Below, in pieces: positions 1 to 64,000 of a stretch of DNA of 64,000 bases. The stretch is taken from NCBI GenBank assembly GCA_965223875.1, contig OZ245024.1, forward strand, positions 1,675,456 to 1,739,455, in the 5' to 3' direction. Numbering within the stretch: the stretch's first letter is position 1; each line of letters starts with the position of its first letter. The position numbers and the translations under genes are program-made. This DNA is from Candidatus Multivoradales bacterium. Its GTDB lineage: Bacteria; Acidobacteriota; Thermoanaerobaculia; Multivoradales; JAHEKO01. Under the pieces are notes generated by a model. That model saw nothing but the letters and a program-made list of their open reading frames with translations. It was not told the DNA's origin and ran no database searches.

Positions 1-38
1 GCGTTCCGTGAGGTGAACGGCGGGGCCGTGGCGACCGA

Positions 39-124
39 CGGCCGGCAGGCCAAGCCCTCTGTTCGAGGGGACGCCGGCCGCTTCAGAGGCAAGAGACTGA
101 AGCGGCCGGCCTCCGTGCCGGCCG
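39..124. repeat. Family-A REP-like palindromic pair (one long-loop variant plus one standard unit)
   Basis: CGGCCGGC...GCCGGCCGCTTCAG (39-86) followed by CTGAAGCGGCCGGC-CTCCGT-GCCGGCCG (97-124). Confidence 0.85.
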
Positions 125-188
125 TCGACATCCCAGCAGATACAGGCTGCGTGCTAGCATTTGCTCTTCCAAAAAGGGAGAGGAAACT

Positions 189-1367
189 ATGCTCGAGACC
201 ATGAACCGATCTCCGCTCGGGGCGTGTGCCCTGGCACTGTGTCTTGCACTTCTCGTGGCCCCGGTGGCCGCGTTGGCCCAGGAGGAGTACGTGGCCTACG
301 CGACCGTCAAGGAGAACGAATATCCGCTGCCCGAGGATGTCGAGGACATCAACGACAAGTACCTCATCCAGATGCGCTGGGGCGCCTACGACGGGCCGAA
401 GCGGCGCGTCGGAGTGATGCCGGTGGACAACACGTCGACGGCGTCGAGCTGGACGGTTCCCGGCTTCGGGTCCTTCAACTACGGAGGCGGCCAGGTGCCG
501 GTGAACGGCATCTACTCGATGATCACCGATGTGATGCACCGCTCCGAGCGCTTCCGCCTGGTCGAGCGGGCCGAGGTCGGCAACGTGCTGGCCGAGCAGG
601 ATCTGGCGAGCTCCGGCCGCACGACGCAGCAGTCGGGTGCCGCGACCGGCCAGATTCTAGGTGCCGAGTACCTGATCCAGGCGGTGATCACGAGCTACGA
701 GCCCGACTTCAAGGGCAAGAGTGGCGGCGTCGGCGGCATCGCCAGCGGTGTTCTGGGCGGCGTCAAGGCGGGCAAGAACCAGTCGATGGTCGGCATGAAC
801 TTCAGGCTGGTTGACGCCGTGAGCAGCGAGATTCTGTTCACCAAGCAGATCGACGTGGTGGTCAGCGACAGCGAGTTCTCCCTCGGCAGCGGTTACTTCG
901 GCTCGAGCGCCTTCGGCGGCTTCATGTCGAGCTACTCGAAGACCCCGATCGGCCAGGCGGTGATGTCGGGCGTCAACCAGGGCGTGCTCGAGCTGATCAA
1001 GCAGATCGGCGCCGAGCCGATGGAGGGCTCGGTCATCCAGGTCAAGGGCGAGGACATCTACCTGAACCTCGGCGAGGACGTGGTCGCGGCCGGCGACATC
1101 TTCCAGGCGCTCGAGCCGGGCGAGGAGCTGATCGATCCGGATACGGGACTGTCGCTCGGCGGCGACGCCACCGTGGTCGGCCAGGTCCAGGTGTCGAAGG
1201 TGAACGAGAAGTTCTCGATCGGCCGCGCGTTGGACTTCGACGCGGCGACGCTCGAGCGGGGCGACATCCTGGTCTCGACCGCCGAGCCGCCACCGCTCCA
1301 CTTCGCGGACACCTGGACGGGGCCGCTGTCGAAGACGCAGAAGAAGAAGAAAAAGAAGAAGGGGTAG
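189..1367 (+). CDS. CsgG/HfaB-family exported protein with FlgT-C-like C-terminal domain
   Basis: Signal peptide; RF.LVER...VLAEQ.L and GAEYLIQAVIT motifs of the CsgG fold; C-terminal IYLNLG/G.VQV.KV.EKFS beta domain; SD GAGAGGA upstream; start 189 or 201. Confidence 0.75.
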   Translation: MLETMNRSPLGACALALCLALLVAPVAALAQEEYVAYATVKENEYPLPEDVEDINDKYLIQMRWGAYDGPKRRVGVMPVDNTSTASSWTVPGFGSFNYGGGQVPVNGIYSMITDVMHRSERFRLVERAEVGNVLAEQDLASSGRTTQQSGAATGQILGAEYLIQAVITSYEPDFKGKSGGVGGIASGVLGGVKAGKNQSMVGMNFRLVDAVSSEILFTKQIDVVVSDSEFSLGSGYFGSSAFGGFMSSYSKTPIGQAVMSGVNQGVLELIKQIGAEPMEGSVIQVKGEDIYLNLGEDVVAAGDIFQALEPGEELIDPDTGLSLGGDATVVGQVQVSKVNEKFSIGRALDFDAATLERGDILVSTAEPPPLHFADTWTGPLSKTQKKKKKKKG

Positions 1368-1388
1368 GGGCGCGGCGCGAGGCCGGAT

Positions 1389-1525
1389 GGCCGGCAGGCC
1401 ATGCCCTCAGTTCGAGGGGACGCCGCCCGCTTCAGAAGAGAGGAGACTGAAGCGGCCGGCCACCGTGCCGGCCGAACGGCGAATCGGGACGAGCCAACGG
1501 CCGGCAGAGGCGCCGGCCGCTTCAG
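1389..1525. repeat. Family-A REP-like cluster, including one isolated copy of the 89-bp array unit
   Basis: Long-loop unit 1389-1436, then the inverted pair CTGAAGCGGCCGGC...GCCGGCCGCTTCAG, between convergent genes. Confidence 0.85.
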
Positions 1526-1547
1526 ACTCCTCCATTGTGGGTAATCG

Positions 1548-2036
1548 TCAGTCCTCGACGACCTGCCGGTAGCCGCGGTTCCAGTAGACGAGCGGCGGGT
1601 GCTCCTCGCTGGGGACGCGGGCCTGCTGGACCTCGCCGACGAAGATGGTGTGCGAGCCGGCTCGGTGGGTCGAGTGGATGGTGCAGTCGAGCCAGGTGAG
1701 CGCGTTGCGCAGGACCGGAGCGCCGGTGGTGGCGGTGCGCCAGTCGCCCTCGGCGAAGCGGTCCTCGTCCTTGACGTAGGCGAAGCGGTTCGAGATCACT
1801 TCCTGGTCGGAGCCGAGCACGTTGACGGCGAAAGTGGCGCCGTCACGCTCGAGCATCTCGTGGGCGCGGTGGCCGCTGTCGATGATGACGGCGACGAGCG
1901 GTGGCTCGGGGCAGACGGATGCGAAGGCCGAAACGGTCAGGCCATGGGTCTCCTCGCCGGCCTTGATGGTCACGATGGTCACGCCGGCGGCGAACAGGCG
2001 CAGGGCCTCTTTGTACTCGTCGGGGGTAATGGGCAT
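1548..2036 (-). CDS. Flavin reductase family protein (HpaC/RutF-like)
   Basis: GVTIVT, GLTVSAF.SV..EPPL, AGSHTIFVGEV and PLVY motifs; ATG at 2036 with AAGGAG SD. Confidence 0.9.
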   Translation of the reverse strand: MPITPDEYKEALRLFAAGVTIVTIKAGEETHGLTVSAFASVCPEPPLVAVIIDSGHRAHEMLERDGATFAVNVLGSDQEVISNRFAYVKDEDRFAEGDWRTATTGAPVLRNALTWLDCTIHSTHRAGSHTIFVGEVQQARVPSEEHPPLVYWNRGYRQVVED

Positions 2037-2052
2037 TGGGACGTATCTCCTT

Positions 2053-2146
2053 CTGAATCGGCCGGCCTCCCCTCGAACAGAGGGCACGGCGTGCCGGCCG
2101 CAGGTGAGTCTGGGGTAACGACCGGCAGGGACGCCGGCCGCTTCAG
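2053..2146. repeat. Family-A REP-like pair overlapping the ispG stop codon
   Basis: Long-loop unit 2053-2100 and inverted unit ending CTTCAG at 2146; ispG TGA lies at 2143-2145. Confidence 0.8.
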
Positions 2147-3378
2147 TCTAGTACGAGCCTGGCGTACTTTCGTTCCACGTAGTCGTCGATCAGCTCTCGG
2201 AAGCCGGCGTAGAGCTCCTCGTAGGTTCCCTGCATCGTCGAGTGGTGCTCGCCGTCGATGTAGACGGGGCAGCTCGGCTCCTCGCCGGTTCCCGGCAGGC
2301 TGATCCCGATGTTGGCGGCCTTCGATTCGCCCGGTCCGTTGACCACACAGCCCATGACGGCGAGGCTCATCTCCTCGACGCCCTCGTAGCGCTCCTTCCA
2401 GACCGGCATGCGCTCGCGTACGTACTCCTCCACCCGCTCGGCGAGCTCCTGGAAAGTGGTCGAAGTGGTGCGTCCGCAGCCCGGGCAGGCGGTCACCGAC
2501 GGCGAGAACTGGCGGATATCGAGCGCCTGAAGGAGCTCGATGCAGGCGTAGACCTCGTCGCGACGGTCGCCGCCCGGTCGCGGCGTCAGGGAGATGCGGA
2601 TGGTGTCGCCGATACCCTCCTCGAGCAGCGACCCCATCGCCGATGCGGACCAGACGAGGCCCTTGATGCCCATGCCCGCCTCGGTCAGCCCGAGATGGAG
2701 CGGTTGGAGGGTCTCCGCGGCCAGCCGGCGGTAGATGGCCTTGAGGTCGGAGGGACGCGAGACCTTGCAGGCGATGATGATCTGGTTCTGGGTCAACCCG
2801 GCCTCGAGCGCCAGTTCGGTCGACTCGAGCGCCGAGACCAGCATGCACTCGTTGAGGATCTGCTCGGAGTCGAGGCCGAGATCGAGATCGGTGTTCTCCT
2901 GCATCTTGGCCATCACCAGCTCCTGGTTGAGGGAGCCGCCGTTGACGCCGATGCGCACCGGCTTGCCGTGATCGACCGCGACCTTGCAGATGGTCGTGAA
3001 CTGCTCGTCGCGACGCTCGCCGTGGCCGACGTTGCCGGGATTGATGCGGTACTTGTCGAGGACGCGGGCGCACTCGGGGTAGCGGGTCAGGAGGAGGTGG
3101 CCGTTGTAGTGGAAGTCGCCGATGAGCGGAACGTCGCAACCGGCGTCGTCGAGGCGCCGGCGGATCTCGGGCACGGCCTCGGCCGCTTCGGGCACGTTCA
3201 CGGTGATCCGCACCAGCTCCGAGCCGGCCTCGGAGAGCTCGAGGCACTGCTGAGCGGTCGAGGCCGCATCGGCCGTGTCGGTGTTCGCCATCGACTGCAC
3301 CACCACCGGCGCCCCGCCACCCACGGTGACGTGGCCGATACGAACCGGATGCGTACGCTCTCGGTGTGGAACGCCCAT
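2143..3378 (-). CDS. ispG: (E)-4-hydroxy-3-methylbut-2-enyl-diphosphate synthase (MEP pathway)
   Basis: VVVQSM.NT, RINPGN, RIGVN.GSL, PLHLGLTEAG, GIGDTIRISL, CPGCGRT and MGCVVNGPGE motifs; ATG at 3378 (the track ORF extends into repeats). Confidence 0.97.
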   Translation of the reverse strand: MGVPHRERTHPVRIGHVTVGGGAPVVVQSMANTDTADAASTAQQCLELSEAGSELVRITVNVPEAAEAVPEIRRRLDDAGCDVPLIGDFHYNGHLLLTRYPECARVLDKYRINPGNVGHGERRDEQFTTICKVAVDHGKPVRIGVNGGSLNQELVMAKMQENTDLDLGLDSEQILNECMLVSALESTELALEAGLTQNQIIIACKVSRPSDLKAIYRRLAAETLQPLHLGLTEAGMGIKGLVWSASAMGSLLEEGIGDTIRISLTPRPGGDRRDEVYACIELLQALDIRQFSPSVTACPGCGRTTSTTFQELAERVEEYVRERMPVWKERYEGVEEMSLAVMGCVVNGPGESKAANIGISLPGTGEEPSCPVYIDGEHHSTMQGTYEELYAGFRELIDDYVERKYARLVLD

Positions 3379-3410
3379 GACCGGGAGGATTCTACGCCGC
3401 CCCACCCCCC

Positions 3411-4026
3411 AGACTGAAGCGGCCGGCCACCGTGCCGGCCGAATGGCGGTCCGAGACGTGCCAACGGCCGGCAGAGACGCCGGCCGCTTCAGAAGGACGA
3501 GACTGAAGCGGCCGGTCTCCGTGCCGGCCGAGCGGCGGTACGGGACGGGACAACGGCCGGCAGGGGCGCCGGCCGCTTCAAAAGGACGAGACTGAAGCGG
3601 CCGGCCACCGTGCCGGCCGGACGGCGATCCGGGACGAGCCAACGGCCGGCAGAGGCGCCGGCCGCGTCAGAAGGACGAGACTGAAGCGGCCGGCCACCGT
3701 GCCGGCCGGACGTCGGTACGGGACGAGCCAACGGCCGACAGGGGCGCCGGCCGCTTCAGAAGGACGAGACTGAAGCGGCCGGTCTCCGTGCCGGCCGGAC
3801 GGCGGTACGGGACGAGCCAACGGCCGGCAGAGACGCCGGCCGCTTCAGAAGGACGAGACTGAAGCGGCCGGCCACCGTGCCGGCCGAGCGGCGGTACGGG
3901 ACGGGACAACGGCCGGCAGGGGCGCCGGCCGCTTCAAAAGGACGAGACTGAAGCGGCCGGTCTCCGTGCCGGCCGGACGGCGGTACGGGACGAGCCAACG
4001 GCCGGCAGAGGCGCCGGCCGCGTCAG
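3411..4026. repeat. Tandem array of 7 x 89-bp units, each an inverted pair of family-A REP-like hairpins (BIME/REPIN-like)
   Basis: Units start at 3492, 3581, 3670, 3759, 3848 and 3937, plus a 5'-truncated unit from 3411; near-identical sequence. Confidence 0.95.
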
Positions 4027-4039
4027 AGGGAGAGGCCGA

Positions 4040-4069
4040 TTGACAACGGGGACCACCACCCCGTAGGTT
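4040..4069 (+). promoter_or_regulatory. Putative sigma70 promoter
   Basis: TTGACA (4040-4045), 18-nt spacer, TAGGTT (4064-4069), upstream of ATG 4081. Confidence 0.55.
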
Positions 4070-4080
4070 TGAACACCGCC

Positions 4081-5145
4081 ATGACCGTCCGGCCGCTCGA
4101 GCTCTCGCTCCAGATCCGCCCCGAGGCGCGTCTCGATCTGATCGACGTGTCGCAGGCGCTGCGTGAAGAGTACGGCGATCTGCTCGACCGCTACAGCCGG
4201 GCGCTCTACTGCTCGTACCACACGACGGCGGGCTACTTCGATCAGCAGCTCTCCGCGCGCCTGCAGCACAGCCGCGACAAGCTCGCCGACTTCGTGCGCG
4301 TCTTCCAGAGGGTCTTCCCGGAGCACGGCGACTACGAGCACGACAAGATGCATCTGCGTGACGAGCTCACGGCCGAGGAGAAGGTGGTCGAGCCGATCAA
4401 CGCCGACTCGCACCTGACCTTCATCAGCGCCGGCCTGCGCAACTGCGTCACCTACGACAACGGCGAGAGTCATCCGGTCTACCTGGTCGATCTCGACGGA
4501 GTCTCCGACCGCCACCAGCGCAGCCGCAAGACGACGGTGCTGGGTTTCGACCGCGAGGTCGACGTGGCGAGCGCGCGTCTTACGGTGCCGACCGCCGGCA
4601 AGCGGATCGACTCGATCAACCTGCGCGACGCCGAGCTCGGCTTCCACGAGCAGTTGCGGGAGCTGGTACGGCGCGAGGGTGTGAGCTACGGCCGCGTGGA
4701 GCTGGCGCTGCCACCCGAGGAGCGCTGCGCGGGCCTGACGGTCAACGAGTACGAGACGCTGCTCATGCAGCGCGACGTCGCCGAGGTGCTGCGCAATCCG
4801 CTGCGCTTCGCCACCGAGAAGGGGCGCCACGCGCTGGCCAATCCCCTCGCGGTGCCGCAGAAGGCCCACGACTACGTCCACTACGACCTGGTTCGGGTGA
4901 CCAGCGAAGCGCTGTCGCTGCTCGGCTTCTCCGAGTCACTGCTCGAGCGCGCCGTGGCGCGGTTCGTCGCGGCGCCGATGGCGCGGTTCTTCCGGCTCAA
5001 GCGGTCGGTGAGCCTGCTGGTGACCGACACCGACGGCGAGGGCTCGGTGGCGCACGGGACGTATCAGAGTCCGATTCTGCTGCAGTGGGACAAGGCCGGG
5101 GGGGAGCGGCGGCAGATCGACGTAGTGGTCAAGCGGTTCATCTGA
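4081..5145 (+). CDS. Hypothetical protein with a tandem YjbQ (UPF0047)-like duplicated fold
   Basis: HTTAG, YEHD, NADSHL and VDLDG in the N-half; AGLTVNEYE and GTYQ in the C-half resemble YjbQ motifs. Confidence 0.6.
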   Translation: MTVRPLELSLQIRPEARLDLIDVSQALREEYGDLLDRYSRALYCSYHTTAGYFDQQLSARLQHSRDKLADFVRVFQRVFPEHGDYEHDKMHLRDELTAEEKVVEPINADSHLTFISAGLRNCVTYDNGESHPVYLVDLDGVSDRHQRSRKTTVLGFDREVDVASARLTVPTAGKRIDSINLRDAELGFHEQLRELVRREGVSYGRVELALPPEERCAGLTVNEYETLLMQRDVAEVLRNPLRFATEKGRHALANPLAVPQKAHDYVHYDLVRVTSEALSLLGFSESLLERAVARFVAAPMARFFRLKRSVSLLVTDTDGEGSVAHGTYQSPILLQWDKAGGERRQIDVVVKRFI

Positions 5146-5161
5146 GGTCGGGATGAGAGGA

Positions 5162-5283
5162 CGGCCGGCAGGGACGCCGGCCGCTTCAGATCAGTTAGCG
5201 GTTGGGGCGACGGCCGGCAGGGACGCCGGCCGCTTCAGTATGGGATGCTCCTTGTCTGAAGCGGCCGGCCTCCGTGCCGGCCG
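5162..5283. repeat. Three family-A REP-like units
   Basis: Units at 5162-5189 and 5211-5238 (same orientation) and 5256-5283 (inverted), between convergent genes. Confidence 0.85.
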
Positions 5284-5302
5284 TTCCTCTTTCCACCCGC
5301 GG

Positions 5303-5950
5303 CTACGACGCCCCGAGAATCGACAGCCACGCTGGGTACCCCATCGAGTTGCCGATTCTCAGCTCGAGGGGGCAGGTCCTGAGCGCCGGCAGGGCCGTGG
5401 AGAGCATGTCGGAGCCCAGGTCCGGACCGCTCGGGAAGGCCTCGAGGGCGAGGGTCCAGACGCGGAAGCCCGCCGCCTCGATCTCGCCCAGCTCGAGCGC
5501 CATGCCGCGCTCGAAGCTTGGGTAGGGGTCGGCGACGAGATCGATCATCGTCGCCGCTTCGGACGAATCCTCGGGCAGCGCGTAGAGATACTGCCAGCGG
5601 CTCTTGGCGACGTCGCGGACGTCGAGGCGCGACAGCCCGCCGTGGAGCGCCACGTACTCGGTGCCCGGGTAGCTCCATTTGGCCCAGCTCTCGACCTGTC
5701 CGCCGGCGGTGACGCTGTCGGAGAGCCGCAGCTCGACGATGCCGATCTCCTCGGTGCGGGCCTTGAAGTCGACGCCCGCGTCGCCACGGAACTTGATGCC
5801 CATGTCGTCGACTCCCGGCAGGGAGACGTAGCGGTCGGTGCGCTCCTCGTGACGGCGAAAATCGTCGCCGCCGAGCGACTCGAACCACGCCTGATCGGCC
5901 GCCTCGAGCGGGCGCTCGCCGAACCAGCGGAGCTCGAGAGTCTGGAACAT
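5303..5950 (-). CDS. Hypothetical protein, possibly CYTH/TTM-like fold
   Basis: N-terminal LELRWF, RTD.Y, K.R, V.K.R and late .EAF motifs resemble CYTH beta-tunnel proteins. Confidence 0.55.
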   Translation of the reverse strand: MFQTLELRWFGERPLEAADQAWFESLGGDDFRRHEERTDRYVSLPGVDDMGIKFRGDAGVDFKARTEEIGIVELRLSDSVTAGGQVESWAKWSYPGTEYVALHGGLSRLDVRDVAKSRWQYLYALPEDSSEAATMIDLVADPYPSFERGMALELGEIEAAGFRVWTLALEAFPSGPDLGSDMLSTALPALRTCPLELRIGNSMGYPAWLSILGAS

Positions 5951-5966
5951 CAGAGGAGCGGCCGCA

Positions 5967-6743
5967 CTAGATCAGCGACCGGGACTGGCCGCCGTCGACG
6001 TTGATGCAGGCCCCGTTGACCAGCGAGGAGCGCTCCGAAGCGAGGAAGGTGACGACGTCTGCCAGCTCCTCGGCGCTACCGAAACGCCCGAGAGGAATGT
6101 TGGCGTCGACGAACTTCCGCATCCCCTCCGGGTCGGCGATGCAGCGCTTGTCCCAGCTACCACCGGGGTGCCGGATGGAGCCCGGCGCGATCGAGTTGAC
6201 GCGGATGCCCTGGGAGGCGAGCTCGAGGGCCATGATCTTGGCGACGCTGATGAGCGCCGCCTTGGTGGTGTTGTACAGCACCAGTCCAGCGCCGCCGGCC
6301 TCGCGACCGAAGATCGAGGAGATGAACTGGATCGAGCCGCCACCGCCGGCCTTCATCACCGGCACGGCGGCGCGGGCGGCCCGGACGTGCGACATGAAGT
6401 TGAGCTCCATCAGCTCGGACCAGTCCTCGTCGCTGGCCTCGGCGAACTCCTTGCGCAGGTTGCCGCCGACGTTGTTGACCAGAACGTCGACGCCGCCGAA
6501 GACGTCGACCGCCGCCTTGACGATCTGATCTCCGGCGTCGGGCGCGGCCATGTCGAGCGCCACGGCGTCGACCTTCGGACCGAGCTCGCAGATCTCGCGC
6601 GCCGTCTCCTCGAGGGCCTCGGGGCCACGGGCACAGATCACCAGGTTGCAGCCTTCGCTCGCCAACCCCAACGCGATGGCGCGCCCGAGACCACGGCTGG
6701 CGCCGGTCACGATCGCCGTCTTGTCTTTCAGTCCCAGGTCCAT
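5967..6743 (-). CDS. SDR family oxidoreductase (FabG-like)
   Basis: TGASRGLG, NNVG and YNTTK catalytic motif; ATG at 6743. Confidence 0.93.
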   Translation of the reverse strand: MDLGLKDKTAIVTGASRGLGRAIALGLASEGCNLVICARGPEALEETAREICELGPKVDAVALDMAAPDAGDQIVKAAVDVFGGVDVLVNNVGGNLRKEFAEASDEDWSELMELNFMSHVRAARAAVPVMKAGGGGSIQFISSIFGREAGGAGLVLYNTTKAALISVAKIMALELASQGIRVNSIAPGSIRHPGGSWDKRCIADPEGMRKFVDANIPLGRFGSAEELADVVTFLASERSSLVNGACINVDGGQSRSLI

Positions 6744-6844
6744 CGAAGTCCCCCCGTGTCCGGGGAGGATACAACGAGCCACGCCGCCCCGGTGCGACCG
6801 ACGCGGAATCGGCCTCGAGAGACGCGGAATCACGATCAGACGGC

Positions 6845-7093
6845 CTAGGGTCCGGAGCCGAGCAGAACGATCGCCTCGCGCCCGGGGCCTCCGGCGGCCC
6901 ACTCGAGCGCTGCCGTCCACGCGGCATGGCTGTCGGAGTAGTCACCGAAGCGGACGGAGACCAGGGTCGACCCCGACGGGGTGGTGATGTCCTCGAGGTA
7001 GGCCTCGAAGCCCTCGGCGAAGAGATCGGCGAGCCAGTCCTCGTCGAGTTGCCGACTGTACACCGCGAACGCGCACATGCCAAAAAGTGTCAT
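6845..7093 (-). CDS. Small SPOR-like domain protein or gene fragment
   Basis: L...GFEAY...VRFGDY....A pattern resembles a SPOR domain; no signal peptide. Confidence 0.35.
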   Translation of the reverse strand: MTLFGMCAFAVYSRQLDEDWLADLFAEGFEAYLEDITTPSGSTLVSVRFGDYSDSHAAWTAALEWAAGGPGREAIVLLGSGP

Positions 7094-7139
7094 CTAGATT
7101 TCATATCCCGAAGAACGGAATCGAGTATCGTGGGTGCGG

Positions 7140-7469
7140 ATGAACTTCCTCAAGCTCGGTCCAGCGGCGGATTTCGACTCGCCCGAGATGCGCGTCGTCA
7201 CGTTGGTGGGAAAGCAGGTCGGGGTCTGGCGCGCCGAAGATGGCGAGTGGCGCGCCATGGAGATGGTCTGCCGCCATCAGAACGGCGACCTCTCGGGGGG
7301 TCGGCGCGACGGCGACATCATCACCTGCCCGCGCCACGGTTGGCGCTACGACCTCTCGACCGGCGAGTGCCTGACCGAGTCCTGGGCCGGCCTGCGACGC
7401 CACGCCATCCGCGAGGAGGACGGCAACCTGCTGGTCTCGATGTTCCCGGTGGAGCCGGGAGCGGTCTGA
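7140..7469 (+). CDS. Rieske [2Fe-2S] ferredoxin
   Basis: CRH...CPRHGW.YD..TG Rieske motifs. Confidence 0.92.
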   Translation: MNFLKLGPAADFDSPEMRVVTLVGKQVGVWRAEDGEWRAMEMVCRHQNGDLSGGRRDGDIITCPRHGWRYDLSTGECLTESWAGLRRHAIREEDGNLLVSMFPVEPGAV

Positions 7470-7535
7470 CGCCGGCCAGGTGCCGCGCTGGGGGGGCCGG
7501 ACCTCGGATCACCTAGAGACTTGATCCCCTGGCCA

Positions 7536-7563
7536 CGGCCGGCAGGGGCGCCGGCCGCTTCAG
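7536..7563. repeat. Family-A REP-like singlet
   Basis: CGGCCGGC-AGGGGC-GCCGGCCGCTTCAG. Confidence 0.8.
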
Positions 7564-7577
7564 GGACAGGCCGCGGG

Positions 7578-8282
7578 CTACTGCCAAGCGGAGCCGGTCT
7601 CCGGGTCGAACCAGTCCATCAGCACCTGGGCGTGCTCCTGAGCGAGCGCCGGGCCCTGGTGGCAGCCGTCGAGGTTCTCGCTCTCGGCGAAAGTGATTTC
7701 GGGCTCGAGCTCCGGACCGAGGCGGACGTCGATCTTGGTGCTCTCCGCCAGGCGACGCGCGAGCTGCCAGCTCCGCGCGTACTCGAGGCGCCCGGTCTCG
7801 TCGCAGACCGAGAGGCCACCGATCTCCTCGTGCCTGGGCTGGCCGGCGACGAAGATCGTCACCTCGTCGCCGACGCGGGCCCGGATCTGCTCGTAGGTCT
7901 GGACCGCAACAGCCAGAGTCGTCAGGTTGAACTCCTCCTTGCGGAGCGCGATCATCCAGAAGACGGCCTTCGCTCCCGAGTTGCTCTCGAGCGAGCGCGT
8001 CAGAAGCCTCCAGCGCTGGTGCTTCTCGCTCCCCGGGTTGATGCCGCTCCACCAGGCGTAGATCGAGCCACCGCCGAGGTGGTGGTAGACCCCGCCGATG
8101 GGCCAGGCGGTGTAGTTGTAGAAGATCGGGTTCGGGCCGTTGTTGACGTAGCGGAGCGGCCGCTCCAACAGACTCGGACCGACACCGGTCATCCGGTCCG
8201 GCTGGGACCAGGCGGCCGATTCGAATCCGGCGCCGACCCACATTGTCAGCGCAAGACAAAGCACCAAGAGTCGCTGTCTCAC
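7578..8282 (-). CDS. Hypothetical secreted protein
   Basis: Signal-peptide-like N-terminus, GGAG SD, balanced composition; C-terminal D.CH may be SGNH-like but is not established. Confidence 0.6.
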   Translation of the reverse strand: MRQRLLVLCLALTMWVGAGFESAAWSQPDRMTGVGPSLLERPLRYVNNGPNPIFYNYTAWPIGGVYHHLGGGSIYAWWSGINPGSEKHQRWRLLTRSLESNSGAKAVFWMIALRKEEFNLTTLAVAVQTYEQIRARVGDEVTIFVAGQPRHEEIGGLSVCDETGRLEYARSWQLARRLAESTKIDVRLGPELEPEITFAESENLDGCHQGPALAQEHAQVLMDWFDPETGSAWQ

Positions 8283-8499
8283 AATTTCTCCTGTCAGGCC
8301 TCGGGCTGTCAGACACCGGGCCGCGCCGCCCGGGAACGATGCACTGCTACCACCTCTACGAGCGCGGTCACGTACCGGTTCCCTACCTGGGGAATTCTCT
8401 GTAGAGCGCTGACACCCAGGTCCAGACCTGGTCGAGGCTGCGCTGAGTGATCCCCCGCCGACTGAGCGATCTGCCCGACCGTTGCCGTCTTCGGGAACG

Positions 8500-8784
8500 A
8501 TGCGCCGCTACCACCTCTACATTCTCACCAACCCATTCCGAACACTCTATGTCGGCGTCACCGGCAACCTGCGACTTCGCCTCGAGCAGCATCGTGCCGG
8601 CGAGGGATGTGAGTTCACGCGCCGGTATGGTGTGGACACGCTCGTCTACGCGGAGGAATACCTCTGGGTGCTCGATGCTCTGGAACGCGAAAAGCAGATC
8701 AAGCGCTGGAGACGGGCCAAGAAGGTGGCGTTGATCGTACGTGCGAACCCCGAGTGGGAAGATCTTGCGACGACGCTGTGGTAG
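8500..8784 (+). CDS. Stand-alone GIY-YIG nuclease (YhbQ/UPF0213-like)
   Basis: YHLYIL...LYVGVTGNL..R..QH, FT.RY....LVY.E and EREKQIK.W.R..K...I...NP.W.DL motifs; ATG at 8500. Confidence 0.93.
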   Translation: MRRYHLYILTNPFRTLYVGVTGNLRLRLEQHRAGEGCEFTRRYGVDTLVYAEEYLWVLDALEREKQIKRWRRAKKVALIVRANPEWEDLATTLW

Positions 8785-8799
8785 AGGTGAGGTCAGCGC

Positions 8800-8994
8800 G
8801 GGATCTCTCCACTTCGCGACCTACGGTCGCTACGGTCGAGATGACAATGGAAGCATCGGCCGGCAGTCGAGTCGGCGACCCGCTGGCGCCTTGTCATCCC
8901 GAGCGGAGCGAAGCGGAGTCGAGGGATCCCGCGACGACCTGACGGTGGTCGCCGGCATCCAGGCCGAGGAGGGATCTCTCCACTTCGCGACCTA
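8800..8994. repeat. Family-B palindromic repeats directly downstream of the GIY-YIG gene
   Basis: GGGATCTCTCCAC...GTCGAGATGACA (8800-8846), TGTCATCCCGAG...GAGGGATCCC (8892-8930), and a third copy from 8971 interrupted by IS630 (continues 10146-10169). Confidence 0.85.
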
Positions 8995-10143
8995 GTGTCC
9001 CGTGCGGCTAGTTTGTTTACACATGGGCCGACTTGGCTTTGTTGACGGCGTCGAGGATGGTCTGTGCCGATTTGGTCCACTGAAAGGGTTTGGCATTGCG
9101 CTGATTATGGATCTCGATGTAGCGCCGGATCGCGTGCTTGAGATCTTCGACGCTGGTGAAGACGCCGCGGTGGATCGCTCGCCGCTCAAGCTTGGAGAAC
9201 CAGGTTTCGACCGCGTTGAGCCACGACGCACTGGTGGGTGTGAAGTGAAAGTGGAAGCGCGGATGGTCGGACAAGAAGTGCTGGATGGCCTCTGTCTTGT
9301 GTGTGCTGCTGTTGTCCAAGATGAGATGGAGGTCGAGCTGCCGAGGCGTCGAGCGCTCAATTTGGTGCAGAAAGTCGAGAAACTCCTTTGCCCGGTGTCT
9401 CTGGGTGACCCGGCCGAGGACTTCCCCAGTCGCCACATTGAAGGCAGCGTAGAGACTCGTCGTTCCGTGCCGTTTGTAGTCGTGGGTTCGCCGCTCGATT
9501 TGACCAGGACGCATCGGCAGCATCGGCTGCGTACGATCCAGCGCCTGGATCTGGGTCTTCTCGTCCACCGACAAGACCATGGCATTGTCCGGCGGATTCA
9601 AGTACAGCCCGACGACATCGATCACCTTCTCGGCAAACTCGGGGTCGTTGCTGATCTTGAACGACTTGATCCGATGGGGCTTGAGGTCCGCCGCTGCCCA
9701 CACCTTGCGGACCTGCCACTGGCTCACCTCAGCGTACTCGGCCATCAGGCGGGTACTCCAGTGTGTGGCTTCCCGTGGAATACGCTGCGTCGTCAAGAAC
9801 AGAATCCGCTCCACGCTTTCCGGGTCGATCGTTGTCGGTCGTCCGGGTCGAGGCCGGTCCGTCAAGCCGGCGATGCCCTCCGCAGCATAGCGCCGCTTCC
9901 ACAGGTAGACCGTCGGTCGACTCACATGAAAGGTGCTCGCGATGCTCTGGATCGAGTGGCCCTCTTCGAGCGCCAGGACAATCCGTGCTCGCAACGTCTC
10001 TCCACTGCGCGCGGTCTTCGTCCGAAGCCATCGCTCGAGCTCCGCCCGATCCCGCTTCGCCAATCGAAACTCTTGATCTCCTGCCATGCCAGCAGTACAT
10101 CATGAACGCATCTGACTGTAAAGTTATTTACCGCACGGGACAC
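8995..10143 (-). mobile_element. IS630-family insertion sequence (1149 bp)
   Basis: 13-bp perfect TIR GTGTCCCGTGCGG / CCGCACGGGACAC; TA duplicated at 8993-8994 and 10144-10145 (CTAG target). Confidence 0.95.
9017..10087 (-). CDS. IS630-family DDE transposase
   Basis: N-terminal HTH with PRPGRP; SVDEK, LILDN and SWLNAVE catalytic triad; uninterrupted ORF. Confidence 0.96.
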   Translation of the reverse strand: MAGDQEFRLAKRDRAELERWLRTKTARSGETLRARIVLALEEGHSIQSIASTFHVSRPTVYLWKRRYAAEGIAGLTDRPRPGRPTTIDPESVERILFLTTQRIPREATHWSTRLMAEYAEVSQWQVRKVWAAADLKPHRIKSFKISNDPEFAEKVIDVVGLYLNPPDNAMVLSVDEKTQIQALDRTQPMLPMRPGQIERRTHDYKRHGTTSLYAAFNVATGEVLGRVTQRHRAKEFLDFLHQIERSTPRQLDLHLILDNSSTHKTEAIQHFLSDHPRFHFHFTPTSASWLNAVETWFSKLERRAIHRGVFTSVEDLKHAIRRYIEIHNQRNAKPFQWTKSAQTILDAVNKAKSAHV

Positions 10144-10170
10144 TAGCGGTCGCTACAGTCGAGATGACAC

Positions 10171-10956
10171 CTAGCGGGAGTATTCCTGGCGAATCGCCGT
10201 CACCCAGGCCCAGAGCTGGTCGAGCTGCTCGGGGGTGAGGGAGTCCTCGTAGGGAGGCATGGGTAGGGTCTGGCGGCTCCAGGCGCGACGGGTGAAGGGG
10301 TTGGCGAGGCGCTCCAGCTTGCCGGTCTCGACCCATTCGTCGAACTCGGCGCGGCTCTCGACCATGTGATCGAAGTTGCTCCCCACGAATCCCGGGATGA
10401 AGCCGCCGATCGAGCCGGGATTGGGCAGGCCGCCGGCGCCCTCGATGCCGTGGCACGAGAGGCAGCCCTGTTCGCGTGCGAGCTGCCGGCCGGCCTGGGC
10501 GACCTCGTCACCCGGGGCGGCCAGTCCCTCGACGGCGCTCGACCAGGCGGTGAGGTCGTCGATCTCCTCTTCGCTGAGACGGTCCTCGTAGGCCGGCATC
10601 CGGATCCGCTGCTCGGCCATGCGGGCGGAAACCTCGAGGTCGAAACGCCAGGACTCGGGCATGCCGTGACGGATGAACTGCTCGATCTCCTCCACCGACT
10701 CGGCGTACATCATCGCGTTGCCGGCCTCGAAGCGGGGCACGGACCCCCAGCGGCTTCCCGGATTGGGAATCTCGGTGCCCCGGTAGGGATCGTGGCAGGC
10801 CACGCAGCCCTGCTCCACCGACAACTGGCGCCCGCGCAGCAGAGGGTTCTGCTCCGAGTGCCAGAGCCAGCCCCTGAGGGCGAACGGGGCGGCCAGGGAG
10901 CAGACGGCGAGGAAGAGGACGAGGGCGAGGGCCAGGCGGAGTTTGGGGCGGGGCAT
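10171..10956 (-). CDS. Di-heme cytochrome c
   Basis: Two CXXCH motifs (CVACH, CLSCH), each followed by a distal MP methionine; N-terminal membrane/signal segment. Confidence 0.88.
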   Translation of the reverse strand: MPRPKLRLALALVLFLAVCSLAAPFALRGWLWHSEQNPLLRGRQLSVEQGCVACHDPYRGTEIPNPGSRWGSVPRFEAGNAMMYAESVEEIEQFIRHGMPESWRFDLEVSARMAEQRIRMPAYEDRLSEEEIDDLTAWSSAVEGLAAPGDEVAQAGRQLAREQGCLSCHGIEGAGGLPNPGSIGGFIPGFVGSNFDHMVESRAEFDEWVETGKLERLANPFTRRAWSRQTLPMPPYEDSLTPEQLDQLWAWVTAIRQEYSR

Positions 10957-11075
10957 GGGGGAAGATTACCCGTTTTGGAGGGAGCCTTCTCCCTGTCTGG
11001 ACCAGAACGAGCGATAGCGAGGCGTCTGTTCCCTGATACCTCGAACGGAGCGAGTGGTAGCGAGCCGTCGTTCCT

Positions 11076-11114
11076 TGTCATCTCGACCGGAGCGAGCGTT
11101 GGCGAGCGCAGTGG
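11076..11114. repeat. Family-B repeat, left part (interrupted by the IS1111 element; continues 12561-12569)
   Basis: TGTCATCTCGACCGG...GCAGTGG joined to AGAGATCCC after the IS recreates a full family-B unit. Confidence 0.85.
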
Positions 11115-11176
11115 AGGCAGGATGAAAGGGTGTCCCCCTCACGTTGGTGGAGTATCCACCAGAAAGGAGGAGGACA

Positions 11177-12211
11177 ATGTCGAAGGATCATTACGTTGGA
11201 TTGGATGTTCACCAGACGAGCACGAGCTATGCGGTCTTGGAAGGATCGGGTCGCTTGGTGGAAGAGGGCGTTCTGGCGACCGCTCCGGATCGTCTGGTGG
11301 GTTGGGTGAGCGGGCTGTGCGGTCGAGTGCACCTGACGTTCGAGGAGGGTCCGTACGCGGAGTGGCTCTACGAGCTGCTCGAGCCGCAGGTTGCCGAGCT
11401 CGTGGTGGCGAATCCACGGCGGCACGTCAGGACAGGCGAGGGCAAGAGCGATCGGGTGGATGCTCGGGACCTGGCCGAGCGTCTACGCGGCGGCTTTCTG
11501 GTGCCGGTGTACCACGACCGGGGACGTCTGCGGGATCTGCGTCATGGGGTCGATGCGTACCGGGACCTGGTGCGCGACAGTGTGCGTCTGCAGAATCGCC
11601 GCAACGCTCTGGCGCGGTCTCGGGGCCTGTCGGTGGACCAGCTACTGGCTGGAGCGTCGCTGGGCTGCTCGACAGCCGACCAGCGCTTCCGCTGGCTGAG
11701 CGACGAGCTTGCAGCTGTCGACGCGATCCAGGCCGAGGCCGAGCGGGTACTGAAGCGGGCGGCCCGGCGCTCGAGCGCCTGTCGCCTACTCCAGACGATC
11801 CCGGCGATCGGTCCGATCCGCTCGACGACGATCGTCGCCAAGCTACGCACCCCACATCGCTTCCGCACCCGGCGCCAGCTGTGGAAGTACGCCGGCTTGG
11901 CCGTCGTCACCCATTCCTCGAGCGACTACGTCGTTGGACCTCGGGGACTCGAACGACGCCACCGGCAGTCGACCCGGGGACTCAATCGTCACTACTGCCG
12001 AGCGCTCAAAGAAGTCTTCAAGTCAGCCGCCATCGACGCCTCCAGGCGCGGACCGCTACGCGATGCCTACGAGGCGAGGCTGGCCGAGGGCCAGCGACCC
12101 GAACTGGCGACACTGACCATCGCACGCAAGCTCGCGGGAACCTGCCTGGCGGTGTGGAAGAGCGGACAACCCTTCGACGCCGGCAGGCTCAGACAGCACC
12201 ACGCAACTTAG
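11177..12211 (+). CDS. IS110-family DEDD recombinase/transposase
   Basis: YVGLDVH, FEEG and KSDRVDA (DEDD); LLQTIPAIGPI, YAGL....SS and ARKL motifs; strong GGAGG SD before ATG 11177. Confidence 0.96.
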   Translation: MSKDHYVGLDVHQTSTSYAVLEGSGRLVEEGVLATAPDRLVGWVSGLCGRVHLTFEEGPYAEWLYELLEPQVAELVVANPRRHVRTGEGKSDRVDARDLAERLRGGFLVPVYHDRGRLRDLRHGVDAYRDLVRDSVRLQNRRNALARSRGLSVDQLLAGASLGCSTADQRFRWLSDELAAVDAIQAEAERVLKRAARRSSACRLLQTIPAIGPIRSTTIVAKLRTPHRFRTRRQLWKYAGLAVVTHSSSDYVVGPRGLERRHRQSTRGLNRHYCRALKEVFKSAAIDASRRGPLRDAYEARLAEGQRPELATLTIARKLAGTCLAVWKSGQPFDAGRLRQHHAT

Positions 12212-12267
12212 GCCGGGCCCGAAGCGGGGTCGCGCGGTCATCGATCGAAGCTCGACGAATACGGTTC

Positions 12268-12397
12268 GAGGGTGAGCCTCCATGGGATCTCTGGTCCAAG
12301 TGCCGGTCACGACACCAAGACCCTGAGTGGAGCCTAGGCCCCCTCCGTGAACCTGACTCTGCCATGGGCCCGAGAGCCCCAGATAGAAGCGTGGTTC
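12268..12397 (+). ncRNA. Putative bridge/seek RNA core (target-binding and donor-binding loops); the transcript is probably longer
   Basis: Stem GAGGGTGAGCCT/AGGCCCCCTC encloses GGGATCTCT and AGTGGAG (match the target site); stem GAACC/GGTTC encloses CTGCC and ATAGAAG (match the circle junction). Confidence 0.8.
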
Positions 12398-12540
12398 CTC
12401 TGAGAGAACACACAAACGCAGAGCCGGCTACGGCTTCGATCCTCACAAAGAACCATCACGCCCCGCCCCAAACCCGACCTAAACACTGCAAACGGGGGAT
12501 GCAAACCCAAGAGGGTATCCCCACAGGGGGAGTCTACCTC

Positions 12541-12546
12541 TTGACT
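12541..12546 (+). promoter_or_regulatory. Outward -35 box that could form a junction promoter on IS circularisation
   Basis: TTGACT near the right end; after joining the ends a 17-nt spacer places CAGGAT from the left end at -10. Confidence 0.45.
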
Positions 12547-12560
12547 TTGCCTTTCATAGA

Positions 12561-12716
12561 AGAGATCCCACCTCGGTGTGGGATCTCTCCACTACGGCTC
12601 GCTGCGCTCGCCTCCGGTCGAGATGACAAGGAGAAGGGCGGTGGCTGCGCTCGCCTCCGGTCGAGATGACAAGGAGAAGGGCGGTGGCAGCGCTCACCAC
12701 CGGTCGAGATGACAAG
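12561..12716. repeat. Family-B repeats plus three 43-bp tandem partial copies
   Basis: AGAGATCCC, inverted unit 12580-12628, and a 43-bp period starting at 12602, 12645 and 12688. Confidence 0.85.
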
Positions 12717-12728
12717 AACCGAAGCCAG

Positions 12729-12759
12729 AAAAGAAGGGAGGGGCCTCGCGGCCCCTCCC
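12729..12759 (-). terminator. Rho-independent terminator
   Basis: 10-bp stem GGGAGGGGCC/GGCCCCTCCC with a U-rich tail on the minus strand, 30 nt after the stop of 12789-13148. Confidence 0.75.
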
Positions 12760-12788
12760 GGGTCAGCTCCGTCGCGGACCGCGGCCGG

Positions 12789-13148
12789 TCAGCCGGCGGC
12801 CTTGGAGCCGGTAACCGTGACGATCTTCATACCGTCGCGCTCGGAGAGCTCGCCGGTGACCTCGGCCATCTCGCCGGCCAGGTCCTTGAGCGCCTCGTAG
12901 GGGGCGCCGTTCGAGTGGTTCGCGGCCAGCAGGACGACGGTACCGTCCTCGGCCAGCAGGCCCATCGGCTGGCCGCCCTTGACACAGCTCTTGGCGCAGC
13001 CGGCGTGGTCGGCGCCCTTGGCGCCCTGGTTGACGTAGCAGGCCAGGTCGAGGACCTCACCGGTCCAGGTGGCCTCCTCGGCCTGAGCCACCGGAGCCGC
13101 CATCACGGCGGCGGCCATCATGGCGAATGCGATCAGACGTCTGCTCAT
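12789..13148 (-). CDS. Small exported protein with a C...H..CA..C motif (OB-fold-like)
   Basis: Signal peptide, GGAGG SD, conserved-looking Cys/His pattern, downstream terminator. Confidence 0.8.
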   Translation of the reverse strand: MSRRLIAFAMMAAAVMAAPVAQAEEATWTGEVLDLACYVNQGAKGADHAGCAKSCVKGGQPMGLLAEDGTVVLLAANHSNGAPYEALKDLAGEMAEVTGELSERDGMKIVTVTGSKAAG

Positions 13149-13280
13149 TTCATTGCCTCCTGTCTCCCTCCATCCGCGAAGGGGCGCTCATCCTAGCACC
13201 GCGATCGTGCGGCGCGCGGGGTGTTTCCAGTTGATACGAACAAGCCGGGCGAGCAGATCTACGGCAGGATCGATCCGGGG

Positions 13281-15104
13281 TCAGCCGTCGAGATGGGCCA
13301 GGTCCGAGTCGCCCATCTCGACGTCCCGGGGGAAGTACTCGCGCCACCGCCGCGTCACCAGATCAGCCGTCTTCGGATCGCAGAAGAGCTCGGCCGGGAA
13401 GTCCGGATCGAGCCGCGCGTCGATCAGGATCGGCGGCTCGTAGGCGACGTGGTTGCGCACCACGCGGGCGCCGGCCGCGTGGATGTCGGCGCCGGGCTCG
13501 AACCGCGTGAACGTCGTCCAGAGGAAGTTCATCGGGCTGGCGGCGGCGCGTACCGCGTCGTCGGTGAGAACCACCAGCGGCCAGTCGGCGAACGCGGGAT
13601 CGGCGGCGAGGCGGGCACCGGCACCGGGCTCCTCAGCCGCCGAGGGTCCGTCGATGACCAGACAACCGCCGCAGAAGACGCGCACCGAGCGGACGCCCGC
13701 CGGCAGGCGCTCGGCCGAGAATTCGCGTGGCAGCTGCCTGCGCGCCTCGCCGAGCCCGAGCCAGACGCCCTTCGATCCCTCGTTGACCTTGGGTCCGGTG
13801 TAGTCGAGCGTGTCCATCGACAGGTTCGAGAGGACGAAGAGGTCGGTGGCGACGTCGGTGCGCTCGAGGAGGTGCTCGAGGACGGCCCGGAAATCGCGCA
13901 GATCGATCTGGCGATCGACGACGAGCAGGAACTTGGTCAGCGAGAGCTGCCCCTCTCCGAGGATGCGGAAGGCGCTCGCCATCGCCTCGCGGGCGTAGCG
14001 CTCGCGGACCACCGCTGCGGCGAGCGAGTGGTACCCGGTCTCGCCGTACGACCAGAGGTCCTCGACCCCCGGCATGACCAGCGGGAAAAGCGGCGAGAGC
14101 AGGTCCTGGAGCAGGTCGCCGATATAGAAGTCCTCCTGGCGCGGCTTGCCGACGACGGTGCCGGTGAGGATCGCGTCGCGGCGCCGGCAGAGGGCGTCGA
14201 CCTCGAAGACCGGGTAGTCGTGGGTCAGCGAGTAGTAGCCGTAGTGGTCTCCGAACGGTCCCTCGGGCCGCCGCGCGCCGGGCTCGACCCTGCCGACCAG
14301 AGCGAACTCGGCATCGGCGAGGATCGGCAGCGAGTCACCCAGCCGGGAGACGCCCAGCTTGCGCCCGGCGATGAGCGAGGCGAGCATGATCTCGGGGACG
14401 TTCTCGGGCAGCGGGGCGATCGCCGAGAGGATGATCGCGGGCGGGCCGCCGGTGGTGACGACCACGGGCAGGGCCTCGCCGCGCGCCTCGGCCGCGGCGT
14501 AGTGGAAACCGCCTCCCTTGCCGATCTGCCAGTGCATTCCGGTCGACCCGGCGTCGTGGATCTGCATGCGGTAGACCCCGAGGTTCGAGCCCCCGTCGTC
14601 CGGATGCTCGGTGTAGACCTGCGGCAGGGTCAGAAACGGTCCACCGTCCTGGGCCCAGGTGGTGAGAGCGGGAAGGCGGTCGAGCCCCACGCCCCCACCG
14701 TCGCCGCGACGGGTGACGACATCGAGCACCGGCGCCGAGCGTCGTGTCTTGGTGCCGATCCTGAGCAGGTCGCGGCCCAGTGAGCGGGCGCCCCAGAGTG
14801 TCCCGGCCGACGGCGGCATCGCGGTCCGCGCCAGCTCGACCAGGCTCTCGACGAGCTCGAGCGGGCGTTTCCCGAACGCGAGCTCGGCGCGTGCGGCGGT
14901 GCCGAAGAGATTGGTCGCCAGCGGGTAGTCCGCCCCCTCGATGTTGGTGAACAGAAGCGCCGGCCCTCCGGCCGCGATCACGCGTCGGTGGATCTCCGCC
15001 GCTTCGAGATGCGGATCGACCGGCGCGTCGATCTCGGCGAGGTCGCCCCGACGGCGCAGCTCGTCGAGGAAGGCGCGCAGATCGGGGAAGGTCGGTTGGC
15101 TCAA
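13281..15104 (-). CDS. UbiD-family (prFMN) decarboxylase, long form
   Basis: DLR.FL, GGPALLF, N.G.YR.Q, EGPFGDH.GYY and D.LDY motifs; start inferred at TTG 15104. Confidence 0.9.
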   Translation of the reverse strand: MSQPTFPDLRAFLDELRRRGDLAEIDAPVDPHLEAAEIHRRVIAAGGPALLFTNIEGADYPLATNLFGTAARAELAFGKRPLELVESLVELARTAMPPSAGTLWGARSLGRDLLRIGTKTRRSAPVLDVVTRRGDGGGVGLDRLPALTTWAQDGGPFLTLPQVYTEHPDDGGSNLGVYRMQIHDAGSTGMHWQIGKGGGFHYAAAEARGEALPVVVTTGGPPAIILSAIAPLPENVPEIMLASLIAGRKLGVSRLGDSLPILADAEFALVGRVEPGARRPEGPFGDHYGYYSLTHDYPVFEVDALCRRRDAILTGTVVGKPRQEDFYIGDLLQDLLSPLFPLVMPGVEDLWSYGETGYHSLAAAVVRERYAREAMASAFRILGEGQLSLTKFLLVVDRQIDLRDFRAVLEHLLERTDVATDLFVLSNLSMDTLDYTGPKVNEGSKGVWLGLGEARRQLPREFSAERLPAGVRSVRVFCGGCLVIDGPSAAEEPGAGARLAADPAFADWPLVVLTDDAVRAAASPMNFLWTTFTRFEPGADIHAAGARVVRNHVAYEPPILIDARLDPDFPAELFCDPKTADLVTRRWREYFPRDVEMGDSDLAHLDG

Positions 15105-15158
15105 GAGGGCTCCGGGACGGGACCCGAGAATATCCGACGGAAGCCGCGCGGCGCCCAC

Positions 15159-15234
15159 CTGAAGCGGCCGGCGTCCATGCCGGCCGTTGGTAGCCGATGG
15201 AGACAACGGCCGGCAGGGGCGCCGGCCGCTTCAG
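15159..15234. repeat. Family-A REP-like inverted pair
   Basis: CTGAAGCGGCCGGC...GCCGGCCG, spacer, CGGCCGGC...GCCGGCCGCTTCAG. Confidence 0.85.
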
Positions 15235-15311
15235 CCGGGGACGCGGCGAGCCCAGTACGCCAGCCAAGGGGCCGTGAGCCCGTACACTAGCAACCGGGTC
15301 TCTTCAGGCTC

Positions 15312-15998
15312 CTACCACGAGCACAGGTTCACGTCCCCGTCGGCACACTGCACCTGGTAGGCCTTCGCCAGCCAACCGACCAGGACCTGCCCGGCCTCCT
15401 CGGTCGAGCGGCCGAAGACGACGATGCCGTCCTCGTGGCCGCCCATGGCCAGGATGGGTCGCTCCGGGAGCACCGTCTGGCGGTAGAGACGCTGGACCTC
15501 CCAGGCCATCTCTGGAGTCCCGTACGGGACACGCTCCGAGGTCGTCGGCAGGCCCAGACGGTCCGCCTGGCTCCAGAGAACCGGCGAGTGGGCGTGGAGG
15601 ACGCAGCGGATGTGGGGTCCCAGGTCGTAGATGGCGCCGTGGGTCATCGATTCGGAGGAGGGCTCGGCGCACCCGTGGCTCCAGACCTTGTTGCGCGCGT
15701 AGTCGTAGCGGTCGACGACCGCGAAGTCGTCGAGCCCGATGCAGCGCCGTCCCGAGGTCTGGGTCCCGGTGATGAGGAAGGAGCGCTTGCCGAGCGGCGC
15801 CGAGGGTGGTCCGACCCGGGTCGAGACGTTGCCGTAGCCGGCGCCGTCGTAGCGCTCGGGATCCTGCCCGACGAGCCCGGTCAACGCCATCACCTCCCGC
15901 CAGGCGATCAGCCGACAGGCCAGCTCCCCCTCACGCCGTGGCTGGAGGGAGCGCCGCTCGTGCTCGGCGGCGAACTTGACGACACCCTCTCCGTACAT
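15312..15998 (-). CDS. Class II aldolase/adducin-family protein
   Basis: GNVS.R, PSSE..TH..IY, VLHAHS, YGT and GHEDG metal-binding motifs; ATG at 15998. Confidence 0.88.
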   Translation of the reverse strand: MYGEGVVKFAAEHERRSLQPRREGELACRLIAWREVMALTGLVGQDPERYDGAGYGNVSTRVGPPSAPLGKRSFLITGTQTSGRRCIGLDDFAVVDRYDYARNKVWSHGCAEPSSESMTHGAIYDLGPHIRCVLHAHSPVLWSQADRLGLPTTSERVPYGTPEMAWEVQRLYRQTVLPERPILAMGGHEDGIVVFGRSTEEAGQVLVGWLAKAYQVQCADGDVNLCSW

Positions 15999-16098
15999 CG
16001 GGCGAAGTCTACCCCGCGAGGGAGCGTGACGCCGGACGTTCCAGGTGGATGTGGTGGGCCGACCGGGGCGACGGCCGACACGGGTGACGGCGCGGGAC

Positions 16099-16126
16099 CT
16101 GAAGCGGCCGGCGTCCCTGCCGGCCG
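16099..16126. repeat. Family-A REP-like singlet
   Basis: CTGAAGCGGCCGGC-GTCCCT-GCCGGCCG. Confidence 0.8.
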
Positions 16127-16144
16127 TTCCGCTCCCGCCGCCGA

Positions 16145-16927
16145 CTATGCCCGGCCGACCAGGAACGCCAGTCGCCAGCGGACCTCCTTCGCGCCTCCGC
16201 GAGGCTCCCACAGCGGTTCGATGGCGGCCTCCAGCTCGGCGACCGGATCCCTGTCGTGGGCGGCCCACCAGCGGCGGACCGACGACCAGGTGCGCACGTA
16301 GGCCATGAGCTGTTCGAAGCTCCACTCGGTCCGCATGGCGAAAGCCGGCGTCTCGATCGGATCGAGACCGATCTCGAGCGTTGTGTAGCCCGAGTCGACA
16401 TGGCGGCGCTCCGGGGGCCAGAACGAGCCCACCGTGACCTCGGCGAACCGGGTGACGGCCTCGTCGATCGCCGGCTCGACCCGGAAGCGCTCGTAGGTCC
16501 AGGCGGCGAGAACACCGCCGGGGCGCAGCACCCGGCGCACCTCGGACTCAAAGGGCCCGAGGTCGAACCAGTGGAGCGCCTGGGCGACGCTCACCAGGTC
16601 GACGCTCCCCGGCGCGAGGGCGGAGGCCGTAGCCTCGGCGGCGTGGAAGGTGAGGCGCGGGTCGCCGGCTCCCCTCTTTCGCGCCACTCCGCTCCGCCGG
16701 TCCTCCCGATGCGCCAACTGGTCGACACTCGCGTCCGTGGCGACGACGCGTCCGAAGTAGGGCGCGAGCCCCCGTGCCGCCTGGCCGTTGCCGGTGGCGC
16801 AGTCCCAGGCGAGATCGCGGCGCTCGACCAGACCGGCGAGCCAGCGGTAGAGCTCCGGCGGGTAGCCGGGACGCCAGCGGGCGTACTCGCGGGCGTGGCC
16901 CGAGAAGTGGTCGCGGAAGCTCGGCAC
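16145..16927 (-). CDS. Class I SAM-dependent methyltransferase
   Basis: F.DHFS...Y...RP.YP, WDCATGNGQ, AQALHWF and LRPGG motifs; GTG at 16927. Confidence 0.92.
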   Translation of the reverse strand: MPSFRDHFSGHAREYARWRPGYPPELYRWLAGLVERRDLAWDCATGNGQAARGLAPYFGRVVATDASVDQLAHREDRRSGVARKRGAGDPRLTFHAAEATASALAPGSVDLVSVAQALHWFDLGPFESEVRRVLRPGGVLAAWTYERFRVEPAIDEAVTRFAEVTVGSFWPPERRHVDSGYTTLEIGLDPIETPAFAMRTEWSFEQLMAYVRTWSSVRRWWAAHDRDPVAELEAAIEPLWEPRGGAKEVRWRLAFLVGRA

Positions 16928-16940
16928 GGGACGAGGATAC

Positions 16941-16988
16941 CGGGCCCGAGCGTCTGCGGGCCCGAGCGTCTGCGGGCCGGAGCATCTG
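16941..16988. repeat. 3 x 16-bp tandem repeat upstream of the methyltransferase
   Basis: CGGGCCCGAGCGTCTG twice plus CGGGCCGGAGCATCTG. Confidence 0.8.
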
Positions 16989-17031
16989 CTGGACGACTGG
17001 TCTGCGTCTCCGACTGGGCAGCACCGACCCT

Positions 17032-17364
17032 TGTCATCCCGAGCGCAGTGACCGGAGGGAACGGAGTCGAGGGATCCCTCCACTGCGCTCGCTTCGCGAG
17101 CTCCGGTCGGGATGACAACCGGACGGGAGGATGGCGGTCGGCGCGCCGTGCCCTCCGATCGGGAGTAGACCGCCTCAGGGCTCGAGGACCGCCAGGGACC
17201 TGGCGAGCCAAGGGAACGGAGTCGAGGGATCCTCCGCTGCGCTCGCTTCGCGAGCTCCGGTCGGGATGACAACCGGACGGGCGGATGGCGGTGGGCCTGC
17301 CGTGCCCTCCGGTCGACGGTAGATCGCTTCAGGGTTCGAGGGCCGCCAGGGCCTTGGTGAGCCA
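17032..17364. repeat. Family-B repeats within a ~155-bp direct duplication
   Basis: Head-to-head units sharing GGGATCCC (17032-17117); 17056-17210 repeated at 17211-17364. Confidence 0.85.
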
Positions 17365-18969
17365 GCGGCCGGAGGGCCAGTCGTAGTGTCCGGCGCCGGG
17401 GATCTCGAGGTAGGTGACGTGCTCGAACCCCTCGTCACGGTAGCGCTGGGCGACGACCTCGGTCTGCAACCGGTTGAAATCACGCTCACCGGTGAGAAGA
17501 ACCAGGCGCGTGTCCTTGCGCAGACCAGGCAGCGTCGCCCGTGGCGGAGGTGGGAACCAGGGCAGCCAATCGCTGCCCGGGCGGTCGGGCACCGGAATGC
17601 GCTGGTAGAAGTCGACGCCGTAGATGAACAACCCACCCCGGAAGACCTCCGGATAGAGGATGGTGAGCGCGGAGGCGATACGGCCGCCTCCCGAGTAGCC
17701 GCCGACGTAGACGCGCTCCGGATCGATCTCGTAGAGGCGCTGGGCGTTGTGCGCCGCGTCGAGCGCCAGGCTCACACGGTTCCAGGGAAAGCGCGAGTTC
17801 CCGGAGAGATCGGCTCCCACCCAGATGAGCTTGTTGTCCCGCAGCGCCGTCTCCGAGGCGGGTGTCGGCACGTGGCCGCGCTGCGTCGGACTCACCCAGA
17901 CGAAGAGCCCCCACTCTCCGGTCGGCTCGTAGGCCTTGGGAACGTGGACGCGGAACGCCTCGTCCGCGAGATCGTAGGCACCCCCGGCCGGGTCGGTCCG
18001 CTCCACGCGGTCGAGGCTGTGGTCGAACCGTTCGACGAAGGTCTCGATCCCGGCCAGGGGATGGTGCTCGTCGAACGCGGTCGCGTAGGTGCCTTCGCGC
18101 CCGGCCTCGGCCGCCACCAGCTCGGGCTTCTCGTAGCCGCGGCGTTGCGTCGCCGGCCGCTCACCGGCCGCCGTGGAGCTCTCGGCGCGAATCGAGCCGT
18201 CGGCCACGCCGGCGAGGAAGGCCTCGGCCTCGTCGAGGCGCTCCTCGATCTCCATCAGCGTCCGGTAGAGAGTCTCGCTGGTCTCGTTGTCCGGGTCGAC
18301 GAGGATCGCCTCCTGGAGCCTCGCCACGGCCTCGTCGACGTCGCCCTCCATGTAGTGCGTCCGCGCCACCGGCCGTAGAACCTCGGCGCGCGCCGGGCCG
18401 TGGAGCTCGGCGAGCGCCTTCTCGTACTCGGCCCGGGCCGCCGCCCACTCCTCCGCCTCGAGCAGGCTGTTGCCGGTTTCGATCCATGTCCTCAGGCTCT
18501 CGGCCCGGCCCTCGGAGACGGTCGGCGTCTGGATCACCAGGGGACGGAGCGTCACCTCGATCGGGGGCGTCGCACCGCCTCGCACATCGACCGTCCCCTG
18601 GGACTGGCGGTAGCCGTCGGCATCGATCATCAGCAGCCAGCGGCCGGGGGCGAGGCCGAGGATCGACCAGGCCCCCTTCTTCGAGGTTTCGACCGGCGCC
18701 GGCCCGGCCTCCGGCTCACCGCCCCAGCGCAGCGTCACGGTCGCACCCCGGATCGGCTCGCCGTCGGGCGCGAGAACCCTGCCGCTGGCGCGGCCGGTGC
18801 CACGCCACATCTGGGCCTCGGCGGGGATGGTGAGCGCCACGAGGAGGAGAAGGAGGGCGACGATGAGGGGCGAGGCCCTCGTCGTCCTCCCGTCCGGAGC
18901 GCGCCGGGTGAGCGCGGTGGAGGGATCCCTCGAGTCCGCTCCCTGCGGTCGCTGCGCTCGGGATGACAA
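17329..18969 (-). CDS. Exported protein: carboxypeptidase-regulatory-like domain + TPR + alpha/beta-hydrolase (esterase) domain; start uncertain
   Basis: Signal peptide ending AEAQ; G.V...DG.PI.GA.V; TPR helices; GYSGGG nucleophile elbow, D.N and GH. No ATG near the signal peptide; nearest in-frame start is TTG at 18969 inside a repeat. Confidence 0.75.
   Translation of the reverse strand: MSSRAQRPQGADSRDPSTALTRRAPDGRTTRASPLIVALLLLLVALTIPAEAQMWRGTGRASGRVLAPDGEPIRGATVTLRWGGEPEAGPAPVETSKKGAWSILGLAPGRWLLMIDADGYRQSQGTVDVRGGATPPIEVTLRPLVIQTPTVSEGRAESLRTWIETGNSLLEAEEWAAARAEYEKALAELHGPARAEVLRPVARTHYMEGDVDEAVARLQEAILVDPDNETSETLYRTLMEIEERLDEAEAFLAGVADGSIRAESSTAAGERPATQRRGYEKPELVAAEAGREGTYATAFDEHHPLAGIETFVERFDHSLDRVERTDPAGGAYDLADEAFRVHVPKAYEPTGEWGLFVWVSPTQRGHVPTPASETALRDNKLIWVGADLSGNSRFPWNRVSLALDAAHNAQRLYEIDPERVYVGGYSGGGRIASALTILYPEVFRGGLFIYGVDFYQRIPVPDRPGSDWLPWFPPPPRATLPGLRKDTRLVLLTGERDFNRLQTEVVAQRYRDEGFEHVTYLEIPGAGHYDWPSGRWLTKALAALEP
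18913..18968. repeat. Family-B repeat
   Basis: GTGGAGGGATCCCTCGAG...CTCGGGATGACA. Confidence 0.8.
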
Positions 18970-19021
18970 AGGGGACCTCGAGGGAGCTTCCGGATGACTC
19001 GATTCAGCGGCGCCGGGCCGC

Positions 19022-19990
19022 TCAGAGCGGCAGCGCCGGGCGGCGCTCGGCGATGGCGCTCTGGACGCGCTCGTGGATCTCGAAGACTTCGGGTCGGGTG
19101 AGCTTGGCGCCGGCACCGGAGGTCTGGACGCGGTCGAGTGAGGCGCGAGCCAGTTCGACCGGCAGCGCGGTGAAGGCGACCACGCCGTCCGGACCGCCCT
19201 TGTCCTGGATCTCGCGCACGTACTCGGCCGCCTGGCCCAGGTCGCGGCGGGCGAGATCGAAGACCTCGGCGCGATCGACCGCGGCCGGCAGGAAGAAGCG
19301 GCCCTCGGTGGCGTCGTCGGCCGAGTCCTTGAGGATGTTGACCAGCTGCAACCCCTCGCCGAAGCAGATCGCGCGCTCGGCCAGGTAGTCGCGCGACACC
19401 TCGAGAGCCGGCGTGCCCAGAATGAAGAGGTCGGTCAGCATCTCGCCGACGATGCCCGCCACGGCGTAGCAGTACTCCCGCAGCTCGGTGAGGTCGGCGA
19501 GGCGCAGATCCCCCTCGGTGTCCGATCGCTCGACGAACTCGGCCATCAGTCGGGCTGTTCTCGCCGTGTGGCGAGCCACCGCCCGCTGCGCCTCCGGCCG
19601 CAGGCGCTCGAAGCAGCGCATCACCCGCGGTGTCTCGGCCAGCAGCTCGAGGTAGCCGGCGTGGTCGCTGGGCGGTGGCGACACCCACTCGGCGGCGAGT
19701 TCGGCGGCTCGCGACTCGGACGGCGCGGCCAGAAGCTCCGTGAACTGCGCCAGGGCCTGCTTCCGACGGGCCTTCGTCCAGTGGATGCCGGCGTCCTCGA
19801 AGGTGTCCGCCATGCGGAACAGCAGGTACCCGAGGGCGACCTCGCGGTAGGTCGGCTGTGGCAGCAGCGGGATGGCGAGGGCGAACGTGCGGCTGGTATC
19901 GAGCAGCAGCGCGTCGATGATCGCCGCGTCCTCCGCCTCGGCCGGCGACACGTCGACCGCCTGCTCCACTCCTGTTCCTTCACCGCTCAT
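19022..19990 (-). CDS. Squalene/phytoene synthase family enzyme, single-enzyme squalene synthase type
   Basis: TSRTF flap, YL.FR..DTFED, YCY.VAG.VG and G.GLQL.NILKD motifs; ATG at 19990. Confidence 0.88.
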   Translation of the reverse strand: MSGEGTGVEQAVDVSPAEAEDAAIIDALLLDTSRTFALAIPLLPQPTYREVALGYLLFRMADTFEDAGIHWTKARRKQALAQFTELLAAPSESRAAELAAEWVSPPPSDHAGYLELLAETPRVMRCFERLRPEAQRAVARHTARTARLMAEFVERSDTEGDLRLADLTELREYCYAVAGIVGEMLTDLFILGTPALEVSRDYLAERAICFGEGLQLVNILKDSADDATEGRFFLPAAVDRAEVFDLARRDLGQAAEYVREIQDKGGPDGVVAFTALPVELARASLDRVQTSGAGAKLTRPEVFEIHERVQSAIAERRPALPL

Positions 19991-20101
19991 CGTTGTCTGT
20001 GGTTCCGGTTGCCGGAGAATCCTAGCAAGAGTCCTGCCCAGAGCCGCCGCCTTCATAGACGCAGTGGGTTCTCCGCCCGCCGTCGGTGGTCGACAGGACA
20101 A

Positions 20102-20129
20102 CGGCCGGCAGGGACGCCGGCCGCTTCAG
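20102..20129. repeat. Family-A REP-like singlet
   Basis: CGGCCGGC-AGGGAC-GCCGGCCGCTTCAG. Confidence 0.8.
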
Positions 20130-20174
20130 ATCGACTCTCCAAGCTCCTGCGGCGGCCGGCCGCCGTGCCGCCTG

Positions 20175-21014
20175 TCAGGAGTCGATGGGGGAGACGGCGG
20201 TTCCGGAGGTGCGGCGGCCGGCGAGGGCGTCGTGGAGGGCCCCGGGGCGCAGACCGTCGAGAATCCAGGACTCGATGCCCCGCTCGGCGAGCCTCCAGGC
20301 GGTCTCGAGGCGCAGCCGCATGCCGCCGGTGACGTCCTCCCCCGCCGCCCGGTCGCGTCCGGTCGAGAGGCCGCCGAGCACAGTTTCGACGTTGGCGGCG
20401 CCGATCTCGGCGACGGTCGAGCCGTTGGCGTCGTAGATCCCGTCGGTGACCCCCATCCAGAGGATCCTCGTCACCCGCCAGCCGGTGCCCTCGAGCCCGG
20501 CGACGAGCGACTCGAAGGCCTCCTCGGTCGAACAGATCGAGGCACCCCATTCGCTGTCCATCACCACGTCACCGAACGTCACCGGCAGCAGCCCGAGGTC
20601 GAGAGCGCTGGTGACCGGCCTCGTGTCGAAGGGGCCGGGACGACCCGCGGAGGCCATCAGGTTGCTGGAGGGCGCGATCGAGAACGGCCGGCAGCCCGCC
20701 TTCCAGAGAGTCTCCACCACCAGTCGATGGAGCCGATGCGCGTGGACCTGGGTCGCGGCCACTCCGGCCACCTGCTCGGCGTCTCGCGCCCCGAGGTGAA
20801 CGCGGTGCTGCGCCGCCGTCACGTGCCCGAACGAGCCGCTACCGTGCCCGATGACGAGCGATCCGCTCGCCCCCTTCACGTCAGTGCCGCTCACCGCGCC
20901 CCGATGGATCTCCTCGGCGAGACGCCCCAGGGTCTCGATGCGCGGCGTCAGCGGCAGCGCCTTGTCGGTGATCAGGCTACCGCCGAGCTTGACCAGTGTC
21001 AGCTCGCGACCCAT
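20175..21014 (-). CDS. Isopentenyl phosphate kinase (amino-acid-kinase fold)
   Basis: VKLGGSLITDK, HGSGSFGH (IPK signature His), GDVV and DVTGGM motifs; GGAGG SD; ATG at 21014. Confidence 0.9.
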   Translation of the reverse strand: MGRELTLVKLGGSLITDKALPLTPRIETLGRLAEEIHRGAVSGTDVKGASGSLVIGHGSGSFGHVTAAQHRVHLGARDAEQVAGVAATQVHAHRLHRLVVETLWKAGCRPFSIAPSSNLMASAGRPGPFDTRPVTSALDLGLLPVTFGDVVMDSEWGASICSTEEAFESLVAGLEGTGWRVTRILWMGVTDGIYDANGSTVAEIGAANVETVLGGLSTGRDRAAGEDVTGGMRLRLETAWRLAERGIESWILDGLRPGALHDALAGRRTSGTAVSPIDS

Positions 21015-21045
21015 CGGTTCGGGGGCCTCTCCTCCCGCTGGCCGG

Positions 21046-22047
21046 TCAGAAGAGATGGTCCTCACTCCTGTGCGGGCCCTCGCCGATCCGGTCCCTGAGC
21101 ACCGTCTCGACTCCCGGCACCTCCGCCACCGCCCTGGCCACGGTCTCCTCGTCGCCCGGCTCGCAGATCAGGTGTACGTTCGGCCCCGCGTCCATCGTCG
21201 CCCACACTCCCACGCCGCCGTCGCGCAACGCCCACACCCGGTTGAGAACCTCGATGGTCAGTGGCTTCCAGTAGAAGATCGGCGGCCAGGAGGACATCGC
21301 CACCAGGTGCAGCTCGACCGCCTCGGTCTCGACGGCTCGGCCCAGACGCTCGAGGTCGCGTGCGGCGATCGCCTGGCGCATCTCCTCGAGCCGCTCCGGC
21401 AGGAGCTCCTGGCGGCGCCCGAAATAGGGGCTCGATGGAGCGCGCCGATGACCGTCGCGCGACGAGACCGGTTTCTCCTCGGAGCTGACCACCGCGATCA
21501 GGTCGCAAAGGACCCAATGGTCGGGGCCGGCGATCTGGCGGGCCGGCGCCTCCGGGTCGTCGCCCTCGCCGGGCCACTCGACGAAGCCGCCCAGTACCGA
21601 GCGGGCCGCCGAGCCCGAGCCGCTGCGGCGGGCCAGGACCGAGAGCTCGGCCGGCGAGGCCTCGACTCCGGCGACGACGGCGAACGCGGTGGCGAGTGCC
21701 GCGAAACCGGAGGCCGAAGAGGCGATTCCCGCCGAGCTGGGGAAGGTGTTGACCGACGCGACCCGGCAGCTGGCCGGAAAGTCGAGGGCATCCGAGAGCG
21801 CCGCCAGGTGGCGCTCGACACCGACGGTGAAGGCCTCCGGCGCCGGAGCGAGCCGCCCGGCCTCGTCGGCGACCTCGACCGACGTCGGCAGGCCGCTCGG
21901 CTGGAGCTCGACCGTCGTCCTGGAGACGCACCGACTGAGCGTCATCGACAGCGAGACGTTCATCGGCAGAGCGCTGTCGAGATCCCGGGCCCCCCAGTAC
22001 TTGAGGAAGGCGATATTCGATGGGGCGACGACCGTGACCTTACACAT
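21046..22047 (-). CDS. mvaD: Diphosphomevalonate-decarboxylase-family enzyme (probably phosphomevalonate decarboxylase)
   Basis: NIAFLKYWG, P.N.SLS.TL, GIASSASG, GSGSAARS and T.DAGPNVH motifs; ATG at 22047. Confidence 0.9.
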   Translation of the reverse strand: MCKVTVVAPSNIAFLKYWGARDLDSALPMNVSLSMTLSRCVSRTTVELQPSGLPTSVEVADEAGRLAPAPEAFTVGVERHLAALSDALDFPASCRVASVNTFPSSAGIASSASGFAALATAFAVVAGVEASPAELSVLARRSGSGSAARSVLGGFVEWPGEGDDPEAPARQIAGPDHWVLCDLIAVVSSEEKPVSSRDGHRRAPSSPYFGRRQELLPERLEEMRQAIAARDLERLGRAVETEAVELHLVAMSSWPPIFYWKPLTIEVLNRVWALRDGGVGVWATMDAGPNVHLICEPGDEETVARAVAEVPGVETVLRDRIGEGPHRSEDHLF

Positions 22048-22132
22048 TCCGGCAGGGCGCTCATTCGGACCGGGGGCGAGTCTCTCACGAGACGAGGGAC
22101 CGCGCAGCGGCGAAAGCGGTCCGGCCGGCGAT

Positions 22133-23290
22133 TCAGGCGAGATCTTCGACTCCGAGCCCCGGCCCGCCCAGGGGGACGTCGAAGCGGACCAGCTCGGCGA
22201 CACACTCCGCCTGCGCCAGGACACCCTCCGGATCGTAGGCGAGCAGGGATCCTGCCTCGGGACCGCCGCGACCGCCGGCACCGGAGATCTTGGCCGCCGC
22301 GCCGAGCGACTCGATCTGGCGAATGGTCTGTCGGACCGCCTCGGGAACCACGCCGAGCGCCTCGAGGTCCCGTTCGAAGGAGCGGATGAGCTCCAGCTCG
22401 CCCTTCGCGACGTCGGTCGTCGTCGAACCACCGCTCAGACGGTCCCGAAACGCCCGTACCGACGATTCCATCGCGGCCAGCCGCCGGTCGAGCTCCCCCG
22501 GCCGCTCCGCGAAGCGACGCCGAACGGCCTCGACCATCGCCCCGGTGCTCTGCCGCGGCATACCGGTGTGGAAGACCCGGAAGCCATCGAGGGCACCCGG
22601 CGCGAGATCGATCGGCGTGCACCGCAGCACCTCCTCCTCCCGATCCGCCCACACCGCCCCGCCGCAGAGCACGGTGGCGTGGTCGACGCCCGATGGCCTG
22701 CCGTGCTGCCGGCGCTCGGTCTCGAGCGCGATGCGGTCGACGAGGGCCGGATCGACCTCACCGGCCAGCATGGAGAGGAGGGCGCCGCTCACCGCCACGG
22801 CGACCGACGCCGAGCTTCCGAAGCCGGCTCCGAGCGGCACCTCGGACTCGAGGTCGATCTCGACCGAGGGCAGGGCGCCGGATTCGATGCCGAGAGCCCG
22901 AACCGTCTCCGCGAGCGCGGTCTTCACGTGGTGCGCGGCGTCCGAGCGGATGGCGTCGAGCCGCCCATCGTCGTCGCCGCCGGCGAACCGCTCCCACGCG
23001 TCACGGGCGGCATCGCCGTGCGCGACGACATCCGTCCAGGAGACCGTCTCGTCGATTTCGAGGTCGCGCAGCCGCAACCGTGCAGTCGGCGCCGGGGCCG
23101 CCGCACCGCTCGCCGACGCCAGCGCCAGGGCCTCGACCCGCGTCGCGAGGCCCAGCGCGACGACGAGCGCCGGGCGGCCGTAGACCACAGCGTGCTCTCC
23201 CATCAGGATGAGCTTCCCCGGGGCCGTCGCGGCGACGCGTCGCCCGAGAGGCGCCCGGGAGGGCGGCCGAAGAGATGACGAAGAGGGCAA
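22133..23290 (-). CDS. mvk: Mevalonate kinase
   Basis: APGKLILMGEHAVVYG, P.GAGFGSSAS, HG.PSGVD and AKISGAGG motifs; start uncertain (TTG at 23290 chosen). Confidence 0.9.
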   Translation of the reverse strand: MPSSSSLRPPSRAPLGRRVAATAPGKLILMGEHAVVYGRPALVVALGLATRVEALALASASGAAAPAPTARLRLRDLEIDETVSWTDVVAHGDAARDAWERFAGGDDDGRLDAIRSDAAHHVKTALAETVRALGIESGALPSVEIDLESEVPLGAGFGSSASVAVAVSGALLSMLAGEVDPALVDRIALETERRQHGRPSGVDHATVLCGGAVWADREEEVLRCTPIDLAPGALDGFRVFHTGMPRQSTGAMVEAVRRRFAERPGELDRRLAAMESSVRAFRDRLSGGSTTTDVAKGELELIRSFERDLEALGVVPEAVRQTIRQIESLGAAAKISGAGGRGGPEAGSLLAYDPEGVLAQAECVAELVRFDVPLGGPGLGVEDLA

Positions 23291-23304
23291 GGGCCGGATC
23301 GGTG

Positions 23305-24573
23305 CTAGCCGCCGTTCGGGGAGGTACCGCGGCCGAGCTGTTCGTGGGCGCGAGCCAGGTCGCGCGAGGTGAACGCCGACATCAGCGACAGCTCGCCGGC
23401 GAGCACGGTCGCACCGAGGATCTCCGCCAAGCGCAGCACCGCGCGCCCTGGACGATCGTCGTCGATCGAGATGCCCATCAGCTCGAGCGCTTCGCGCTGG
23501 GTGCCCAGGCCGGTTCCGCCGCCGACGGCACCCAGCGGCACGTCCGGCAGGTAGACCGACATGTAGACACCCTCCGGGCCGCGGGACTCGATGGTCGTGA
23601 TCCCCATGGCGGCCTCGGCGACCTGCGCGATGTCCTGCCCGCAAGCGGCGAAGAACCCTGCGACGACGTTGGCGAAGTGGGCGTTGAAGCCCATCGCGCC
23701 GGCGGCGATCGAGCCGAGGAGGTTCTTGCGGTACTGCACGTCGACCAGGGAGCGTGCGTCGGTCTTCAGCACCCGCTTGAGCACCGCCTCCTCGAGCACC
23801 ACCTCGGCCTGGATCCGCTTGCCGCGGCCCTCCAGGAAGTTCACCGCGGACGGCTTCTTGTCGACACAGTAGTTGCCCGACAGCGCCACGCAGGCGATCC
23901 CCGTCGCCGGCTCGATCAGATCGCGCACGATCCGGTCGCAGGCGATCGTGGCCATGTTCATCCCCATGGCGTCACCCGACTCGAAGCGGAAGCGCAAGTA
24001 TATGGAGGTACCGAAAGCCTGCGGCTTGATGTCCACCAGCTTGAGATAGCGGCTGGTCGACGCCGCCATCTCGCGCATCTCGTCTTCGTGCTCCTCGATC
24101 CAGCCGAGGAACTCCCTGGTCTGTGAGACGCCCGACGTACGGAACGCCGGCGCCCGGGTCATGCCCACATCCTCGATCCAGACCGTCGCGCCGCCCGCCG
24201 CCGAGATCGCCCGGCAGCCACGGTTGATGCTCGCCACGAGGGCCCCCTCGGTGGTGGCGAGCGGAACGTAGACCTCCTCGGACGGATCCACGGCCTGGCC
24301 ACGGACGCGCAGCGGGCCGGTGACGCCCATCGGAATCTGCGCCGTGCCGATGAAGTTCTCGCAATGACGGGTCGAGGCCTGGCCGGCGTCGAAAGAGAAC
24401 GAGCCGACGTGCTCGAGAGCCGTGCCGCTCATCCGCTCGAGTGCCGCGCGACGCACGGCGGCCTTGTCCCCGGCTGTCAGATCGGCGGGCAGCTGGTGCA
24501 TCTTGAGCCGTCCCTCGACCAGCGACCGGATCAGGTCCTCCAACCCCTCGACTCTGGCGCTCAGCGGATTCAT
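23305..24573 (-). CDS. hmgA: HMG-CoA reductase, class I (NADPH-type)
   Basis: CENFIG, PLATTEG.LVAS.NRG, GDAMGMNM, SGNYC.DKK, GAVGGGT and LAGELSL motifs. Confidence 0.96.
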   Translation of the reverse strand: MNPLSARVEGLEDLIRSLVEGRLKMHQLPADLTAGDKAAVRRAALERMSGTALEHVGSFSFDAGQASTRHCENFIGTAQIPMGVTGPLRVRGQAVDPSEEVYVPLATTEGALVASINRGCRAISAAGGATVWIEDVGMTRAPAFRTSGVSQTREFLGWIEEHEDEMREMAASTSRYLKLVDIKPQAFGTSIYLRFRFESGDAMGMNMATIACDRIVRDLIEPATGIACVALSGNYCVDKKPSAVNFLEGRGKRIQAEVVLEEAVLKRVLKTDARSLVDVQYRKNLLGSIAAGAMGFNAHFANVVAGFFAACGQDIAQVAEAAMGITTIESRGPEGVYMSVYLPDVPLGAVGGGTGLGTQREALELMGISIDDDRPGRAVLRLAEILGATVLAGELSLMSAFTSRDLARAHEQLGRGTSPNGG

Positions 24574-24577
24574 CGCT

Positions 24578-25621
24578 TCAACCTCGCTCGAAAAGATCCG
24601 TTGTCCGGAGCGCTTCCAGATCGACAGCCCCGGTGCAGAACATGGCGATGCGCAGCTGCCGGACCACGCGCTCGATGGATTCGGCGGCGTCGGCGGCGGA
24701 ACAGGTCGCCGGCTCCAGGTAGAGCTGCGCCGAGCCCACCAGATCGGCTCCGAGAGCGATCGCCTTGGCGGCGTCGACCCCGTTGCGGATGCCGCCGCTA
24801 CCGATGACGGTCATGCCGTCGATGGCCGACAGCTCGACGATCGATCGGGGCGTCGGAATGCCCCAGTGGACGAACATCTCACCGACGTCACGATCGTGGG
24901 CACGGGCCGCTTCGATCCGGGCCCAGCTCGTTCCGCCCAGGCCGGCGGTGTCGACGATACGGACGCCGGCATCGCGGAGCACGCGCCCCAGCTTGCCGGA
25001 TATGCCGCAGCCGATCTCCTTGACGATCACCGGCACCTCGAGCGCTTCCACCACCCGGCCGATCTTCTCGATCAGGCCGGAGAAATCGCGGTCACCCTCG
25101 GGCTGGATCGCCTCCTGGAGCGGATTCAGGTGCAGCACGAGCGCGTCGGCGGCGATCATCTCGACAGCCTGCCGGCACTCGTCGATTCCGTAGCCGTAGT
25201 TGAGCTGCACCGCACCGAGATTGGCCAGCAGCGGTACCGAGGGCGCCAGGTCGCGAATCTGGAAGCTCGGCGCCGTCGCCGGGTCCTCGATCGCCTTTCG
25301 CTGCGATCCGACCCCGATGGCCACGCCGACCTGCTCGGCGGCCTCCGCGAGGTGCCGGTTGATCCGCGTCGCCTCCTCGGTTCCCCCGGTCATGCACGAG
25401 ACCAGCAGCGGGGCAGCCAGCTCCCGGCCGAGAAAGCCGGTCGCCGTCGAGATCTCGTCCATGTCGATCTCGGGCAGCGCCACATGCTCGAAGGAGTAGC
25501 CGTCGAAGAAGTTGCGCTCCAGTTGATTGCGCTCCGACAGGGCGAGCGAGATGTGCTCGGCCTTGCGGTCGCGCTCGAGCGACTCCGGCTCCGGCGAAGG
25601 GGCGGCTTTCAAGGCAGTCAT
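24578..25621 (-). CDS. fni: Type 2 (FMN) isopentenyl-diphosphate isomerase
   Basis: RKAEH, MTGG, GSQR, NLGA.Q, HLN.LQE..Q.EGD, KE.G.G and GGTSW motifs. Confidence 0.95.
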   Translation of the reverse strand: MTALKAAPSPEPESLERDRKAEHISLALSERNQLERNFFDGYSFEHVALPEIDMDEISTATGFLGRELAAPLLVSCMTGGTEEATRINRHLAEAAEQVGVAIGVGSQRKAIEDPATAPSFQIRDLAPSVPLLANLGAVQLNYGYGIDECRQAVEMIAADALVLHLNPLQEAIQPEGDRDFSGLIEKIGRVVEALEVPVIVKEIGCGISGKLGRVLRDAGVRIVDTAGLGGTSWARIEAARAHDRDVGEMFVHWGIPTPRSIVELSAIDGMTVIGSGGIRNGVDAAKAIALGADLVGSAQLYLEPATCSAADAAESIERVVRQLRIAMFCTGAVDLEALRTTDLFERG

Positions 25622-25819
25622 GCCTGGTTCGGGTATCCCGGAAAGGATGGGCGTGGTGCGGTTCTCCGGTTGTGCGGACGCATGCAACTCGAGGCCTGCG
25701 TCGCTATCGAAAGGGGGATCTCAGGGAGCTCTGCCCAGCGCCAGGTCGGAGGAATCATAACAAAACCACCCCGTTTGTGGCCCCAGCGGGGCCTCCCTCG
25801 GACCCGCCGACCCCCCGTC

Positions 25820-26566
25820 TCACGCATCACCCTCCCCCACCCATTCGAGGGCCGCGCCGGCCAGCCGCTCGGCGCAGAGACCCAGGCGCCGGTGCAGCTC
25901 GGCCAGCCCACCGACAGCCCCGGGACGCTTCGCCAGCAGGCGCGCCACCAGCCGCCCCACCACGTGGCCTGCGGCATCGCTCGCGGCGGCGAAATCGAGC
26001 GGCAGATCGTCGCCCTGCGGGTCGCTCACCGCGCGAAGCACGGTCCAGTCGAGCGCTCGCCCCACCGCCGGCATCGTCTCGGCCGCCCAGCGGGCGAAGT
26101 GCGAGGTCTCGAGGTCGACCACGGCACGGGAAGGCTCACCCTGGAGCTTCCAGAGGGACTCCTTCTCGGCCGCCGGACCGACGATCCACTCGGCCGTGAC
26201 GACGGTGCCGTCACCCGGCGAGGGAGGACTCCAGTCGACGCCGGAGATCCCGTCGACAACCCGCCCCGCACGCACGATCTCGCCCACGCCGAGCTCGGGC
26301 GAGAGCCCCCCGGCGACACCCACGAGTAGAACGCGTTCCGGGATGCCGGTGGCCATCAGCGCCTCGAGCCCCGCGTTGAAGCGCCCATGGCCGTCCCCGA
26401 GAACGGCCGCCGAAACGTCCCGGCCCTGCCAGCGCCCGGCGTAGAGCGATCCGTGCGGCAGAGAGCCGACGCGCCGGCCACCGATGCGCTCGACCAGGGG
26501 GGAGAGCTCCCGGGCGAGAGGCGCGACGACGAGGGCCGCCGCGCGGCCGCTCTCCACGCCGCTCAT
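25820..26566 (-). CDS. Nucleoside phosphorylase-like protein (hopanoid-associated HpnG-like)
   Basis: G.AGGL...L..G, VD.E and RAVSD motifs; ATGA overlap with hpnA. Confidence 0.75.
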   Translation of the reverse strand: MSGVESGRAAALVVAPLARELSPLVERIGGRRVGSLPHGSLYAGRWQGRDVSAAVLGDGHGRFNAGLEALMATGIPERVLLVGVAGGLSPELGVGEIVRAGRVVDGISGVDWSPPSPGDGTVVTAEWIVGPAAEKESLWKLQGEPSRAVVDLETSHFARWAAETMPAVGRALDWTVLRAVSDPQGDDLPLDFAAASDAAGHVVGRLVARLLAKRPGAVGGLAELHRRLGLCAERLAGAALEWVGEGDA

Positions 26567-27570
26567 GCCGCCTCCACGTAGCCGTTGTCGCGGAACCACT
26601 CGACGGCGCGGGCGAGGGCCGCTTCCACCGGCGACTGCGGCAGGCCGAGCTCGCGCACCGCCCGATCGGCCGAGAAGTACATCCGGTGGCGAGCCAGGCG
26701 CACCGACTCGAGCGCCACCCGAGGCTCGCGGCCGAGAAGCCGGGAGACCGCGGTGTCGATGGCACCGACGGCCAGGGGCACGGCGTGAGGCAGGCGGACG
26801 CGTGGTGCGCGGCGCCCGCTCAGGTCGGCGAGAACGGAGTAGATCCGGCGCAGACTCATGTTGCTGCAGCCGAGAATGTACTTCCTCCCCGGTCGGCCGA
26901 GCTCGGCGGCCAGGAGATGCCCCACGGCGACGTCTCGGACATCGATGAGGTTGAGGCCGGTGTCGACCCAGGCGGGCACCCGGCCGTTCAGGAAGTCGAC
27001 GATGATCCGGCCGGTCGCGGTCGGCTTGACGTCGGCCTCTCCGACCGGAGTCGAGGGGTTGACGATCACCACCGGCAGGCCCTTGCCGGCCCACTCGTCG
27101 GCGACGCGCTCGGCGAGAAACTTGCTGCGCTTGTAGTGCCCCACCATGTCCTCGAGACTCACCGGCGTCTCCTCGTCCGCGGGGCTGCCGTCGGGCTCGA
27201 GGCCGAGAGCGCCCACCGAGCTCGTGTAGACCACGCGCGTCACACGGGCCCGGGCGGCCTCCGCCAGGACGTTGCGCGTCCCGTCGACGTTGGTCTCGTA
27301 GAGGTCCTCCGGCCGGCGGGCATAGAGCCGGTAGTCGGCGGCGCAGTGGTAGGCCACGTCGCAGCCGTCGAGAGCTCCGGCGAGGGAGGCCGCGTCGCGC
27401 AGATCGCCTTCGACCGCCTCCACCGGGGCGCCGGCCGGGTGCCGCAGCTTCGAGCGCTCGCGAACGAGGCAGCGCACCCCGGAGCCCGAGGCGAGGAGCT
27501 CATTCAGGAGATGACCGCCGACGAAGCCGGTCGCGCCGGTGAGAAACGCCTTCAGCCGAGGAGATTCCAC
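26563..27570 (-). CDS. hpnA: Hopanoid-associated NAD-dependent epimerase/dehydratase
   Basis: TGATGFVG, HCAADYRL, YKRSK and D.KPT.TG motifs; start is GTG 27570 or CTG 27555. Confidence 0.88.
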   Translation of the reverse strand: MESPRLKAFLTGATGFVGGHLLNELLASGSGVRCLVRERSKLRHPAGAPVEAVEGDLRDAASLAGALDGCDVAYHCAADYRLYARRPEDLYETNVDGTRNVLAEAARARVTRVVYTSSVGALGLEPDGSPADEETPVSLEDMVGHYKRSKFLAERVADEWAGKGLPVVIVNPSTPVGEADVKPTATGRIIVDFLNGRVPAWVDTGLNLIDVRDVAVGHLLAAELGRPGRKYILGCSNMSLRRIYSVLADLSGRRAPRVRLPHAVPLAVGAIDTAVSRLLGREPRVALESVRLARHRMYFSADRAVRELGLPQSPVEAALARAVEWFRDNGYVEAA

Positions 27571-28553
27571 GCCGCCATCCGCGCCATGTCCCGCGGGCTG
27601 CTGCGCAGGCCCTCCACGACCGACGCCTCGAAGCCGGAGTGCATGGCGCAGTTCCGGCACAGATCGTCCTCCCGTGACTCCCAGTAGTCCCAGTCGGTGG
27701 AGTTCCAGAACTCGTCCCAGGAGTGGGTGTAGGACTTGCCGATCAGGTAGCACGGGCCCTTCCAGCCGTTCGGCGTGAAGGTCACCGTGCTCCAGGGCGA
27801 GCAGCGGTAGTCCCGCAGGCCGGCGGCGAACTCGAGGAACATCGGCGTCGAGGTCAGCCGGTAGGTCTTCGAAAGCTCGAGGATGCGGGCGAACTTGCGC
27901 TCCATATCGGCGCGGGTCAGGAAGATGTCGCGCTCGACCGTCTCGTACTGGTAGCCGGGCGAGATCAGCATGCCGTCGACTCCGAGACCCGAGAGCAGCT
28001 CGCAGAGCTCCTCGATCTCGGCGATCTCGGTCTCGCGGAAGACGGTGGTATTGGTGATGACGTGGTATCCGCGCGCCTTCGACTCGCGGATCGCCTCGAC
28101 GGCGCGGTCGAAGACACCCTCCTGGGCACAGACATGGTCGTGCGTCTCGCGCATACCGTCGAGGTGGACGTTGACCGTCAGCCGCTTGTGCGGCGCGACG
28201 CGGCCGAACACCTTCTCGTCCATCAGCAGGGCATTGGTGCACAGATAGATGTGGCGCCGCTTCGCGATCAGCCCCTCGACCAGCTCCGGCAGCTCCGGAT
28301 AGATCGTCGGCTCGCCACCGCAGATCGACACCACCGGCGCGCCGCACTCGTCGGCCACCTCGAGGCAGCGATCGACCGACAGGCGGTCCGCGAGCTTGCC
28401 CGTGTGGCGCTCCGGGGCACAGCCGAGGCAGGCGAGGTTGCAGGTGTAGAGCGGCTCGAGCATCAGGACGTACGGGTAGCGGCTGTTGCGCCGCACGGCG
28501 TTGCGCACCTGATGCCGGATCATGTCGGTGGTGATGTGAAGAGGAAATCGCAT
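27552..28553 (-). CDS. hpnH: Adenosyl-hopene transferase, radical SAM
   Basis: LMLEPL..CNLAC.GC, GGEP, LCTNA, HLDG and C.NC.MH.GFE motifs. Confidence 0.93.
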   Translation of the reverse strand: MRFPLHITTDMIRHQVRNAVRRNSRYPYVLMLEPLYTCNLACLGCAPERHTGKLADRLSVDRCLEVADECGAPVVSICGGEPTIYPELPELVEGLIAKRRHIYLCTNALLMDEKVFGRVAPHKRLTVNVHLDGMRETHDHVCAQEGVFDRAVEAIRESKARGYHVITNTTVFRETEIAEIEELCELLSGLGVDGMLISPGYQYETVERDIFLTRADMERKFARILELSKTYRLTSTPMFLEFAAGLRDYRCSPWSTVTFTPNGWKGPCYLIGKSYTHSWDEFWNSTDWDYWESREDDLCRNCAMHSGFEASVVEGLRSSPRDMARMAAWNLLG

Positions 28554-28575
28554 CCGTGGTGGGAGCTTCGGGCCG

Positions 28576-30585
28576 TCAGGCCACCCGCTCCGCTCGCGCC
28601 GCGCGCACCGCGTCCCGATACGCCCCGAGGGTGAGCAGCGGGAAGTACGTCGCGTAGTAGTGGTAGTTGAGGTAGAAGACGCCGGGGAAACCGGTCCCCG
28701 TCCAGCTGGCGTCCGACCAGGTGCCGTCGGCCGCCTGGGTCGTCAGCAGGTACTCGAGCCCGAGGCCGACGGCCTCGTGGCTCCACTCCCCCGCCTGAAT
28801 CAGGCCGTGGATCGCCCAGGCCGTCTGCGACGCGGTGCTCTCTCCGCGCCCCTTCCAGCCGGGCTCCTCGTAGGAGCGCAGAGACTCGCCCCAGCCGCCG
28901 TCGGCATTCTGGTGCTCCAGCAGCCAGTCGACGGCCCGGCGGCAGCAGGGGTCGCTCATGTCGAAGCCCGCCGCGGCGAGTCCCGACAGGGCCAGCCAGG
29001 TGCCGTAGAGGTAGTTGGCACCCCAGCGGCCGTACCAGCTCCCGTCGGCCTCCTGCTTGTCCAGAATGAACCCGACGCCACGGCCGATCGCCGGATCCGA
29101 GCGGTCGATGCCGCAGCGCACCAGCGCCTCGACGGCCCGGCTGGTGATATCGACCGTGCTCGGATCGATCATCGCATTGTGGTCGGCGAAGGGGATGAAG
29201 GTCAGGACCTCGCGATCGCAGCCGCGATCGAAGGACGCCCAGCCGCCATCGGCGTTCTGCATCGCCAGCAGCCAGTCGACACCGCGCGACAGCGCGGCGG
29301 CGGCCCGCCGCTCGCTCACCTCGTCCGGGAAGACGACGCGAGAGAGGGCGGTCATCACCTCGGCCGTGTCGTCGCAATCGGGGTAGAACTCGTTGGCGTA
29401 CTCGAAGTACCAACCGCCGAGCGGCACCGACGGATCGACGATCTGACAGTCGCCGGGCTCGGTGACCTCACGCTCGAGCAGCCAGGCGGCCGCCGAGACG
29501 ACCGCCGGGGCGCCCGCGTCGGCGCCGCCCTCGAGCAGGGCGTTGAGCGCCTGCGAGGTGTCCCAGACCGGCGACTTGCACGGTTCGACGCGGAGCGTGT
29601 CGCCCTCTTCGAGGGTCAGTCGCTCGAGCTCGTCGATCTGCGCCGCCACCGTCGGATGGTCGGTCGAATAACCGCGGCAGGTGAAGGCGATGATCGAGTT
29701 GATGATGGGCGGGAAGATCGCTCCCAGCCCGTCGCTCTTGTCGAGCCTGGCCAGAATCCACTCTTCGCAGCGATCGAGCGCCGCCTGCCGGAAAGGCCGC
29801 AGGCCGAGCTGCTCGATCCACTTGATTCCGAGATCGACGGCCTCGAAGAAGCTCGACCAGCCCTCTTCGAGGTAGGTCCGCGCCCGCGCCCGGTGCCGCG
29901 CCGAACCGTCGACGTCGAGCTCCCCGATCGCGGCGGCCCGGGGAATCTCGCATCTGGGCTTGTAGGCCCAGATGATCGACAGCGGCACGACGATGGCCCG
30001 CGACCATGCCGACAGAGCGTAGAGACTGAACGGCAGATGGCGCGACAGGAGCACCATCTCGGGCGGCACAGCCGGGCAGAGCCTCCAGGGATACTGACCG
30101 AAGATCGCCAGGTAGATCTTCGTGTAGGAGTTGCAGGCCCGCAGGCCCCCGAGCCGACGCGCCTGGTCGCGAGCTCTCCGCATCGCTTCGCTCTCTGGAT
30201 CCTCGCCCAGGAGCTTGAGCGCGAAGTAGGCCTTGACCGTGGCGCTGACCTCCGGATCGCCACCCGGAAAGGCGCTCCAGCCGCCGTCGGAGAGCTGCGT
30301 GACGAGGAGCTGGTTCCCCGCCTTGCGGACCCGCGGCTCGCCGCCGCGTCCCAGGTAGTACATCGTCAGGATGTACTCCGACTCGAGGATCGAGTCCCCC
30401 TCGAGCTCGGCGCACCAGTGCCCATCGCTCTCCTGGAGGCCGAGCAGCGCGTCGCGCCCCCGTCCGAGAGCCGCTTCGAGTGGGTCGGCCTCCCCCGCCT
30501 CCCCGGCCGGCCCGCCCGGCCGCCCGCCCGGCCCGATCGTCGATCGGCCGTCGCTCGGTAGGCTGGGTCCTCTCGTCGGGGTCAT
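28576..30585 (-). CDS. shc: Squalene-hopene cyclase
   Basis: QW repeats (Q..DG.W), SPVWDT, GGW.FE..N..YPDCDDTA (DXDD) and GTGFP..FYL.Y motifs. Confidence 0.97.
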   Translation of the reverse strand: MTPTRGPSLPSDGRSTIGPGGRPGGPAGEAGEADPLEAALGRGRDALLGLQESDGHWCAELEGDSILESEYILTMYYLGRGGEPRVRKAGNQLLVTQLSDGGWSAFPGGDPEVSATVKAYFALKLLGEDPESEAMRRARDQARRLGGLRACNSYTKIYLAIFGQYPWRLCPAVPPEMVLLSRHLPFSLYALSAWSRAIVVPLSIIWAYKPRCEIPRAAAIGELDVDGSARHRARARTYLEEGWSSFFEAVDLGIKWIEQLGLRPFRQAALDRCEEWILARLDKSDGLGAIFPPIINSIIAFTCRGYSTDHPTVAAQIDELERLTLEEGDTLRVEPCKSPVWDTSQALNALLEGGADAGAPAVVSAAAWLLEREVTEPGDCQIVDPSVPLGGWYFEYANEFYPDCDDTAEVMTALSRVVFPDEVSERRAAAALSRGVDWLLAMQNADGGWASFDRGCDREVLTFIPFADHNAMIDPSTVDITSRAVEALVRCGIDRSDPAIGRGVGFILDKQEADGSWYGRWGANYLYGTWLALSGLAAAGFDMSDPCCRRAVDWLLEHQNADGGWGESLRSYEEPGWKGRGESTASQTAWAIHGLIQAGEWSHEAVGLGLEYLLTTQAADGTWSDASWTGTGFPGVFYLNYHYYATYFPLLTLGAYRDAVRAARAERVA

Positions 30586-30759
30586 GGTTGTTCCGGGCTG
30601 CGCCGGGAGGCGCCGTGCCAGGGTTCACCCGGACCAGGGTACAGCGACCTCCCTCGTCGGGTCACGGGCGGGAAGAATGTACAGGATGGGTTTCGGGCAT
30701 GGCAAGATCGCGCCATGAGCTCGCGGCGATGGTCCGGCTCTCCCCGCCTCCGGGAATCA

Positions 30760-31632
30760 ATGCGATCACTCGCGCCGCTCCTCATCCTCCTGCTCTCCCC
30801 CTCCCGAGCGGTCCCCGATACATCTCCCCCGGACAGGGATGGGAGCATCGCGGCGGCTGACACGCTCTGGGAGCGCCGCGCCGAGGGGCACCGTGACGGG
30901 CAGGCCGCGGCCGAGCCGATCGCGCGGGCGATCGAGGCCTACGAGCGGCTCCTCGAGGCCGACCCCGAGAACCTGGCGGTCCGTTGGAGGCTCCTCAGGG
31001 CGCTGGCCTTCAAGGGTCAGCACGTGCTCCGGGATCGTGAAGAGAAGCTGGCCCTTTACGAGCGCGGGAGAGGCCTGGCGGACGAGGGCCGGGCCCTCCT
31101 CCACGCGAGAGTCGGCCTCGCCGAGAAGGAAGACGACCCCGTAACCGTCGCCAGCGCACTCCGGTCGGAGCCCGACGCGGTCGAGATCTACTTCCAGTCC
31201 ACCGTCCAATGGGGTCTGTGGGGCAGGACGACCGGCAAGATGAAGGCGGCTCGCCAGGGTGTCGGCTCCCGGATCCGGGACTTCGCCACCGTCGTCGCCC
31301 TCCTCGACGAAGGCTTCGAGTCGGCCGGCGGCCTGCGGATCCTCGGTCGCCTCCACACCGAGGCTCCGAAGATCCCCTTCATCACCGGATGGGTCGATCA
31401 CGACCGGGCCGTCCGCGATCTCGACAGGGCCTGTCTCCTGGCCCCGGACGACCCGGACAACCAGAGATTCCTCGCCGACGCGCTGCTGCGCTTCGAGCCG
31501 AAGCGTGGCGCCGAGGCCCTCGAGCGACTGTCGATCCTGGTCGCGAGACCGCCGCGGCCGACGAGCGTCATCGAGGACCTGGCGGCCATCTCGGAGGCCC
31601 GGGCGCTGCTCGAGGAGCATCGCGAGGGCTGA
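30760..31632 (+). CDS. Exported TPR-like helical protein (TRAP T-component/TatT-like)
   Basis: Signal peptide; LDE.F..AG..R.LG.L...AP...G.......A motif resembling T-component proteins. Confidence 0.6.
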   Translation: MRSLAPLLILLLSPSRAVPDTSPPDRDGSIAAADTLWERRAEGHRDGQAAAEPIARAIEAYERLLEADPENLAVRWRLLRALAFKGQHVLRDREEKLALYERGRGLADEGRALLHARVGLAEKEDDPVTVASALRSEPDAVEIYFQSTVQWGLWGRTTGKMKAARQGVGSRIRDFATVVALLDEGFESAGGLRILGRLHTEAPKIPFITGWVDHDRAVRDLDRACLLAPDDPDNQRFLADALLRFEPKRGAEALERLSILVARPPRPTSVIEDLAAISEARALLEEHREG

Positions 31633-31649
31633 GAGACGAGCTCTCGTCG

Positions 31650-31691
31650 CGCGATCTCCCGATTCGCGGCTCCGGCCACTCCGGGATGACG
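31650..31691. repeat. Degenerate family-B repeat
   Basis: GCGATCTCCC...TCCGGGATGACG between convergent genes. Confidence 0.5.
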
Positions 31692-31704
31692 AACGGGAGA
31701 ACGA

Positions 31705-33339
31705 TCAGGACCCGCGCGCTGCCCGGACCTGCTCGACGCGCTCGATGACCGCCTCGCGCTCGGATGTCGACGCGATGTTCTTCTCGGCGGCGCGCTCGAG
31801 GCCGTCGAGGGTCGGCCCGCTCAGGTCGCCGCGCTCGAGCAGCGCCATCAGGGTGCGCCGCTGCTCGCTCGAGGCCTGGAGATCCCCGACTCCGGAGAGG
31901 TAGGCCCTCCACAGGCGCTCCGAGCCCGGGCAGACCCTGGCGCTCTCGATCAGCAGGTCGGCGGCGATACTCGTCGAGGCCACACGGGAGCTCGACTCGA
32001 TCCACTCGTCGCAGAGCGGCTCGGAGAGATCACTCGCTCGCGACAGGGCCAGGAAGGCCCGCCGGAGCTCGCTGGAGGCCGAGATCGACGAGGCCGCCTG
32101 GATGTACTCGCGGCCCAGTGTGTCGGAGAGGACGGAGTCGGTGAAGGCGACTCCGGCATCCGCCGGCGGAGTCTCCAGAGCGGGCTCGAGGTCCGCGGCC
32201 TCCTCGACGAGCTCCTCGGCTCCCTCGGCGACGACTTCCGGGTCGTCGACCGGCTCCGGGTCGTCGACCCGCTCCGTATCGTCGACAACCTCGGGCCCGC
32301 CACCCCTCTTGCCTCTGGCCGTAGCCAGGAACGGCGCCATCGCGGTCAGCGCGGTCGCACGCTCCGACGACGCGCTGATGCCGTGGACGACCTCGAAGGC
32401 TCGCGAGTAGACCTCCTCGGGAAGCTCGGGACGGGCGACCAGCTCGGTCAGGGCCCGGCGCCGCTCGCCCGACGAAGCGATGGTGTCGACCGTTTCGAGA
32501 AGCGCCATGGCGACCTCGGGCGTCGGCTCGATCTCGTGGAGACTGGAGACGGCCCGCGCTTTCTCGGAGCCCGCCCCGATCGTCGACGCGACCTCGGCGA
32601 ACCTGTCGGCGTCGTCACCGATGCCCCGGTGCCGGGCCACCTCGACCAGGGTGTGTCGCTTCTCGGAGCTCGAAGCGATCTCCTCCGCGGCCTCAGTGAA
32701 CGCCTGGTTGAGCTGCCAGTCGACCGGCCAGCGCTCGGAGAGATCCACCAGAGTGGCGCGAAGTCGCGAGCTCGAGGAGATCTCCCCGCCGGCGGTCTCT
32801 ACGATCCTGCGCGCCAGGGTCTCGTCGAGACCCTCCATCTCGGCCGCCGCCTCCAGGTAGATCCGCCTTGCGGAGTTCGATCGCAGGCCGCCGACCTCGT
32901 AGAGGAGAGCGTCGAGCCCCTCCTCATCGAGCAGACGCCGAGCCCGCGCATGGGCGCCGACGGTGGTCGAGCGCACGATCGAGTGCATCACCGTGTCGAG
33001 GTACGCCTTGCCCTCCTCGGCCGGGCGCTTCCGGGCTCCGACCTTGTAGGAGTACACGGGGCGGCCGTCGGCGTCGGGGCGCACCTCCAGCTTCTTACGA
33101 GAGGTGAACCGGCGCTGCCTCACCTCGAGCACCGCGTCGGGGCTCATGCGGACGATCTCGGCTTGCTCGGAGTCAAGCTCGATGTCGCCCTCCCAGGCGA
33201 TGCGGAAGCTGGTCAGAAGCGTCGACTTGTAGCTCTGGTGGCGCAGCGAGTCGTACTCGCCGATGAAGTCGGCCTCCGCGGCGACGAACGCCAGCACGGT
33301 GACGGCGATGGCGGTGATGATCAGGGCGCGTTGGGACAT
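31705..33339 (-). CDS. Exported protein with ~38-aa helical (HEAT-like) repeats
   Basis: Recurrent I(A/S)SS.E.R..L motif; signal peptide; GGAG SD. Confidence 0.75.
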   Translation of the reverse strand: MSQRALIITAIAVTVLAFVAAEADFIGEYDSLRHQSYKSTLLTSFRIAWEGDIELDSEQAEIVRMSPDAVLEVRQRRFTSRKKLEVRPDADGRPVYSYKVGARKRPAEEGKAYLDTVMHSIVRSTTVGAHARARRLLDEEGLDALLYEVGGLRSNSARRIYLEAAAEMEGLDETLARRIVETAGGEISSSSRLRATLVDLSERWPVDWQLNQAFTEAAEEIASSSEKRHTLVEVARHRGIGDDADRFAEVASTIGAGSEKARAVSSLHEIEPTPEVAMALLETVDTIASSGERRRALTELVARPELPEEVYSRAFEVVHGISASSERATALTAMAPFLATARGKRGGGPEVVDDTERVDDPEPVDDPEVVAEGAEELVEEAADLEPALETPPADAGVAFTDSVLSDTLGREYIQAASSISASSELRRAFLALSRASDLSEPLCDEWIESSSRVASTSIAADLLIESARVCPGSERLWRAYLSGVGDLQASSEQRRTLMALLERGDLSGPTLDGLERAAEKNIASTSEREAVIERVEQVRAARGS

Positions 33340-33467
33340 CGATGTCTCCCTCGGTGCGGGCTCACGGCGGTTCGAGCCCAGGGTAACCGGTCACGCGGCG
33401 AGAGCGGTCTCGCCGCGTCATTCTGGATAACGCAATCGGCCGCCGGAGGGTTCTCGCCGCGGTGCCG

Positions 33468-35537
33468 TCAGCCGAGTCCGAGGGCGTCGAGCAGGAACGC
33501 GTACTCCTGGGCCCGCTCGCGCCACACCTCGTAGCGGCCCGACGGACCGGCGTGACCGGCGCCCATGTAGGTCCGCAGCGCCAGGAGGTTGTCGTCGGTC
33601 TTGAGTGCCCGCAGCCGGGCGACCCACTTGGCGGGCTCCCAGTACTGCACCCGTGGATCGTTGAGGCCGGCGGTTACCAGCATCGCCGGGTAGTCCTTCG
33701 CCTCGACGTTGTCGTATGGCGAGTAGGAGAGCATGTACTCGAAGTACTCCCGGTCCTGCGGGTTGCCCCACTCCTCGAACTCGATGACGGTCAACGGGAT
33801 CGACCGGTCGAGCATGGTGTTGACGACGTCGACGAAGGGCACCCTGGCGACGACCGCGGCGAACAGATCGGGCCTCATGTTGATCGCGGCGCCGACCAGC
33901 AGGCCGCCGGCGCTACCGCCCCTCAGGGCGAGTCGGTCGGGCGCCGTGTAGTCGGTCGCCACGAGGTGGTCGGCGGCGGCGATCAGATCGTCGAACGAGT
34001 TGCGCTTGGTCAGCATGCGGCCGCCCTCGTGCCAGGCCTTGCCGAGCATCCCGCCGCCTCGCACGTGAGCGATGGCGTAGACGAAGCCCCGGTCGAGCAG
34101 CGAGACCAGCACGGGCGAGAAGATCGGGTCGATGACCGAGCCGTAGGCCCCGTAGCCGTGCAGCAGGCAGGGGGCACCGCCGTCGATCGCCAGATCGGCG
34201 CGGTGGACGATCGAGATCGGAACGCCGACGCCGTTCGAGTCCGCCGTCAGGCGCGTGGTGTGGTAGCGCGAGGCGTCGTAGCCGCCGAGCACCTCCTGGA
34301 CCTTGAGCACCGTCAGCTCGAGGGCTCCCATGTCGCAGGAGAAGATCGTCGACGGCGTCACCATCGATGTGTAGCCGAAGCGCAGGCGGTCGGTATCGAA
34401 CTCGGGATTCGCGTCGCGCCGGACGGTGTAGACCGACTCGGGCAGCTCGACATCGCGACCGGCCTCCAGACGGCCTGCCTCGTCGAAGGCGTGGACCCTG
34501 AGCTCGAGCAGGCCCTCTCGACGCTGCCAGACGACCAGGTGGCCGGCGAAGAGGTCGACGCCCTCGAGCTTGACGTCGGTGCGATGCGCCACCAGCTCTT
34601 CGTCCTTCGCCGAGCCGTCGACGGGTCGACGCACCAGCCGGAAGTTCTCCGCCGCCCGCTCGCCTGGCCCCCGATTGACCAGCAGGTAGAAGGCGTCGCC
34701 CCGATGGTCGACGTAGTACTCGACGCCCGGGATCCGGGGCTCGATGCAACGCGGCTCGGCTTCCGGCCGGTGGGCGGGGAGATGCCAGACCTCGCTCGTC
34801 ACCGCGCTGGCCGTCGTGATCAGCAGGCGTCCGCGGCTGCGTGTCAGCTCGACGGAGACGAAGAACGCCTCGTCGTCCTCCCGGAAGACCACCGTGTCGC
34901 CGCTCTCGTCGCCGAGCCCATGTCTGAAGACCTTGTAGGGCCGCTTCGCCGCGTCGAGGGTGGTGTAGAGCAGCGTCGCGCTGTCCGTCGCCCAGGCGAT
35001 CGTTCCCGCCAGCCCACCGATGCGATCCTCGAGCCAATCGCCGCTGGCGAGGTCCCGGACCCTGAGCTCGAACGACTCGCCGCCCGAGACATCGACACAG
35101 ATCGCCAGCAGTCGATGGTCCGGGCTGACCTCGACGGCACCCAGCCGAAGATAGTCGCGCCCCTCGGCCAGCTCGTTGACGTCGAGGATGACCTCCTCGT
35201 CGGCATCGACGTCACCAGCCTTGCGACAGTAGATCGGGTACTGGCGGCCCTTCTCCGTGCGGCTGTAGTAGAGCCAGTCGCCCAGCCGCACCGGGACCGT
35301 GAGGTCGGTCTCCTTGATCCGGCCGACGAACTCCTCGTAGAGAGTCTCCTCGAGCTCGCCCAGGTGTGCGAGAGCGGCGTCGGCGTAGGCGTTCTCGGCC
35401 TCGAGGTAGGCCATCGCTCCGCCGTCGCCGCGCTGGGCCAGCCAGGCGTAGTCGTCGACCAGCTTCCGTCCATGAACCTCGACGATCTTCGACCGACGGG
35501 GCGCCTCGGGAGGTGACGGATGGAGGGATCGCGACAT
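33468..35537 (-). CDS. ptrB: Oligopeptidase B (S9A)
   Basis: DDY.WL, GYGAYG, HVRGGG, GGSAGG, EWGNP, D.RV..WEPAKW and GH motifs. Confidence 0.95.
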   Translation of the reverse strand: MSRSLHPSPPEAPRRSKIVEVHGRKLVDDYAWLAQRGDGGAMAYLEAENAYADAALAHLGELEETLYEEFVGRIKETDLTVPVRLGDWLYYSRTEKGRQYPIYCRKAGDVDADEEVILDVNELAEGRDYLRLGAVEVSPDHRLLAICVDVSGGESFELRVRDLASGDWLEDRIGGLAGTIAWATDSATLLYTTLDAAKRPYKVFRHGLGDESGDTVVFREDDEAFFVSVELTRSRGRLLITTASAVTSEVWHLPAHRPEAEPRCIEPRIPGVEYYVDHRGDAFYLLVNRGPGERAAENFRLVRRPVDGSAKDEELVAHRTDVKLEGVDLFAGHLVVWQRREGLLELRVHAFDEAGRLEAGRDVELPESVYTVRRDANPEFDTDRLRFGYTSMVTPSTIFSCDMGALELTVLKVQEVLGGYDASRYHTTRLTADSNGVGVPISIVHRADLAIDGGAPCLLHGYGAYGSVIDPIFSPVLVSLLDRGFVYAIAHVRGGGMLGKAWHEGGRMLTKRNSFDDLIAAADHLVATDYTAPDRLALRGGSAGGLLVGAAINMRPDLFAAVVARVPFVDVVNTMLDRSIPLTVIEFEEWGNPQDREYFEYMLSYSPYDNVEAKDYPAMLVTAGLNDPRVQYWEPAKWVARLRALKTDDNLLALRTYMGAGHAGPSGRYEVWRERAQEYAFLLDALGLG

Positions 35538-35685
35538 CGGCAGCGACGAAGGAAGACCGGAGGGGAACCGGAGCGATTGTCCCGGGGCCGGGCGATTATC
35601 ACATCCGAGTCAACCCTTTGCGAAACACAGGTGTCCAATACACGTAGGTTTCAGACAACAAGCCACTGACGACCCAGGAGGCCCG

Positions 35686-36507
35686 ATGCGCTCTCTCCCC
35701 CCAGCTCTGTCCCTTCTCGCCGTTCTCGCTCTCGTCGCTGTACCGCCCCTGGCCGCGGCCGACTGCGAGCACTCGAAGCCCCTCACCGTCCGGCTCGACG
35801 CCGCCGGTGCCGCGAGCCTTTCGATCGAGGCCCGCGCCGGCTTCCTCGTCATCGAAGGCAGTCCGGGCGCCGATCAGGTGGTCGTCGAGGGCAGGGCGTG
35901 CGCGTCGAAGAAGAGCCTGCTCGACGAGATCGACCTCGAGACGCGCGAGGCCAGCGATCGGCTCTCCGTCACGGCGAAGATGCCCGACCAGGATCTCAAC
36001 TGGGGCAACTACGCGCGCCTCGACATGACCGTCACCGTGCCGAGCGACCTGCACCTCGACGTCGAAGACGGTTCGGGAGAGACCGACATCGCGGGAGTGG
36101 CGTCTCTCGAGCTGGTCGACGGCTCCGGCGAGATCGACATCCGGGACGTCAGCGGCGACGTGGACGTGCAGGACGGTTCGGGGGAGCTGGACATTCGTGA
36201 CGTGCTCGGCTCGGTCACCTTGAAGGACGGCTCGGGCAGCGTCACGGTCATCCGGAGCGGGAGCGTCTACTTCAAGAGCGACGGCTCCGGAGAGATCGAG
36301 CTCGCCCAGATCAAAGGCGACGTGACCATCCGCTCGGACGGCTCGGGCGGCATCAACATCCGTGACGTCAGCGGCAGCGTCCGCGTCGGCTCGGACGGCT
36401 CCGGCTCGATCTGGGTGACCCAGGTCATCGGCGACTTCGAGCTCGGTAGCGACGGTAGCGGCTCGGTTCACGTCGACGACGTCGACGGCACCGTAACCCT
36501 TCCCTGA
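35686..36507 (+). CDS. DUF4097-like beta-strand repeat exported protein
   Basis: Signal peptide; repeated D.SG.I motifs (DGSG); GGAGG SD. Confidence 0.85.
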   Translation: MRSLPPALSLLAVLALVAVPPLAAADCEHSKPLTVRLDAAGAASLSIEARAGFLVIEGSPGADQVVVEGRACASKKSLLDEIDLETREASDRLSVTAKMPDQDLNWGNYARLDMTVTVPSDLHLDVEDGSGETDIAGVASLELVDGSGEIDIRDVSGDVDVQDGSGELDIRDVLGSVTLKDGSGSVTVIRSGSVYFKSDGSGEIELAQIKGDVTIRSDGSGGINIRDVSGSVRVGSDGSGSIWVTQVIGDFELGSDGSGSVHVDDVDGTVTLP

Positions 36508-36511
36508 CCTT

Positions 36512-36616
36512 CCGAAGCGGCCGGCGCCCCTGCCGGCCGTCGGTGGTCGATGGGGACAACGGCCGGCACGGGGATGTACACACGGGGGGTGTACATACGG
36601 GGGCCGGCCGCTTCAG
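36512..36616. repeat. Family-A REP-like inverted pair with an internal 15-bp duplication
   Basis: CCGAAGCGGCCGGC...; the second unit loop carries GGATGTACACACGGG/GGGTGTACATACGGG; supplies the TGA of the downstream gene. Confidence 0.75.
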
Positions 36617-38211
36617 GAGCGCTCGATCTCGCCCAGCTTCTCGAGCCGCACCAGGTGGCTGAGGATCTGCCGGAGAGCGAGCGGGTGGGCGATCTTGGGA
36701 ACGTCGGCGTAGACGATCGGCAGCATGTCGGCCGGCTCGGTCGTTCCGTCGCGCCAGGCCTCGAGAATCCGGCCCTCGCGCCAGAGCCGGTGCTCGCGGT
36801 AGCGCGCGAACAGGGAGGCCGGGTTGAGCATCGTCGGCCCGTGTCCCGGGAACAGGGTCGTCGCACCCAGTGCCTCGAGACGCCTCAGCGACGCCAGGTA
36901 CTCGTCCATGTCGCCTTCGGGAGGATCGACGATGATGGTCCCGACCCCGGAAACGACGTCGCCTCCGATCAGCCAACCGTGGCAGCGCTCGAAAAAGCAC
37001 AGGTGCCCGCGAGCGTGACCGGGCGTGTGAAGGACGTCGATCTCCATCGCGTCGGCGCCCTCTCCCAGCGTGACACGGTCGCCCTCCTCGAGCGGGGCGC
37101 CGAAATCGATCTCGCGATCCTCCAGGCGCTCGGCCGTGACGGGGTGCGAGCGGACCGGCAGGTCCAGTAGCTTCTGCAGAGAAGCTACGCCGCCGACATG
37201 GTCGGGATGGTGGTGCGTCAGCCAGATCTCGGTCACCCGGCGGCCGTGGTGCGCCTCGAGATCGGCGATGGCGCCGGCCAACCTGGAGATCTCGGTCTCG
37301 TACGGTGTGCCCGGATCGATCAGGACAGACTCGGTGCGGCCGAGCAGATAGGCGTTGGTGTGCGTCGCCGGCGGCAGGGTCGGCGTCGGCAACGGAAAGA
37401 CCATGACGCCGGGACGGAACTCGACCTTGCGGTGCTCACCGATGTTGGCCTCGACCGGTGCGCGCAGACGGTCGAGTCCGTCGACAGGTCCCTGGTCGGC
37501 CAGGACGTCGAGAATGTGAACGATCGGAGGCGCCGCCAGGGCCGCCCCGGCGGCCCACTCCTGGTGTGCCTCGCGAGGATCGATCCACTCCCCCACCGCC
37601 AGCTCGCCGGGGACGATCTCAGGCTCGCCCAGCGACGCGGTCCACTCGAGCAGGAAGAAACGGTTATCGAAGCGTAGCGGACCGAGAGGCGGCGTCAGCC
37701 AGCGGCCGGCGTAAACCAGCTCCGACGCCGACGGCCGGATCGACAGCGAGGTCATCAGGTGTCCGAAATCGACCTCTTTCGCGAGCAGGGCCCGGCGGCC
37801 GGCGGCGAGCTGCGAGCGGTCGGCCGCCTCCGCTCCCGGCAGGATTCCCGTCTCCTCGAAGAGCTCGCGCAGCGCGCAGGCGACGAGCCCGTCCGGCACC
37901 AGCGGACCGAGCTCGACGCCCTCGAGAATCCCGGCCGGCATGGCCCCTTCGGCCGGGCCGACCTCGACGCCCCGCGGCTCGCCCTCGATCTCGAGCGCCG
38001 CGTCGGCGCGCGACAGCCCCCCACCCGGGAAGGCGTGCCACCCGGCCATGAAGGGCACCGCGTCGGACCGTCGTACCCAGTAGACCTCGCAGCCCCGACC
38101 GCCGGGCGAGCGGCGCCATGGAACCACCGCCGCCGAGGCGCGCGGCGGCTTGGGTGGCGGCAGGGTCTGTCCGTCGGCGAGGTTGGCGAGAACGCTCTCG
38201 TAGAGGCCCAT
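36613..38211 (-). CDS. NUDIX-domain + metallo-beta-lactamase-fold hydrolase fusion
   Basis: FPGG...RELFEETG and RFD.RFF (NUDIX); THHHPDH, HTPGH and GD..PGHG (MBL); ATG at 38211. Confidence 0.9.
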   Translation of the reverse strand: MGLYESVLANLADGQTLPPPKPPRASAAVVPWRRSPGGRGCEVYWVRRSDAVPFMAGWHAFPGGGLSRADAALEIEGEPRGVEVGPAEGAMPAGILEGVELGPLVPDGLVACALRELFEETGILPGAEAADRSQLAAGRRALLAKEVDFGHLMTSLSIRPSASELVYAGRWLTPPLGPLRFDNRFFLLEWTASLGEPEIVPGELAVGEWIDPREAHQEWAAGAALAAPPIVHILDVLADQGPVDGLDRLRAPVEANIGEHRKVEFRPGVMVFPLPTPTLPPATHTNAYLLGRTESVLIDPGTPYETEISRLAGAIADLEAHHGRRVTEIWLTHHHPDHVGGVASLQKLLDLPVRSHPVTAERLEDREIDFGAPLEEGDRVTLGEGADAMEIDVLHTPGHARGHLCFFERCHGWLIGGDVVSGVGTIIVDPPEGDMDEYLASLRRLEALGATTLFPGHGPTMLNPASLFARYREHRLWREGRILEAWRDGTTEPADMLPIVYADVPKIAHPLALRQILSHLVRLEKLGEIERS

Positions 38212-38314
38212 GGGGGCGCAAGTGTAATGAACTTCTGGCGCCACCGCTCGATCCTGGGCGGCTGGGCGCGACGAGCCGCCTTGCCGCCTTCCCCGGGGCG
38301 GTCGATAATCCAGC

Positions 38315-40708
38315 GTGTCCCTGCCCATCGGCTCCGCCGCCAGCTCTGCCCCGAGTCGCCTCTGGCTCGCCGGTCTGCCGGTCCTCGCGCTGGCCTATCG
38401 CACCCTGCTCCGACCCGGCGGCGTCCTGGCGATCGGCGATCTCGCCTTCTTTCACCTGCCCCTGCGAACGCTCTTCGCCCGGGCGGCGAGCGAGGGGATC
38501 CCCTGGTGGAACACGGCGCTTCACGGCGGCCAACCGATCCTGTCGAACCCCAACTACGCCGCCTTCTATCCCCCGACCTGGACGGCGCTCTTCCTGGCGC
38601 CCGCGACCGCCATTCAGGTGGTCTTCGCGCTCCACGTCGGCTGGGCGTACGCCGGCGCCTGGAGACTCGCCCGCCACCTGGGCTGCCGGCCGACGACGGC
38701 TCTGTTCGCCGCGCTCGGGTTCGCCGCCGGGGGCTTTTTCGTCTCCTCGGCGACGCTTCTGACACTCTTCTGCGGCCTCGCCTGGACGCCATGGATCCTG
38801 CTCTGGGCGAGCCGCGCGCTCGAGCCCGGCAACGACGCCTGGCGCCGCGACGCGGCGCTCGCCGGACTCGGTGTGGCGGCCCAACTCCTGGCCGGAGAGC
38901 CGGTCAACTGCATCCTGAGCGCGATCGCCCTGGGCGGGCTGGCCATCGACTACCGGGCCATCGACTACCGGGCCGGCGGCCGGCGAACCACGCGACGGCT
39001 CGTTCTCGCCGCCGGACTCGCGGTGCTCCTCGGTGGCGCCCAGCTTCTACCCACCGCCGGACGCCTCGCCCACTCGCCTCGCGGCGGCGGCATCGAGCCC
39101 TCCGAGGCGACCGAGCGCTCGATGCCGCCGGTGCGACTGCTCGAGTGGGCCGTACCCCATCCGCTGGGCGATCCGATGCGGATCGACGACGAGCTCTTCT
39201 TCGGCCAGGGGGTGCACGACAAGGGCTTCCCGTACCTGATCTCGATCTTCCCGGGCCTCCTCGTCGGTGTGCTGGCGCTGGGCTCGCTGGGTCGCCGCGG
39301 GATGCGCTGGCGCTGGACCTGGCTGGTGATGATCGGAGGCGGTGTCTTTCTGGCTCTCGGTCGCCACAACCCGCTCTACGAGCCCGTCGTCGGGCTGCTC
39401 CCGGTCTTCAACCAGCTCCGTTATCCCGAGAAGCTGCTCCTTCTGGCCAACGCCGCCCTGCCGTTCGCCGCCGCCTGCGGACTCGAGTCGCGACTCGACG
39501 CCGACGGCGAGGAGGGCGGCTGGCTCGACCCGGCCCTGGTCCTGACTCTCGTCGCCACGGCGGGCTTCGCGGCGATGACGGTTCTACTCTCGGTTCGGCC
39601 GGAGGCCGCCGTCTGGATGGCGACGACCACCCGGGCGGCGCCCCTGCCGGTGGCGGCGGAGGCGGGGCTCATCGCCTGGGCCCGTGGCGAGATGGTCGCC
39701 TCTCTGGCGATCGCGGCGGCGTGCACGGTTCTGCTGGGGGCCGTGGTACGGGGCAAAGCGCCGACGGGCCGACGCAGGATGGTCGAGATCGCCATCCTGG
39801 CGGTCCTCTCGCTCGATCTCCTCCGCGCCGGCTGGAACCTCCTGCCCGTCGCCCCGACCGAGGAGCTCTGCGCGCCTCCGGCGGTTCTCGCTGCGGAACC
39901 GCCTTCCGGTCGGCTCTTCACGGACCTCCTCTACTCGCGCGACGCGCAGATTCCGCTGCGCTACGATAGTCGGGGTCCGCTCTCGTTCAGGAACGGTATC
40001 GAGACCCTGGAGCCCTACGTGGCAACGCTCTGGGGCTGGAGCTACGCTCTCCACGTCGACTACGACCTGATGCTCACCGAGCCGGCGCGGTCGGCGCTCG
40101 AGGCGTTCTCGGACGTCTGGGAGTCGCCGGCGCTCGCCCGCCGCTTCGCCGGCGCCTGGGGTGTCGGCACCCTGGCGCTCCACCGGCCGGTACAGGAGGT
40201 CCTGATGGACCGCTTCGCAGGCCGGGAGGCACCCCGGATGCGGATCGAGTCGAACCCAGAGCTCCTTCCCGAGATCCGCGCCGTGCCGTCGGTCTGGCTC
40301 CATCCCGATCCCGGAGCGGCGCTCGAAGCGGCCCGCGCCGACGGCTTCCGGCTGGCCGACCGGGGTCACTGGGTGACCGACGCGTCGGGAGCGTCCGGAA
40401 TCGAGTCGGCCGCGACCGGGAGAATCACCGCTGTCGAGGAGGGATCGAGCCGGGTCCGCTTCGAGACGGACGCCGGCAGCGAGCTCTACGTCCAGATCGC
40501 GCGAACCTGGGACGCCGGCTGGTCGTGCCGGATCGATTCGGACGACGCCCCGGTCCATCGGACCGCCACCGGACAGATGGGCGTGAGGGTCCCGGCGGGC
40601 CGCCACCTGGTGGAGCTGACCTACCGAGATCCTCTGGTGCCGATCGGCCTCCTCCTGACGCTCCTCGGAATCGTCGGCGTCGTCTGGAGCCGGCGGCCCC
40701 TGAGGTAG
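38315..40708 (+). CDS. YfhO-like polytopic membrane protein (GT-C-like)
   Basis: GD, P.WN....GG.P...NP....FYP, many TM helices, LRYP.K, and C-terminal W..GW and VPAG.H.V.L.Y motifs. Confidence 0.8.
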   Translation: MSLPIGSAASSAPSRLWLAGLPVLALAYRTLLRPGGVLAIGDLAFFHLPLRTLFARAASEGIPWWNTALHGGQPILSNPNYAAFYPPTWTALFLAPATAIQVVFALHVGWAYAGAWRLARHLGCRPTTALFAALGFAAGGFFVSSATLLTLFCGLAWTPWILLWASRALEPGNDAWRRDAALAGLGVAAQLLAGEPVNCILSAIALGGLAIDYRAIDYRAGGRRTTRRLVLAAGLAVLLGGAQLLPTAGRLAHSPRGGGIEPSEATERSMPPVRLLEWAVPHPLGDPMRIDDELFFGQGVHDKGFPYLISIFPGLLVGVLALGSLGRRGMRWRWTWLVMIGGGVFLALGRHNPLYEPVVGLLPVFNQLRYPEKLLLLANAALPFAAACGLESRLDADGEEGGWLDPALVLTLVATAGFAAMTVLLSVRPEAAVWMATTTRAAPLPVAAEAGLIAWARGEMVASLAIAAACTVLLGAVVRGKAPTGRRRMVEIAILAVLSLDLLRAGWNLLPVAPTEELCAPPAVLAAEPPSGRLFTDLLYSRDAQIPLRYDSRGPLSFRNGIETLEPYVATLWGWSYALHVDYDLMLTEPARSALEAFSDVWESPALARRFAGAWGVGTLALHRPVQEVLMDRFAGREAPRMRIESNPELLPEIRAVPSVWLHPDPGAALEAARADGFRLADRGHWVTDASGASGIESAATGRITAVEEGSSRVRFETDAGSELYVQIARTWDAGWSCRIDSDDAPVHRTATGQMGVRVPAGRHLVELTYRDPLVPIGLLLTLLGIVGVVWSRRPLR

Positions 40709-40718
40709 GATCCGCCAA

Positions 40719-41870
40719 ATGCCCAGATACCCCGCCGCTGCCCCGAACATCGCCGCAATGGCCGGGTCGGTCTACACCGATCTGGCTCACCGGCTGGCCA
40801 CCTTCGAGGGAGAGATCTATCCCTTTCACGTCGGCGACACCTGGATGGAGCCGGCCGTCGGTTGCCGCATGCAGGACCTGACGGTCGACGACTATCCCGG
40901 CATGCACCGCTACTCCCAGCCCCAGGGCATCGATCCGCTGATCGCGGGGATCGCCGACAGCATCGGGGCCAGGATGGACGTCCCCACCGGTCCCGACAAC
41001 GTCCTGGTCGCCGCCGGAGCGACGGGAGCGTTGGGCGCGGTGGCCGGCGCCATCCTCGACCCGGGCGACGAGGTGCTCATCCTGGCCCCCTACTGGCCGC
41101 TCATCGCGGGCATCGTGAAATCGTTCCATGGTGAAGCCGTCTCCGTGCCCTTCATCGGCGAGGCGGACTCGGCCGAGTCAGCGGTGGAGATCGTCGAGAG
41201 CTACCGGACCGATCGCTCGGTGGCGATCTACTTCAACACGCCGAACAACCCGAGCGGCCGCGCCATCCCCGGCCGGTGGATCGAAGCGCTGGTCGATTGG
41301 GCGCGGCGTCACGACCTCTGGATCATCGCGGATGAGGTCTACGAGGACTACGTCTACTCCGGCGGGCATCGCTACGCCCGTCCTCTGGCCCCCGACCACA
41401 CCTTCTCGACCCACTCCTTCTCGAAGTCCTACGGGATGGCCGGCAACCGCTGCGGCTACGTCGTCGGGCCGGAGAGCCTGGTCCACGAGATGCGCAAGGT
41501 GGCGACCCACACCTTCTACGCCACGCCGACGGCCTCGCAGATCGCCGCTCTACGAACGCTCGAGGGCTACGCCGACGACTGGCTGGCCGACGCCCAGGTC
41601 AAGTACGCCGAGCTCGGAACGATGGCCGCGTCCGCCCTCGGGCTGCCCGCTCCGGAGGGCAGCGCCTTCCTGTTCCTGGACGTCTCGGAGCAGCTCGACG
41701 AGCGCGGCCTCGGCGGCTTCCTCGAGGACTGCGTCGACCACGGACTGTTCCTGGCTCCGGGACCCAGCTTCGGTCCCTATCCCCACCACGCGCGACTCTG
41801 CTTCACCGCCGCGCCTCCGGACGTCACGCGCCGGGGGGTGGAGATCCTGGCGCGGCTTCTCGGTCGCTGA
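40719..41870 (+). CDS. PLP-dependent aminotransferase class I/II
   Basis: P.NP.G, DEVY, SFSK.Y.M.G.R.GY and late R motif. Confidence 0.93.
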   Translation: MPRYPAAAPNIAAMAGSVYTDLAHRLATFEGEIYPFHVGDTWMEPAVGCRMQDLTVDDYPGMHRYSQPQGIDPLIAGIADSIGARMDVPTGPDNVLVAAGATGALGAVAGAILDPGDEVLILAPYWPLIAGIVKSFHGEAVSVPFIGEADSAESAVEIVESYRTDRSVAIYFNTPNNPSGRAIPGRWIEALVDWARRHDLWIIADEVYEDYVYSGGHRYARPLAPDHTFSTHSFSKSYGMAGNRCGYVVGPESLVHEMRKVATHTFYATPTASQIAALRTLEGYADDWLADAQVKYAELGTMAASALGLPAPEGSAFLFLDVSEQLDERGLGGFLEDCVDHGLFLAPGPSFGPYPHHARLCFTAAPPDVTRRGVEILARLLGR

Positions 41871-42594
41871 TCCTCCCGCGATCGGCCGCACGGACGCGCC
41901 GATCCCCCAGCCAGAAGGGCAGGTACCAGAGCCCGAAGGAGACCAGGGCCAGCACCTCGAGCGAGAGGAGGTACCAGGGCCAGGCGCCGAGATAGTCCAT
42001 CAGCGTCGAGGCCTGGGGCTTCTCCATCAGGAACATGTAGTTGGTACCGAGTGCCAGATTCACCAGGCCGACGAAGATCGCGAAGAGGTTGATCGCGGCG
42101 AAGGCGCGCCATACCGAGCCGCGGCCGGGACGCATCCTGAGAACCAGGGTGCCGTAGAGCGCCGCCAGCAGGAGCAGACCGTGAGAGGTGAAGAAGGCGA
42201 AGTAGGGGAAGGTCGGAAAGCCCACGGCGACGTCCGGCGTGACCAGCGAGTGGCTGGTGCCGGCGAAGGTCCAGAAGTAGCTGAGCTCGTACGCGGTCTG
42301 TCGCCGCGTCCAGAGGGCCCAGGCGCTGACGAAGAAGAGGATCCCGCAGACGTGGAGCGGCAGGAGTCCGAGGGGCGGGTAGTCGACGATGGCGTACCAG
42401 GCCCACGTCTCGACGAGCTTGTAGGCGACCAGGACTACGGCCAGAACCCTGGCGCCACGAGCCGCGGCCTCCGAGTCACGGCGACGTCCCTGGAAGATGA
42501 TCGCGACCCAGGCCGTGACGATGACCAGGATCGTCAGCGCGTGCTCGACGCTGAACAGATCGAAGGGCGGCAGTGCCGGATTCGCGTTCGGCAT
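41824..42594 (-). CDS. YwaF/TIGR02206-like integral membrane protein
   Basis: LPLHVC, TPD, FF.SH, NY.FL..KP and G.WP.Y motifs. Confidence 0.85.
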   Translation of the reverse strand: MPNANPALPPFDLFSVEHALTILVIVTAWVAIIFQGRRRDSEAAARGARVLAVVLVAYKLVETWAWYAIVDYPPLGLLPLHVCGILFFVSAWALWTRRQTAYELSYFWTFAGTSHSLVTPDVAVGFPTFPYFAFFTSHGLLLLAALYGTLVLRMRPGRGSVWRAFAAINLFAIFVGLVNLALGTNYMFLMEKPQASTLMDYLGAWPWYLLSLEVLALVSFGLWYLPFWLGDRRVRAADRGRISDREAAPGSPPPGA

Positions 42595-42615
42595 CCGATC
42601 GCGCTCAGCGCGGCG

Positions 42616-43425
42616 TCAGTCCAGACGCCGATGCCGTGAGACGGGGATCGCCCGGCGCACGCCGTCGACGCGGGAGAGGTCGACCTCGGCGATCGCAAGA
42701 CCGGGGCCATCGGATGCGCGAGCGACGATGTGGCCCCACGGATCGACGATCATCGAGTGGCCGTAGCTCTCGCGCAGGCCCCCGTCGTCGTGCTGCCCCA
42801 CCTGAGCCGGCGCGATGACCCAGCACTGCGTCTCGATGGCGCGTGCGCGCATCAGCGGCTGCCAGTGCGCGCGGCCGGTGGTGAGCGTGAAGGCCGCCGG
42901 AATGGTCAGCAGCCGGGCGCCACGGTCGACCAGACCGCGATAGAGCTCGGGGAAGCGCAGGTCGTAGCAGATCGACAGACCGATCGGGCCGAGCGCGGTC
43001 TCGGCGACAACCAGCTCGTCGCCGGGCAGAATCGTGTCCGACTCGTTGAACCGGACGTCGGCCGAAACGTCGACGTCGAACAGGTGGATCTTGCGATAGA
43101 CGGCGAGGCGCGCTCCATCGGGACCGAAGAGGACCGAGGTGTTGTAGCAGCGCTCGGCGTCGTCGGCGGCCTCGTTGAAGGAGCCGAGCAACAGGTGGAT
43201 GCCGAGCTCAGCGGCCAGCGAGGAGAACCGCGTGCAGACGGCACCGTCGAGGCTCTCGGCGCGCCGTACCTTCTCCGCGTGGGGTCCGAGGAAGTTGGTG
43301 TTCTCGGGCGTCGCCACGAACGAGGCTCCATGCCCCGCGGCACGGCGCACGAGCGCCTCGGCGGCGGCAAGACTGGCCGCCTCGTCGGACGTCGAGGTGA
43401 GCTGGACGGCTGCGGCGAGGAACAT
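42616..43425 (-). CDS. Carbon-nitrogen hydrolase (Nit1/deaminated-glutathione amidase-like)
   Basis: PE, YRKIHLFDV, ICYDLRFPE, RARAIE.Q and GHSM.VDPWG motifs; ATG at 43425. Confidence 0.93.
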   Translation of the reverse strand: MFLAAAVQLTSTSDEAASLAAAEALVRRAAGHGASFVATPENTNFLGPHAEKVRRAESLDGAVCTRFSSLAAELGIHLLLGSFNEAADDAERCYNTSVLFGPDGARLAVYRKIHLFDVDVSADVRFNESDTILPGDELVVAETALGPIGLSICYDLRFPELYRGLVDRGARLLTIPAAFTLTTGRAHWQPLMRARAIETQCWVIAPAQVGQHDDGGLRESYGHSMIVDPWGHIVARASDGPGLAIAEVDLSRVDGVRRAIPVSRHRRLD

Positions 43426-43452
43426 CGTTCGGCCGAGTATAGGATGACCGCC

Positions 43453-44637
43453 ATGTCCGAAGCCGCCCAGTCGATGTCTCGCACGCTGGCGCTCCTGGAG
43501 GCGGGACGAGCCGCGAGGCTCCACCTGGGCGGTCAGCTCCACGTCCGTCTCGAGGGGAGCCCCGTGGCCGATCTGGCGTTCGGCGAGCGCCGGCCCGGAA
43601 CCGCGATGGAGCGCGGCGACCTGATGCTCTGGCTCTCGTCCGGCAAGCCGATCACCGCGGTGGCGATCGCCCGCCTCTGGGAGGCCGGCGCGCTCGACAT
43701 CGACGATCCGGTCGCCAGGCACATCCCCGAGTTCGGCACCCGCGGCAAGGAGTCGATCACGCTGCGACACCTGCTGACCCACACCGGAGGCGTTCGTGCC
43801 GTGGGCCTCGGCTGGCCGCGCCACTCCTGGGACGAGATCCTCGCCCACATCTGCGACATGAAGCTCGAGCCCCGCTGGATCCCGGGACGCAAGGCCGGCT
43901 ACCACCTGGCGTCGAGCTGGTTCCTCCTCGGCGAGGTGGTGTCGCGAGCCAGCGGTGAGCCGTTCTCGGCCCACGTCCGCGCGGCCATCTTCGAGCCTCT
44001 CGGCATGGACGACTGCTGGATCGGAATGCCCGACGGGGTGTGGCGGCAGCGCGTCGAAACGATTGCGCCGATGTACGACACCGAGCCGATCGAAGAGGGC
44101 AGCGAGCCTGCCGAGCACACGAAATGGACGGACGAGCTCCACCTGACGAACCCCTCACCGGGCTCCAACGCGATCGGGCCGATGCGCCAGCTCGCCAGGC
44201 TCTACTCGATGCTCCTCGGCGGTGGAGAGCTCGACGGGGTGCGGCTGCTGACGCCCCAGACCGTCGTCGCGATCACCGCCCGACACCGCGTCGGACTGTA
44301 CGACTACACCTTCCGTCAGAAGCTCGACTGGGGGCTCGGCTTCGTACTCGACTCACGCCACTACGGGGCCGACCGTCCCGCCTATGGATATGGTGCCCAC
44401 ACCTCGACCCGGGTGTTCGGCCACAGCGGATATCGCAGCTCGACGGGCTTCGCGGATCCGCACTGCGGCCTCGTCGTCGCGCTCGCCGTCAACGGGACCC
44501 CTTCGGCTCTCGTCCACCGCGAGCGGACCCACCGCCTGATGACGGCGATCTACGAGGATCTGGGACTCGAGCGCGAGCCGTACGACCCGGGACGACGGAG
44601 CTGGATCAAGGGGCCTGTCGTACGTAGACCTGGGTGA
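43453..44637 (+). CDS. Serine hydrolase, beta-lactamase/EstB-like
   Basis: SSGK (SxxK), LLTH..G, PG....YH and FGHSG motifs; start 43453 or 43444. Confidence 0.9.
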   Translation: MSEAAQSMSRTLALLEAGRAARLHLGGQLHVRLEGSPVADLAFGERRPGTAMERGDLMLWLSSGKPITAVAIARLWEAGALDIDDPVARHIPEFGTRGKESITLRHLLTHTGGVRAVGLGWPRHSWDEILAHICDMKLEPRWIPGRKAGYHLASSWFLLGEVVSRASGEPFSAHVRAAIFEPLGMDDCWIGMPDGVWRQRVETIAPMYDTEPIEEGSEPAEHTKWTDELHLTNPSPGSNAIGPMRQLARLYSMLLGGGELDGVRLLTPQTVVAITARHRVGLYDYTFRQKLDWGLGFVLDSRHYGADRPAYGYGAHTSTRVFGHSGYRSSTGFADPHCGLVVALAVNGTPSALVHRERTHRLMTAIYEDLGLEREPYDPGRRSWIKGPVVRRPG

Positions 44638-45151
44638 TCCAGACGGTGCGGTCTTCGATCGCCACACCGACGCCCACCTCACGGTACGACTCGCCGAGGA
44701 TATTCTCCCGGTGCGCCGGGCTCCCCATCAGGAGCTGGTGGGCATGGGCGGCCGCGTCGCTCGCGTTGCTGACCCTGGCGATGTTCTCGCCGGCCGCGGT
44801 GAACGAGTATCCTTCGGCCGCCAGACGATCTCGCAAGCTCTGGCCCGTGGGGGTGGTGTGGGAGAAGAAGCCCTCGTCCCGCATCCGCTCGCTGTGCTGG
44901 CGCGCGATCTCGTTGAGCACTTCCTGACGCCGGAGCCGCGGCGAAACCTCGGAGGCGTCGCGCTCGGCATTGATCAGCTTGAACGAGCCGAACTCGAGCT
45001 CGGCGCCGCTCGCGTCGGGCGCCGTGCCACCGGAGCCCGAGCTGCAGGCGATGAGGAACGCGACAGCGAGTGCGGTCACGAGTGCTCCTATCCTACGTGC
45101 CCCGAAGGGGCCTCCGCCCGCGTCGTCGATTCGGTGGATCGCATCCTGCAT
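44606..45151 (-). CDS. CAP/SCP-domain lipoprotein
   Basis: Lipobox LIAC; N..R, HS..M....FSH, GENIA, S..HR.NIL and GVGV motifs. Confidence 0.88.
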   Translation of the reverse strand: MQDAIHRIDDAGGGPFGARRIGALVTALAVAFLIACSSGSGGTAPDASGAELEFGSFKLINAERDASEVSPRLRRQEVLNEIARQHSERMRDEGFFSHTTPTGQSLRDRLAAEGYSFTAAGENIARVSNASDAAAHAHQLLMGSPAHRENILGESYREVGVGVAIEDRTVWITQVYVRQAP

Positions 45152-45293
45152 ATAACGGTCTCCGTGGACAGGCTCATTGTGGCCTGTCGAAGGGGCGCTG
45201 GCGCAGTGACCGAGGTCACACGAGGGCTGAAGACACGATTGAAGTACTATTACTCGACCGCAAAGCGCGGGCGTCACACCCAGGAGCCAGTCG

Positions 45294-45791
45294 ATGCGTA
45301 AACCCAGGATTCTCCTCCTGTTGTCACTCGCGGCCGTCGCCGTCGTGAGCCCACCGATCCTCGGTCAGGAGGCCGAAGCAACGCCCCAGGTCACGCTGGA
45401 GACGATCATCGTCGATCCCCCGGCGCCGGCCGTCGACACACTCTGCCGACTGAACGTCAGCATCAAGAACACCGGTGAGGAGACGGTCTCGCAGTTCGGC
45501 TTCACGGTGAAGATCGACGACGTCGAGCTCCCCGTCTACATCAACCAGCTGTTCATGTACCCCGTCGAGCCGGGCGAGACCACCGAGATCCCGCTCTATA
45601 ACTTCTGGAGCACGGAGACCTCCCGACCCGCCCCGGCCGACGGCAAGCTGCGCGTCGAGGTCACTTTGCGCGAGGCGGAGTGGAAGAAGATCGAGATGGA
45701 AGGCGACACCGAGGTCTGGACGCCGATCGGCGCGGTCGAGGGCCTGCCCTCGACGCAGCAGCTGACGCTCGAGATGTCTGGCGATGAGTAG
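45294..45791 (+). CDS. Exported Ig-like (CARDB-like) protein
   Basis: Signal peptide; V.I.N.G and PGE beta pattern; AGGAG SD. Confidence 0.75.
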   Translation: MRKPRILLLLSLAAVAVVSPPILGQEAEATPQVTLETIIVDPPAPAVDTLCRLNVSIKNTGEETVSQFGFTVKIDDVELPVYINQLFMYPVEPGETTEIPLYNFWSTETSRPAPADGKLRVEVTLREAEWKKIEMEGDTEVWTPIGAVEGLPSTQQLTLEMSGDE

Positions 45792-45814
45792 CAGGGTCCG
45801 GCGGTCCTAGTCGC

Positions 45815-46744
45815 TCACGGTTCTTCTTCGGCCGCGAACGCGGATCGACTCCACGCGAGCGCCTCGAGCAATACGGCGCGACGCTGGCCGTGGCCATTCT
45901 CGAGCAGATGGAAGTTCGGCCGGAAGGAGAGCTCGCACTCGCCGGACTCCGTCGCGTCCCCACGGCCGACAGGAAGCTCCACCTCGTGCGGTCCGGCGCC
46001 GCTCAGCTCGACCTCACTGCCACTGCAGGCACTCGTCACGATGACGGTCGGCTGCTCCGCCCCCGGCTCGAGGACCAGCCTCGAAACACCTTCGACCGGG
46101 GCGGGTATCTGGACCAACATCCAGACCGATCCGATGTCGTCGATCTCGGCCACGCCGATCGCGCCCTCCCCGGCCAACCAGCGGCGCGCCAGGATCTGGC
46201 GGCCCGGGCCGGGTTCGACCGCCTCCCAGCTCTCGGAGAATCGAAACATCGGTAGCGAGCCGCTCTCGGCCACGACCACCTCTGCGGCCACGTACTCCAT
46301 GTCGTCGATCTCCTCCCCATCGACGTCGAGCGGCCAGCGGCGCCCATCGACGTCGTAGAGGCCGACGCTGAGACGATAGCGCCCGGCACGCAGCGGTGGC
46401 CCTAGGGCCGACTGGTGGAGTCGCAGGCTATGGGTCAGCGATTCGCCGGACCGCCACTCTCCGGGGAACGGGTAGTCGAAGGTCCGCAGCACCTCAACCG
46501 GCTCTTCGAACAGGTGGACGAAGACCCGCGGTGCCACGCCCTCGCCGAGCGGCGAGTGGATCGAGAAGGTCAGCTCGATCTCCCGCACCTCGGAGTAGTG
46601 CAGCGTCAGACTCGTCGGAGCCACCAAGACCGCCGCGACCGGCTCCTCCGGCGTCGCGCAGGCGACCAGCCCGGCGGCCAGGACGAGAGCGGCGCACAAG
46701 GCGGGTGAGGACGGCAGTGCCGTCGGGTTCCGGAGTCTGCTCAT
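45815..46744 (-). CDS. Hypothetical lipoprotein
   Basis: Lipobox LVAC; VFVH...D, W..GE and G.Y.L.VGLY pattern. Confidence 0.7.
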   Translation of the reverse strand: MSRLRNPTALPSSPALCAALVLAAGLVACATPEEPVAAVLVAPTSLTLHYSEVREIELTFSIHSPLGEGVAPRVFVHLFEEPVEVLRTFDYPFPGEWRSGESLTHSLRLHQSALGPPLRAGRYRLSVGLYDVDGRRWPLDVDGEEIDDMEYVAAEVVVAESGSLPMFRFSESWEAVEPGPGRQILARRWLAGEGAIGVAEIDDIGSVWMLVQIPAPVEGVSRLVLEPGAEQPTVIVTSACSGSEVELSGAGPHEVELPVGRGDATESGECELSFRPNFHLLENGHGQRRAVLLEALAWSRSAFAAEEEP

Positions 46745-46929
46745 CACGACGCGCCCATCCGCCCACGCAATTGCCGAGCCAACTCCGCCAAGGTGGCGGC
46801 AGCCGTCTGCGGTGAGTCGTCTGGTGCGCGGAAAGCCCGGCGAGTCTAGCAGCGCCTGCGGGAGGGACAAAGTCGGCTGCTAACATCCTCGCCGCGCTAG
46901 CCGAGCGTCCCCTTCAGCGGACTCCTTCC

Positions 46930-48708
46930 ATGAGCACGGACATCCTTCTCCTTCTGGGGATCATCCTCTTCACGGTCACCGCGTTCGCGCGCAACTGGAT
47001 GCCGATCGACCTGGTCGCGCTGACCAGTCTGGGGCTGCTCATGCTGACCGACCTGCTGACGCCCCAGCAGGCCATCTCGGGCTTCTCGAACGCGGCGGTC
47101 ATCACAGTGATGATGATGTTCATCCTGAGCGAAGGACTGGTGCACAGCGGGCTGGTCGCCAAGATCGGCTACCGGATCAGCAACATGCCCGGTATGTCGA
47201 TGTGGTCGGCGTCGATCCTGTTGCTGGTGGTCGTCGGGGTGCTGTCGGCCTTCATCAACAATACGGCCGCGGTGACGGTCTTCCTTCCGGTCGCGATCCA
47301 CCTCTCGACCCACTTCGGCTCGAGCCCCTCGAAGATCCTGCTTCCCCTCTCCTACACCGCGATCATCGGCGGGACGGCAACGTTGATCGGCACATCGACC
47401 AACCTCCTGGTGAGCTCGCTCGCCGAGGATGGCGGCGCCGGCTCCTTCAGCGTCTTCGAGTTCTTCTATCTCGGCGGCATCCTCTTCGTCGTCGGTCTGA
47501 TCTACAACATCCTTGTGCCGATGCGATTCCTTCCGGAGCGGACCGGTCTCTCCAGCCTGACGACGAAGTACCGCCTCAATGACTACCTCACGGAGCTCAA
47601 GGTCCCCGCGGCGTCGAAGCTGCTCGATCGAACGGTGGTCGAGGAGGACATCAGCCAGCGCCACTCGCTGACCGTGCTCGAGATCCTGCGCGGCGAGCAC
47701 AAGATCTCTCTGGACATTCGCAACACGCGGATCAAGCCGGGTGACGTCCTCATCGTCGAGGGAGCGATGGACGACATCATCTCGTTCAGGGAGCGCTTCG
47801 GACTACTGCTGCTGACCGACGTGAAGCTCGACGACGCCGATCTGAGCGACGAGAGCACGGTCCTGGCCGAGGTGCAGCTCGCGCCCACCAGCACCATGGT
47901 CGGCTCGACGCTCAAGCAGATAGACTTCCGCCGTCGCTTCGGCTGCTTCGTGCTGGCGCTCGGGCGCACCGAAGAGACGATTCGCAGCAAGCTCGCCCGG
48001 GTGCCGCTCCGCCACTGGGACACCCTGCTGGTCTTCGGTCCGCGGGCGCGCGTCGAAGCTCTCTACGGGCGCGAGGACTTCCTGCAGCTGGGCGAGGTCG
48101 ACGTGCGGATTCGTCTGACCCGGAAGTGGTGGATCGCGGCAGTGATGATCCCGGCCGTCGTGCTGCTGGCGGCGACTGGACTGATGCCGATCCTCAAGGC
48201 CTCAGTGCTCGGCGTGGTGCTGCTCCTGGTGACCCGATCGCTCACCATGCAGCAGGCCTACAAGTCGATCGACTGGACGGTGATCTTCCTGCTCGCGGCG
48301 ACCGTGCCGCTCGGTATCGCCATGCAGACGACGGGACTGGCGGACCTCATCGGCGAGGGGCTCAGCAGGGTCGGCACGGCGGCCGGACCGATGGTGCTTC
48401 TCTCGGTGCTCTACCTGGCGACATCGCTTCTCACGTCTATCTTCTCGAACAACGCGACGGCGGTGCTGATGGTCTCGATCGCCATCTCGACCGCCCAGGT
48501 CCTCGGCATCGACCCCAAACCGCTCCTCATGGCCGTCGCCTTCGCCGCCTCGGCGAGCTTCATGAGCCCGGTCGGCTATCAGACCAACGCCATGGTGCTG
48601 GTGCCCGGGAACTACCGGTTCAGCGACTACGTCAAGTTCGGGGCGCCGCTCAATATCCTCTTCTGGTTGCTCTCTTCGTTCCTGATTCCCGTGTTCTGGC
48701 CCTTCTAG
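46930..48708 (+). CDS. SLC13/CitM-like permease with two TrkA-C domains
   Basis: SAFINNT, GG..TLIGTSTN, SN.AT and PVGYQTN motifs; central soluble TrkA-C repeats. Confidence 0.93.
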   Translation: MSTDILLLLGIILFTVTAFARNWMPIDLVALTSLGLLMLTDLLTPQQAISGFSNAAVITVMMMFILSEGLVHSGLVAKIGYRISNMPGMSMWSASILLLVVVGVLSAFINNTAAVTVFLPVAIHLSTHFGSSPSKILLPLSYTAIIGGTATLIGTSTNLLVSSLAEDGGAGSFSVFEFFYLGGILFVVGLIYNILVPMRFLPERTGLSSLTTKYRLNDYLTELKVPAASKLLDRTVVEEDISQRHSLTVLEILRGEHKISLDIRNTRIKPGDVLIVEGAMDDIISFRERFGLLLLTDVKLDDADLSDESTVLAEVQLAPTSTMVGSTLKQIDFRRRFGCFVLALGRTEETIRSKLARVPLRHWDTLLVFGPRARVEALYGREDFLQLGEVDVRIRLTRKWWIAAVMIPAVVLLAATGLMPILKASVLGVVLLLVTRSLTMQQAYKSIDWTVIFLLAATVPLGIAMQTTGLADLIGEGLSRVGTAAGPMVLLSVLYLATSLLTSIFSNNATAVLMVSIAISTAQVLGIDPKPLLMAVAFAASASFMSPVGYQTNAMVLVPGNYRFSDYVKFGAPLNILFWLLSSFLIPVFWPF

Positions 48709-48741
48709 GAGGCTGGGGCCGATGCTGGAGGGTATCGGTCT

Positions 48742-48976
48742 CTGAAGCGGCCGGCGCCTCTGCCGGCCGTGGTCCCCTTCACCAACGACGGCCGGCAGGG
48801 GCGCCGGCCGCTTCAGCCTAGGTGGGAAGGACCCTCTGATCGCTCCGCGCAGTTCCGCGGCACCTCACCTACTGGGTTGGCTGGTCGTGGAGGAAATGCG
48901 TCTCTGAAGCGGCCGGCGTCTCTGCCGGCCGTGGTCCCTTGCACCAACGACGGCCGGCAGGGGCGCCGGCCGCTTC
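48742..48976. repeat. Two family-A REP-like inverted pairs
   Basis: 48742-48816 and 48904-48976 are near-identical, including the spacer GTGGTCCC...CACCAACGA. Confidence 0.88.
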
Positions 48977-48988
48977 TCTCCCCTCCCC

Positions 48989-49624
48989 CTAGATGTCGGG
49001 ATTGCGGATGAGCTCGCGGACTCGGGCGATGACCATGTCGACGGCGACTCGGTTGCGGCCGCCTTCGGGGACGATGACGTCGGCCCAGCGCTTGGAGGGC
49101 TCGGTGAACTCGAGGTGGGCGGGGCGCACCGTACCCAGGTACTGGTCGAGAACGCTTTCGAGCGAGCGGCCGCGGCTCTCGATGTCGCGACGGATACGGC
49201 GGATCAGACGCAGGTCCGCCTCGGTGTCGACGAAGACCTTGAAGTCGAGCAGCGCCCGGACCGGCGCCAGGGCGTAGAGCAGGATGCCCTCGACCAGCAC
49301 CACCGGCCGGGGCTCAAGCTGCCGCGTCTCGGACATCCGCCGATGGGTGACGAAGTCGTAGATCGGTACCTCGACGGCCCGGCCGTCTCGCAAGGCTCTG
49401 AGATGGGCGAGGAACAGCTCGGTATCGAGCGCGTCGGGATGATCGAAGTTGAAGCCCTCGAGCTCCGCCTCGACGCCCCACTCGATGTCCCGGTAGTAGC
49501 TGTCCTGGGCGAGATAGGCGATCCCGTCCTCGCCCACCGCCTCGAGGATCGACCGGGCGACGGTGGTCTTGCCCGAACCGGTTCCGCCGGCGACTCCCAG
49601 GCAGACGGCTCTCGGACCACTCAC
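48989..49624 (-). CDS. udk: Uridine kinase
   Basis: GGTGSGKTT, D.YY, NFDHP.A, EGIL, RR..RD...RGR and EPSK..AD motifs. Confidence 0.95.
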   Translation of the reverse strand: MSGPRAVCLGVAGGTGSGKTTVARSILEAVGEDGIAYLAQDSYYRDIEWGVEAELEGFNFDHPDALDTELFLAHLRALRDGRAVEVPIYDFVTHRRMSETRQLEPRPVVLVEGILLYALAPVRALLDFKVFVDTEADLRLIRRIRRDIESRGRSLESVLDQYLGTVRPAHLEFTEPSKRWADVIVPEGGRNRVAVDMVIARVRELIRNPDI

Positions 49625-49628
49625 CGGC

Positions 49629-50168
49629 TCAGGTCCACAGAGATGCCGGTTGCTCGACGCCGAGCACCTTCAGATAGGCCGAGAGCTGGCCGCGGTGATG
49701 GGCCTCGTGCTCGCACATCACCATGAGGAACTCGTCGAGCGGCCCACGCAGGCCGGTCAAGGGATGCTCCACCTCGACCGTCGTGAGCTGCTCGGCGTCG
49801 AGGCCCGAGATGAGCTCTTCGGTGACCTCCTGAATGCCGCTCCACGCCACGAGGAGCTCGTCGAAGGTCGAGCCGAGCCTCGGGTCGGCGCTGACCTGGA
49901 CGTTCGGCCGCCGGAACTCGCGCATGCGCGCCTCGCCGGCCGGCTCACTCAGGGGGACGGGGTCGTAGCGCTCGCCTTCGACCGCCGCGGCCAGCAGGCG
50001 TCTCCAGAAGACCTCGGCCTGCATCAGGTGGCGCACCAGCTGGCCGGCACTGAACGAGTCCTCGGCCGGGGCCCAGTCGAAGTGCTCCTGGGGAACGGCC
50101 GCGACCAGCTCCCTGGTCCAGCGGCGCTGCCGGCGGAAGTGATCGAGGAACCGGCTGGCGTCAGACAT
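49629..50168 (-). CDS. DinB/YfiT-family protein
   Basis: S...L..H....E and HE.HHRGQL..Y His triad. Confidence 0.9.
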   Translation of the reverse strand: MSDASRFLDHFRRQRRWTRELVAAVPQEHFDWAPAEDSFSAGQLVRHLMQAEVFWRRLLAAAVEGERYDPVPLSEPAGEARMREFRRPNVQVSADPRLGSTFDELLVAWSGIQEVTEELISGLDAEQLTTVEVEHPLTGLRGPLDEFLMVMCEHEAHHRGQLSAYLKVLGVEQPASLWT

Positions 50169-50196
50169 CTCCTGGCTCCCGGATGAGGTCCGCCGG

Positions 50197-50508
50197 CTAT
50201 CCCTTCGAGCGGCGACCGGCGACGAGGTTGTAGACCAGAGCGACGGTGAAGCCGAGCGCGGCGCCCGCGAGAGTGGCCCAGAAGGCTCCGATCACGGCGC
50301 CCACCGGCGTCACGGTGTATCCGGGGAGAAAGTGTCCGAGCAACTGGAGGTGCTCGCCGACGTTTCGTCCGCCCCGGATCAGCAGCCAGATGGTCGCCAG
50401 AAACACCGCCGTCCCGCTGAGCATGCCGAAGACGATCGCCACGATGCCGGCGCGCAGCCGGGCGATGGAGCGAAGGATGAGCTCTTCTTCCGTGTTCTGG
50501 TTCGTCAA
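50197..50508 (-). CDS. Small membrane protein paralogous to the C-terminus of the upstream oxidoreductase
   Basis: F.AT..LL..G...VG..L.LLG.F..GY.V..VG..IG aligns with the end of 50536-52374. Confidence 0.8.
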   Translation of the reverse strand: MTNQNTEEELILRSIARLRAGIVAIVFGMLSGTAVFLATIWLLIRGGRNVGEHLQLLGHFLPGYTVTPVGAVIGAFWATLAGAALGFTVALVYNLVAGRRSKG

Positions 50509-50535
50509 GATTCCGCTCTCCGACTCGATCCCGAT

Positions 50536-52374
<1,839 letters not shown>

Positions 52375-52474
52375 GAAACGACTCTCGTGGTCACAAGCGG
52401 CGCAGAGATTATCATCGGTTCGTCCGCAACCTCGGTGATCTCCACCTGCGCCCTCTCCCGTGGTCGGCGCCTAG

Positions 52475-54011
52475 GAGCCTGTCCGGCTAATGCGGTTTGA
52501 GACGGGTACGCTGGTCACGATGAGCGAATTGGGTTGCTGAGAGGCGGCCAATCGAGCTGGTGGCGCGGAAACGGCTCTCAAGGGGCCACCAAGGAGGTCG
52601 GCGGCGGCGCAAGAGCGCAGAGAAGCCGCGTCGGGGCGCCTCATGGCGCTGTTGCTCGAGCCAGCTTGAGCAGGTTGTGCGCGGTGCAGACGAGACTCCA
52701 TTCCTCGGTGACCTTCTCGGCGCCCCGCAGAAGGAACTGTCGGAATCCACGGGCACTCTTGACCTGCCCGAAGACCGGTTCGACCGTGTGCTTGCGCAGC
52801 CGGTAGCGGCTGCGGTACCCACCACACTTGAGTCGGCGTTGCATGCGTTGGGTCAGAGGGCCGTTGCGAGGACGCGAGCCGACCGGTGCCGGCGAGCCGT
52901 GCTGCTGCTTGCCCGTGGCCACGTAGCCTCGAATCCCGCACCGCTCGAGCTCGGCCAAGTTGCCTTCCGAGCAGTAGTCACAATCGGCCGACAGCTCGCC
53001 GGGATCCTGCCCGGTATGGGCCCGGATCTGTTCGACCATCGGCTGGAGCTGATGGCGGTCCGTGGCCGACTGCGTCACGCCACGCGCCACGATCACCTGG
53101 CTAGCTGCATCGACCGCCGCCTGCGCGTTGTAGCACTGCTGGAACCCATCGGGGGTCCTCATGATGCGGCTCTGCGGATCGGTGAAATTGCGCTGCTCCT
53201 TCGGCTTGGGCACTCCCGGAGGATGCTTGCGCGGACGGCCCCGGCGGGGCTTGTCCGGGTCGCTCGGGGGAGGATCCTTGCGCTGGGCCTCATCTTCCAG
53301 AGCCGCCATGGCCTCGCGAATCTTGGCCAGGCGTTGCTGCTTGTTGGCCACCCAATCCGGCAGCTCGTCACCGCGCTTGTCCTCACCGAACGCCTCGTCT
53401 TCTCGCGCATCGACAGCCTCGGCCTGCTCGAACCAACCGGCCACCTCGGCCGCCAGCTCCCGCTCCGCCTTCTGCATGCGCGCATAGCTCATCGCCTTGT
53501 GCTTGGAGGCGTTGGCCCGCACCTTCGTCCCATCCAACGCCACGTGCCCCAGCTTGACCAGACCGGCCTGACGACACAGCTGAAGCACCTGGACGAACAG
53601 CGCCCCCAAAGCTTGCAGATGCCGCTTGCGAAAGTCGCTGATGGTGCGAAAGTCCGGCCGCTGCATCGCGGTCACCGCCATGAAGTCCACCCGCTCGTCG
53701 CAGGCCCGCGCGATGCGCCGCGACGAGTACACCCCCTGGGTGTAGGCGTACAGAAGCAACGCCGTCATCATCACCGGGTGATAGGGCGGGTACCCTCGCT
53801 CCTCGGTGTACTCGCCAAGGATCGACGACAGGTCCAGAGACTCCCGGACCGTCTCCCGAACGAAGTGCGCCACGTGACCCTCCGGCACCAACTCCTGGAC
53901 CGACGGCGGCAGCAGCCAGATCTGATCTATCTCCCACGAACGAAACCTCTTAGCCATGCACTGATCTCAACATGACAAACGCCTCGTGTCGAGGATTACT
54001 CGGACAGGCTC
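52475..54011 (-). mobile_element. IS1182-family insertion sequence (1537 bp)
   Basis: TIR GAGCCTGTCCGGCTAAT vs GAGCCTGTCCGAGTAAT; CTAG duplicated at 52471-52474 and 54012-54015. Confidence 0.93.
52641..53957 (-). CDS. IS1182-family DDE transposase
   Basis: P.Y.P, SSR.I, PDFRTI..FR, LDGTK..ANAS, TDP.SR, YNAQ, AD..Y, R...VEP.FG.K and HNL motifs. Confidence 0.95.
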   Translation of the reverse strand: MAKRFRSWEIDQIWLLPPSVQELVPEGHVAHFVRETVRESLDLSSILGEYTEERGYPPYHPVMMTALLLYAYTQGVYSSRRIARACDERVDFMAVTAMQRPDFRTISDFRKRHLQALGALFVQVLQLCRQAGLVKLGHVALDGTKVRANASKHKAMSYARMQKAERELAAEVAGWFEQAEAVDAREDEAFGEDKRGDELPDWVANKQQRLAKIREAMAALEDEAQRKDPPPSDPDKPRRGRPRKHPPGVPKPKEQRNFTDPQSRIMRTPDGFQQCYNAQAAVDAASQVIVARGVTQSATDRHQLQPMVEQIRAHTGQDPGELSADCDYCSEGNLAELERCGIRGYVATGKQQHGSPAPVGSRPRNGPLTQRMQRRLKCGGYRSRYRLRKHTVEPVFGQVKSARGFRQFLLRGAEKVTEEWSLVCTAHNLLKLARATAP

Positions 54012-54998
54012 CTAGGCGCGAGAGCCGAGGTGACGCAGCACGCCGAGACCGAAGGCGGCGACCGAGTAGAGGTAGTAGAGCCAGTGGAAGGGTATCGCCC
54101 GAATGGTGAACCAGAGGCCCCCGGTCCTGGCCAGGAAGCCGTAGAAACGCCGGTTCACCACCAGGAGAACGATCGCGCAGACGGCCGAGACGACGAGGCT
54201 GCGGGGATCGATCAGAGCCCCCAGCAGGGAGAGCAACAGGATCCAGGCGGTGACGCCGCTCAGCCGGCCCTCTCCTCCCACGTTGAGGTCGCTGTCGATC
54301 CCCCCGCGTTCGAGCATCAACCGCGTCCAGGGAATGCCGCGGTCGAAGACGTCGGTCTTGAGCAGGTTCCAGAAAGTCCACTTCTTGTGATGCTTCACCC
54401 GCACCGACTTGGCGAGCAGGATGCGATGTCCCGCGGCCCGGAGGCGGTAGCCGAGCTCGATGTCCTCGATGCTCGGTCTCTCGAACCGCTCGGCGTCGAA
54501 GCCGCCGACCTCGAGGAAGACGCTGCGCCTCACCGCGCCGCAGCCGGCCCAGAAAGTCGAGGCCTCGGTGCTGCCGTTCTGGTGCACCCAGTGGTGCTGC
54601 AGGTTCTTATAGCGTGAGAGCACCGCCTCCGACGCCGGCCGGTCGTCGTAGCTGCCGAAGAGCGCGGCCAGGTCCGGATCGGCGCTCAGCGCCTCGGCGG
54701 CGAGTGACAGCGTGCGTGGCTCGACCTCACAGTCGGCGTCGATGAAGATCAGGAACTCGCCGGTCGCCTCGCGGGCGCCGAGGTTTCGAGCCCGCCCCGG
54801 TCCCAGACGTCCGCCGGTCTCGAGAACGCGCGCTCCGAAGCGCCGGGCGACCTCGCTCGAGCCGTCGGTGCTGCCGTCGTCGATGACCAGCAGCTCGTAG
54901 TCGTCGAAATCGCTGGCGCCGAGCGCTTCGAGGCATCGCTCGAAGACCTTGCCACCGTTGAAGACCGGCGTGACGACGGTGAAGAACGGGCCGCTCAC
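54012..54998 (-). CDS. Glycosyltransferase family 2
   Basis: VV.P.FN, DDGS.D, ARN.G, F.DAD, GGFD and ED.E motifs; C-terminal TM helices; GTG at 54998. Confidence 0.92.
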   Translation of the reverse strand: MSGPFFTVVTPVFNGGKVFERCLEALGASDFDDYELLVIDDGSTDGSSEVARRFGARVLETGGRLGPGRARNLGAREATGEFLIFIDADCEVEPRTLSLAAEALSADPDLAALFGSYDDRPASEAVLSRYKNLQHHWVHQNGSTEASTFWAGCGAVRRSVFLEVGGFDAERFERPSIEDIELGYRLRAAGHRILLAKSVRVKHHKKWTFWNLLKTDVFDRGIPWTRLMLERGGIDSDLNVGGEGRLSGVTAWILLLSLLGALIDPRSLVVSAVCAIVLLVVNRRFYGFLARTGGLWFTIRAIPFHWLYYLYSVAAFGLGVLRHLGSRA

Positions 54999-56284
54999 GC
55001 GTCGGCGAGCTCCCCGATCAGTCCCAGATAGCGGTCGAGATGCACGCTCTCGCTGTAGCGTTCCTCGAAGAGCTGTCGAGCTTTCGCTCCCTGCTCCCTC
55101 GGCCCCTCCCGGTCGGCCAGCGCCCGTTCGAGCGCCTGCCGTAGCTCGTCGAGCGTGCCGAAGGTCCAGCCGCCCCCCATCGTCTCCACCTGCTCGAGCG
55201 CTCCGTGGCGACGCACGATCACAGGGGTTCCCACCGCGAAGGCTTCGATGCCGACCAGGGGAAAGGCCGATTCGTAGCACAGCGACGGCACGACGACCGC
55301 GACCGCCCGTCGGTAGAGGCTCTCCAGCGCGTCGTAGGTCAGCCAACCGTGGAACTTCACGTGGTCGAGACCCCGGGCCCTCTCGCGCAGCTCCCTTTCA
55401 TAGTCCCCGGTGCCGGCGATGCAAAGATCGGCGCCGTCGAAGCCGCGGAAGGCCTCGATCAGCTCCTGGAAGCCCTTCAGGCGCTCCAGGCGTCCGACGG
55501 TGAGGAAGTACGGCCGCGAGTCGGCCGCTGCTGCCGAGCTGCCGGATCGTGACCCCTGCGAGCCGGAGCCGTCGGGGAAGGACTCGACCGGGGGGGACCC
55601 GACCGGTGGTCTGGGACCGCCGTTCGACGTCGCCGGTGCGAAGTTGGGAAGCTCGACGATCCGATGTCCCTCGAGGCCGTTCTCGAGGTGGGTGCGACGC
55701 GAGAAGTCGCTCGGAACGATGAAGGCGTCGATCTCCCGGATCGCCCGGCCGATCGCGCCGGTGTGCCGCCAGAGCTGCGGCGGCCGACGGCCCCGCAGGG
55801 TGCAACGCAGACAGGTTCGGCGCTCGCAGGCCTCGCGATCCATGCGCCAGAGAGTGTGCATCGGGCAGATGAACCAGTAGTCGTGCATCGTGCACAGCTT
55901 CACGCCGGAGCCGTAGCGCAATACCTCGGGACCGCCGACGAGCGAGACGTTGTGGTAGTGGATGACGTCGAAGTCGCCCTCTTCGAGGAGTTCCCTGAGC
56001 CGTCCGCTGGTGGCCAGCGGGCGACCGGCCTGATGAGCCGCCAGAAGGTCGAACCGCCACGCAGATCCTCGCCGCAGGCCGTGGTGGACGATCGATTCGT
56101 GATCGCTGTAGTCGCCGTCGGGATCGGAGCCGTTCATGAGCCTGAAGGCGTCCGCGTCGTGCACCACGTGCACCTCGTGCCCCTTCTCGACCAGCGCGTT
56201 GGCGAGTCGCCGAACGTAGACGCCGTCGCCGCCGAAGTTGTACGGCGGGTAGAAGGTCGTCACCATGCAGATGCGGTAGCTCAC
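54995..56284 (-). CDS. Glycosyltransferase family 4
   Basis: YPP...GG, HDY..ICP, GRL...KG and E..P.V..EA...G.PV motifs. Confidence 0.92.
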   Translation of the reverse strand: MSYRICMVTTFYPPYNFGGDGVYVRRLANALVEKGHEVHVVHDADAFRLMNGSDPDGDYSDHESIVHHGLRRGSAWRFDLLAAHQAGRPLATSGRLRELLEEGDFDVIHYHNVSLVGGPEVLRYGSGVKLCTMHDYWFICPMHTLWRMDREACERRTCLRCTLRGRRPPQLWRHTGAIGRAIREIDAFIVPSDFSRRTHLENGLEGHRIVELPNFAPATSNGGPRPPVGSPPVESFPDGSGSQGSRSGSSAAAADSRPYFLTVGRLERLKGFQELIEAFRGFDGADLCIAGTGDYERELRERARGLDHVKFHGWLTYDALESLYRRAVAVVVPSLCYESAFPLVGIEAFAVGTPVIVRRHGALEQVETMGGGWTFGTLDELRQALERALADREGPREQGAKARQLFEERYSESVHLDRYLGLIGELADA

Positions 56285-57000
56285 GAAACGAGTCGGTCCA
56301 GCAGGTCGGGTAGCTGCGCGATCGACGGCACCGTCCAGTCGGGCTCGGGGCCGTCCGTGTAGTCGCTCTCGATCCAGATCGTACCGGTGCCGGCCGCTCG
56401 GCCGGCCGCCACATCGCTAGCCTTTCGATCTCCGACCATCACCGCTGCGCTCGCCGTCACACCCAGCTCGGAAAGAGCGCTGCGAACCATGTATGGCGAG
56501 GGCTTGCGATGGCCGGTGTCGGAGCTGAAGCGGAAGGTGTCGATATGGCGGGCGAACCCATCCCGATCGAGCACCTGCCGGTAGAGCGCGCCGGGGAGCG
56601 GGATGTTGGAGATCAACGCGATCGCGAAGCCCTGTCGACGCAGCGACTCGACCGCAGAGAGGGCATCGGGAACGGGCCGCAACGACTCGGCGTAGGGAGC
56701 GAACCAGCCCGAGAGCAGCTCCCCGGCGCTCGCCGTCGTCCCGCAGAACTCCCGAAGCGCCTCGAGATGCGGCGACATCTCGGCCTCGCGACCCCTGCGG
56801 TAGCGCTCCCGGTACTCGTTGCGCCAGGGATCGAAGACGAGGCGCTCGAGATCATCGGACGTGGGTCGGCGCTTCCCGGCGGCGAGCCGCAGCATCACCT
56901 GGCGGCCCCGGAAGTCGAGGACTCCCGTGGGCAGGCCGTTCGAGCCCTCCATGTCGAGGAGCACACCTCCCATGTCGAGCAGCACGGCGTCGAGCTTCAT
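56281..57000 (-). CDS. HAD-superfamily hydrolase
   Basis: LDMGGVL, ISN, KP and VGD...D...G..AG motifs. Confidence 0.88.
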   Translation of the reverse strand: MKLDAVLLDMGGVLLDMEGSNGLPTGVLDFRGRQVMLRLAAGKRRPTSDDLERLVFDPWRNEYRERYRRGREAEMSPHLEALREFCGTTASAGELLSGWFAPYAESLRPVPDALSAVESLRRQGFAIALISNIPLPGALYRQVLDRDGFARHIDTFRFSSDTGHRKPSPYMVRSALSELGVTASAAVMVGDRKASDVAAGRAAGTGTIWIESDYTDGPEPDWTVPSIAQLPDLLDRLVS

Positions 57001-57019
57001 CCTCGCGTCCTCTCTCGGG

Positions 57020-57090
57020 CAGCCCTATCGCTGGCAGCCCAACAACCCAGTCGTCGACAACCCTATCGCTGACAGCCCTATCGCTGACAG
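57020..57090. repeat. 15-bp tandem repeats copying the mutM 3' end
   Basis: CAGCCCTATCGCTGR at 57020, 57058 and 57073, with a degenerate copy at 57043. Confidence 0.7.
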
Positions 57091-57902
57091 GAGGGGCAGT
57101 AGAAGGTACTCCTGCCCGACCGGACGATCCGGCGGATCACGCCGCCGCATCGCTCGCACCCCTCGCCCTCGCGGCCGTAGGCGGCGAGCGACACCTGGAA
57201 GTACCCCTCGTTGCCGTCGCTGTCCCGGAAGTCGTTGAGTGTCGTTCCACCCTGTTCGATCGCGCCTGCCAGCACCGCGCGCACGGCTTCGGCCAAGCGG
57301 TCCCAACGCCGCTTCGAGATGCGGGCCACCGACCGCGCCGGGTGGATCCCCGCTTCGTGGAGAGCCTCGGTGGCGTAGATGTTGCCCACCCCGACGACGA
57401 GCTCGCCGTTCATGAGGAAGCTCTTCACCGACCCACGGCGACCGGCGGCGAGCGCCCGGAGTGCCTCTCCCGAGAATCCCTCACCCAACGGCTCGACACC
57501 CAGACGGCGGAAACGCCTGTCCTCCCCCAACGTGGCGGTTGGCAGAGCGGTCATCAGGCCGAAGCGGCGGGGGTCCCGAAAGGCCAGGCGCTCGCCGCCG
57601 TCGAGATAGATCGATACGTGCTCGTGCCCCTGACGCGCGGCCCCGGCGGGGAGCAGCAGCAGGCGTCCGCTCATCCCGAGATGGACCACCAGGGTCTCGT
57701 CGCCCGAGAGGTCGTTCAACAGGTACTTGGCGCGCCGCCGCAGCTCCACCACGCGGCGGCCGGCCAGAGCGCGCCCGAGCTGCCGGGCCGTGACCGGCTC
57801 GCGCAGTCGGCCGTCGGCGACCTCTACGCGCTCCAGGCGTCGACCGACCAGACGTGGCGCGAGCGACCGCCTGAGGACCTCGACTTCGGGAAGCTCCGGC
57901 AC
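57078..57902 (-). CDS. mutM: Formamidopyrimidine-DNA glycosylase
   Basis: PELPEVE, RRAKYL, HLGMSG, DPRRFG, G.GNIY and a C-terminal C4 zinc finger; GTG at 57902. Confidence 0.97.
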   Translation of the reverse strand: MPELPEVEVLRRSLAPRLVGRRLERVEVADGRLREPVTARQLGRALAGRRVVELRRRAKYLLNDLSGDETLVVHLGMSGRLLLLPAGAARQGHEHVSIYLDGGERLAFRDPRRFGLMTALPTATLGEDRRFRRLGVEPLGEGFSGEALRALAAGRRGSVKSFLMNGELVVGVGNIYATEALHEAGIHPARSVARISKRRWDRLAEAVRAVLAGAIEQGGTTLNDFRDSDGNEGYFQVSLAAYGREGEGCERCGGVIRRIVRSGRSTFYCPSCQR

Positions 57903-57980
57903 GCGCTCGATTGTACAGCCGGCCGATCGGGGCACTCCGCTGGGCGGCCGCGCCCGCCCGTACAGGCCGCGGCCACCCGT

Positions 57981-59432
57981 TCAGGCCGCGGCGGTCGCCA
58001 GCTCTGTCACCAGGGCCGTCAACGCACTCGTCGCGTCGCGGCTCTCACCCTTCATCCTGAGCTCTGTCTGCAGCACCTTCCAGGGGAGATCGGCCACCGC
58101 CTCCGGCGACATCCGAGACGCCGCGAGATAGGCGCGGTGGAGGCGAAATGGGTGGAGTCCCTTGAGCGGGCTCGGGCCCGCGGCGGTCTCGGCCTGGAGC
58201 CGCGGCGCGAGCGACGACTTGAACCGTGCATAGTTCGTCTCGCCGGGCTGAACGCCCGCCGAGCGCATGGCCCCCGAAACCGCCGTGAGCTGCCGGCAGA
58301 ACGCCGCCAGCAGGCCGAACAACTTGAAGAGAGCGTCGCGATCGTCGACGGCACTCGCGGTGAGCCGCTCGATCCGGCGCAGGGCGTCCGCCGCTCTCCC
58401 CTCCCCGATCGCGTCGAGGACCTTCCAGACGTCCTCCTGGCCCCGATCCTCGACCGCCTCGCGCACCATCGCCTCGGTGATCCGTCCCTCGCCCGCCAGC
58501 GCTGCCAGCTTGGTGTACTCGGCGGCGAACCGGCCCGAGGACTCGGCCTCGACGCGGGAGGGCCTGCCGGCGTCCTGCTGGTGGAGCGTCCTCTCGGCGA
58601 GCTCGGTGAGCGCCGGCCTGTCGATGCCGACACCTGTCTGGCTCTCGAGCTCGGTGACCAGCATCTCGAGGCCCTTCCACCCGCCGCGACGTCCACCCTC
58701 TACATGCCCGACACCGACCACGGCTCCACGCCTGAGGAGGCTCGCGGCGAGCGGATGCTCGCCGGAGACCGTGCTCTCGGCCAGCACGAGAGAGTGCCCC
58801 GGGGGCAGCCCGTTCTCGAGAATGTCGCCCAGCTCGGCCAGATCGGACTCGGCCGTGCCCTGGAGGCCGGCGGCTCTCGCCTTGTCGAGAAGCGCCGCGA
58901 GCTCCTCGGCAGCGGACGTCACCTTCGCCTTCGTCCGCTTGCGTTTCCCTTTTCCCTGCCCGCCCTCGAGCGCCCAGCCGGGCAGGCGGGCGATCAGCTC
59001 GGCGGCGCCCCCTTCGTAGGGATCGAGCTCGAAGAGCCGCAGTACCTGCAGCAGGCGCCCGGCCGCGGCCCGTTCGCCTCTCGACAGCTCCGTGTCGTCC
59101 GAGACCGGAGTCTCTTCGAGCACCTGGTCGATCAGCTCCGCCGCCGCACGGTGATCGGCGAATATGGCCGATTCCACGACCAGCAGGACACGACAGCCGG
59201 CGAAGAGCGAGAAGGTTCTCAGATCTCCCAGGAGGTCGCCCAGACGGCCCGGACGCCGTACGACGTCGACCTGCGCCCCGCCACGCTCGGCGATGCCCTC
59301 GGCCAGGCGCCGCGCCGCGGGCTCGGCCAGCACCAGGTTGCCCGACACCAGATAGACGGGTTGCGGGTCGTCGTTCTCGAGAGCGGCGAGAAGCGACTCG
59401 ACCGTGCGACTCGAGCCTCCGGCTGCGGTCAT
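57981..59432 (-). CDS. holA: DNA polymerase III subunit delta (enlarged)
   Basis: PVYL..G, T.SLF...R..LV, E..KL......I, V..L.DAI and E..MK patterns. Confidence 0.75.
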   Translation of the reverse strand: MTAAGGSSRTVESLLAALENDDPQPVYLVSGNLVLAEPAARRLAEGIAERGGAQVDVVRRPGRLGDLLGDLRTFSLFAGCRVLLVVESAIFADHRAAAELIDQVLEETPVSDDTELSRGERAAAGRLLQVLRLFELDPYEGGAAELIARLPGWALEGGQGKGKRKRTKAKVTSAAEELAALLDKARAAGLQGTAESDLAELGDILENGLPPGHSLVLAESTVSGEHPLAASLLRRGAVVGVGHVEGGRRGGWKGLEMLVTELESQTGVGIDRPALTELAERTLHQQDAGRPSRVEAESSGRFAAEYTKLAALAGEGRITEAMVREAVEDRGQEDVWKVLDAIGEGRAADALRRIERLTASAVDDRDALFKLFGLLAAFCRQLTAVSGAMRSAGVQPGETNYARFKSSLAPRLQAETAAGPSPLKGLHPFRLHRAYLAASRMSPEAVADLPWKVLQTELRMKGESRDATSALTALVTELATAAA

Positions 59433-59454
59433 CGATCAGCCCGGGGGAGACGAC

Positions 59455-60867
59455 CTACGTCGAGGCCGGGCCCTCCTCGTCGGACGCTTCGACCACGGTC
59501 CAGACCGGTCGCGAGCGCACGCCGAGCTCGGCGTCCGAGAGCCTCGCCTCTTCGAAGTCGAGAGCGACCGTGCTCCAGGAGCCGCAACCGTCGCAACGGT
59601 CCCGCCACGCATCGAAGCGTCGATCGCAGCTCGAACAGAGGTACTCGCCCCGGGTGATCCCGGCCTGTTCGAGCGCCGCCAGGTACGCCTCGGCGGCCTG
59701 TTCGAGATGGCCCCTGCGCTGGTGGATGCGCGCCAGCAGCAGATGGTAGTTGGGCGACGTGGCGACGCGCTCGGCGATAGCCGACAGCTGGCGCAGGGCC
59801 TCGTCGAGCATCTCGAGTCGGAAGTGGAGTCGCCCGAGGTAGAACCGCGGCAACAGGTCGTTGTCCGCCCGCGCGATCAGGTCGTGGAGCGTCTCGATGG
59901 CTCGCGCCGGCTGATCCGACTCGATGAAGTGGTCCTCGATACGCTGCAGGAAGACCGGGTTCGAGGTCGACTCCCAGCCGCGGCGCCATTCGGCCAGCGC
60001 CGCCTCCTCGGAGCCATCGACGAGAGCCGCCTCTCCGAGCATGATCGACGCCGGCGCGAAGTCCGGCTCGTCGACCAACAGGTCTCGAAACACCGATCGG
60101 GCCTCGTCGACACGATCCTCCTCGAGCAGACGGACACCGCGCTGGTAGGTCAGCCCGCGACGCACGAAACGCTCGGTCTCGAGCTCGTCGACGTCCGCGT
60201 GGTCGAACCAGGACTGATCGATCGACGTCTGCAGCCGCTCGGCCTCGTCCCAGTCGCCCGCGGCGAGAGCGCGATCGCGCCGATGGCGCTGCACGCCGAG
60301 ACCGAGGCCGGAGAAGTCGCGCAGGATGCGATTGCGGATCTCCCGCCCGACCTCCTCGTCGCCGAGGGCGACGTAGTCCTCGGCGAGCTCGTAGAGCAGC
60401 GCCACGCTCCTCGGGTAGAGCACCGAGGCCTTGCGGTGGACGTCGAGCGCCTCACTGGCGCGACCCTGTCGCCGCATCACCTCGCCGTAGTGGAGCAACG
60501 AAGCGAAATCCTCGGGTCGATCCGCCAGGAGAGCCTCGAGCTCCTCCGCCGCCCGGCCCCACTGCCCGTCCGCCTTGTAGTCGAGCGCCCGCCGGAAGCT
60601 CCCCTGCCGGCTCTGGGCCTCGCGGTTCAGGCGCCGGTCGCGCCGGGCCCGGAGCTGCTGCTGGAGCTGCTGGACAATCAGAACCGAGACGGGCGGCAGC
60701 AGCCCGGCCAGGAAGACGACGAGCAGCGCCGTGGCGACCGACACCGAGATCGTCTCCCCCAGCGCCAGGCGCAGGGAGAGGAGCTCCCGGTTCTCCTGTA
60801 CCAGGAACGAGACCAGTACGACCGCGACGAGAGCGACGAGAATCCCGACGAGAGTCCGAATTCTCAT
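59455..60867 (-). CDS. LapA-domain + TPR + rubredoxin-like protein (LapA-LapB-like fusion)
   Basis: N-terminal TM-QEN-TM segment, multiple TPRs, C-terminal Y.C..C........C..C..W. Confidence 0.78.
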   Translation of the reverse strand: MRIRTLVGILVALVAVVLVSFLVQENRELLSLRLALGETISVSVATALLVVFLAGLLPPVSVLIVQQLQQQLRARRDRRLNREAQSRQGSFRRALDYKADGQWGRAAEELEALLADRPEDFASLLHYGEVMRRQGRASEALDVHRKASVLYPRSVALLYELAEDYVALGDEEVGREIRNRILRDFSGLGLGVQRHRRDRALAAGDWDEAERLQTSIDQSWFDHADVDELETERFVRRGLTYQRGVRLLEEDRVDEARSVFRDLLVDEPDFAPASIMLGEAALVDGSEEAALAEWRRGWESTSNPVFLQRIEDHFIESDQPARAIETLHDLIARADNDLLPRFYLGRLHFRLEMLDEALRQLSAIAERVATSPNYHLLLARIHQRRGHLEQAAEAYLAALEQAGITRGEYLCSSCDRRFDAWRDRCDGCGSWSTVALDFEEARLSDAELGVRSRPVWTVVEASDEEGPAST

Positions 60868-60892
60868 CCGCCCCTGCGGCCCTCGGACGACA

Positions 60893-61291
60893 TCAGCCGT
60901 CCTGGAGCAGACCCTTCTCGTCGAGCTCCTGGCAGTCGATGCAGTACCTGGCCCACGGAACCGCCTTCAGACGGGCCAGCGGGATCTCGCTGGAGCAGTT
61001 CTGGCAGCTTCCGAAGCCGCCGTTCTCGTCCATCTTGCCCAACGCCTCCTCGATCAGGAACAGAGTGTCCCGCTCCGCTCCCGAGAGCGAGAACATGAAC
61101 TCCCGGTTGTAGGCGCTGTTGGCACGATCGACGATGTCCTCGGAGCCCTCGTCGCTGGCCCGTTGACCCTCCCGAAGATCGTGCTCGTAGAGGTCCAGAA
61201 TCTCCTGACGCTGTGTTTCGAGCTGCTCGCGAATGTCACCGAGAACCTTGGCGGTGAGCACTCCGGAACCCGCTGTCTTGGTCTTCGCCAC
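60893..61291 (-). CDS. TraR/DksA C4-type zinc-finger protein
   Basis: D.VD.A coiled-coil tip; FG.C..C...I...RL.A.P....C..C; GGAGGA SD before GTG 61291. Confidence 0.92.
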   Translation of the reverse strand: MAKTKTAGSGVLTAKVLGDIREQLETQRQEILDLYEHDLREGQRASDEGSEDIVDRANSAYNREFMFSLSGAERDTLFLIEEALGKMDENGGFGSCQNCSSEIPLARLKAVPWARYCIDCQELDEKGLLQDG

Positions 61292-61335
61292 GCTTCCTCC
61301 CGATGCGACCCCGCACCCCATGGCGGCGGGGCTAC

Positions 61336-61812
61336 TCATAACGGCTCCCGATGGTACTTTATTCCGCCCAGTATGGACAGTGCCCTGTAGACCTGTTCGT
61401 AGACGACCAGCCGGGCGAGCTCGTGGGGCAGCGTCAGAGGCCCCAGGGAGAGGCGCTCACGGCACTTCGAGAGCATGGAATCGGAGAGTCCGAGGTCCGA
61501 TCCGATGATGAACGCCACCGGGTGGGGCCACTGCTCACGCAGCGTCCCGAGCCGCGTCGCCAGGCCCTTCGAGTCGAGCGCGCGGGCGCGTCGATCGAGC
61601 GCAATGGTCCAGCAGGGCTCGGGCAGAGCCTCGAGAAGCGCGACGCCCTCGGCATCGATCCTAACCCGATCCGGTCCCTCCCGCGGCGTCCGGACCGGCA
61701 GATCGCGGATGTCGCCGAATCGCGCGATACGACGGCGGTAGCGGTCGCAGAGTCCCTCCCACTCGTCACGCTGGTGCCGGCCTGCCCAGGCCACGATGAG
61801 CTCCCGCCCCAT
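61336..61812 (-). CDS. rlmH: 23S rRNA (pseudouridine1915-N3)-methyltransferase
   Basis: ALD, F.IG...G, LSL..LT.PH.L.R....EQ.YRA and YH motifs. Confidence 0.95.
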   Translation of the reverse strand: MGRELIVAWAGRHQRDEWEGLCDRYRRRIARFGDIRDLPVRTPREGPDRVRIDAEGVALLEALPEPCWTIALDRRARALDSKGLATRLGTLREQWPHPVAFIIGSDLGLSDSMLSKCRERLSLGPLTLPHELARLVVYEQVYRALSILGGIKYHREPL

Positions 61813-61875
61813 CACCTCAGGCTAGCACTCCCGGGAGCGCTTCGAAGCGCGCGCGCCGTGCTAATCTCGCCGCCC

Positions 61876-62883
61876 ATGGCGAGGAGCACGCAGGAGGATC
61901 AGCGACGGAGCCGGCGCCGAGCGCTGGTCAAGGGATTCCTGCTCGGTAGCGCCGCCATCGGCCTGCCCGCTGTGGCCAATGCCGTCGTGGCCCGCCGGGC
62001 GCGCCGTCTCGAGGCCCCCGGTTGGGGCCGCACGCGGCGCTACTCGTGGCGACTCGGCGAGGTCTCCTACCAGGTTCTCGGTCAGGGCCAGCCGATCGTG
62101 CTGCTCCATTCGTTCGGCCCCGGTCACGACTCCGAGGAGTGGCGAACAGTGGCGGAGATCCTGGCCTACGATCACAAGGTCCACGCGATCGACCTGCTCG
62201 GCTGGGGCCTCTCACACCGCCCCGGCATCACCTACGACGGGGAGCTGTACATCGAGCTGGTGCGGGATTTCCTCGCCGACGTCGTCGCAGAGCGCGCGGT
62301 CGTCGCGGCGGCGGGCCTCTCGGCGGCCTACGCCGTCCAGGTAGCTGTCGATCGACCCGAGGCGATCGCCGCGCTGGCGCTGGTGACGCCGTCCGGCATC
62401 GAGCTTCACGGCGACGAGCCCGACATCCGGGACGCGCTCCTCTACGGGTTGCTGCGCCTTCCGATCGTCGGGACCTCGGCGCTCAACCTCTACACCAGCC
62501 GGACCTCCCTCCAGCATCACCTGCGTCGCGAGATGTTCACCGCACCCGAAAGGGTCGACGGCAGCCTGGTCGAGCACCATCACCGCTCGAGCCACCAGCC
62601 CGGCAGCCACTCGGCGCTCGCCGCCTACCTGTGCGGCTACCTGAACCAGCCTGTCGAGGACGTGTTGCCGCGACTCAACGTGCCGCTCTGGATCGCCTGG
62701 GGCAGCCGTGCCACCTCACCGCCGATCGAGACGGCCGACCTCTGGATCCGGCAGGTCCCGGAGGCCGAGCTGGAGGTCTTCCGCGACGCCGGCAACCTGC
62801 CGCACGAGGAGCGCGCGGCGCGCTTCTGCCACCGCCTGAGCCGGTTCCTGGCCTCCCACGGCGCGACGCTGGCCCTCTCCTGA
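61876..62883 (+). CDS. Alpha/beta-fold hydrolase family protein (non-canonical nucleophile elbow)
   Basis: LLH..G, DLLG.G.S, .WG and PHEE motifs; AAGLSAA in place of GxSxG; ATG at 61876. Confidence 0.85.
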   Translation: MARSTQEDQRRSRRRALVKGFLLGSAAIGLPAVANAVVARRARRLEAPGWGRTRRYSWRLGEVSYQVLGQGQPIVLLHSFGPGHDSEEWRTVAEILAYDHKVHAIDLLGWGLSHRPGITYDGELYIELVRDFLADVVAERAVVAAAGLSAAYAVQVAVDRPEAIAALALVTPSGIELHGDEPDIRDALLYGLLRLPIVGTSALNLYTSRTSLQHHLRREMFTAPERVDGSLVEHHHRSSHQPGSHSALAAYLCGYLNQPVEDVLPRLNVPLWIAWGSRATSPPIETADLWIRQVPEAELEVFRDAGNLPHEERAARFCHRLSRFLASHGATLALS

Positions 62884-63057
62884 GCGAAAGGCGTCCCGGA
62901 TTGCGTCCCTACGGGGCTGCGATCGGTGGTTTTGCGGGTACACTTCGCGCCATGAGCACCAAGCCTGCACGATTCACCAGCGGTCTTCTGCGCCGCCGGA
63001 TCCGCCCGCTCCAGCGGCGTCGCCAAGGGCACCTCCGGTCTCTCGCTACGAACGCCG

Positions 63058-64000
63058 ATGGGTAGTGCAGGCAAGCGCTTCCCGGAGGTTCCGGGCGGCT
63101 ATCCCTTCCCGGATCTCGAGCAGGAGGTCCTCGCCTACTGGCGACGCGAAGGGATCTTCGAGCGCACTCTCGAGCGCGAAGCGCCGCGCGGTGACTTCGT
63201 CTTCTACGACGGTCCGCCGACGGCCAACAACGTGCCCCACGTCGGCCACGTCGTCACCCGGGTGGTGAAGGACCTGATCCCGCGCTATCGCACGATGCGC
63301 GGCTGGCGCGTGCCGCGTAAGGCCGGCTGGGACACCCACGGGCTACCGGTCGAGATCGAGGTCGAGAAGCAGCTCGGATTCTCCGGCAAGGAGCAGATCG
63401 AGCACTTCGGCATCGCCGAGTTCAACGCCCGCTGCCTCGAGAGCGTGCACACCTACGAGCGCCAGTGGCGAGCGATGACCGAGAGGGTCGGCTACTGGAT
63501 CGATCTCGACGAGGCCTACTACACCTACTCGAACGAGTACGTCGAGTCGGTCTGGTGGTCGCTCAGGCGCCTGTGGGACAAGGGCCTCCTCGAAGAGGGC
63601 TACAAGATCCAGCCCTACTGCGCCCGCTGCGGGACGACGCTGTCGAGCCACGAGGTGGCGCAGAACTACCAGGACGCCGACGACCCGTCGGTATGGGTGC
63701 TCTTCCCGGTGCGGCCGGGCCAATCGATCGAGGGCGACGACGGAGAGTCCTGGGAGCTTCCCGACGGGCTCCACCTGGTCGCCTGGACGACGACGCCCTG
63801 GACGCTGACCGGTCACACCGGAATCGCGGTCAACGCCGACCTGACCTACCGGATCGTCGAGGACCCTTCGACGCCCGGGCGGCTCCTGCTCTTCGCCGAC
63901 GAGCTCGAGACCGCTGTGCCGCTCGATGTCGAGATCGACGGTGAGCGGCGACACCTCGACCTGAGGGAGCAGAGGGCGCTCAATCGAGTGCGGGGAGCGG
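63058..64000 (+). CDS. ileS: Isoleucine--tRNA ligase, type 2 (5' part; runs off the window)
   Basis: Own translation from ATG 63058: FYDGPPTAN..PH.GH, GWDTHGLPVE, C.T.LS.HEV...Y and AWTTTPWTL motifs. Confidence 0.95.
   Translation, partial: MGSAGKRFPEVPGGYPFPDLEQEVLAYWRREGIFERTLEREAPRGDFVFYDGPPTANNVPHVGHVVTRVVKDLIPRYRTMRGWRVPRKAGWDTHGLPVEIEVEKQLGFSGKEQIEHFGIAEFNARCLESVHTYERQWRAMTERVGYWIDLDEAYYTYSNEYVESVWWSLRRLWDKGLLEEGYKIQPYCARCGTTLSSHEVAQNYQDADDPSVWVLFPVRPGQSIEGDDGESWELPDGLHLVAWTTTPWTLTGHTGIAVNADLTYRIVEDPSTPGRLLLFADELETAVPLDVEIDGERRHLDLREQRALNRVRGA

Follow-up and report, generated by a model that had tools for sequence, protein, structure and literature searches.

A Small GIY-YIG Nuclease Gene of Probable Ssn Type and Its Putative Cognate Hairpin Repeats in an Acidobacteriota Genome

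Introduction

Do a small nuclease gene and the palindromic repeats scattered around it belong together, in the way of RAYT and REP, or is their adjacency an accident? This question is raised by a locus of Candidatus Multivoradales bacterium (GCA_965223875.1), where a short gene for a GIY-YIG protein is followed at close range by several hairpin units with a TGTC tag. The window, that is, the whole stretch of 64,000 nucleotides that was analyzed, corresponds to C1:1675456-1739455 of the source genome (5.06 Mb, 67% G+C), and coordinates not preceded by C1 are counted from its first letter. The first-pass annotation of this DNA had taken gene and repeats (the family-B units) for a possibly undescribed system; such a system has, however, already been published as the Ssn nucleases and their Ssn-related motifs (SRM) by Chenal et al. 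in 2025 (Nat Commun, PMC11893778).

That paper places the Ssn family in cd10448 (GIY-YIG_unchar_3). SsnA from N. meningitidis, a 94-aa single-domain GIY-YIG protein of cd10448, binds the NTS hairpin solely as single-stranded DNA and cuts it a few nucleotides upstream, and duplex DNA is left uncut by the published Ssn enzymes (PMC11893778). For cutting, the most important bases are the three that precede the palindrome, and for binding it is the C that follows it; the substitutions Y6A, Y17A, and E64A abolish cutting, and three further Ssn homologues cut their own repeats (PMC11893778). At least one SRM is present in 71% of the homologue regions, with SRMs on both sides in 42%, and the NTS-ssnA-NTS arrangement is likened by its authors both to an insertion sequence and to RAYT/REP (PMC11893778). 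The role of Ssn outside Neisseria and the spread of the repeats are left open in the same source (PMC11893778). Among three articles citing Chenal et al., none deals with mobility, judging by title and the opening of the abstract, and a literature search pairing GIY-YIG with REP-type repeat terms returned nothing relevant by those terms.

The Nuclease Gene and Its Protein

The 94-aa GIY-YIG gene placed at position 8500 by the first-pass annotation is borne out by the sequence. This ssn-like gene (8500-8784, + strand; ATG at 8500, TAG at 8782-8784) holds an intact reading frame, and residues 4-75 of its 94-aa product match PF01541 (GIY-YIG) with E=3.6e-13, the sole Pfam family matched. Residues Y7, Y17, R27, H31, E64, and N83 are invariant in the alignment of the window protein's close homologues (alignment A1, 7 sequences). 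The protein holds no second DNA-binding domain, and its gene has a chromosomal intergenic setting. The closest solved structures by sequence are 1zg2 (profile E=4.2e-10) and 1ywl (3.5e-8), both of the UPF0213/YhbQ type.

One close copy of the ssn-like gene is present in the source genome. Another small GIY-YIG gene, at C1:3508288-3508578, is only distantly related: its protein is about 30% identical to the window protein and is the better match to the UPF0213 structures (E=4.6e-14). NCBIfam holds no family matching either of these two small GIY-YIG proteins. A repeat dimer lies 70 nt past the stop codon of the distant gene, which may be a coincidence.

Upstream of the ssn-like gene, a 29-nt segment (8331-8359, + strand) duplicates its ribosome-binding region and first codons, with 93% identity to 8492-8520, and is possibly the remnant of a former tandem copy of the gene. 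The remainder of this upstream region is unique in the genome.

Repeat Units Around the Gene

The family-B units consist of a (C/T)GTC tag, the bases ATCYC, about 30 variable bases, GRGAT, and CCC, and most of them are 42-47 nt long. Three units lie within 210 nt past the stop codon of the ssn-like gene, and the three alternating units that the first-pass annotation had described from 15 nt past the gene are indeed seen, with the third one split by an insertion sequence. Unit 1 (8799-8846, − strand; nhmmer 49.1 bits, E=3.4e-12) is complete, with a TGTC tag, an ATCTC...GAGAT closing stem, and a CCC tail, and forms the right-hand flank of the gene, its inner end lying 15 nt past the stop codon. 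Unit 2 (8892-8932, + strand; nhmmer 34.1 bits), of the ATCCC...GGGAT type, is the left half of a convergent dimer that it forms with unit 3. The tail half of unit 3 (8969-8994, − strand) covers nhmmer model positions 22-52 and is a 93% direct repeat of 8800-8828, while its head half (TGTCATCTCGA...; 10145-10169, − strand) lies beyond the inserted element.

This IS630-family element (8995-10144, − strand) encodes a transposase at 9017-10087 (DDE_3, E=3.4e-26) and has 30-nt inverted ends and a duplicated TA. It is present in 3 copies in the genome, among which the window copy alone sits within a repeat unit, and it is no part of the nuclease-repeat system. Contigs from 4 public sequencing runs of one study include one per run that joins 8991 to 10143, across the IS630 element; the joints in these contigs lie at repeats, and none of them bears on an excision of the gene or the units.

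Farther downstream, a unit at 11074-11116 (+ strand; nhmmer model positions 1-43) is broken by an IS110-family element (~11117-12572), whose junction is identical at all 3 of its copies. One complete unit (12578-12630) and two head-only copies, with a 43-nt spacing, make up the group at 12578-12714 (− strand), recognized by nhmmer and by exact heads. The region 17030-17272 holds, by nhmmer, a convergent dimer (17030-17080, + strand; 17069-17118, − strand) and a further unit (17224-17272, − strand), and a solo unit is found at 18920-18969 (− strand; nhmmer 40.4 bits). Exact TGTCATCYCGA heads occur at 11076(+), 12618-12714(−), 17032(+), 17117(−), 17271(−), and 18968(−), so that the more distant sites noted in the first pass (11076, 12580-12716, 17032-17271, and 18913) are real units, whereas the one noted near 31650 is a weak, divergent match (5.0 bits in a 676-nt search, and no match in the genome-wide scan). 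In total, the window holds 14 head matches with up to one mismatch, against 2.5 expected, and 14 was reached in 0 of 100 shuffles.

On the other side of the gene, no unit was found in 8283-8499 by the unit HMM in a local search at E<=100, and the window gene is therefore flanked on one side only. A degenerate left-hand unit at ~8443-8465, tail-like by eye, was dropped, as the unit HMM finds nothing there locally. A search of 7500-19500 against Rfam at E<=1 gave four weak matches, all of them under the gathering score and none on the units.

The Repeat Family in the Source Genome

TGTCATCYCGA occurs exactly 183 times in the genome, where about 2.6 occurrences are expected, and when the head pattern is widened slightly, the genome-wide count becomes 213 heads, which form 109 clusters. 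Similarly, nhmmer with a profile built from 135 complete units yields 204 genome matches. The first base of the tag is T in 172 of the 213 heads and C in 32, with GTC next. ATCTC is the commonest head type (148/213), to which unit 1 beside the gene belongs. A tail is present in 157 units, and the 56 tailless heads represent head-only copies or units cut by insertions. Among the units with a tail, the closing stem pairs ATCTC with GAGAT in 107 and ATCCC with GGGAT in 43, and is mismatched in 7; this covariation could reflect two subfamilies instead of selection for pairing. CCC follows the stem in 121 of the 157, and a C comes directly after the stem in 140 of 151 units, counted over the commonest 3-nt tails.

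The commonest layout is the convergent pair with the tags outward: 29 clusters are exactly of this kind (+−), and 53 such dimers exist in total. The identity of a dimer to its nearest neighbour has a median of 91% and reaches 95% in only 2 of 52. As single-stranded DNA, the dimer at 17030-17118 is predicted to fold with −29.1 kcal/mol (z=−4.9); single units, where the closing stem has only 5 bp and the interior about 30 nt, fold weakly (z of −1.3, +0.9, and +0.6).

With regard to genes, heads lie within 100 nt after them about twice as often as before them (71 vs. 38, over 3752 crude gene calls), only 1.9% of these calls have a head up to 100 nt past the stop codon, and 51 of the 213 heads are inside crude gene calls. 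From the source genome alone, the evidence that the adjacency of nuclease gene and repeats goes beyond chance is thin. An unrelated small nuclease gene could have come to lie beside a common intergenic repeat, in line with the presence of units on one flank only and with the local richness of the window in units. It is the comparison with other genomes that decides on this alternative.

Pairing of Gene and Repeat Across Genomes

A pattern scan with alignment A1 over contigs of one genome per species gave at least 582 relatives of the nuclease, and the best 80 of these were taken as the set of loci; they come from 80 species of more than 10 phyla and are 45-59% identical to the window protein. 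At these 80 loci, the strict motif [CT]GTCAT[CT][CT][CT]GA reaches a density of 3.6/kb up to 300 nt from the gene, against 0.083/kb at more than 1 kb, a 43-fold enrichment. At least one unit with the strict motif is found nearby at 54 of the 80 loci: a + unit upstream at 45, a − unit downstream at 42, and both at 34. The flanks were inspected at 19 of the 26 loci that have no strict motif, and mostly revealed variant hairpins with a YGTC tag, for example, of Bradyrhizobium, Sphingobium, and Magnetospirillum types; among the other seven, three have less than 200 nt on one side. When the tag is relaxed, the 75 genes that have 200 nt or more of sequence on each side include 44 that are bracketed by an inverted repeat (at least 15/24 identical bases), compared to 6 of 725 shifted control positions at the same loci.

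The pairing goes down to the level of individual paralogues. Four paralogues of Bradyrhizobium mercantei and three of Granulicella rosea have a hairpin of their own on both sides (7/7), and all seven hairpins are different. The four hairpin types of B. mercantei are present in 72, 149, 73, and 82 copies (up to 2 mismatches), with 0 for the reversed control, and hairpins are most alike between the paralogues whose proteins are closest (pairs of 65% and 64% identity). Over 45 loci, protein identity and repeat identity are correlated (Spearman 0.36, and 0.30 for between-phylum pairs), a value that 0 of 2000 permutations reached, although the permutations followed a rough scheme and tests of this kind are inflated by kinship.

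Both cross-genome checks proposed in the first-pass annotation, namely whether homologues are flanked by tagged palindromes and whether repeat sequence follows nuclease kinship, speak strongly for the pairing, and its RAYT/REP analogy also agrees with these data. The evidence is strong for a specific association, of the RAYT/REP kind, between the nuclease and the (C/T)GTC-tagged palindromes. At the level of the family, chance adjacency is refuted by the 43-fold enrichment, the bracketing of genes compared to control positions, and the paralogue-specific hairpins, and for the window locus itself we give it almost no credence.

The distribution of repeats among 41 relatives of the source genome is given as a description and not as a test, because these genomes are kin. 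A close homologue of the nuclease is present in 6 of them, which hold 215, 117, 58, 36, 29, and 29 motif matches; those that have no close homologue show a median of 12, and only 3 of 35 reach 29 or more (the tallies include G001, with no homologue and 13 matches). These three exceptions are G038, with 96 matches (genome 96% complete), G017, with 79 (61%), and G040, with 46. The sole GIY-YIG match of G038 is a UvrC-sized ORF of 638 aa, and it holds no small GIY-YIG gene, while G040 and G017 hold distant homologues of the UPF0213 kind that lack flanking units.

Unit type was also considered as a predictor of the closest nuclease and rejected. One Granulicella locus (L124) has the same long unit type as the window, and its protein, 48% identical to the window protein, is no closer to it than the sister paralogues are (47-48%), which counts against a simple pairing rule.

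Probable Membership in the Ssn Family

The window protein shares with the Ssn family its size of 94 aa and its single GIY-YIG domain, and its residues Y7, Y17, and E64 correspond, compared by residue number, to Y6, Y17, and E64 of SsnA. In both cases, the gene is flanked by inverted hairpins with a 5' YGTC tag and a 3' C, and the repeats of a genome number in the hundreds. Flanked loci are also about equally frequent: any unit is present at 54 of 80 loci here and units on both sides at 34 of 80, compared to 71% and 42% in the paper (PMC11893778).

On the other hand, several differences exist. Compared to the published SRM, the units described here are mostly 42-47 nt long, with a closing stem of 5 bp and a long variable interior, and the published SRM search motif fits 0 of the 213 heads (46 matches in the genome vs. 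about 84 from a Markov-chain expectation), although this motif is a search heuristic and not a definition of the family. The units nevertheless keep the GTC that precedes the stem and the C that follows it, which are the positions critical in the Ssn assays. The window copy is flanked on one side, whereas flanking on both sides is typical, though not a defining trait, at 42% in the paper (PMC11893778). The host order belongs to the Acidobacteriota.

The assignment to cd10448 was approached through proxies. The window protein is 47-54% identical to the proteins of loci in five named genomes scored as cd10448-positive in Supplementary Data 4, although such a score does not by itself point to the matched locus, because each of these genomes holds 2-7 small GIY-YIG genes. 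In addition, the left flank of a Sphingobium sp. locus (L057, 49% identical) equals the NTS consensus except for T instead of C at the first base. In the Supplementary Data, the SRM enrichment is only 0.46-1.6-fold in the five named genomes, and 1.1-1.4-fold in the two Acidobacteriota genomes with a homologue that were compared, Acidobacterium capsulatum and Granulicella rosea (PMC11893778); clear bracketing hairpins were found here in the five named genomes. By these proxies, the window protein very probably belongs to the Ssn family. The system is a further example of the Ssn nuclease/hairpin-repeat system and not an unknown one, and the family-B units probably represent a form of the SRM with longer hairpins, within the CGTC/TGTC-tagged REP super-family.

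Proposed Mechanism

The reading that we prefer, and consider likely, is that the ssn-like gene encodes an Ssn-family nuclease, with the family-B units as its cognate hairpin repeats. Like the four Ssn proteins assayed in vitro, the nuclease would be inactive on duplex DNA, and the units would become substrates when they are single-stranded, for example, during replication, DNA uptake or transfer, or repair. The protein is predicted to bind the single strand that reads TGTC-ATCYC...GRGAT-C, to recognize the closing stem together with the GTC just 5' and the C just 3' of it, and to cut the bound DNA by hydrolysis a few nucleotides upstream (5') of the tag. We infer, by analogy with the four proteins assayed, that the window protein binds and cuts family-B units in single-stranded form; its effect in the cell would be to shape the recombination of incoming or exposed single strands, possibly helping the repeats to spread. 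The window copy itself is probably a one-sided, decayed SRM-ssn-SRM unit beside an ordinary gene-less dimer.

This decayed state raises the alternative that the locus is a relic, in which nuclease and repeats were once paired, the rearranged, one-sided copy no longer acts, and the repeats are inert or serve the host as hairpins, for example, as terminators. The missing left unit, the 29-nt duplicate of the gene start, the age of the dimers, the twofold preference of units for the region after genes, and the 96 motif matches of G038 with no small GIY-YIG gene fit this alternative. However, the gene retains an intact reading frame with all catalytic positions conserved, and the flanking unit is of the commonest type of the genome. 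We regard a relic as improbable.

Mobility of the Gene and Its Repeats

If gene and units are paired, what is the cutting for? One answer is an active selfish element, in which the unit-gene-unit module of about 0.5 kb would be autonomous, its spread driven by the nuclease, and the roughly 50 dimers and the solo units would be MITE-like derivatives. Because it concerns the purpose of the cutting, this alternative is compatible with the preferred reading of a nuclease and its cognate repeats. The layout with terminal inverted repeats at 34 of 80 loci is of the kind expected from such an element, and so are the uneven occurrence among relatives (6 of 41 with a close homologue) and a protein identity that is nearly equal within phyla (55%) and between phyla (51%).

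Comparisons of neighbouring loci add to this picture. The genomes G024 and G013 are of one genus and differ in the position of the gene relative to a conserved neighbour, X: in G024 it lies between neighbours Y and X, and in G013 on the far side of X. Where G024 carries the gene, the Y-X spacer of G013 holds a gene-less dimer, which has the right unit and some 45 nt of the inner-left part (87% identical) in common with the gene-bearing element of G013, and which looks like either a derivative by internal deletion of a gene-bearing element or the outcome of conversion between filled and empty dimers. Three tandem unit-plus-gene copies are found in G034. In G007, the homologues of the Rieske-type gene (7134-7469) and of the gene at 10171-10956, which flank the locus in the window, are 156 nt apart, and neither a nuclease gene nor units nor a homologue of 7578-8282 is present in the spacer.

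Several observations speak against such an element. GIY-YIG enzymes hydrolyse DNA and form no covalent intermediate, and therefore cannot perform strand transfer alone. No target-site duplication was seen at 60 paired ends; a few of the flanks at these ends are themselves inverted, not direct. The source genome holds one copy of the gene, with the left end missing, and its dimers are not recent (median identity 91%, only 2 of 52 at 95% or above). The same flanking genes occur at Bradyrhizobium and Nitrobacter loci, a sign of vertical descent, and the pattern of G013 and G024 could also arise by deletion and gene conversion between repeats, with no transposition involved. Taken together, the comparative evidence that the nuclease spreads the repeats is suggestive, and an autonomous mobile element of an unrecognised kind, with REP singlets and dimers as its deletion derivatives, is a possible but rather doubtful interpretation. 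If it were true, Ssn would be the missing mobiliser of the CGTC/TGTC-tagged REP super-family across more than 10 phyla, and it would act through a nick-and-copy route unlike HUH or DDE transposition, with a hydrolytic nuclease specific for single-stranded DNA as the only protein.

The same orthologous site, gene-bearing in G024 and gene-less in G013, would also suit a homing-type process, where gene-less dimers, once nicked by the nuclease, would be converted through repair from a gene-bearing copy, so that the repeats would be landing pads and not passengers; the flanking units would provide about 45 nt of homology on each side. Such a process is hard to reconcile with one gene copy against 53 dimers in the source genome and usually 1-3 copies in relatives, with a protein that has no DNA-binding domain of the homing-endonuclease kind, and with the fact that the published Ssn enzymes leave duplex DNA uncut (PMC11893778). 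It is, in our judgement, a poor candidate. The pairing of a likely Ssn-family nuclease with its own hairpin repeats remains the preferred reading of the locus.

Significance

The locus extends the Ssn system by a probable member from the Acidobacteriota, with long hairpin units that go undetected by the published search motif, and repeat counts based on this motif therefore understate the system. Also new are the finding that each paralogue keeps its own multi-copy hairpin family, which offers a test of the pairing beyond host relatedness, and the one gene-less dimer at an orthologous site that resembles an internal-deletion derivative, the type of evidence that a claim of mobility needs. Finally, the locus connects Ssn with the CGTC-tagged REP super-family, whose survey in 2013 found no dedicated enzyme (PMC3733652).

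Comparison with Other Known Systems

CGTC/TGTC-tagged REPs, defined as a super-family in that survey by Di Nocera, De Gregorio, and Rocco, "apparently lack a dedicated transposase" in its words (PMC3733652); they have stems that start with A-T and then T-A, a CCA-like tail, and a layout mostly as inverted dimers. The dRS3 repeat of Neisseria, a portion of which was given the new name NTS by Chenal et al. (PMC11893778), belongs to their CGTC-1 family; Di Nocera et al. are not cited in the paper of Chenal et al. (0 occurrences of the author name). The family-B units share with this super-family the unpaired tag, the A-T/T-A start of the stem, the C-rich tail, and the predominance of inverted dimers; however, the published stems have 8-9 bp and the loops 4-5 nt (PMC3733652), and the units described here are far longer inside.

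Like the REP/REPIN-RAYT systems, the present one consists of a single-copy gene bracketed by inverted tagged hairpins, which are dispersed as singlets and inverted dimers, and several gene-repeat pairs may share one genome (4 in B. mercantei). It differs in its tag, which is YGTC instead of the GTAG of REPs, and in its enzyme, which is a hydrolytic GIY-YIG protein and not an HUH tyrosine transposase of the Y1 type like RAYT (TnpA-REP).

Among GIY-YIG proteins, those of the UPF0213/YhbQ type (1zg2, 1ywl) have the same size and a single domain, although the second small GIY-YIG gene of the genome fits UPF0213 better (E=4.6e-14). Homing endonucleases of the I-TevI type, in contrast, join a separate DNA-binding domain and sit in an intron or in a free-standing phage gene, whereas the window protein holds a single domain and is encoded in a chromosomal intergenic setting.

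Nuclease genes and their hairpin repeats

Approximately 2.7 kb of the window (7470–10170) is absent from G007, a relative belonging to a different genus, where the same two neighbor genes flank the corresponding position (L106:1488–1642). The segment missing from that genome comprises the nuclease gene, its family-B units, an IS630-family element, and a gene (7578–8282) encoding a secreted-looking 234-residue product, which matches no Pfam family.

Two other genomes carry several Ssn-type paralogues, each bracketed by its own hairpin: B. mercantei (L116, L117, L118, and L120), which holds four hairpin families of 72–149 copies apiece, and Granulicella rosea (L122–L124). In the relative G034, a unit together with a nuclease gene is found three times in tandem (G034:C2:167420–169029; L004, L011, and L015), with the unit lying ~125–130 nt upstream of every gene copy, and the encoded proteins sharing 57–60% identity with the window protein.

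The genome of the window (G000) also holds a second small GIY-YIG gene, UPF0213-like and ~30% identical at the protein level to the one described here, with a convergent dimer of units 70 nt past its stop codon (G000:C1:3508288–3508757, outside the window). This proximity could be due to chance, as ~2% of genes have such a dimer, or it could reflect repeats landing near genes of this type.

Incomplete units and another repeat family

Tandem copies of the unit 5' half (head), spaced by ~43 nt and each ending in a C-rich stretch, are located at 12618–12714 of the window, with a further example at G000:C1:1609805–1609924; overall, 56 of the 213 heads lack a tail. The tandem copies may stem from slippage or from events that aborted time and again where the strand is cut.

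The window also contains a distinct high-copy repeat family (about 7536–7566, 15153–15240, and 16099–16127), where contig depth reaches 10–15 times the local level and many joints connect all three sites. The palindromic Rfam matches on both strands of 15153–15240 are spurious.

Insertion elements within the units

The minus-strand unit 3 is interrupted at a TA by the IS630-family element (8995–10144), and the remaining two copies of this element in the genome lie outside units. Among the contigs of four sequencing runs, one per run connects 8991 with 10143, and the sample may therefore include a form that lacks the element.

The IS110-family element is present in three genome copies (window 11117–12572, G000:C1:2078779–2080238, and G000:C1:3455455–3456914), all of them inserted at the identical point within the plus-strand unit of a convergent dimer, directly 3' of ...AGTGGAG. 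This distribution points to site-specific targeting of the family-B repeat, and REPs are known targets of site-specific insertion by IS110-family elements.

Follow-up and report, generated by a model that had tools for sequence, protein, structure and literature searches.

An IS1111-type insertion sequence with a predicted two-loop bridge RNA matched to a palindromic host repeat in Candidatus Multivoradales

The stretch of DNA analysed here (64,000 nucleotides, referred to as the window) contains an insertion sequence of the IS1111 group which, judging from its sequence, is very probably intact and relies on a DEDD/Ser recombinase guided by a bridge RNA, encoded on the plus strand of the right end and carrying both a target and a donor loop. 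The anatomy of the element, the insertion site shared by its three genomic copies, the covariation of the RNA fold and the covariation of the guides with targets and donors in relatives are all directly observed. We infer that the RNA is made and bound by the recombinase and that a circle is formed; the element is presumably active and may be reprogrammable.

In the mechanism we propose, a non-coding RNA transcribed from the 349-bp right end (plus strand), with its structured core at 12262-12403, would work together with the 344-aa recombinase. Within the target loop TGGGATCTCT would pair with the top strand (core and right target) and AGTGGAG with the bottom strand (left target and core), and in the donor loop ATAGAAG would represent the right-end tip plus core and TCTGCC the core plus left-end tip. 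The excised element would circularise to give the junction TTTCATAGA-AG-GCAGG, the RNA would then bridge this circle junction and the AGTGGAG-AGATCCCA site in the palindromic host repeat, and the enzyme would swap strands at the common AG core. The strings on which an earlier note on this DNA had built a similar proposal, together with their coordinates, are all present in the sequence (Table 1).

Table 1 Features of the insertion sequence, its recombinase gene, the predicted RNA and the host repeat. Positions are those of the window
Feature	Position	Strand	Remarks
Insertion sequence	11117-12560	+	1444 bp; IS110 family, IS1111 type
Left end			60 bp, upstream of ORF
Right end	12212-12560		349 bp, non-coding
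Core dinucleotide AG, left copy	11115-11116	+	Same AG at both junctions in all three copies
Core dinucleotide AG, right copy	12561-12562	+	Direct reading; present in all three copies
Left flank CGCAGTGG	11107-11114		Abuts core AG
Element start GCAGG	11117-11121		Left tip
Element end TTTCATAGA	12552-12560		Right tip
Right flank AGATCCC	12563-12569		Follows right AG core
Left sub-terminal inverted repeat ATGAAAGG	11122-11129	+	8 bp; reverse complement of 12550-12557
Right sub-terminal inverted repeat CCTTTCAT	12550-12557	+	8 bp; kept in relatives
TTGACT, -35-like hexamer	12541-12546	+	14 nt from right tip
Transposase/recombinase gene	11177-12211	+	344 aa, DEDD/Ser
Predicted bridge/seek RNA, conserved structured core	12262-12403	+	Model R1, 111.7 bits, sole match in window
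Target-loop helices, 5' strands	12267-12272, 12276-12279	+	RNAalifold
Target-loop helices, 3' strands	12336-12346 (12336-12339, 12341-12346)	+	Pair with 12276-12279 and 12267-12272
Putative target guide, top strand, TGGGATCTCT	12283-12292	+	10-nt reverse complement of AG+AGATCCCA
Hairpin between target guides	12293-12322	+	-9.8 kcal/mol, z -1.9
Putative target guide, bottom strand, AGTGGAG	12326-12332	+	Left target + core; direct reading
Donor-loop closing helix, 5' strand GAACC	12349-12353	+	Partner 12393-12397
Putative right donor guide TCTGCC	12358-12363	+	Against core G + GCAGG left tip; 5 Watson-Crick pairs and one G-U
Small hairpin in donor loop, GGGC / GCCC	12366-12379	+	Helix 4, 94% paired
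Putative left donor guide ATAGAAG	12383-12389	+	Last 5 nt of element + core AG
Donor-loop closing helix, 3' strand GGTTC	12393-12397	+	Partner 12349-12353
Host repeat, left part	11074-11114	+	Outer arm CCTTGTCATCTCGACCGG through left target AGTGG
Host repeat, right part	12563-12631	+	Right target AGATCCCA, loop, second arm GTGGGATCTCTCCACT, outer arm GGTCGAGATGACAAGG

Element, genomic copies and recombinase

IS1111 elements are described as having a long non-coding region downstream of the gene and sub-terminal inverted repeats (PMC11187229, PMC11208160), with the passages that set out the group giving 7-17 bp for the repeats and a transposase of 330-350 aa carrying the motif GL-P----S(t)G (PMC11187229). 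The IS1111-type identity put forward in the earlier note is borne out by both Pfam domains, the long downstream non-coding region and the 8-bp sub-terminal inverted repeats, which lie at the same position in relatives as they do here. The protein falls inside the length range and its motif reads GLAVVTHSSS, in which GL and S are kept and P and G are not.

The protein matches PF01548 (the N-terminal DEDD RuvC-like domain) with 48.1 bits against a cut-off of 29 and PF02371 (the C-terminal Tnp domain) with 50.3 bits against a cut-off of 21.3, and aligns over its full length to the PDB recombinases of IS621 and ISCro4 (E 1.8e-10 to 8wt6, IS621). In an alignment of 10 clade members D10, E56, D92 and D95 are invariant and S248 aligns with the IS621 nucleophile S241, the catalytic roles being those assigned in IS621 (PMC11208158), so that the catalytic set of five is complete. 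The catalytic serine is followed by another serine in this protein; IS621 has a conserved G at this position which touches D102 (PMC11208158). The score of 128.2 bits against NCBIfam NF033542 is under its 140-bit cut-off with an E of 3.9e-37 across the full profile length, which we take to show a divergent member and no argument against the fold or family. Closer relatives (P0002-P0010) have proteins 73-87% identical to this one, and a single-protein search of genome contigs also returned 5 distant or partial loci (L021-L025) that were left out of the analyses.

Three copies of the element are present in the genome, each of 1444 bp and inserted at the same point of the repeat with flanks that differ outside it. 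They vary at 6 of 1444 positions, every one inside the ORF, and the RNA region and right ends are therefore identical in all three; the 344-aa frame is open in 3/3 copies. Assembled contigs from four runs of one study, compared with 10900-12800, carry, at the 6 variable sites, the variants found in the other two copies. Among the sequencing runs listed as containing the element none is an RNA run. None of these contigs is listed with a circle-type junction, although contigs cannot show rare forms. One 456-nt contig jumps from 11113 to 12559 with 2 mismatches on each side and short loose contig ends run from the left flank directly into AGAGATCCCACCTCGG. Excision was rejected as their source since both are most simply explained by other, unoccupied copies of the repeat, and they thus provide no evidence of excision.

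Circularisation of the element would place the -35-like TTGACT 17 nt from CAGGAT (11118-11123). The relatives have TTGACA at the matching place, a motif that belonged to the search pattern used. A consensus promoter scan of 10950-12750 found no sigma-70-like site. Hairpins resembling terminators number three in this interval, where 0.8 would be expected, and one of the three occupies plus-strand positions 12524-12543.

Structure of the right-end RNA

Folding of the right end was among the checks proposed in the earlier note, which had listed two stems. As a single sequence the whole right end folds no better than shuffles (z -0.98), but an RNAalifold consensus of 10 relatives gives both stems (12267-12279/12336-12346 and 12349-12353/12393-12397). 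The predicted RNA has two internal loops, one with the two target guides and the other with the two donor guides. The hairpin between the target guides has a mean z of -1.67 across 88 distinct relatives.

The covariance model called for at the same time (R1, built from relatives with <=45% protein identity) identified a conserved two-loop RNA in the homologues, with 93 matches in 100 sources and one match per IS copy in this genome. Across 90 distinct sequences the four helices show 97.0% pairing compared with 90.7% for shuffles, in an alignment that was fitted to R1 and is thereby biased toward the structure, and pairing drops to 39-48% once the 3' partners are displaced by 1-3 columns. Compensatory changes occur at 14/19 pairs, including 8/10 in helices 1 and 2 and 4/5 in helix 3, and 0/500 shuffles attain any of the five measures. 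The frequent U-G and G-U pairs (UG:70, GU:57, UG:39) mean that the RNA fits the plus strand only. A scan of 10900-12800 against Rfam 15 with E up to 1 gave no match.

Guides, core dinucleotide and host repeat

The 9-mer GGGATCTCT at 12284-12292 lengthens to the 10-mer TGGGATCTCT when started at 12283, and the core recurs in the guides, as AG at the 3' ends of the bottom-strand target guide and the left donor guide and as a terminal CT in the top-strand guide. We compared the matches with 20000 shuffles of the right end trimmed of the last 14 nt. Top-strand matches of >=10 nt anchored on the core arose in 0/20000, a left-target match of >=7 nt in 336/20000 and a left-donor match of >=7 nt in 283/20000, with all three jointly in 0/20000. 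Of the four readable guides claimed in the earlier note, these three are upheld by their joint occurrence; the 5-nt match of CTGCC (12359-12363) is not significant alone.

The same note had predicted that guides should co-vary with targets, and in relatives the guide positions do change along with the target and donor of the element they belong to. In the top-strand guide >=7/9 positions match the element's own target in 30/32 distinct elements compared with 34/984 cross pairings (3.5%), and the bottom-strand guide matches its own left target at >=7/9 in 28/42 elements compared with 98/1716 cross pairings (5.7%), the latter score being lowered by metagenome left ends that were called by crude patterns. 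These counts leave out elements with no called end, duplicates of the same guide window and elements whose called core disagreed with the core of the left donor guide; they supersede an earlier count of contiguous matches (25/33 top, 25/50 bottom), being tolerant of mismatches. The targets of the relatives are different from and unrelated to the repeat used here, yet are matched at the homologous guide positions.

On the donor side the left guide is identical to the right-end tip followed by the core in 12/12 genome loci, with cores AG, AC, CG and GC and including an ATAGG tip variant, and in 33/34 metagenome loci. Of the four guides the putative right donor guide has the least support, most of it positional. 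It aligns with the segment A(A/T)AGC in relatives, where the left tips are GCATT or GCAAT; in most relatives this segment is mismatched at the third base of the left tip and unpaired with the core, and the apparent covariation is partly confined to one clade. Pairing of this guide with the core was dropped as a general rule since the two bases after GC vary among relatives. Using a regular expression the clade has an AC core in 68/72 elements and AG in 1/72, with CG, GC and AT also occurring. The AG core is thus rare and not unique, being shared by L041, which has CT, AG and AG at the matching guide ends, and probably also by L043.

All three copies are inserted at the junction of AGTGGAG and AGATCCCA, with core AG, within a palindromic repeat of ~125 bp. 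Exact 15-mer sites number 14 in the genome and sites with <=1 mismatch 66, the full ~125-bp repeat unit being visible at the fourteen exact unoccupied sites. The specificity for a GIY-YIG-associated repeat suggested in the earlier note stands as regards the repeat, with the same point used by 3 copies, and is loose as regards GIY-YIG. A repeat arm does lie 122-239 bp downstream of both small GIY-YIG genes but the arm motif has 212 occurrences in the chromosome, mostly not near any such gene. For the host genome the element accounts for three insertions in the repeat family and marks it as a hot spot.

The second arm GTGGGATCTCTCCACT is intact here and, read on the minus strand, provides an exact 15-mer target of its own (C1 - 1688048); in each occupied repeat this arm is untouched and remains an exact target in the opposite orientation. 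Because the target is perfectly palindromic, a single DNA strand of the repeat can, on paper, accept both target guides, the left arm pairing with TGGGATCTCT and CTCCACT in the right arm with AGTGGAG. There is a slim chance that the element recognises the repeat in single-stranded or extruded form, such as may arise at replication forks, and not as duplex. If so, RNA-guided inversions and deletions in the host genome would have the three copies and the 14 exact unoccupied sites to act on.

Alternative readings and comparison with known systems

A narrower reading, which we consider unlikely, is that only a short target-loop seekRNA is functional, with the ends recognised through the flanking target halves and sub-terminal repeats and the donor-like matches idle. 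The main RNAs bound to IS1111 transposases are 82-96 nt and are described by two target matches, and circle formation by ISEc21 needed flanking target bases (both PMC11187229); the right donor guide, moreover, is weak here and imperfectly paired in relatives. What weighs against an idle donor loop is the left donor guide, whose tracking of tip and core in 12/12 and 33/34 elements holds through the cores AG, AC, CG, GC and AT and through the change of tip between ATAGA and ATAGG. The helix closing this second loop is conserved, with compensatory changes in 4/5 pairs, and donor-loop bridge RNAs have been predicted for IS1111 members (PMC11208160). The bridge RNA with both loops remains our preferred reading.

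Equally improbable in our estimate is that the insertion sequence expanded recently and is now inactive or silenced, its RNA features being inherited and unused. The assembled contigs of four runs have no circle junction (rare forms being invisible there), no RNA run was listed with the element, the hybrid promoter of the circle would have a poor -10 (CAGGAT), the consensus scan gave no promoter hit here and a serine replaces the conserved G next to the nucleophile. Against this, the three 344-aa frames are open, the 6/1444 differences include zero in the RNA, all five catalytic residues are kept and many exact targets are still unoccupied. That the target-like strings are not guides at all, and came from a captured piece of the host repeat or from chance matching, is very hard to sustain. 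The palindrome exists in about a hundred copies so that fragments could be picked up, and each 7-nt match arises in 1.4-1.7% of shuffles. The strings are however non-contiguous, unlike the repeat, separated by a 30-nt hairpin and both inside a loop closed by covarying helices; the three matches together are found in 0/20000 shuffles, and the same positions matching other, unrelated targets in relatives already contradicts both a captured fragment and chance.

An element guided by such a bridge RNA is of a known and well documented kind and is not new in kind. With the IS1111 seekRNA elements ISEc11, ISPa11, ISKpn4 and ISPst6, as characterised in Siddiquee et al. 2024 (PMC11187229), it would share the downstream non-coding region, sub-terminal inverted repeats, transposase length, guide order with matches that overlap at the insertion point, and site-specific insertion with no duplication beyond the common core. 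The right-before-left order of the guides, singled out in the earlier note, is present and is no peculiarity, being the published order in which the top-strand match lies 5' of the bottom-strand match in all IS1111 members tested (PMC11187229). It differs from these elements in that a second, donor-type loop is also readable and co-varying, in its target, which is a different repeat, and in the residues after GL-----, where S/T is followed by S or A and not by G. Bridge RNAs with donor loops have been predicted in the right end of IS1111 members (PMC11208160).

IS621, of the IS110 group (Durrant et al. 2024, PMC11208160; Hiraizumi et al. 2024, PMC11208158), shares the DEDD RuvC-like and Tnp/serine domains, a two-loop RNA with separate target and donor guides, a core dinucleotide common to target and donor and a repetitive palindromic natural target. 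As described in these papers its RNA is encoded upstream of the gene, in the left end, whereas here it would lie in the right end, its core is CT and not AG, and its sub-terminal repeats are of 2-3 bp compared with 8 bp; protein similarity to IS621 is low and the RNA here is without a detectable Rfam relative.

The finding leaves the understanding of how IS1111/IS110 elements work unchanged. It offers a clean natural example of an IS1111-type bridge RNA in which all four guide segments are assignable, in a branch studied less than IS621, and a clade of >=90 relatives with natural retargeting and natural changes of core dinucleotide. For that reason comparisons within the clade should help to work out how target, donor and core are recognised in IS1111 elements, and the clade might also yield recombinases that prefer other cores.

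ISPpu9 of Pseudomonas putida, as presented in PMC12288879, likewise belongs to the IS110 family, inserts at REP-type sites in multiple copies per genome and has a small RNA gene downstream of its transposase gene. ISPpu9 also has extra stand-alone copies of the RNA gene; model R1, with its one match per IS copy, found none in this genome. Stand-alone RNA copies do occur in two of the relatives, L108 and L052, according to the same model.

Layout, copies and recombinase

Layout, fold and guide covariation support, with corrections, the interpretation in the earlier note of an IS1111-type recombinase with a bridge RNA directed against a host repeat, and what that note observed is confirmed, each of its listed strings being found in place in the window sequence. 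The host genome (5.06 Mb, two contigs) carries three copies of the element. Each begins with GCAGG, ends with CATAGA, measures exactly 1444 bp and is inserted between AGTGGAG and AGATCCCAC of the same kind of repeat, with outer flanks that differ between copies. Six positions, all within the ORF, distinguish the window copy from the other two, so that the right end is identical in the three. The assembled contigs, in which rare forms would not be visible, gave no indication of a circular form or of excision.

Coordinates of the element and of features around it (window positions unless the host chromosome, G000:C1, is named)
Feature	Position	Sequence or remark
Left junction	11107-11129	CGCAGTGG-AG-GCAGGATGAAAGG, read in sequence
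Right junction	12550-12572	CCTTTCATAGA-AG-AGATCCCACC, read in sequence
Transposase ORF	11177-12211	344 aa; preceded by AAGGAGGAGG
Left end		60 bp
Right end	ORF stop to 12560	349 non-coding bases
Sub-terminal inverted repeat	11122-11129 and 12550-12557	8 bp; ATGAAAGG and CCTTTCAT
Top-strand guide match	12283-12292	10-mer TGGGATCTCT
Covariance-model match	12262-12403	111.7 bits
Right-end stretch between structured RNA core and -35-like hexamer	12404-12540	~137 nt
Terminator-like hairpin in right end	12524-12543	plus strand
Host repeat, outer arms		CCTTGTCATCTCGACCGGAG... and ...CTCCGGTCGAGATGACAAGG
Host repeat, inner arms		AGTGGAGAGATCCCAC and GTGGGATCTCTCCACT
Host repeat family in window	8846-8892, 11076, 12628-12714, 17032-17271, 18968	
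Partial outer arms in tandem, directly right of element	12628, 12671, 12714	three
Small GIY-YIG domain genes	8509-8724 (G000:C1:1683964-1684179); G000:C1:3508297-3508515	arm distance counted downstream of domain
356-aa ORF	9017-10087	minus strand, ~1 kb left of element

The Pfam domains DEDD_Tnp_IS110 (residues 7-144) and Transposase_20 (residues 202-267) both exceed their cut-offs, and the NCBIfam model 'IS110 family RNA-guided transposase' matches over the full length (E 3.9e-37) at 128.2 bits, which stays under its 140-bit cut-off and so marks the protein as a divergent member of the family. The only solved structures related to the protein are the IS621 and ISCro4 recombinases. When aligned with nine members of its clade, the relatives of this transposase that mostly have the core dinucleotide AC, the protein shows invariant D10, E56, D92 and D95, which align with IS621 D11, E60, D102 and D105, and S248 aligns with the IS621 nucleophile S241. 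The residue after the nucleophile is serine here, mostly alanine in the clade and a conserved glycine in IS621, and the middle region carries a 15-residue deletion and a 6-residue insertion compared with clade members.

The nearest proteins in a large protein collection form nine clusters at 73-87% identity, with the bulk at 42-48%. Of 401 genomes from the same phylum, 23, including the host, had protein-search matches with E no higher than 1e-20, and outside the host genome no relative exceeded 49% identity; a metagenome scan with protein alignment provided 80 further loci at 39-45% identity. A right-end motif, TTGAC-N-CCTTTYATAGR, lies 330-405 nt past the stop codon, together with a mirrored left motif, in 12 of 20 genome loci, and from this pair we called the ends, cores and flanks of relatives. 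Their cores are mostly AC, with single cases of CG, GC and AT.

A two-loop RNA fold and its guides

RNAalifold on ten sequences recovered both closing stems where the earlier note had drawn them, and the second loop also held a small hairpin. A covariance model built from homologues, a check which that note had proposed, found the two-loop fold again (140 positions, 19 pairs; 93 matches in 100 sources), with a single match in the 64-kb window and exactly one per element copy in the whole host genome. In the set of 90 distinct sequences the paired cells amount to 97.0%, as against 90.7% in shuffles and 39-48% with slid partners, and 14 of the 19 pairs show compensatory changes, none of 500 shuffles reaching any measure; the alignment behind these counts was fitted to the model and favours the structure, and the independent MAFFT-based RNAalifold result agrees. 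U-G and G-U pairs are frequent and would turn into A-C mismatches if the opposite strand were read, so the RNA would come from the plus strand. The hairpin between the two target guides has -9.8 kcal/mol and z -1.9 in the window element, with a mean z of -1.67 over 88 distinct relatives.

The top-strand match (core plus right target) proved one base longer than previously described. Of twelve genome loci, all but one have a 6-10-nt reverse complement of core and right flank at right-end position 72-103, and a 7-9-nt copy of left flank and core follows about 40 nt further on, with no exact match in three. In order to count matches we placed guide windows by helix anchors and took in all usable loci. 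The covariation of guides with targets that the earlier note had predicted was evident: the top-strand guide matches its own target at 7 or more of 9 positions in 30/32 distinct elements (8 or more in 25/32) and in 34/984 cross pairings, and the bottom-strand guide (left target plus core) does so in 28/42 and 98/1716 respectively, the own-target count being lowered by the crudely called left ends of relatives. The window element scores 9/9 and 7/9 at these positions. None of 20000 right-end shuffles produced a core-anchored top-strand match of 10 nt or more, 7-nt left-target and left-donor matches appeared in 1.7% and 1.4%, and no shuffle combined the top-strand match with both 7-nt matches.

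The left donor guide, a 7-mer made of the last five element bases and the core, lies at right-end position 171-202 in 12/12 genome loci (ATAGAAG in the window element; ATAGAAC, ATAGGAC with tip ATAGG, ATAGACG and ATAGAGC in relatives) and holds in 33 of the 34 metagenome loci that allowed both features to be called. The AG core recurs in the relative L041, whose equivalent guide ends read CT, AG and AG, and the core of another relative, L043, also appears to be AG. Of the four guides said to be readable, both target guides and the left donor guide stand, but the right donor guide is weaker: TCTGCC could form six pairs with core G plus GCAGG, five of them Watson-Crick and the sixth G-U, the segment of relatives that aligns with it, A(A/T)AGC, pairs with GCATT or GCAAT except at the third base, a constant mismatch, and has no regular core pairing, and the apparent covariation belongs partly to one clade.

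Two copies in one relative's genome (L029 and L051) have a left tip TATT, one base shorter than the GCATT of others; their bottom-strand guide reads TGCAGCC then CG, one base off register with the core CG, as read both from the left donor guide and at the right junction. Extra partial bridge-RNA matches lie directly past the right tip at two other loci (L108:2624-2740 and 2885-3001; L052:981-1108, minus strand), where the right flank carries on with sequence normally 3' of the bottom-strand guide. These elements look as though they had been inserted in guide-coding DNA of another RNA gene copy; alternatively, tandem units of the RNA alone may have arisen. The matches recall the stand-alone small-RNA copies reported for ISPpu9 (PMC12288879).

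Comparison with known IS1111 elements

We compared the element with portions of two accounts, those of Siddiquee et al. (PMC11187229) and Durrant et al. (PMC11208160). In these, a short left end, a long right end (here 60 and 349 bp) and sub-terminal inverted repeats divide IS1111 from IS110, IS1111 transposases co-purify with RNA of the downstream non-coding region (PMC11187229), and 93.0% of IS1111 elements have a bridge RNA predicted in their right end (PMC11208160). The right-before-left guide order singled out by the earlier note is present but is no peculiarity, since in the IS1111 RNAs of PMC11187229 the top-strand match likewise lies 5' of the bottom-strand match, the reverse of IS110-type ISEc21. 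As layout and guide order agree with both accounts, the element matches the known kind in all anatomical respects tested. From what is known of the family the RNA, whose ends are likewise predicted, would be expressed and bound by the recombinase, which may be active and reprogrammable. What is particular to the element is modest: a rare AG core in a mostly-AC clade, the serine after the nucleophile, the deletion and insertion, and the target repeat. It is of use mainly as a clean set for comparisons within the IS1111 branch.

The targeted host repeat

REP sequences are noted as targets by Durrant et al., and the portions of the two accounts compared hold no description of the repeat targeted here, a nested palindrome of ~125 bp. 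The 15-mer AGTGGAGAGATCCCA has 14 exact sites in the host genome and 66 at up to one mismatch, one exact site being the intact second arm, on the opposite strand, of the window's occupied repeat. Most of the 212 chromosomal matches of the outer-arm motif fall between 1.5 and 4.0 Mb. The inner arm has at least two variants in the family, and of these the element targets GAGAGATCCCAC but not GAGGGATCCCTC.

The description of the repeat as GIY-YIG-associated holds in part: a repeat arm lies 122-239 bp downstream of each of the two small GIY-YIG genes, but most repeats have no such neighbour. These two gene-adjacent arms raise the question as to whether the nuclease gene relates to the spread of the repeat. 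The third GIY-YIG match of the genome lies inside a 604-aa open frame with no repeat arm. The 356-aa ORF on the element's left side looks like a DDE transposase from a different family, with a helix-turn-helix start and the motif ...LILDNSSTHK...
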